Source: an uncultured Dehalococcoidia bacterium
Lineage (GTDB): Bacteria; Chloroflexota; Dehalococcoidia; Lucifugimonadales; UBA3495
DNA length: 20,211 nucleotides
Direction: 5' to 3'
Assembly: GCA_950072105.1 (NCBI GenBank)
Contig: CATMOE010000061.1
Coordinates: 1-20,211 of the forward strand
A model generated the notes under the pieces. That model ran no database searches. It worked only from the letters and a program-made list of their open reading frames with translations, and had not been told where the DNA came from. Positions 1-20,211 of the stretch are shown piece by piece (positions within the stretch are counted from its first letter, which is position 1; the number at the start of each line of letters is the position of its first letter). The translations under genes and the position numbers were made by a program.

Positions 1-141
1 TCGTAACTGATATAGATAGGTCTATGTGGCGTAGTATCGGGTCCGGATAGCGCCTGTATAGTCTCAAGGATCAATCTGCCGTCTCTCCCGTTTCGGAAGA
101 TCAGCCTGGCCCGGATAAACCTGACGGGGGAGCCGCCGAGC

Positions 142-219
142 ATGCCCAGCATGGATAACATACTCCTAGACCCCACCCCATCGGAATTGATTCGGGCCAT
201 CGAAGCCAATACCATGTAA
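142..219 (+). pseudogene. Short ORF (MPSMDNILLDPTPSELIRAIEANTM*), possible truncated 5' remnant of a gene
   Basis: GGGGGAG RBS-like sequence at 126-132, in-frame ATGs at 142 and 151, TAA at 217-219. The 'ILxDxxxxxLxxAIEAN' pattern recalls N-termini of Chloroflexota GNAT acetyltransferases (recollection, not verified). Confidence 0.25.
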
Positions 220-268
220 CCGGTCTGAATCAGATGGTAAATACGGCGATGGTGTGCTTGCTCTCCGG

Positions 269-1618
269 TTAGGTTGCCGCCACGCCTCGGGCGTAAAGCT
301 GGCGCAGAGGGACGCGGCCGAAGCTTAGCGTCATTATCACCAAGAATGCTAATCCGCCGGCTCCCAGGATCAGTGGCGCCGACAAACCGGTCAACCCAGC
401 CAGCGCCCCGTTGACCAAGTTGAAACCGGCCATCGTGCCGTTGGTGTGCCAACTGTAGACACCCAGCATCCGGCCCCTGATCTCGTCCGGCGCGATGGTC
501 TGGAGCAAGGCATGGCTCAGCGTCATGAACCCGCCCTGGGCAAAACCCATCGCCGCCACCGACAAGATGGCCAAGGGAAGGTTGGGCGACATAGCTAAAG
601 CAACGGCGCTGGCGCCGCTGAATACCCCAAGCCCAAGCAACCATCTGCCCCTTGCCGCCTCGCTTCTCACGCCGGCTAACATCAACGCCGCCACCAGGGC
701 CGCTACTCCAAAGGCCACCATTAGGTAGCTGAACCCGTTCAGGACCGCGGCGCTGCCTTCCATGTTCAATTTGTCCTGGGCGAATATTGGGAAAAGGGAC
801 TCGAAGGACATCGTCATGCCGCAATGAGCTACCACCAGCAGCACCAGGGAAAGGATCAAGGGATGCCGGTACATATAGCTCAGCCCGGCCATCAAGTTAC
901 CCAAGAACATCTCCCGGAACTTCCCCGCTTGCATCGCACCCCGAGACGCGGTTTTTACCGTCAAGATCGTGGTAAAACCAAGAACATAGAGACCGGCGCA
1001 CAAGAAGAAAACCCAGTCCTGGTGGCCGGTGGCCCAGAGCACCACCAGAATCAGGAAGGGGCCCACGAACCGGGAGCCGTGGAAAGTAGCCTGATATAAG
1101 GCGACGGCGTTCAGCAGCCGCTCTCGGGGCACCATGTTGGCCAGTAATGCCTGGGCGGCGGGCATCTGGGTAGACCGGCCCGAACCGGTGATGGCCGACA
1201 AGATCAATACATGCCAAGGTTCGACCAGTCCAGTCACCACCAGGATGGCCAGAACCAGGTTATCGCCCACGTTGACCAGATATGCATAGGCTAACACCGT
1301 GCGGCGGTCGAAACGGTCGGCCAGGTATCCGGCCACGGGCGACACCAACACCGAGGGAATCATAGCGGCGAAGGTGACGGCTCCGGTCCATGTGGCCGAG
1401 CCGGTCATATTAAACACCAGGGCGGCTCGGGCTACGATCAAGGCCCAGGAAGCCGACTGGGAGCACAGTGTGGCCAGCCATAATTTACGATATTCCGGGT
1501 ATTCCATGGATGCCAAGTATCGGGACATGATTCCATGCCCCAATTTAGTTAGGCTGGACACGAACGTTGCTCCTAAATTCCGAGGCCGTGCGGCAGATCT
1601 CACGGCCCGCCGGGCCAA
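269..1618 (-). CDS. MFS transporter (DHA3/MFS_3-like, ~12 TM). Start is uncertain: TTG 1618 or ATG 1528
   Basis: Many hydrophobic segments; MFS motif A 'GYLADRFDRR'; 'YRKLWLATLCS', 'MVPRERLLNAVAL' and 'QTIAPDEIRGRMLG' are typical of this family. Confidence 0.9.
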   Translation of the reverse strand: MARRAVRSAARPRNLGATFVSSLTKLGHGIMSRYLASMEYPEYRKLWLATLCSQSASWALIVARAALVFNMTGSATWTGAVTFAAMIPSVLVSPVAGYLADRFDRRTVLAYAYLVNVGDNLVLAILVVTGLVEPWHVLILSAITGSGRSTQMPAAQALLANMVPRERLLNAVALYQATFHGSRFVGPFLILVVLWATGHQDWVFFLCAGLYVLGFTTILTVKTASRGAMQAGKFREMFLGNLMAGLSYMYRHPLILSLVLLVVAHCGMTMSFESLFPIFAQDKLNMEGSAAVLNGFSYLMVAFGVAALVAALMLAGVRSEAARGRWLLGLGVFSGASAVALAMSPNLPLAILSVAAMGFAQGGFMTLSHALLQTIAPDEIRGRMLGVYSWHTNGTMAGFNLVNGALAGLTGLSAPLILGAGGLAFLVIMTLSFGRVPLRQLYARGVAAT

Positions 1619-1678
1619 TCACTGTGCCCGAACTATACGAAGGTCCCTGGCCAGGCTATCTGTAAACCGTACCGAAAA

Positions 1679-1746
1679 GTGGTTCGACAGGCTCACCACG
1701 AACGTTAGCAGAATTTTTTAACCGTTCGTCTGAGCTTGTCGAAGGG
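1679..1746. repeat. REP-like dispersed palindromic element, copy 1 (inverted pair)
   Basis: GTGGTTCGACAGGCTCACCACGAACG (1679-1704) and inverted partner CCGTTCGTCTGAGCTTGTCGAAGGG (1722-1746). The left arm is 25/26 identical to 11147-11172. Confidence 0.85.
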
Positions 1747-1795
1747 CTTAATCGGCGCATCCACAATCGTTTAAAGCGACGGGCGAAGCGTCCGC

Positions 1796-2446
1796 CTATG
1801 GAGAATAGGACGTTCTTCGCAAGATACTGTTTTGAGCCCTGCGGTTTAGAGGGCCGTCGACCTCCGAGGCGGCACGGGCCTTGTGCCATTCCGGGTCCGA
1901 GCCGAACGCTCCCCATTTCTCTTCCCGGTCACCCAGACCGTCGTACCCCAACATGTAGGTGAGTTGGTTACTGGTGCCCACGTCGGCCGTCCAATAACCC
2001 ACGTTCTCTATACCGTGCTTTTCAAACAGGTTCATGGTGTGGTTGGCGAATCGCTCGTTCAACGCGGGGAACTTGCCGGGCATGGCGGTGTAAACCCGCA
2101 TCTCCTGGATGGCGGTAGTCATATGCGGTTCCGGAGAGTAGGGAGTGAGCCGTAAAAAGCTGTTTTGGACGGAATCGACGAAAGGGCCGTCCTTCTCCGT
2201 CTCGGCCCTCACTTCCTGCCATCTCGGGTCGGCGCCAAAGGCGGCCCATTTCTCTTCCCGGTCCGCCATGCTGTCGAAGCTCAACATATAGGTGAGTTGA
2301 TTACTTGTGCCAATCTCAGCGGTCCAGAACCCGATGATACCGATGCCGTGGTCCTTGAAAAATCCGGTGGTATGGTTGGCAAAGCGGTCGTTAAGCGCCG
2401 GCAGTTTGCCTGCTCTGGCATCGTAAACCCTTAATTCATAAAGCAT
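1796..2446 (-). CDS. NIPSNAP family protein with two tandem domains
   Basis: Two repeats of 'E(L/M)RVY..GKxPALNxRFANHT...G(F/Y)WT...LTYML...DREEKWxAFGxDPxW...QNSxLRxTxYSP'; RBS AAGGAGAGG. Confidence 0.9.
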   Translation of the reverse strand: MLYELRVYDARAGKLPALNDRFANHTTGFFKDHGIGIIGFWTAEIGTSNQLTYMLSFDSMADREEKWAAFGADPRWQEVRAETEKDGPFVDSVQNSFLRLTPYSPEPHMTTAIQEMRVYTAMPGKFPALNERFANHTMNLFEKHGIENVGYWTADVGTSNQLTYMLGYDGLGDREEKWGAFGSDPEWHKARAASEVDGPLNRRAQNSILRRTSYSP

Positions 2447-2617
2447 GTATTACCTCTCCTTGCTCCGGGATGGGGTGCCGACCTATATATCAACCTGCAG
2501 TCCGATAACTTCATGAAGAACGGCGCGTTCCCACACCATTCGTCCTGATCACGCTGCAGAACAAGTCTCCGGCCTGGATCGCCTAGTTGCGGGGCCGGTC
2601 AAGGCCTGGCCGGTAAG

Positions 2618-2977
2618 CTAATCGACTACTTCCAGGAACTCTAGATGCACACCGTCCGGGCCTTCGAAGAAGCAGACCTTTCGGCCGTTGCCCACGGTGG
2701 TCTCCTCTAGAATCTTGGCCCCGCTGGCCTTGAGTTTTGCAACCAAAGCGGGCATGTCGTCGGTATCGAGGGCTATGTGCTCGATCCCGTACTTCTGCTC
2801 GTGCTTCTGGCTTTCGATGAATCTGGTGACGTTCAGCGTGAGGCCGTGCAGGTCCAAGCGCAGCCCGTTCGCACCGGCTTCTCCGATGATCTTGGCCCCC
2901 AAAGTGTCCACGTAAAACTGGGCTGTCTTCTGCGGGTCCGGGGTCTTGAGATGGACGTGATTCAGCTTGAATGCCAT
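2618..2977 (-). CDS. VOC (glyoxalase/bleomycin resistance/dioxygenase) family protein
   Basis: 'LNHVHL...FYVDTLG', 'GIEHIAL', 'FFEGPDGVHLEFLE' give the metal-binding VOC pattern; RBS AAGGAGG. Confidence 0.9.
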   Translation of the reverse strand: MAFKLNHVHLKTPDPQKTAQFYVDTLGAKIIGEAGANGLRLDLHGLTLNVTRFIESQKHEQKYGIEHIALDTDDMPALVAKLKASGAKILEETTVGNGRKVCFFEGPDGVHLEFLEVVD

Positions 2978-3060
2978 GTTGGTCCTCCTTCAGCCTGCCG
3001 TATTTGCCAATCTTCGATCGCGGAAATTACTTTGGACGTGGAGCTGCGGGGAATGACGGC

Positions 3061-3089
3061 ATTATATTGACTGGGTTAGTGTGTGGCAA
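3061..3089 (-). promoter_or_regulatory. sigma70-type promoter for the VOC gene
   Basis: On the minus strand: -35 TTGCCA (3089-3084), 17-nt spacer, -10 TATAAT (3066-3061), about 85 nt upstream of the VOC start. Confidence 0.65.
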
Positions 3090-3124
3090 CCCTCGCCCTG
3101 GCTCTTTTCCCAGAGGGAGATGGG
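3090..3124. repeat. Degenerate CCCTC..TCCC-NNN-GGGAGA-type small palindromic repeat
   Basis: CCCTCGCCCTGGCTCTTTTCCCAGAGGGAGATGGG, with inner hairpin TTTCCC-AGA-GGGAGA; similar architecture to the 4938-4985 element. Confidence 0.45.
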
Positions 3125-3201
3125 TGACGCACTTGGAATGGAATTGGTATTATAATGCCCGGTGGTCAGCCATGAGCAGTTTGCAAGATTAGGAGATTTC
3201 G

Positions 3202-4107
3202 ATGCCTATAGAAAAAAATGCGCCTGAGTTAGAGCGCATCGTGTCATCCGGTCAAAATATCGAAAAATTGGGAGATGGCTACGGTGGCGGCGATGGCCCG
3301 GCGGAAGGACCGCTATGGTGGAAAGAGGGTAGTTACCTTCTCTTCAGCGACATCCACAACAACCGGCGCATGAAGTGGGCCCAAGGCCAGGGTGTGACCC
3401 TCTTCCAAGAGCCGACCAACCGGGCCAACGGCCTTACCCGGGACCTGCAGGGACGGCTATTGGCCGCCGAGCACGACAGCCGCCGGGTGACCCGTCAAGA
3501 GCCTGACGGCAGTATCACCGTGGTGGCTAACAGCTTCAACGGTCAACGGTTGAACCGGCCCAACGACGTGATCGTCAAGTCCGATGGGGCCATCTACTTC
3601 ACCGACCCCTGGACCAGTCCCTTGCCTCGGGAGCAGTGGGACCTGACTTTCTCCGGCGTGTATCGTGTTACGCCCGACCTGGGGACTTTGACCCTGCTGG
3701 TGGGCGACTTTATCGTCCCCAACGGTCTGGCGTTTTCCCCCGACGAAAGCGTGCTGTACATCAACGATACCAGGAAAGGGCATATCCGCGCCTTCGATAT
3801 GCTGCCCAACGGTACGCTGGCTATCCAGTCCGAGCGGGTCTTTGCCGACCTGTCGGGAGACAGGCCGGGAGTGCCCGACGGCATGAAAGTAGACGTGGAA
3901 GGGAACGTTTACTGCGGCGGCTCCGGCGGCGTCTGGGTCCTGGATCCCAGCGGCAAGCACCTGGGCACCATCGCCCATGGCGAGACCGCGACCACCAATG
4001 TCGCCTTCGGCGGCGACGATTGGAAGACCCTTTTCTTCACATCCCGCAACACCCTAGGCAGCGTTCAGTGCAAGATCGCGGGTGTGCCGGTGCCGGTGGG
4101 GAATTAG
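3202..4107 (+). CDS. SMP-30/gluconolactonase/LRE family protein
   Basis: 'AEGPLW', 'LLFSDI', 'RLNRPNDV', 'IYFTDP', 'PNGLAFSPDE', 'PDGMKVDVEGN' and 'TNVAFGG' motifs; RBS AGGAG; TATAAT at 3151-3156. Confidence 0.95.
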   Translation: MPIEKNAPELERIVSSGQNIEKLGDGYGGGDGPAEGPLWWKEGSYLLFSDIHNNRRMKWAQGQGVTLFQEPTNRANGLTRDLQGRLLAAEHDSRRVTRQEPDGSITVVANSFNGQRLNRPNDVIVKSDGAIYFTDPWTSPLPREQWDLTFSGVYRVTPDLGTLTLLVGDFIVPNGLAFSPDESVLYINDTRKGHIRAFDMLPNGTLAIQSERVFADLSGDRPGVPDGMKVDVEGNVYCGGSGGVWVLDPSGKHLGTIAHGETATTNVAFGGDDWKTLFFTSRNTLGSVQCKIAGVPVPVGN

Positions 4108-4209
4108 AGGGTGAACCGGGGCGGCGGCGCAACCGGATGCCAAAATTTGCCGCCCCCTTCTATTCGGACACCGTCGGCCCGCCGTCACGTTCACCGCCAG
4201 ACTTGCGCT

Positions 4210-7149
4210 TCAGGCCAGGGAGTCCCGGAGCACTTCGACCAAGTGGCGGGCCGGACGGCCCGTGCCATGCTCGATCTGCTGGCGGCAGGACACCCCCATC
4301 ACCGCTACTTCCCAGTCCTCACCCTTGGCGTTCACCGCCGGGAATAGCGCTTGGGCGCCGATGTCCATGGAAAGCTGGTAATGTTCCTTCTCGAATCCGA
4401 AGGACCCGGCCATGCCGCAGCAACCGGCGTTGATCAGCTCCACCTCGTTGCCTGGCGGCAGCCGCAAGGCGGCCAAAGAGGAGGCGGTACCCACCAGGGA
4501 CTTCTGGTGGCAATGGCCGTGGAACAGGATCTTTTTCCCCACGTCCTTGAATTCCAGTCGCAGTTCCCCTTTTTCAGCCAGCATCGTCAGAAATTCGTCA
4601 ATCATGTAGCTGTTCTCGGCCACCTTTTGGGCCTTGTCGTTCTTGACCAACTCGGGGTACTCGTCGCGGAAGGTCAGCAAACAACTCGGTTCACAACCGA
4701 TGATCGGTATGCCTTGTTGGGCGTAGGTGTAGAGCAGGTCCACGTTGGCGCGGGCGTGGGCCGACGCTTCGTCCAACATACCCTTAGAGATCATGGGCCG
4801 GCCGCAGCAGCCACCGTTGGCCAACACGACTCGGAGCCCGGCAGCCTCAAGCAACTCGACCGCGGCCTTCCCCACCTGGGGATAGTTGTAGTTCATGAAG
4901 GTGTCGTTGAATAGGACAACAGTGTTTGTCGTAGCGGAAATCCCCCTTTCCTCCCCCTTTGGTAAAGGGGGACCGAGGGGGATTTGGCTGCGGGAATCAA
5001 ACCACTTGGGCAAGGTTTCTCTGGCGAAGGATGGCAATGACCGGCGTGGGTGGATCCCTAGGACCAGCCCGGCGAAGAATCTGCCGATGGGATTTTGGGA
5101 AGCCCAGTTGGAAAATGGGGCGAACCGGCTGCCCCACTGATTTACCAGGTTGATGCGGCCGAAGATCTTGTTTCTTAAAGGTAGCCCGTTGGCTTGGAAG
5201 TAGTGGTCCAAGAACTCGTACTTGAGTTTGGCCATGTCTACGCCGGAGTCGCAGTCTGCTTTGCAACCTTTGCACTCAAGGCAAAGGTCTAGAGCGTCGA
5301 ACAGGCGTCTGCTGGTCATTGTACCTTCCGGCAATACCCCCGACATAGCGGCGCGCAGCAGGTTGGCCCGGCCCCGGGTAGAATGCTCCTCATCGCGGGT
5401 AGCCATGTAAGAGGGGCACATGGTGCCCTCCAGCTTGCGGCACGCGCCCATGCCGTTGCACATCTCCACGGCCCCCGCGAAGTTGGTGTCGATGGAAAAG
5501 TCCAACTTGGCCGGTATGGTCTGGGCGTGATAATCGGGCCCGTAACGCAAGTTCTCGGTCATGGGCGGGCAATTGATGATCTTGCCGGGATTCATGATCC
5601 CTTGAGGGTCGAAAGTGTTCTTTAGCTCCTGAAATGCCCGGTATATCTCTGGACCGAACATCTTCTCCGTGTAAACGCCCCGGACTATCCCGTCGCCGTG
5701 TTCGCCGCTCAGGGAACCGCCGAACTCTTTCACCAGGTCGCTGATCTCGTCGGCGATGGCGACCATGGTGGCCACTCCTTGCGAGTCTTTCAGGCTGACC
5801 AAGGGACGGATGTGCAGGCAACCCACGCTGGCATGGCCGTAATAGGCGGCCTCAGTCCCGTGGCTGCGCACGATCTCATCGAACCTACGCACGAAGGGCC
5901 CCAGCTTCTCCGGGTCAACCGCCGTGTCCTCAACAAAGGGAAGGGGTTTGGCGTCGCCGTGGATGCTCATGAGCAAACCCAATCCACCCTTTCTGAGGTT
6001 CCAAACCCGGTTCTGGCCCGGCTGGTCCAGCACGTTGACGCAGGCGTAGGCCAAGCCCTTACCCTCGATATCGTCTTTCAGGGAGCGGGTTTTCGAGATT
6101 AACTCCGCTTCCGACTCGCCGTAAAACTCCACTGCCAGCAATGCTCCTGGGTCGCCTTCGATGAAAGATAGGTCTGCGGAGTGGCCAAGGGACTCCCGGG
6201 ACCGTTGGAGTAGAATGTTGTCCATTACCTCCACCGAGGATGGACTGTGTTGCAGCACCTTCACGATGGCTTCGCTGGCTTGCACGATATCGGCGAAGTG
6301 GAGGATCGACAATGCTGTCAAAGTTGGCCGGGGCACCAGATTGACCTTGGCCTCGGTGACCACGCAGAGTGTCCCCTCTGACCCGACGACCATGCGCGTC
6401 ATGTTGAAGGAGTCGTCACTTAAAAACTCGTCCAGGTTGTAGCCGCTGACCCGCCGCATGATGTTGGGGTAACGGGTCTTGATCTCCTGAAGGTTGTCCT
6501 GGGCGATGCCCCGCACGCCCCGGTAGATGTCCCCTTCCAGCCCAGTTCCGCTCAGCTTGGCCTCCAGTTCGTGGGCTTCCAGGGTCCTGAAATGGGCCTG
6601 GGAGCCGTCGGTAAGTACGGCGTACACTTCTAAGATGTGATCCAGAGATTTGCCGTAGATCACCGAATGGGCGCCACAGGTGTTGTTGCCGATGCCTCCG
6701 CCGATGCAGGCGCGGCTGGAAGTGGTTGGGTCGGGCGCGTACATCAATCCATGGGGGGCGAGTTGCCGGTTGAGCTGGTCAAGGACGATTCCTGGTTGGA
6801 CCCTTGCCCAGCCTTCTTCGGTGTTGATCTCCAGCACCTGGTTGAGGTATTTACTGAAGTCGAGGATTATGGCATGGTTGACCGTTTGGCCGGCTAGGCT
6901 GGTCCCGCCTCCCCTGGGCAGCACCGGGACATTGTTCTCTCGCGCGACCTCCATCACCGCCAGCACATCGTCCACGTTCCGGGGAATCACCACTCCCACA
7001 GGCTCCATCTGGTAGATGCTGGCGTCGGTGCTGTACAACACCCTGGAGAAGGCGTCGAAACGGACCTCTCCGGAAACCCGCTTCCGCAGGATATCCGCCA
7101 ATTCTTCTCGTTCTTTACCGTGAACCCGGGTTGCCGTGGTGGAGGCCAT
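4210..7149 (-). CDS. FAD-binding, Fe-S-binding oxidoreductase (GlcD/GlcF fusion, YdiJ-like 2-hydroxyacid dehydrogenase)
   Basis: 'YSTDAS', 'PRGGGTSLAGQ', 'GSEGTL', 'HASVGCLHIRP', 'SGEHGDG', ferredoxin motifs 'CNGMGAC...CP' and 'CLECKGCKADC', CCG domains 'CCGRP' and 'CCGMAG'. ATG 7149 follows RBS GAGGTG (the ORF track uses GTG 7155). Confidence 0.95.
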   Translation of the reverse strand: MASTTATRVHGKEREELADILRKRVSGEVRFDAFSRVLYSTDASIYQMEPVGVVIPRNVDDVLAVMEVARENNVPVLPRGGGTSLAGQTVNHAIILDFSKYLNQVLEINTEEGWARVQPGIVLDQLNRQLAPHGLMYAPDPTTSSRACIGGGIGNNTCGAHSVIYGKSLDHILEVYAVLTDGSQAHFRTLEAHELEAKLSGTGLEGDIYRGVRGIAQDNLQEIKTRYPNIMRRVSGYNLDEFLSDDSFNMTRMVVGSEGTLCVVTEAKVNLVPRPTLTALSILHFADIVQASEAIVKVLQHSPSSVEVMDNILLQRSRESLGHSADLSFIEGDPGALLAVEFYGESEAELISKTRSLKDDIEGKGLAYACVNVLDQPGQNRVWNLRKGGLGLLMSIHGDAKPLPFVEDTAVDPEKLGPFVRRFDEIVRSHGTEAAYYGHASVGCLHIRPLVSLKDSQGVATMVAIADEISDLVKEFGGSLSGEHGDGIVRGVYTEKMFGPEIYRAFQELKNTFDPQGIMNPGKIINCPPMTENLRYGPDYHAQTIPAKLDFSIDTNFAGAVEMCNGMGACRKLEGTMCPSYMATRDEEHSTRGRANLLRAAMSGVLPEGTMTSRRLFDALDLCLECKGCKADCDSGVDMAKLKYEFLDHYFQANGLPLRNKIFGRINLVNQWGSRFAPFSNWASQNPIGRFFAGLVLGIHPRRSLPSFARETLPKWFDSRSQIPLGPPLPKGEERGISATTNTVVLFNDTFMNYNYPQVGKAAVELLEAAGLRVVLANGGCCGRPMISKGMLDEASAHARANVDLLYTYAQQGIPIIGCEPSCLLTFRDEYPELVKNDKAQKVAENSYMIDEFLTMLAEKGELRLEFKDVGKKILFHGHCHQKSLVGTASSLAALRLPPGNEVELINAGCCGMAGSFGFEKEHYQLSMDIGAQALFPAVNAKGEDWEVAVMGVSCRQQIEHGTGRPARHLVEVLRDSLA
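4938..4985. repeat. 48-bp palindromic element in-frame within the oxidoreductase CDS
   Basis: AAATCCCCCT-ttcc-TCCCCCTTT-ggt-AAAGGGGGA-ccg-AGGGGGATTT: nested 10-bp and 9-bp perfect stems; length divisible by 3. Confidence 0.8.
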
Positions 7150-7166
7150 TGACACCTCTTTGGGGC

Positions 7167-7194
7167 GTTCAGCTTTCAGCTATCAGCGGTCAGC
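7167..7194. repeat. Four tandem heptamers NNTCAGC
   Basis: GTTCAGC TTTCAGC TATCAGC GGTCAGC, directly upstream of the oxidoreductase RBS. Confidence 0.8.
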
Positions 7195-7202
7195 TTATCG
7201 TA

Positions 7203-7238
7203 AACGTAGCGGGGCTTCAACCGCGCGGTGACTACGTT
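7203..7238. repeat. Collapsed GTAG-type REP-like element
   Basis: AACGTAG-CGGGGCTTCAACCGCGCGGTGA-CTACGTT: 7-bp terminal inverted repeat containing GTAG, around an imperfect palindrome. Confidence 0.4.
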
Positions 7239-7351
7239 GGCAGACTCGTTGCGGTTGGGCTGAATTGTGGCCGTTCTTGGCCGGTGTTACACTGGGTTCC
7301 GCGTAGCAGATTAACCCCTTTACGGTATGCAACTAAACCTGGAGCATCAGT

Positions 7352-8230
7352 ATGAAAGTCGGCTTTTCGTTAGCCAATAATCAAGGCATCGAAGACATCC
7401 AGGCTCTTTTGCGGATGGCCGTTCGGGCCGAGGAGCTGGGTTTCGAGTCGGTGTGGGCCAGCGACCACGTTTTCAACGCAGGCCACGTCTTTGAGCGCAT
7501 CGGCGATAAGCCCTACTACGAGCCGTTGGCCGTTCTCAGCTACGTAGCCGCCACCACCAAAAAGGTTTTGCTGGGCACAAGCGTCCTGGTGCTGCCTTAC
7601 CACAACCCCATCAATCTGGCCAAAACGACGGCGACGTTGGACGTGATGTCCGGCGGCCGGTTGGTGTTGGGCGTGGGAGTTGGGGCGGTGGAGAACGAGA
7701 TGGAGGCCATGGGCAGCCCCTTCGCCGAGCGGGGCGCCATAACCGACGAGAGTATCGCGATCATGAAGGAACTGTGGACCCAACAAGACCCGAGTTTTCA
7801 GGGGAGGTTCCACAGTTTTTCCGGCATGAAATTCTCACCCAAGCCAACGCAGAAACCCCACATTCCTCTGGTGATCGGCGGCTCCAGCCGGGTGGCCATC
7901 CGCCGGGCGGCGCGCGCCGGGAACGGCTGGCACCCCACCGCGTTGCCACCAGAAGAATTGAGCGAGGGTATCCGCTATCTTGCCCGGCAAGCCGAGGCGG
8001 CCGGACGAGACCCGTCGGAAATCCCAGTGTCGGTCAGCGCGCCATTGGGCGCCGGACGTGCCGGCCGGTATTCCCTGGGTACCGAGCCCGGCGAGATCCT
8101 GGAAAAGGCGCGGACATATCAGGAATTGGGGGTGGCAAGGCTGGTCGTATCCACTCCCAACACCCGCAGCGTAGAGGAAACGGCCCATGCCATGGAGATG
8201 CTGGCGCGGGAGGTGCTGCCCCAGCTATGA
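7352..8230 (+). CDS. LLM-class (luciferase-like) probable F420-dependent oxidoreductase
   Basis: 'AEELGFESVWASDH', 'LGTSVLVLPYHNP', 'TLDVMSGGRLVLGVGVG', 'PKPTQKPHIPLVIGG', 'RRAARAGNGW'. Confidence 0.92.
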   Translation: MKVGFSLANNQGIEDIQALLRMAVRAEELGFESVWASDHVFNAGHVFERIGDKPYYEPLAVLSYVAATTKKVLLGTSVLVLPYHNPINLAKTTATLDVMSGGRLVLGVGVGAVENEMEAMGSPFAERGAITDESIAIMKELWTQQDPSFQGRFHSFSGMKFSPKPTQKPHIPLVIGGSSRVAIRRAARAGNGWHPTALPPEELSEGIRYLARQAEAAGRDPSEIPVSVSAPLGAGRAGRYSLGTEPGEILEKARTYQELGVARLVVSTPNTRSVEETAHAMEMLAREVLPQL

Positions 8231-8652
8231 AAGCCCTCTTCGTGTGCAACGCCAACATGGGCCGAAGCCAGGTCGCCGAGGCATTGTTCAACCAACTATC
8301 GAGCGAATCCGCAGGTAGCGCGGGCACCGTGGCCGATGCGATTGTCGAAAGGACAAACCCGGCCAGCAGGCGCTTGAAAGACGGAGGCAGTTCAGCGATA
8401 ACTTACATGAGCGAACAAGGCGTAGACGTTTCCGAAAGCCTGCGGGAGCAACTAACCGCCGAGATGGTCCAAGAAGCGGACAAAGTTATAGTCATGGCCG
8501 ACGACGATACCTGGCCGGATTATCTCCGCAACAGCGATAAAGTCGTTGTCTGGACAATCGAAGACACCCGAGGCATGGGCCCCGACTCGGCCCGCCCTCT
8601 ATACGACGAGATTAAACGTAGAGTACAGGAGTTGGTCACGCAGGTTGGGTAA
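8227..8652 (+). CDS. Low-molecular-weight phosphotyrosine phosphatase / arsenate reductase family protein (141 aa)
   Basis: ATGA overlap with the LLM stop codon. 'LFVCNANMGRSQVAEA' contains the CX5R P-loop; also 'SAGT', 'QLTAEMVQEADKVIVM' and 'WTIEDT'. This is the real 3' part of track ORF 7774..8652. Confidence 0.88.
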   Translation: MKALFVCNANMGRSQVAEALFNQLSSESAGSAGTVADAIVERTNPASRRLKDGGSSAITYMSEQGVDVSESLREQLTAEMVQEADKVIVMADDDTWPDYLRNSDKVVVWTIEDTRGMGPDSARPLYDEIKRRVQELVTQVG

Positions 8653-8702
8653 GCACCGCGCACCAGGCCCGTGATAGCTGATACCTAACAAAAGGAGAAA
8701 TC

Positions 8703-10082
8703 ATGGCAACCCATACTGGACCGGAAGTAGATGCACTGACGGAGTCTGCCTTGGAGCACCTGTGGGTGTATCTGAGAGAACCCAGCGACATGGCGGAGAA
8801 GGGCGAGCCCCAAATATTCGTCGAGGGTAAGGGCGTTCACGTTACCGACGCCCGGGGCAACGAATACATCGACGCCATGTCAGGCCTGTGGTTGAAGAAC
8901 GTGGGGTATGGGCGCCACGAGATCGCCGATGCCGCCTACGCTCAGATGCTGAAGCTAACTTATATGCCATTGGGCACCACCAACGAGCCCGCCGTCCTCC
9001 TGGCGGAGAAGATCGCCAGTATCACTCCCGGCGATCTGTCACGGTGCTTCTTCACCAGCGGCGGCTCGGAGTCGGTAGAGACTGCCATTAAATTGTCGAG
9101 AGCCTACTTCAAGCGGGTGGGTGAGCCTACCCGGTACAAGTTCATCAGCCGGAAAGGATCCTATCATGGGGCGACCATGGGCGCTCTGGCCTTGGGTGGC
9201 ACGCCGGGTTTTCCCAAGCAGGACTATGAACCAATGATGCCCGGATTTTTCCACGGGCCTCAACCTCTTCCCTATCGTTGTGAGTACGGTGGGACAACTC
9301 CGGAGGAATGCGCCGAGCGGTGCGCCAATGCCATCGAGGACATCATAAAGTTCCAGGGCCCGGACACCGTGGCGGCAGTCGTTGCTGAGCCGATCTCCAG
9401 TCCTTATGGGGCGGTAGTGCCTGGACCCAACTACTGGCCGATGCTGCGGGAGATATGCGACCGCTACGGGTGTTTGCTCATTGCCGATGAAGTCATCACC
9501 GGCTTCGGGCGCACCGGCAAGATGTTCGCCTGTGAGCATTGGGGCATCACTCCGGACATCATGACCGTGGCCAAGGGCCTCACCAGCGGGTATATACCCA
9601 TGGGCGGAGCCATCCTGCGCAAGCCCATCGCCGACGCCTTCGTGGGCAGCCCCCAGGCCGCGTTCAAGCATGTCATCACCTTCGGCGGGCACCCGGTGGC
9701 GGCGGCCGCGGCTCTCAAGAACATCCAGATCATGGAAGAAGAGGGCATGGTGGAGAACTCGGCTCGCATGGGCCGGTACCTCTTGGACGGTCTGGAAGAG
9801 CTGAAAGAGAAGCACCAGATCATCGGCGACGTCCGAGGGCTGGGATTGCTCTGCGGCATGGACATCGTCAAGGACCGGCAGACCAAGGAACCCTTCCCCG
9901 CCGAAGCAAACCTGGGAGCGCGTCTCACCCAAGGATTTTCCGATAACGGAATCATCCTGCGGGGAGGCGACGCCATGAACATCGCCCCACCCCTATGCGT
10001 GACCGCCGGAGAGATCGACGAAATAGTTACCGTATTCGACAAAGTAATCACCCAAACCGCCCGCGACCTGGGTGCGGAGTAG
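8703..10082 (+). CDS. Class-III PLP-dependent aminotransferase (omega-amino acid/taurine:pyruvate-like)
   Basis: 'YIDAMSGLW', 'FFTSGGSES', 'SYHGATMG', 'LLIADEVITGFGRTG', 'PDIMTVAKGLTSGYIP'; RBS AAGGAG. Confidence 0.95.
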   Translation: MATHTGPEVDALTESALEHLWVYLREPSDMAEKGEPQIFVEGKGVHVTDARGNEYIDAMSGLWLKNVGYGRHEIADAAYAQMLKLTYMPLGTTNEPAVLLAEKIASITPGDLSRCFFTSGGSESVETAIKLSRAYFKRVGEPTRYKFISRKGSYHGATMGALALGGTPGFPKQDYEPMMPGFFHGPQPLPYRCEYGGTTPEECAERCANAIEDIIKFQGPDTVAAVVAEPISSPYGAVVPGPNYWPMLREICDRYGCLLIADEVITGFGRTGKMFACEHWGITPDIMTVAKGLTSGYIPMGGAILRKPIADAFVGSPQAAFKHVITFGGHPVAAAAALKNIQIMEEEGMVENSARMGRYLLDGLEELKEKHQIIGDVRGLGLLCGMDIVKDRQTKEPFPAEANLGARLTQGFSDNGIILRGGDAMNIAPPLCVTAGEIDEIVTVFDKVITQTARDLGAE

Positions 10083-10091
10083 GCGAGGCTA

Positions 10092-10158
10092 GCCACAGAG
10101 ACACAGAGACCACGGAGTAAAAATAAGAAAATCTCCGTGCCCTCTGTGTTTCTGTGGC
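10092..10158. repeat. Long inverted repeat built from CAC(A/G)GAG units
   Basis: GCCACAGAG-ACACAGAG-AC-CACGGAG / 15-nt AT-rich loop / CTCCGTG-CC-CTCTGTGT-TTCTGTGGC, a ~26-bp near-perfect stem between two co-oriented genes. Confidence 0.85.
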
Positions 10159-10178
10159 AAATTCAACGGGAGATTAAG

Positions 10179-11084
10179 ATGGCGGCAACTAAAGTAGGGT
10201 TTATTGGCCTTGGCCGCATGGGATTGCCCATGTCGTACCGGCTGCTGGCGGCTGGGTTCGATCTGACGGTGCATAACCGCAGCCAGGGTAAGGTTAAGGA
10301 GATTGCGTCGGCGGGGGCGCGGGCTGCCACGTCGGTGGTCGAAGTGGTCCGGGAGGCCGACGTTGTCCTAGCGTGTTTGCCGGACGTGGCGACTTCGGAA
10401 GAGATATTCCTGGGCGATGACGGCATAGTAGCCAACGCCAAGCCCGGCCAGGTTCTTGTTGACCATAGCACCGTGGGGATGGCGACCTCCAAGGCCTGCG
10501 CCGCCGCCGCCGAAGCCAAGGGAGCCTTCTTCCTGGACGCGCCCATAAGCGGGGGCACCGAGCGAGCCGCCGACGGTACGCTGGTCATCATGGCCGGAGG
10601 ACCAGTTGAGGCTTATCAGCGGGCCTTGCCGTCGTTCGACGCCATGGGCACGACCGTTCGGCACATCGGTCCCACGGGCACCGGCACCGTCGTGAAGTTA
10701 GTCAACCAGCTTCTGGTGGGCATCCATTCGGTCGCCGCCGCCGAGGCCATGGTGGTAGGAGCGAAAGCCGGCGCGGACCCGGCCCTGGTGTTTGAGGTAG
10801 TCAACTCGGGTTGGGGGCACAGCTTCATGCTGGACCGTAACGCGCCGGTGATGCTGGACCGGGACTTCGATGGGGCCCGTACCCAGATCAAAGTATTCCT
10901 AAAGGACATGGGTCTTATTCAGGACCTGACCAAAGAGCTAGGCATTGAGATGCCTGGCGCCAATCTGGCCTATAGCTTCGTCAAGCAGGCGGTTGACAAA
11001 GGGTTCGGCGATATGGACTCTGCCGCGGCCGTGATGCTTCTGGAGGAGCAAACCGGGTGTATCGTGGAGCGGAAGCCTGCATAG
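10179..11084 (+). CDS. NAD(P)-dependent beta-hydroxyacid dehydrogenase (3-hydroxyisobutyrate dehydrogenase/GarR family)
   Basis: 'VGFIGLGRMGLPM', 'FLDAPISGG', catalytic Lys in 'VVKLVNQ', 'FLKDM'. ATG 10179 follows RBS GGGAG; the track start at 10137 lies inside the repeat. Confidence 0.93.
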   Translation: MAATKVGFIGLGRMGLPMSYRLLAAGFDLTVHNRSQGKVKEIASAGARAATSVVEVVREADVVLACLPDVATSEEIFLGDDGIVANAKPGQVLVDHSTVGMATSKACAAAAEAKGAFFLDAPISGGTERAADGTLVIMAGGPVEAYQRALPSFDAMGTTVRHIGPTGTGTVVKLVNQLLVGIHSVAAAEAMVVGAKAGADPALVFEVVNSGWGHSFMLDRNAPVMLDRDFDGARTQIKVFLKDMGLIQDLTKELGIEMPGANLAYSFVKQAVDKGFGDMDSAAAVMLLEEQTGCIVERKPA

Positions 11085-11146
11085 TGGTTTGTCTTGGGAT
11101 TTCGGACGTCGCGGATGGCTCGGATCTCAACTCGGAAGGCGGAGCG

Positions 11147-11194
11147 GTGGTTCGACAAGCTCACCACGAACGGGTTCTTAGGCTCACGACGAAC
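11147..11194. repeat. REP-like element, copy 2 (with partial direct duplication)
   Basis: GTGGTTCGACAAGCTCACCACGAACGG followed by AGGCTCACGACGAAC, located between convergent genes. Confidence 0.85.
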
Positions 11195-11249
11195 TGGGTA
11201 AGGGCGTTACCAGTCTGCAGAATTCCACCGTCGTGGGTAAAACTCCGAT

Positions 11250-12071
11250 TTAGGATGCCCTGTAGGGCCCCAACTCGTGGATGATCTCCGCCAGCCGCCT
11301 AACCCGTTCCGGGTCGATGAGGTTGCCCACGATCCCATCCCGTTTCAAGCTGGTCCCCACGATAGCCCCGTCAGCCTCCGCCAGTATCCGGGCCGCGTTG
11401 GCCTCGTTTATGCCACTACCGACTAACAAGAACCCATCCGGCACCGCCTTCCGGGCCACTGCCACGTCGGACTCCTCGGCCGGTTGTCCGGTGACCGGGC
11501 CGCTGACTATCAGCCCATCGGCCAACCCCCGATAGGTGGTCTCCTGAGCCATCTGGCCTAGGTCTTGGGGACCGACGGGGACCGCGTGCTTGACCAGTAC
11601 GTCGGCCAGAATCTTCACCTCGACGCCCAGGGATCTGCGGTGGCGCAAGGTCGCGTAGGCATCCCCTTGGACCATTCCCTCTTCGGCGGCCATGACACCG
11701 TAGTGGACATTCACCCGGATAAAATCGGCTCCGGTCGCGGATGCCACCGCCAGCGCGGACTTGGCGTCGTTGCGCAGCATGTTCACGCCCACCGGAAGAT
11801 CGGTTCCGTGCTTCACCCGTGCCACTGCCAGCGTCATAGCCGCCACGGTGTCGGGTTCCACCGGGCCGATGCGGAAGGGAACGTCCCCGAAATTCTCAAC
11901 GATGATGCCGTTGGCGCCACCCTGCTCCAGAACCGAGGCCTCTTCTTGAGCCCGATCCAGCACCCAGTCCATGTCCCCTCCCCAACCGGGTGAACCGGGT
12001 AGGGGTGGCAGGTGCACCACGCCGATAAGGGCTTTTTCAGTATTCGCATTGTTGAACAAGCCGTGGGCCAT
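11250..12071 (-). CDS. BtpA/SgcQ family TIM-barrel protein
   Basis: 'IGVVHLPPLPGSP', 'IIVENFGDVPF', 'GVNMLRND', 'FIRVNV', 'ADVLVKHA', 'VGSGI', 'ADGAIVGTSLK'. Confidence 0.93.
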   Translation of the reverse strand: MAHGLFNNANTEKALIGVVHLPPLPGSPGWGGDMDWVLDRAQEEASVLEQGGANGIIVENFGDVPFRIGPVEPDTVAAMTLAVARVKHGTDLPVGVNMLRNDAKSALAVASATGADFIRVNVHYGVMAAEEGMVQGDAYATLRHRRSLGVEVKILADVLVKHAVPVGPQDLGQMAQETTYRGLADGLIVSGPVTGQPAEESDVAVARKAVPDGFLLVGSGINEANAARILAEADGAIVGTSLKRDGIVGNLIDPERVRRLAEIIHELGPYRAS

Positions 12072-12167
12072 CTTTCGTTACCCCATATTCCCATTGCCAC
12101 TTCTATGTTCGTTACAGTATAAGGCGAAACAAACCTGACGAACCAGGCGCAACGACTTAACATAGTG

Positions 12168-12195
12168 TTGTCTGGTACCTTAGGAGTGCTAAAAT
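12168..12195 (+). promoter_or_regulatory. Putative sigma70 promoter of uvrA
   Basis: -35 TTGTCT (12168-12173), 16-nt spacer, extended -10 TGcTAAAAT (12187-12195). Confidence 0.5.
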
Positions 12196-12225
12196 ATCCG
12201 CGATTGAATATGTGATAGGTGTGGT

Positions 12226-15144
12226 GTGATGCCCCAGGAATTCATCGTTATCAAAGGCGCCCGCGAACACAACCTAAAAAACATCGAGATCTCCATTCCC
12301 CGGGAGAAGCTGGTGGTGATCACCGGCGTGTCCGGGTCCGGCAAGAGTTCTCTGGCCTTCGACACGATCTACGCCGAGGGTCAGAGGCGTTACGTGGAGT
12401 CATTATCCGCTTACGCCCGCCAATTCTTGGGACGCATGGATAAGCCGGACGTCGACTACATCGAAGGGCTGTCCCCGGCCATATCCATCGACCAGAAGGG
12501 CGTGTCCCACAACCCCCGGTCAACCGTGGGCACCGTCACGGAGATTTACGACTACATGCGGCTGCTTTTTGCCCGGCTGGGAACGCCTCACTGCGCCAAA
12601 TGCGGGCAACCGGTGGAAAAGCAGACCGTGCAGCAGATCGCCGACGCTATCATGTCCTTGCCCGAAGGCAGCCGCATCTTGTTGCTGGCGCCCAAAGTAA
12701 GGCGCAAGAAAGGGGAACATAAAGACATTTTCGACGCCGCGAGTAAGTCCGGCTTCGTTCGGGTAAGGGTCAATGGTACCGTCCACCTCCTGGATGAATT
12801 GGACCAATTGAACCTGAATCGGCAGAAGTGGCATTACATCGAGATCGTCGTGGACCGGCTAATCATCCGGGATGACACCGAGGTAAGCCGGGTGTCAGAG
12901 TCGGTTGAGGCTGCGTTGCGGGAAGGAGACGGCGTAGTCCTGGCCGCTATAGAAGACGGAGAGGAGTTGGTTTTCTCCGAGCAGTTTGCTTGCGTGAGTT
13001 GCGGGACCAGCTTGATGGAGATTGAGCCCCGGACGTTCAGCTTCAACAGTCCCCACGGCGCCTGCAACCAATGCACCGGTCTTGGCTACAAACTTGAAGT
13101 GGACCCTGACCTGGTCATATCCAACAAAGCGTTGTCCCTAGCCGAAGGGGCGATAACTCCCTGGTCTAGGGGCGGCCCCTCAAGCAGCTGGTACGTGAGT
13201 CTCCTGGAGTCTATCGCCGGCGCTCACGGGTTTTCCGCTAAAGTCCCGGTCAAGGACCTACCCAAAGAAAGCTTGGACTTGGTGCTTTACGGCAACGGGA
13301 CCAAGAAGGTCACCATCCGGCACCGGACGCACCGGGGCCGTACCTATAGCTGGGACACGAATTTTGAGGGTGTGATTCCCAACTTGGAAAGACGCTATAA
13401 GAACACCGAGTCGGACCACACCCGCCAAGAGATAGAGCGGTACATGGCGGCCCGGCCCTGCCGCGCCTGTCAGGGCAACCGGCTACGGCCTGAAGCCTTG
13501 GCGGTGACGGTTTGTGGACTGGGAATCATGGAAGTGTGCGCCAAGAATGTGGGTCATGCCTGGGAATGGGTCCGTGAGATCGACCCCGACGTGCCCTGGA
13601 AAGGTCCCCGTCAGACCCTATCGGTACGGGAAAAGATCATCGGCAATCAGATCCTCAAGGAGATAGAAGGCCGTCTGGAGTTTCTGAAAAATATCGGCCT
13701 TGATTACGTGACCCTGGGCCGTACCGCCAAAACCCTCTCAGGAGGTGAAGCCCAGCGCGTTCGGCTGGCGACCCAGATCGGATCGGGGCTGACAGGCGTG
13801 CTCTACGTTTGCGATGAACCTACCGTGGGCCTACACCCCCATGACGATCACCTCTTGATCAGCACTCTCACGAACTTGCGTGACCTGGGCAACACCGTGG
13901 TGGTGGTGGAGCACGACGAGGCCATGATGCGGTCAGCCGACTTCATCGCCGACATGGGGCCCGGAGCGGGCGAGCACGGCGGCTATGTGGTGGCGTCCGG
14001 CACGATCGACGACATAATGGATTGTCCGGAATCGTTGACCGGTCAGTACCTCAGTGGGCGCAAAAAGGTTCCGTTCCCCCAAGAGCGCCGTCCCGGCAAC
14101 GGTCTGTTCCTAACGGTCAAGGGATGCGAGGAGAACAATCTAAAGAAGATCGACGTTGAGCTCCCTCTGGGCCAGTTGGTGTGTATCACCGGGGTATCCG
14201 GTTCGGGTAAGAGCACCCTGATCTACGACATTCTGTACAAACGTCTCGCCCAGTTGATCAACCGCGCCCGCGACTTGCCAGGCAAGCATAAGGAAATCGT
14301 TGGGGTCGAAAACATCGACAAAGTCGTCAACATCGACCAGTCGCCCATCGGCCGAACGCCCCGCAGCAACCCGGCCACCTATACCGGGGCCTTCACGCCT
14401 ATGCGAGAGCTGTTCGCGAATCTGCCAGAAGCCAAGATACGGGGGTATGCTCCGGGCCGGTTTTCCTTCAACGTCAAGGGAGGCCGTTGTGAGGCCTGCC
14501 AGGGCGAAGGCTACAACCAGATAGAGATGCAGTTCTTGCCCGACGTGACCGTGCCTTGCGAGATCTGCCACGGGCGCCGTTACAACCGGGAGGCCTTGGA
14601 GGTAACGCTGCGCGGCCACAGCATCGCCGATGTTCTGGACATGACGGTGGACCAGGCTTTGGAGGTTTTTAGCGGCTTCCCTCGGATCCGTCCTAAGCTG
14701 GAGACACTGCGTGACGTGGGCTTGGGGTACATCCGGTTGGGGCAGCCCGCCACTACCTTGTCCGGTGGCGAGGCCCAAAGGGTGAAACTGTCCACGGAGC
14801 TTTCCAAGCGGGCCACCGGCAAGACCCTGTACTTGCTGGATGAACCGACGACCGGGCTGTCTTTCGAAGACTGCGCCGCCCTGCTTCGGGTCCTCCACCG
14901 GTTGGTTGATGGCGGAAACACCGTCATCCTCATCGAGCACAACTTGGACGTCATCAAAAATGCTGACTGGATCATTGATCTGGGACCCGGCGCGGGAGAT
15001 CTGGGCGGCCGCTTGATCGCCCAAGGGACTCCGGAGCAGGTAGCCAAAAATAAAAAATCATTCACCGGCCAGTACCTTCAGCCGATCTTGAAGAACGGCC
15101 GAAAAACCGTTGGCGAGCCCGTCGGAGCGGCGGTGGGGGATTAG
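12226..15144 (+). CDS. uvrA: Excinuclease ABC subunit A (start GTG 12226 or ATG 12229)
   Basis: 'KGAREHNLKN', two Walker A motifs 'GVSGSGKS', 'DTIYAEGQRRYVESLS', two 'LSGGEAQR' signatures, zinc-finger CxxC pairs, 'FSFNVKGGRCEAC'. Confidence 0.99.
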   Translation: MMPQEFIVIKGAREHNLKNIEISIPREKLVVITGVSGSGKSSLAFDTIYAEGQRRYVESLSAYARQFLGRMDKPDVDYIEGLSPAISIDQKGVSHNPRSTVGTVTEIYDYMRLLFARLGTPHCAKCGQPVEKQTVQQIADAIMSLPEGSRILLLAPKVRRKKGEHKDIFDAASKSGFVRVRVNGTVHLLDELDQLNLNRQKWHYIEIVVDRLIIRDDTEVSRVSESVEAALREGDGVVLAAIEDGEELVFSEQFACVSCGTSLMEIEPRTFSFNSPHGACNQCTGLGYKLEVDPDLVISNKALSLAEGAITPWSRGGPSSSWYVSLLESIAGAHGFSAKVPVKDLPKESLDLVLYGNGTKKVTIRHRTHRGRTYSWDTNFEGVIPNLERRYKNTESDHTRQEIERYMAARPCRACQGNRLRPEALAVTVCGLGIMEVCAKNVGHAWEWVREIDPDVPWKGPRQTLSVREKIIGNQILKEIEGRLEFLKNIGLDYVTLGRTAKTLSGGEAQRVRLATQIGSGLTGVLYVCDEPTVGLHPHDDHLLISTLTNLRDLGNTVVVVEHDEAMMRSADFIADMGPGAGEHGGYVVASGTIDDIMDCPESLTGQYLSGRKKVPFPQERRPGNGLFLTVKGCEENNLKKIDVELPLGQLVCITGVSGSGKSTLIYDILYKRLAQLINRARDLPGKHKEIVGVENIDKVVNIDQSPIGRTPRSNPATYTGAFTPMRELFANLPEAKIRGYAPGRFSFNVKGGRCEACQGEGYNQIEMQFLPDVTVPCEICHGRRYNREALEVTLRGHSIADVLDMTVDQALEVFSGFPRIRPKLETLRDVGLGYIRLGQPATTLSGGEAQRVKLSTELSKRATGKTLYLLDEPTTGLSFEDCAALLRVLHRLVDGGNTVILIEHNLDVIKNADWIIDLGPGAGDLGGRLIAQGTPEQVAKNKKSFTGQYLQPILKNGRKTVGEPVGAAVGD

Positions 15145-15231
15145 GTAACACATCGTTATTGGACGTCGCTTTTCAGTTTGTACTCAAAAGAACTTGGCGA
15201 GTTCCCGATGACTGTGACGCGGCACCCAGTT

Positions 15232-15260
15232 TTGTCACCCGCACCCCGTTTTGATAGAAT
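15232..15260 (+). promoter_or_regulatory. sigma70-type promoter of the MBL hydrolase gene
   Basis: -35 TTGTCA (15232-15237), 17-nt spacer, extended -10 TGaTAGAAT (15252-15260). Confidence 0.7.
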
Positions 15261-15307
15261 GGCTATCGTAAACTTGTTGTCCCACCGTTATCCAAGCGAG
15301 GAGAATC

Positions 15308-15943
15308 ATGCCCTTTCATTACGATGGCGAACTGAAAATCACCAAGATAAACATGGGTCCCTACAACAACAATGGCTATATCGTTATTTGCCCTGAAACC
15401 AACGAGGGTGTGATTATCGACACTCCCGCTGAACCGGAAAAGTTGCTCGGCGCCATCGGGGATGTTCAGATAAAAAGCATCCTGATCACCCACAAACATC
15501 AAGACCACCTTCTGGGTTTCGACGAGATCACCGGGGCTGTTCAGGTCCCCGTGGGCATCGGCACAGATGATGCCGATGGTCTACCCAGGCCTCCTCAACT
15601 CGACCTGAAAGACGGCATGGTGATAAAGTTTGGCAACCAGGAGATGACGGTTCTGGACACCCCCGGCCACACCGAGGGAGCGACCTGCTTCTTGATTGGC
15701 AAGCATCTATTCTCCGGAGACACCCTCTTCCCCGGAGGGCCCGGCAAAACCCGCAGCCCCGAAGCTCTACAGCAGGTAATCGACAGCATCACGAAAAAGC
15801 TACTCGTATTGCCCGACGACACCGCCGTCTATCCAGGCCATGGTGACGACACAACAATCGGCGAGGCTCGCGAGCAGTATCAGGTATTCGCCTCCAAGCC
15901 GCGAGACCCCGGCTTGTTCGGTGATGTAGCCTGGTTAGTTTAA
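15308..15943 (+). CDS. MBL-fold metallo-hydrolase (glyoxalase II/YcbL-like)
   Basis: 'ITHKHQDH' (HxHxDH), 'TPGHTEG', 'FSGDTLF', 'VYPGHG'; RBS GAGGAG. Confidence 0.93.
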   Translation: MPFHYDGELKITKINMGPYNNNGYIVICPETNEGVIIDTPAEPEKLLGAIGDVQIKSILITHKHQDHLLGFDEITGAVQVPVGIGTDDADGLPRPPQLDLKDGMVIKFGNQEMTVLDTPGHTEGATCFLIGKHLFSGDTLFPGGPGKTRSPEALQQVIDSITKKLLVLPDDTAVYPGHGDDTTIGEAREQYQVFASKPRDPGLFGDVAWLV

Positions 15944-15972
15944 TCGCTGCCCGCCGGAAAAATTGTCGCGTC

Positions 15973-15999
15973 CAGGGAGCGGTCTCCGCTCCCTGTTTT
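15973..15999 (+). terminator. Rho-independent terminator after the MBL gene
   Basis: Perfect 10-bp stem CAGGGAGCGG-TCT-CCGCTCCCTG followed by TTTT. Confidence 0.75.
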
Positions 16000-16048
16000 C
16001 TTAGCCGGTACGGGCTTTGCGTCCCGGCATTAAACGTATGAGGTGAAC

Positions 16049-17311
16049 ATGTACCAACGTTCCGTCCTGGATAACCAGCTTCGAGTTTTCACGTCCTCTA
16101 TGCCCCACACCCTGTCGGTTTCGATCACCCTATGCGTCGGCGCCGGCTCTCGCTACGAAACCCCTGAGCTGGCCGGTGTTTCCCATTTTATCGAGCACCT
16201 GCCCTTCAAAGGCACTAAAAGCTGGCCCACCGCCCAGGCGGTTAGCGAGGCGATCGAGGGTGTAGGCGGAATAATGAACGCCAGCACCGACCGTGAAATG
16301 ACGGTTTTTTGGTGCAAAGTTGCCAGGATTCATTTCCGCAAGGCCTTGTCGGTGATGCTGGACATGATTCTCAACCCGGTGTTGGACCGGGAAGATGTGG
16401 AGAAGGAGCGGGAGATCATCCAGGAAGAGCTACGGATGACCTACGACCATCCCACATACAAAGTGGACCTGCTGATCGACGAGGCGCTGTGGCCGGACCA
16501 GGCCATGGGCCGGGATGTAGGCGGGACGCCGGAGACGGTGGAAAAGATTTCCCAGGAAAGCATACGTGAATACATGGCCCAGCAATACAATCCCGCCAAC
16601 ACGGTCCTGGCGATCGCCGGAGACGTTACCCATGAAGAAGTCCTGGACATGGTGGGTGAGGCCACCGTCCAGTGGGAGCCTCGGGAATCACTAGACTGGG
16701 AGCCGGTCGTAAACGGCCACTATGATCCCGAGGTCCGAATGGAGTGGCGGCGAACCGACCAGACTCACATCTGTTTGGCGGTGCCGGGGCTGTCCTTAAA
16801 CGACCCGGACCGGTACAACCTGACCATCCTCAACGTTATCTTGGGCGATGGGATGAGCAGCAGGCTTTTCCAAAGCCTACGGGAGGTTCAGGGATTGGCG
16901 TACGATGTCAGCAGTTCCAACAGCCACTTCCGGGACTGCGGGGCGCTGACGGTTTACTGTGGCGTGGAACCTAAGAAGAGCCGGCTAGCCGTGCAGGGGA
17001 TCGTCCACGAGCTACAGGGGATGCATCAAGAGGCTCCCGAGCAGGAAATTACCAAGGCCAGGGAATATACCAAGGGCCGCCTGCTCCTTCGCATGGAGGA
17101 TACCCGTGCGGTATCGGGATGGCTTGCCAGCCAGGAGTTGCTACAAGGCGAAGTCGCGACACCGGAAGAAGTTGTCCAGAGATTAGACGAGGTAAACTCA
17201 GAAGATGTCGCGAGGGTTGCTGAGCGTCTTCTCCAACCGGAACAGATACGCCTGGCGGTGGTGGGACCTCATCGCAGTGAGGCGCGATTCCTGAAATTGC
17301 TTCAATTTTAA
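16049..17311 (+). CDS. M16 (pitrilysin/MPP-like) zinc peptidase
   Basis: 'AGSRYE', inverted zinc motif 'SHFIEHLPFKGT', 'GGIMNAST', 'EKEREIIQEE', 'LGDGMSSRLFQSLREVQGLAY'; RBS GAGGTG before ATG 16049. Confidence 0.95.
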   Translation: MYQRSVLDNQLRVFTSSMPHTLSVSITLCVGAGSRYETPELAGVSHFIEHLPFKGTKSWPTAQAVSEAIEGVGGIMNASTDREMTVFWCKVARIHFRKALSVMLDMILNPVLDREDVEKEREIIQEELRMTYDHPTYKVDLLIDEALWPDQAMGRDVGGTPETVEKISQESIREYMAQQYNPANTVLAIAGDVTHEEVLDMVGEATVQWEPRESLDWEPVVNGHYDPEVRMEWRRTDQTHICLAVPGLSLNDPDRYNLTILNVILGDGMSSRLFQSLREVQGLAYDVSSSNSHFRDCGALTVYCGVEPKKSRLAVQGIVHELQGMHQEAPEQEITKAREYTKGRLLLRMEDTRAVSGWLASQELLQGEVATPEEVVQRLDEVNSEDVARVAERLLQPEQIRLAVVGPHRSEARFLKLLQF

Positions 17312-17390
17312 TTTTTGGCGATCGTGGATCACGTAAACGCGCCGTCCCGCCTGGTTCTGCCTGAACCCGGCCACGCAGCATGGAGGATAG

Positions 17391-18467
17391 ATGGACCCAA
17401 CCAAGTCGATCCAGGTCGACAGCCTGGAGGAAGCCCATGAAGAGATGTACCGGTTAGGATGGACTGACGGCCTTCCCGTCATCCCGCCGACGGCCAAGCT
17501 TGTTAGTGCTGCGTTGGACTTCCTGGGGCGCGATCCTCAAGAAGTGATCGGCGAAATACCGCCGAAAAACCGAATAGCCACAGTGGAGAAAGTGGTGGTG
17601 AACTCGGTGATGGCCGGGTGCTTACCCGAGTACATCCCGGTGGTCATAGCCTCCATAGAGGCGATGCTGCATAACGAGTTCAACCTAAACGGGATTCAGG
17701 CCACCACCAATTGCATCAGCCCATTGGCGATCGTCAGCGGACCGGTTGTCGAGCAATTGGGATTTAACGCTGGCGACAACGTGTTCGGAGGCGGCTCTAG
17801 GGCCAACGCCGCCGTCGGCCGCGCCATCCGTCTCGTGATGTGGAACATCGGGGGTGGATACGCCGGAGAGATCGACCGGGCCACCTTCGGACATCCTGGG
17901 AAATACACTTTTTGCGTCGCCGAGAACAGCCAGGATAGCCCGTGGGGGCCCCTGCACCAAGACCTGGGGCTCCCTGCCGAATCATCGGCGGTAACCGTTT
18001 TTGCCTGCGAGTCCCCGCACCACATCGCCACCGGATCCGGCTACGTTCTTACCGGCGGCGATATCCTGGCGGTGATCGCCGACAGCATCGCCACCGCCGG
18101 TAGCGCGGCCATGAACGGCGGCGGCCAAGTTCTGCTGCTTATGGGTCCGATGACCGCCCAGAAGCTGGCGTCGGACGGCTACGATAAGCAACAGATCCGG
18201 GAAGAGTTGCACCAACTGGCCCGCAAACCGGTTCGGTTGATGAAGTCCAACAAATTCTTGAACCCGGAACACCCGTTCCACTGGGCCAACTTTATAGACC
18301 CGGAAGACGATGACGCGATGATTCCAGCGTTACGGACGCCGGAAGACCTGTTGATCATGGTGGCCGGGGGTTGGGGTTCAGGGTCGGGGTTTAACGCCGT
18401 GTGTCACGGCTGGATGCAAGCCGGAGGACTGGCCCAAACCCGGCCGATCGAATTGATCCCGTCATAA
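17391..18467 (+). CDS. Conserved hypothetical protein ('GWTDGLPVIPPT' family), partner of the UGSC selenoprotein
   Basis: 358-aa ORF with RBS GGAGGA; motifs 'GWTDGLPVIPPT', 'ATVEKVVVNSVMAGCLPEY', 'RANAAVGRAIRL', 'GHPGKY', 'AENxxxSPW'. Function unknown. Confidence 0.85.
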   Translation: MDPTKSIQVDSLEEAHEEMYRLGWTDGLPVIPPTAKLVSAALDFLGRDPQEVIGEIPPKNRIATVEKVVVNSVMAGCLPEYIPVVIASIEAMLHNEFNLNGIQATTNCISPLAIVSGPVVEQLGFNAGDNVFGGGSRANAAVGRAIRLVMWNIGGGYAGEIDRATFGHPGKYTFCVAENSQDSPWGPLHQDLGLPAESSAVTVFACESPHHIATGSGYVLTGGDILAVIADSIATAGSAAMNGGGQVLLLMGPMTAQKLASDGYDKQQIREELHQLARKPVRLMKSNKFLNPEHPFHWANFIDPEDDDAMIPALRTPEDLLIMVAGGWGSGSGFNAVCHGWMQAGGLAQTRPIELIPS

Positions 18468-18493
18468 TCTCATTGTTCGAAAAGGAGTGAACG

Positions 18494-19024
18494 ATGCCAC
18501 CAATCGAACTCTTTAGCCCCATCGGGGAAGAAGCTCCCCACGCCAAGGGAATCTCTCCCTTTCCCGAGTTAGGGGGAAGCAAGATAGCCTTCCTCTTCAA
18601 CGGACACGTGTCGGTGATTCCCTTCTGGAGGAACCTGGAGGAGGAGATCAAAACCCGTTGTGAGCCGGCTGACACGATCACCGTCATCAAGCCCAACACT
18701 TTCGCTCCCGCCGGACCTTCCACTATCCAGGATTTGTCGGATGTGGACCTGGCCTTGGTTGGGGTGTGCGCTTGAGGCTCCTGTACTTCCGGCTCCGTGC
18801 GAGACGGTATTAACCTGGAAAACAAGGGTGTCCCGGCCGTAGTCATTTCCCACGATGTCTTCGGAAAAGCGGCCCAGGCACAGTCCATCGCCCTGGGTCT
18901 CCCAGAGTTACGGGTCATAATCTACAATCAGCCCAAGGGCAAACCCGACGAAGTAGAGGGAGCTCGGGCGGCCAAGGAGGTCGTGGACCAACTATTACAA
19001 ATGGTGCGAGATTCCGACGTATAA
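18494..19024 (+). CDS. UGSC-family selenoprotein, 176 aa, Sec (TGA 18773-18775) at residue 94
   Basis: Track ORFs 18494..18775 and 18797..19024 share a frame (offset 303 nt). The junction translates ...LVGVCA-U-GSCTSGSVRDGINLENKGVPAV. RBS AAAGGAG precedes 18494 and none precedes GTG 18797; a SECIS-like hairpin follows the UGA. Confidence 0.88.
18787..18820 (+). promoter_or_regulatory. Candidate bacterial SECIS element
   Basis: UUCCGG-cu-CCGU-[GCGAG]-ACGG-uauuaa-CC-u-GGAA. The stem begins 11 nt after the UGA, and the 5-nt apical loop starts with G (18799), 23 nt after the UGA. Confidence 0.65.
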
Positions 19025-19145
19025 AAACCAAAACGGCCGGATTCTCTTGGGGCCAGGGTTGAACTAAAAGTAAAAATTTGAACAGATGGCGCTTGATGGT
19101 TTGGCTAGAGCCACTTTCAAAATCCGTTGCGGCCCAATGCCGGGT

Positions 19146-19210
19146 CCTTCGATAGGGTCAGGACGAACGGTAATCGGACCGCCTTCCGTTCTTAGAGAGC
19201 TTGTTGAACG
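19146..19210. repeat. REP-like element, copy 3 (degenerate inverted pair)
   Basis: CCTTCGATAGGGTCAGGACGAACGG (19146-19170) and CCGTTCTTAGAGAGCTTGTTGAACG (19186-19210) are decayed matches to copies 1 and 2. Confidence 0.7.
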
Positions 19211-19244
19211 GAGTTTTAATGGACCGGCTAATATCAGTCGTTTC

Positions 19245-20045
19245 CTATTGTGCCGCCGCGTCGAACTCGGCCTCAACGGGGTTGCTCAACACCCCGATGC
19301 CGGGAATCTCCACCTCTACCTTGTCGCCCGGTTTCATGGCCTTGGTTGTACCGGTAGTGCCGGAGAAGACCAGATCGCCTGGATGCAGCGTAACTTGCTG
19401 GCTAATATAGCTGACTAACTCGGAAAATGTGAACAGCATATCGCTGGTGTGGGCCCGTTGGACCTCCTCGCCGTTGAGACGGACCAAAATCTCCAGATCC
19501 TGAGGGTTGATATCCGTCTCGATCCAAGGTCCTACCGGAGCGAAGGTGTCCGACCCTTTGGCGCGCCAGAAGGTAGAATCCTTTTTCTGCCAGGTCCGCT
19601 CGCTAACGTCGTTGCCGCAGGTATAGCCTAAGATATACTTCCGGGCGTCTGACGGGGTCACCCGGCGGCAATTTCTACCGATAACCGCCACCGCCTCGCC
19701 CTCGTAGTGCACGTCGCCGCTGGAGTCCTTTGGTATGATGATGGGGTCGTTGGGCCCGGTAAGGGAATTACGGCTCTTGTGCCAGGGCTCCGGATGTTCG
19801 GGCAGCTCGTCGGCGCCTTCACCCAGAACCGACGCGGCGAATTCCAAGTGTTCAGCAAAATTGAGGCCCGGCCCCCAGATCACCGCAGGCTCGGTGGGCG
19901 CCAGGATGTTTACGTCCGCCAAAGGATACCGGGTATCGGTTAGCCTGAAGCGGGTGTAGATACTTCCACGGATCTCAACAATTTCATCTCCCATCACCAC
20001 ACCGAATGCCACTCGCCTGGCGGCTCTAAATCGCGCGATTTTCAT
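19245..20045 (-). CDS. Fumarylacetoacetate hydrolase (FAH) family protein, 266 aa
   Basis: 'GLNFAEH', 'VHYEGEAVAVIG', 'GYTCGNDVSER', 'RAKGSDTFAPVGP', 'LHPGDLVFSGT', 'GVLSNPV'. ATG 20045 (MKIARF) follows GAGGGG. Confidence 0.93.
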   Translation of the reverse strand: MKIARFRAARRVAFGVVMGDEIVEIRGSIYTRFRLTDTRYPLADVNILAPTEPAVIWGPGLNFAEHLEFAASVLGEGADELPEHPEPWHKSRNSLTGPNDPIIIPKDSSGDVHYEGEAVAVIGRNCRRVTPSDARKYILGYTCGNDVSERTWQKKDSTFWRAKGSDTFAPVGPWIETDINPQDLEILVRLNGEEVQRAHTSDMLFTFSELVSYISQQVTLHPGDLVFSGTTGTTKAMKPGDKVEVEIPGIGVLSNPVEAEFDAAAQ

Positions 20046-20211
20046 GCTTGCCGCGCCCCTCGTATTTAATTGGGATGGGAGACTCGGTGGGGATTGTAAC
20101 CGTTCACTTGCTCTGTCGCAAGAGGAAAACGCGGGTTGTTGCCGAGGTAAGTTTTCGAATAAAATCAACCGATTGGTGCTCCATTCATCATGGACTCTGT
20201 TAGCATTGGTA

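Follow-up and report, generated by a model that had tools for sequence, protein, structure and literature searches.

A UGSC-family, very probably selenocysteine-encoding gene of a marine Dehalococcoidia bacterium, its conserved partner gene and a possible relation to the GrdB/PrdB reductases

Selenoproteins of the UGSC family ranked fifth in frequency in the Global Ocean Sampling data, where 255 sequences were counted (PMC2398784, Table 2), and the sections of a 2026 review available to us still give the family as uncharacterised (PMC13188914). A search of the literature, with subscription papers and most supplements outside its reach, returned no function for UGSC. Comparable systems include glycine and proline reductase, which follow a two-component logic: in the accessible part of PMC11229817, the selenocysteine (Sec) of PrdB attacks a substrate held by PrdA. 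For GrdB, the motif UxxCxxC is given in the excerpted review (PMC13188914). The UGSC proteins themselves have been guessed to possess a 'likely Trx-like fold' in the sections of the 2008 survey at hand (PMC2398784).

Here we describe a UGSC gene and its surroundings in a window of 20,211 nucleotides, the whole stretch of DNA analysed, from an uncultured Dehalococcoidia bacterium (Table 1). The gene is an unexceptional representative of a catalogued family, with the same motif, length and Cys homologs as the family described in PF24696, NF041046 and, as far as their available parts go, PMC2398784 and PMC13188914. What is added here is a fold, a controlled profile link to GrdB/PrdB and a clade-wide shifted hairpin; the clade itself may already stand in selenoprotein lists in the supplements of recent reviews. 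The original prediction had joined two 'hypothetical' open reading frames into one UGSC protein by reading through an in-frame UGA, and the sequence is as it claimed: a 93-aa frame ends at TGA, the next codons in frame are GGC TCC TGT ACT TCC (G-S-C-T-S), and the frame stays open to TAA at 19022-19024, which gives 176 aa with U94 when TGA is read as U. The downstream frame of 75 aa would start at GTG 18797, inside the loop of a SECIS-like hairpin, and the prediction was also right that it has no ribosome-binding site of its own, since the 21 nt before this GTG hold no Shine-Dalgarno-like sequence. Membership of a known (seleno)protein family, also foreseen, is borne out by Pfam PF24696 and NCBIfam NF041046. 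The match to PF24696 runs across the TGA (residues 6-170, model positions 2-169 of 172) with 106.7 bits at a gathering cut-off of 25, far above either half scored separately (19.9 and 67.2 bits, model positions 2-91 and 94-169), so that the continuity is more than chance. With C for U, NF041046 scores 77.2 bits (E 1.3e-21), under its curated cut-off of 125. We file the gene under PF24696, and not as an NF041046 equivalog, a GrdB/PrdB or a thioredoxin-fold protein. That standard pipelines split such genes had been anticipated as well, and the 93-aa truncated product is indeed on record in public gene calls; because these calls split the gene, no more than six partial matches came from a word-index search for the read-through protein. 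The upstream partner gene, the hairpin and 11 other copies in the genome had been overlooked.

Table 1. Positions of the features discussed, numbered from the first nucleotide of the window.
Feature	Position	Strand	Remarks
Partner gene	17391..18467	+	358 aa; WTDGLP (D26), NxVMAGC (C77), C175, E178 conserved
Shine-Dalgarno-like AAGGAG	18482..18487	+	6 nt ahead of ATG 18494; read from sequence
UGSC-family selenoprotein gene	18494..19024	+	176 aa; motif V-C-A-U94-G-S-C97-T-S-G-S-V-R-D-G
In-frame TGA	18773..18775	+	inferred selenocysteine 94
Cys97 codon	18782..18784	+	inferred resolving cysteine; C in 94% of 127 spanning homologs
SECIS-like hairpin	18789..18807	+	+14 to +32 after TGA; 3 bp, G.A mismatch, 3 bp, 5-nt loop

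The UGSC gene follows its partner after a gap of 26 nt that contains the AAGGAG. Judged by the shared motif A/V-N-x-V-M-A-G-C-x-P-E-Y-x-P, the partner is the 'Unknown_1' of Zhang and Gladyshev 2008, which Fig. S1A of that study, in the part available, shows fused to UGSC in Global Ocean Sampling sequences; the association of the two was thus already published as a fusion in 2008 (PMC2398784). The fusion also occurs as one paralog in the present genome, whereas the window holds two separate genes, partner first. A limited distribution is described in the consulted sections of PMC2398784, and neither a one-to-one pairing nor 12 copies per genome is among the reports found there. Each of the 12 UGSC matches in the genome lies beside one of 12 partner matches on the same strand, with the partner first in five and UGSC first in seven; one pair is fused, and in another (L031, G000:C30:41348-42240) the partner is interrupted by the contig end. 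Since the assembly (92% complete) carries 6% contamination, it may be that one or two copies among the 12 stem from another organism. The partner is present at 22/22 ortholog loci and at all 68 loci of a pattern scan that have full 1.5-kb flanks (78/118 when short loci are included). Within the class, PF24696 was found in 60 of 151 genomes, with up to at least 21 copies. No Pfam or NCBIfam family covers the partner (best NCBIfam E 0.012 among 95 members), which has at least 4094 homologs, the closest of them (78-81% identity) labelled Chloroflexi or Dehalococcoidia. We ascribe the label Planctomyces sp., borne by one protein of its own cluster, to a mislabelled bin. Its C77 and C175 are kept in 11/11 aligned paralogs and in 75/76 outside sequences each, and D26 and E178 are conserved too. 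Nine long partner homologs (628-2000 aa) carry a TrxR-type domain (two), a redoxin domain (one), UGSC (two) or a part without Pfam label (four), where the two TrxR fusions rest on two contigs and one contig, respectively, and one linker looks like a possibly mis-joined frame. TrxR-type genes also lie within about 2-4 kb of 2 of the 11 other UGSC modules, and no reductase gene adjoins the window copy. Co-divergence of partner and UGSC across 11 pairs was not significant (Mantel rho 0.33, p 0.10). From gene order and fusions, UGSC and its partner probably form a two-subunit pair.

In the predicted model of the UGSC protein (pLDDT 95), five strands and five helices follow one another in alternation by DSSP, and U94-G-S-C97 stands at the start of the helix that follows strand 3. 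The thioredoxin fold runs beta-alpha-beta, alpha, beta-beta-alpha, with a hairpin after the second helix; DSSP finds no such beta-hairpin in the UGSC model, which does not have the thioredoxin topology. Thioredoxin-fold UxxC selenoproteins (Trx-, Prx- and DsbA-like) likewise place UxxC at a helix N-terminus but have the hairpin after the second helix, whereas the UGSC model keeps alternating strand and helix throughout. In structure searches the UGSC model came closest to flavodoxin, receiver, TIR and Rossmann-like domains, at Z scores of 11.0 or less and with no single match setting itself apart. The best 50 matches of each list are doubly wound alpha/beta domains, with no thioredoxin-fold chain among them, an absence that by itself does not decide against that fold. 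The predicted fold is better described as a flavodoxin/Rossmann-like doubly wound alpha/beta domain than as thioredoxin-like. This does not fit the Trx-like guess in the available part of PMC2398784. The original label of a 'thioredoxin-type' motif stands for UxxC as such and falls for the modelled fold. In the ESM Atlas the nearest clusters are unnamed, apart from one auto-named 'Thioredoxin (Fragment) family protein' and one with 16% PF24696. The partner model (pLDDT 91) has no Foldseek match at E <= 0.001 and a best VIA Z of 5.3. PDB sequence searches with the partner alignment (E 0.51), the UGSC alignment (0.023) and the GrdB protein (0.39) gave nothing credible, leaving no solved GrdB/PrdB for a superposition.

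How, then, does UGSC compare with GrdB and PrdB? Both GrdB/PrdB (PF07355) and UGSC place UxxC after a hydrophobic strand and continue with a helix, E-x-x-G-x-P and a strand. A profile built from 108 UGSC sequences matched the Sec region of GrdB/PrdB at 61.5% (score 34.5 over 73 columns), the GrdB/PrdB profile consisting of 15 sequences chosen by motif pattern from 33 loci in genomes of the same family (Neff 2.6). The controls scored lower, at 15.6 for the reversed profile and at most 25.0 over 30 block shuffles. When every Cys was masked, a score of 29.9 was left. The match is weak and local, falling to 15.7% in global mode, and PF07355 gave no row for the window protein (P0001) at E up to 1. 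The third Cys of the GrdB motif, as given in the part of PMC13188914 seen, is present in 5 of the 12 UGSC paralogs (UxxCxxC) and replaced in the others (UxxCxxW in five, UxxCxxG in two, the window copy being one of the latter). Separate GrdB- and PrdB-like genes exist in this genome as well. No resemblance to the pyruvoyl subunit type was seen in the partner, which reached 1.5% against the frame after GrdB in L042, taken from its position to be GrdE-like.

Our preferred reading, which we put forward tentatively, is that one gene encodes a 176-aa protein with U94 that works with the upstream 358-aa protein as a two-subunit Sec-dependent reductase. SelB-Sec-tRNA would bind the hairpin at +14 to +32, with UGA very probably decoded as Sec. 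The product would fold, as modelled, into the five-stranded doubly wound domain with U94-G-S-C97 opening the helix after strand 3. It would, in all likelihood given adjacency and fusion, pair with the partner, the likely source of the substrate pocket and of the conserved C77, C175, D26 and E178. By analogy with PrdB/GrdB, the selenolate might then attack a small organic substrate bound by the partner and bring about a reductive carbon-heteroatom cleavage; as part of the same tentative step, C97 might resolve the adduct to a selenenylsulfide that a thioredoxin/thioredoxin-reductase relay re-reduces. The 12 paralogous pairs may differ in substrate. The TrxR and redoxin fusions, the profile match to GrdB/PrdB and the precedent of PrdA/PrdB together lead us to favour such a reductase, and we rank it over a mere electron carrier and over a shared metal site.

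The strongest competitor is that UGSC is a selenoprotein but only a dedicated electron carrier, whose UxxC reduces a disulfide or sulfenic acid at C77/C175 while the chemistry takes place on the partner, much as in relays of the Msr or arsenate-reductase type. Dithiol carriers are built with UxxC at a helix N-terminus, the partner offers two near-invariant Cys, and its fusions with TrxR-type and redoxin domains would suit a relay. However, a strict one-to-one pairing, and UGSC surface motifs that differ strongly from paralog to paralog, exceed what a generic carrier needs, and the profile lead points to the catalytic GrdB/PrdB; we consider the carrier unlikely, though worth keeping in view. 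Less probable still is a lyase or dehydratase of two subunits, distantly reminiscent of class I fumarase or tartrate dehydratase, in which Sec94, Cys97 and the two partner Cys would jointly coordinate a metal or an Fe-S cluster. Four conserved S/Se ligands would be on offer, and the first Foldseek row for the partner is the alpha chain of a two-subunit fumarate hydratase (7xky_A, E 1.8e-3, TM 0.25), whose VIA alignment (Z 4.8, 184 residues at rmsd 4.9) is the longest among the five leading rows. Yet 7xky_A scores at background level, and the fusions to TrxR and redoxin domains speak rather for thiol redox cycling. The fumarase-alpha lead for the partner fold was dropped after a profile comparison with eight fumarase-alpha sequences gave 0.8%.

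Returning to the favoured two-subunit reductase, a wider and rather speculative picture would make UGSC/Unknown_1 a pyruvoyl-free branch of the glycine/proline-reductase selenoenzymes: a TrxR-fed enzyme of two subunits, amplified 10- to 20-fold in marine Dehalococcoidia, that cleaves different carbon-heteroatom bonds in dissolved organic matter and includes one cross-phylum clade with its own weak, mismatch-containing SECIS class. We regard the full picture as rather less likely than not. For experiments, the locus offers a defined two-gene pair with a predicted fold at odds with the thioredoxin guess in print, residues in either subunit that may be catalytic and a candidate reductant, and two natural Cys versions of the same UGSC subfamily (P0131 and P0132) would be easier to express. 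It also shows how much annotation misses, with 12 copies here and up to at least 21 in relatives of the class, all with TGA.

The reading of the UGA as Sec94 is, on comparative sequence evidence, close to certain. A search of 100 family genomes at E 1e-25 gave 22 matches, spread over 20 genomes including the window's own, and every match has exactly one TGA, in the same column, at identities of 44-99%. TGA likewise occurs in all 12 UGSC copies of this genome and in all of the 150 matches listed in a class-level search with PF24696 (156 more lie beyond the list). Among 127 homologs that span the site, taken from the best 150 of 334 library matches, the column holds 116 Cys, 7 Ser, 3 Gly, 1 Thr and no Trp, and the motif reads CGSC in 99; six of the 23 non-spanning matches in the best 150 end at the residue before U94. 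The original prediction had expected homologs to align on both sides of the junction with Cys or TGA, had held that Trp in this column would count against it, and had asked for Sec machinery in the genome; each of these expectations held. The machinery comprises selA (550 bits), selB (352 bits) and selD (385 bits), all three above cut-off, and tRNA-Sec (66.4 bits); selA is present in 19 of the 20 genomes with a UGSC ortholog, the exception being 71% complete. On pN/pS ratios of 0.14-0.38 upstream and 0.13-0.33 downstream of the TGA (18 pairwise comparisons with close orthologs, three distant paralog-like loci left out), there is purifying selection on both sides. The interpretation as a read-through selenoprotein is accordingly supported. 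As a side observation, the Ala codon before the TGA (18770-18772) is GCT in 19/19 close orthologs and the base before the TGA is T in 11 of 12 paralogs, while C is common in the wider clade; a lineage-specific recoding context is possible.

Could the TGA be a true stop after all, in a nonsense pseudogene, through a sequencing error or between two small genes? TGA is an ordinary stop in this organism, where it ends 409 of 1480 long open frames (>=350 codons), and the hairpin is weak. Against this stand the shared TGA of all 22 relatives, the selection on both sides, the Cys of intact homologs and the missing ribosome-binding site of the second frame, so that on these comparisons the true-stop reading is close to refuted. 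A sequencing error is excluded by the truncated 93-aa product, which is found identically on 50 contigs (in a cluster of 109 members in public gene calls), and by an independent marine run whose 1629-nt contig corresponds to 17727-19355 with three listed differences, none of them in the TGA codon. Contigs of 4/4 RNA runs cover the codon too; their depth is flat over genes of both strands, and this coverage therefore cannot be read as transcription or co-transcription. A code in which every UGA means Trp or Gly (translation tables 4 or 25), for which one could cite the Gly of the three homologs, is practically out of the question, since TGA serves as a regular stop both across the genome and in the window, where it closes 2 of the 14 genes checked, Trp is written TGG, no tRNA other than tRNA-Sec has a UCA anticodon and the spanning homologs have no Trp.

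With the UGA read as Sec, the hairpin behind it deserves a closer look. Its loop, CGUGC (18796-18800), is shifted by 2 nt relative to the other 11 paralogs, whose hairpin spans +13 to +29 with GU at +20/21 in 10/11. That canonical hairpin is well kept among the paralogs (92% of 66 cells paired, two compensated pairs). It was rejected for the window clade, this copy and its orthologs, where 61% of cells pair; the shifted register was rejected for the paralogs in turn (27% paired). In the window copy and its orthologs the shifted hairpin pairs in 126/126 cells, with one compensated pair in three distant sequences. Five fourfold-degenerate sites at codons +5 to +9 are 95-100% invariant in 19 orthologs (mean 98%), compared with a mean of 54% at 44 other such sites, three of which reach 94%; the stretch was picked after the alignment had been inspected, and the kin are not independent. 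A pattern scan of 13 of 64 parts of the species genomes found 119 loci, 118 of them UGSC genes, from Gammaproteobacteria, Acidimicrobiia, Betaproteobacteria and Chloroflexota. Of 78 distinct sequences, 73, 75, 76, 76, 75 and 76 keep the respective six pairs; the scan pattern had fixed +22, +23, +26, +28, +29 and +31, and not +15 to +21, +27, +30 (Y) or +32. Pair 19-27 varies between A-U (65), G-C (7) and U-A (3) and pair 14-32 between C-G (71) and G-C (2), while positions 17 and 29 never pair. Silent-site conservation and covariation across phyla thus support the shifted hairpin, as a comparative prediction. An earlier idea, that a His-to-Arg change at codon +9 forced the shift, was dropped: L145 and L221 bear the Arg and keep the canonical register.

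The consensus for bacterial SECIS elements, as given in the available part of PMC13188914, has a loop of 3-9 nt with a G within its first two positions, an upper stem of 4-16 bp, a distance of 16-37 nt from the UGA and a minimum free energy of at most -7.5 kcal/mol. The window hairpin agrees in loop (CGUGC, 5 nt), stem (6 bp around one mismatch) and distance (20 nt from UGA to loop) and misses the energy, for which reason we call it SECIS-like: a 27-nt stretch reaches -5.8 kcal/mol, with no excess of stability over shuffles (z -0.32), a 40-nt stretch reaches -6.4 kcal/mol, and a 58-nt stretch -14.8 kcal/mol in another fold (z -0.13). Rfam gave no credible match at 17300-19300. Because some bacterial SECIS are described in the same source as lying outside the consensus model (PMC13188914), the shifted hairpin is a detail and not a new principle, and it lends itself as a small natural experiment on the hairpins that bacterial SelB will tolerate.

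The runs that hold the locus are marine. In the phylum, a search at E 1e-17 matched the single UGSC protein in 0 of 300 other genomes, a threshold result, given that the pattern scan found the clade elsewhere. The window and 13 relatives share a gene order of uvrA, a metallo-beta-lactamase-fold gene, an M16 peptidase, the partner, UGSC, an FAA hydrolase (opposite strand), a luciferase-like monooxygenase and a CCG/Fe-S protein, each present in 10-13 of the 14 loci. The other 11 UGSC modules have unrelated neighbours, and with synteny among kin no substrate can be read from the neighbourhood. A PrdB-like short gene lies near the UGSC ortholog in 5/13 relatives (L076, L077, L078, L082 and L084), in two ORF pieces of about 160 and 230 aa, within about 5 kb and at two different insertion points. 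Around the metallo-beta-lactamase-fold gene we noted a promoter-like site upstream (15232-15260; one found, 1.8 expected) and a 10-bp terminator-like hairpin downstream (15973-15995); no strong terminator was found after the UGSC gene. One bin labelled Klebsiella pneumoniae (L136) holds a UGSC gene of the G-T-V-R-D-G type, seen otherwise in aquatic Gammaproteobacteria and Acidimicrobiia, and is probably represented here by a mis-binned contig.

A rough scan of the genome brought up many more in-frame TGA candidates with redox motifs and hairpins, suggesting a large selenoproteome; false positives are among them, since 202 of 5506 TGAs get through on the hairpin filter by itself. Among the candidates are a GrdB-like (C13) and two PrdB-like genes (C31 and C105), and others that look Prx-like (C1, C20, C95), DsbA-like (C4), SelW-like (C81) and DUF3179-like (C1, C63). 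The DUF3179-like candidate on the minus strand of G000:C1, an unrelated gene, has a hairpin loop CGUGU from +21, placed as the CGUGC of the window. GrdB matches in the genome number three full-length and four partial, and at G000:C45:4954-9548 a class I fumarase alpha-type gene lies about 2.7 kb from a GrdB-like gene. Finally, selD itself (L041, G000:C60:2178) contains one in-frame TGA, in H-C-A-G-U-A-G-K, with a strong hairpin.
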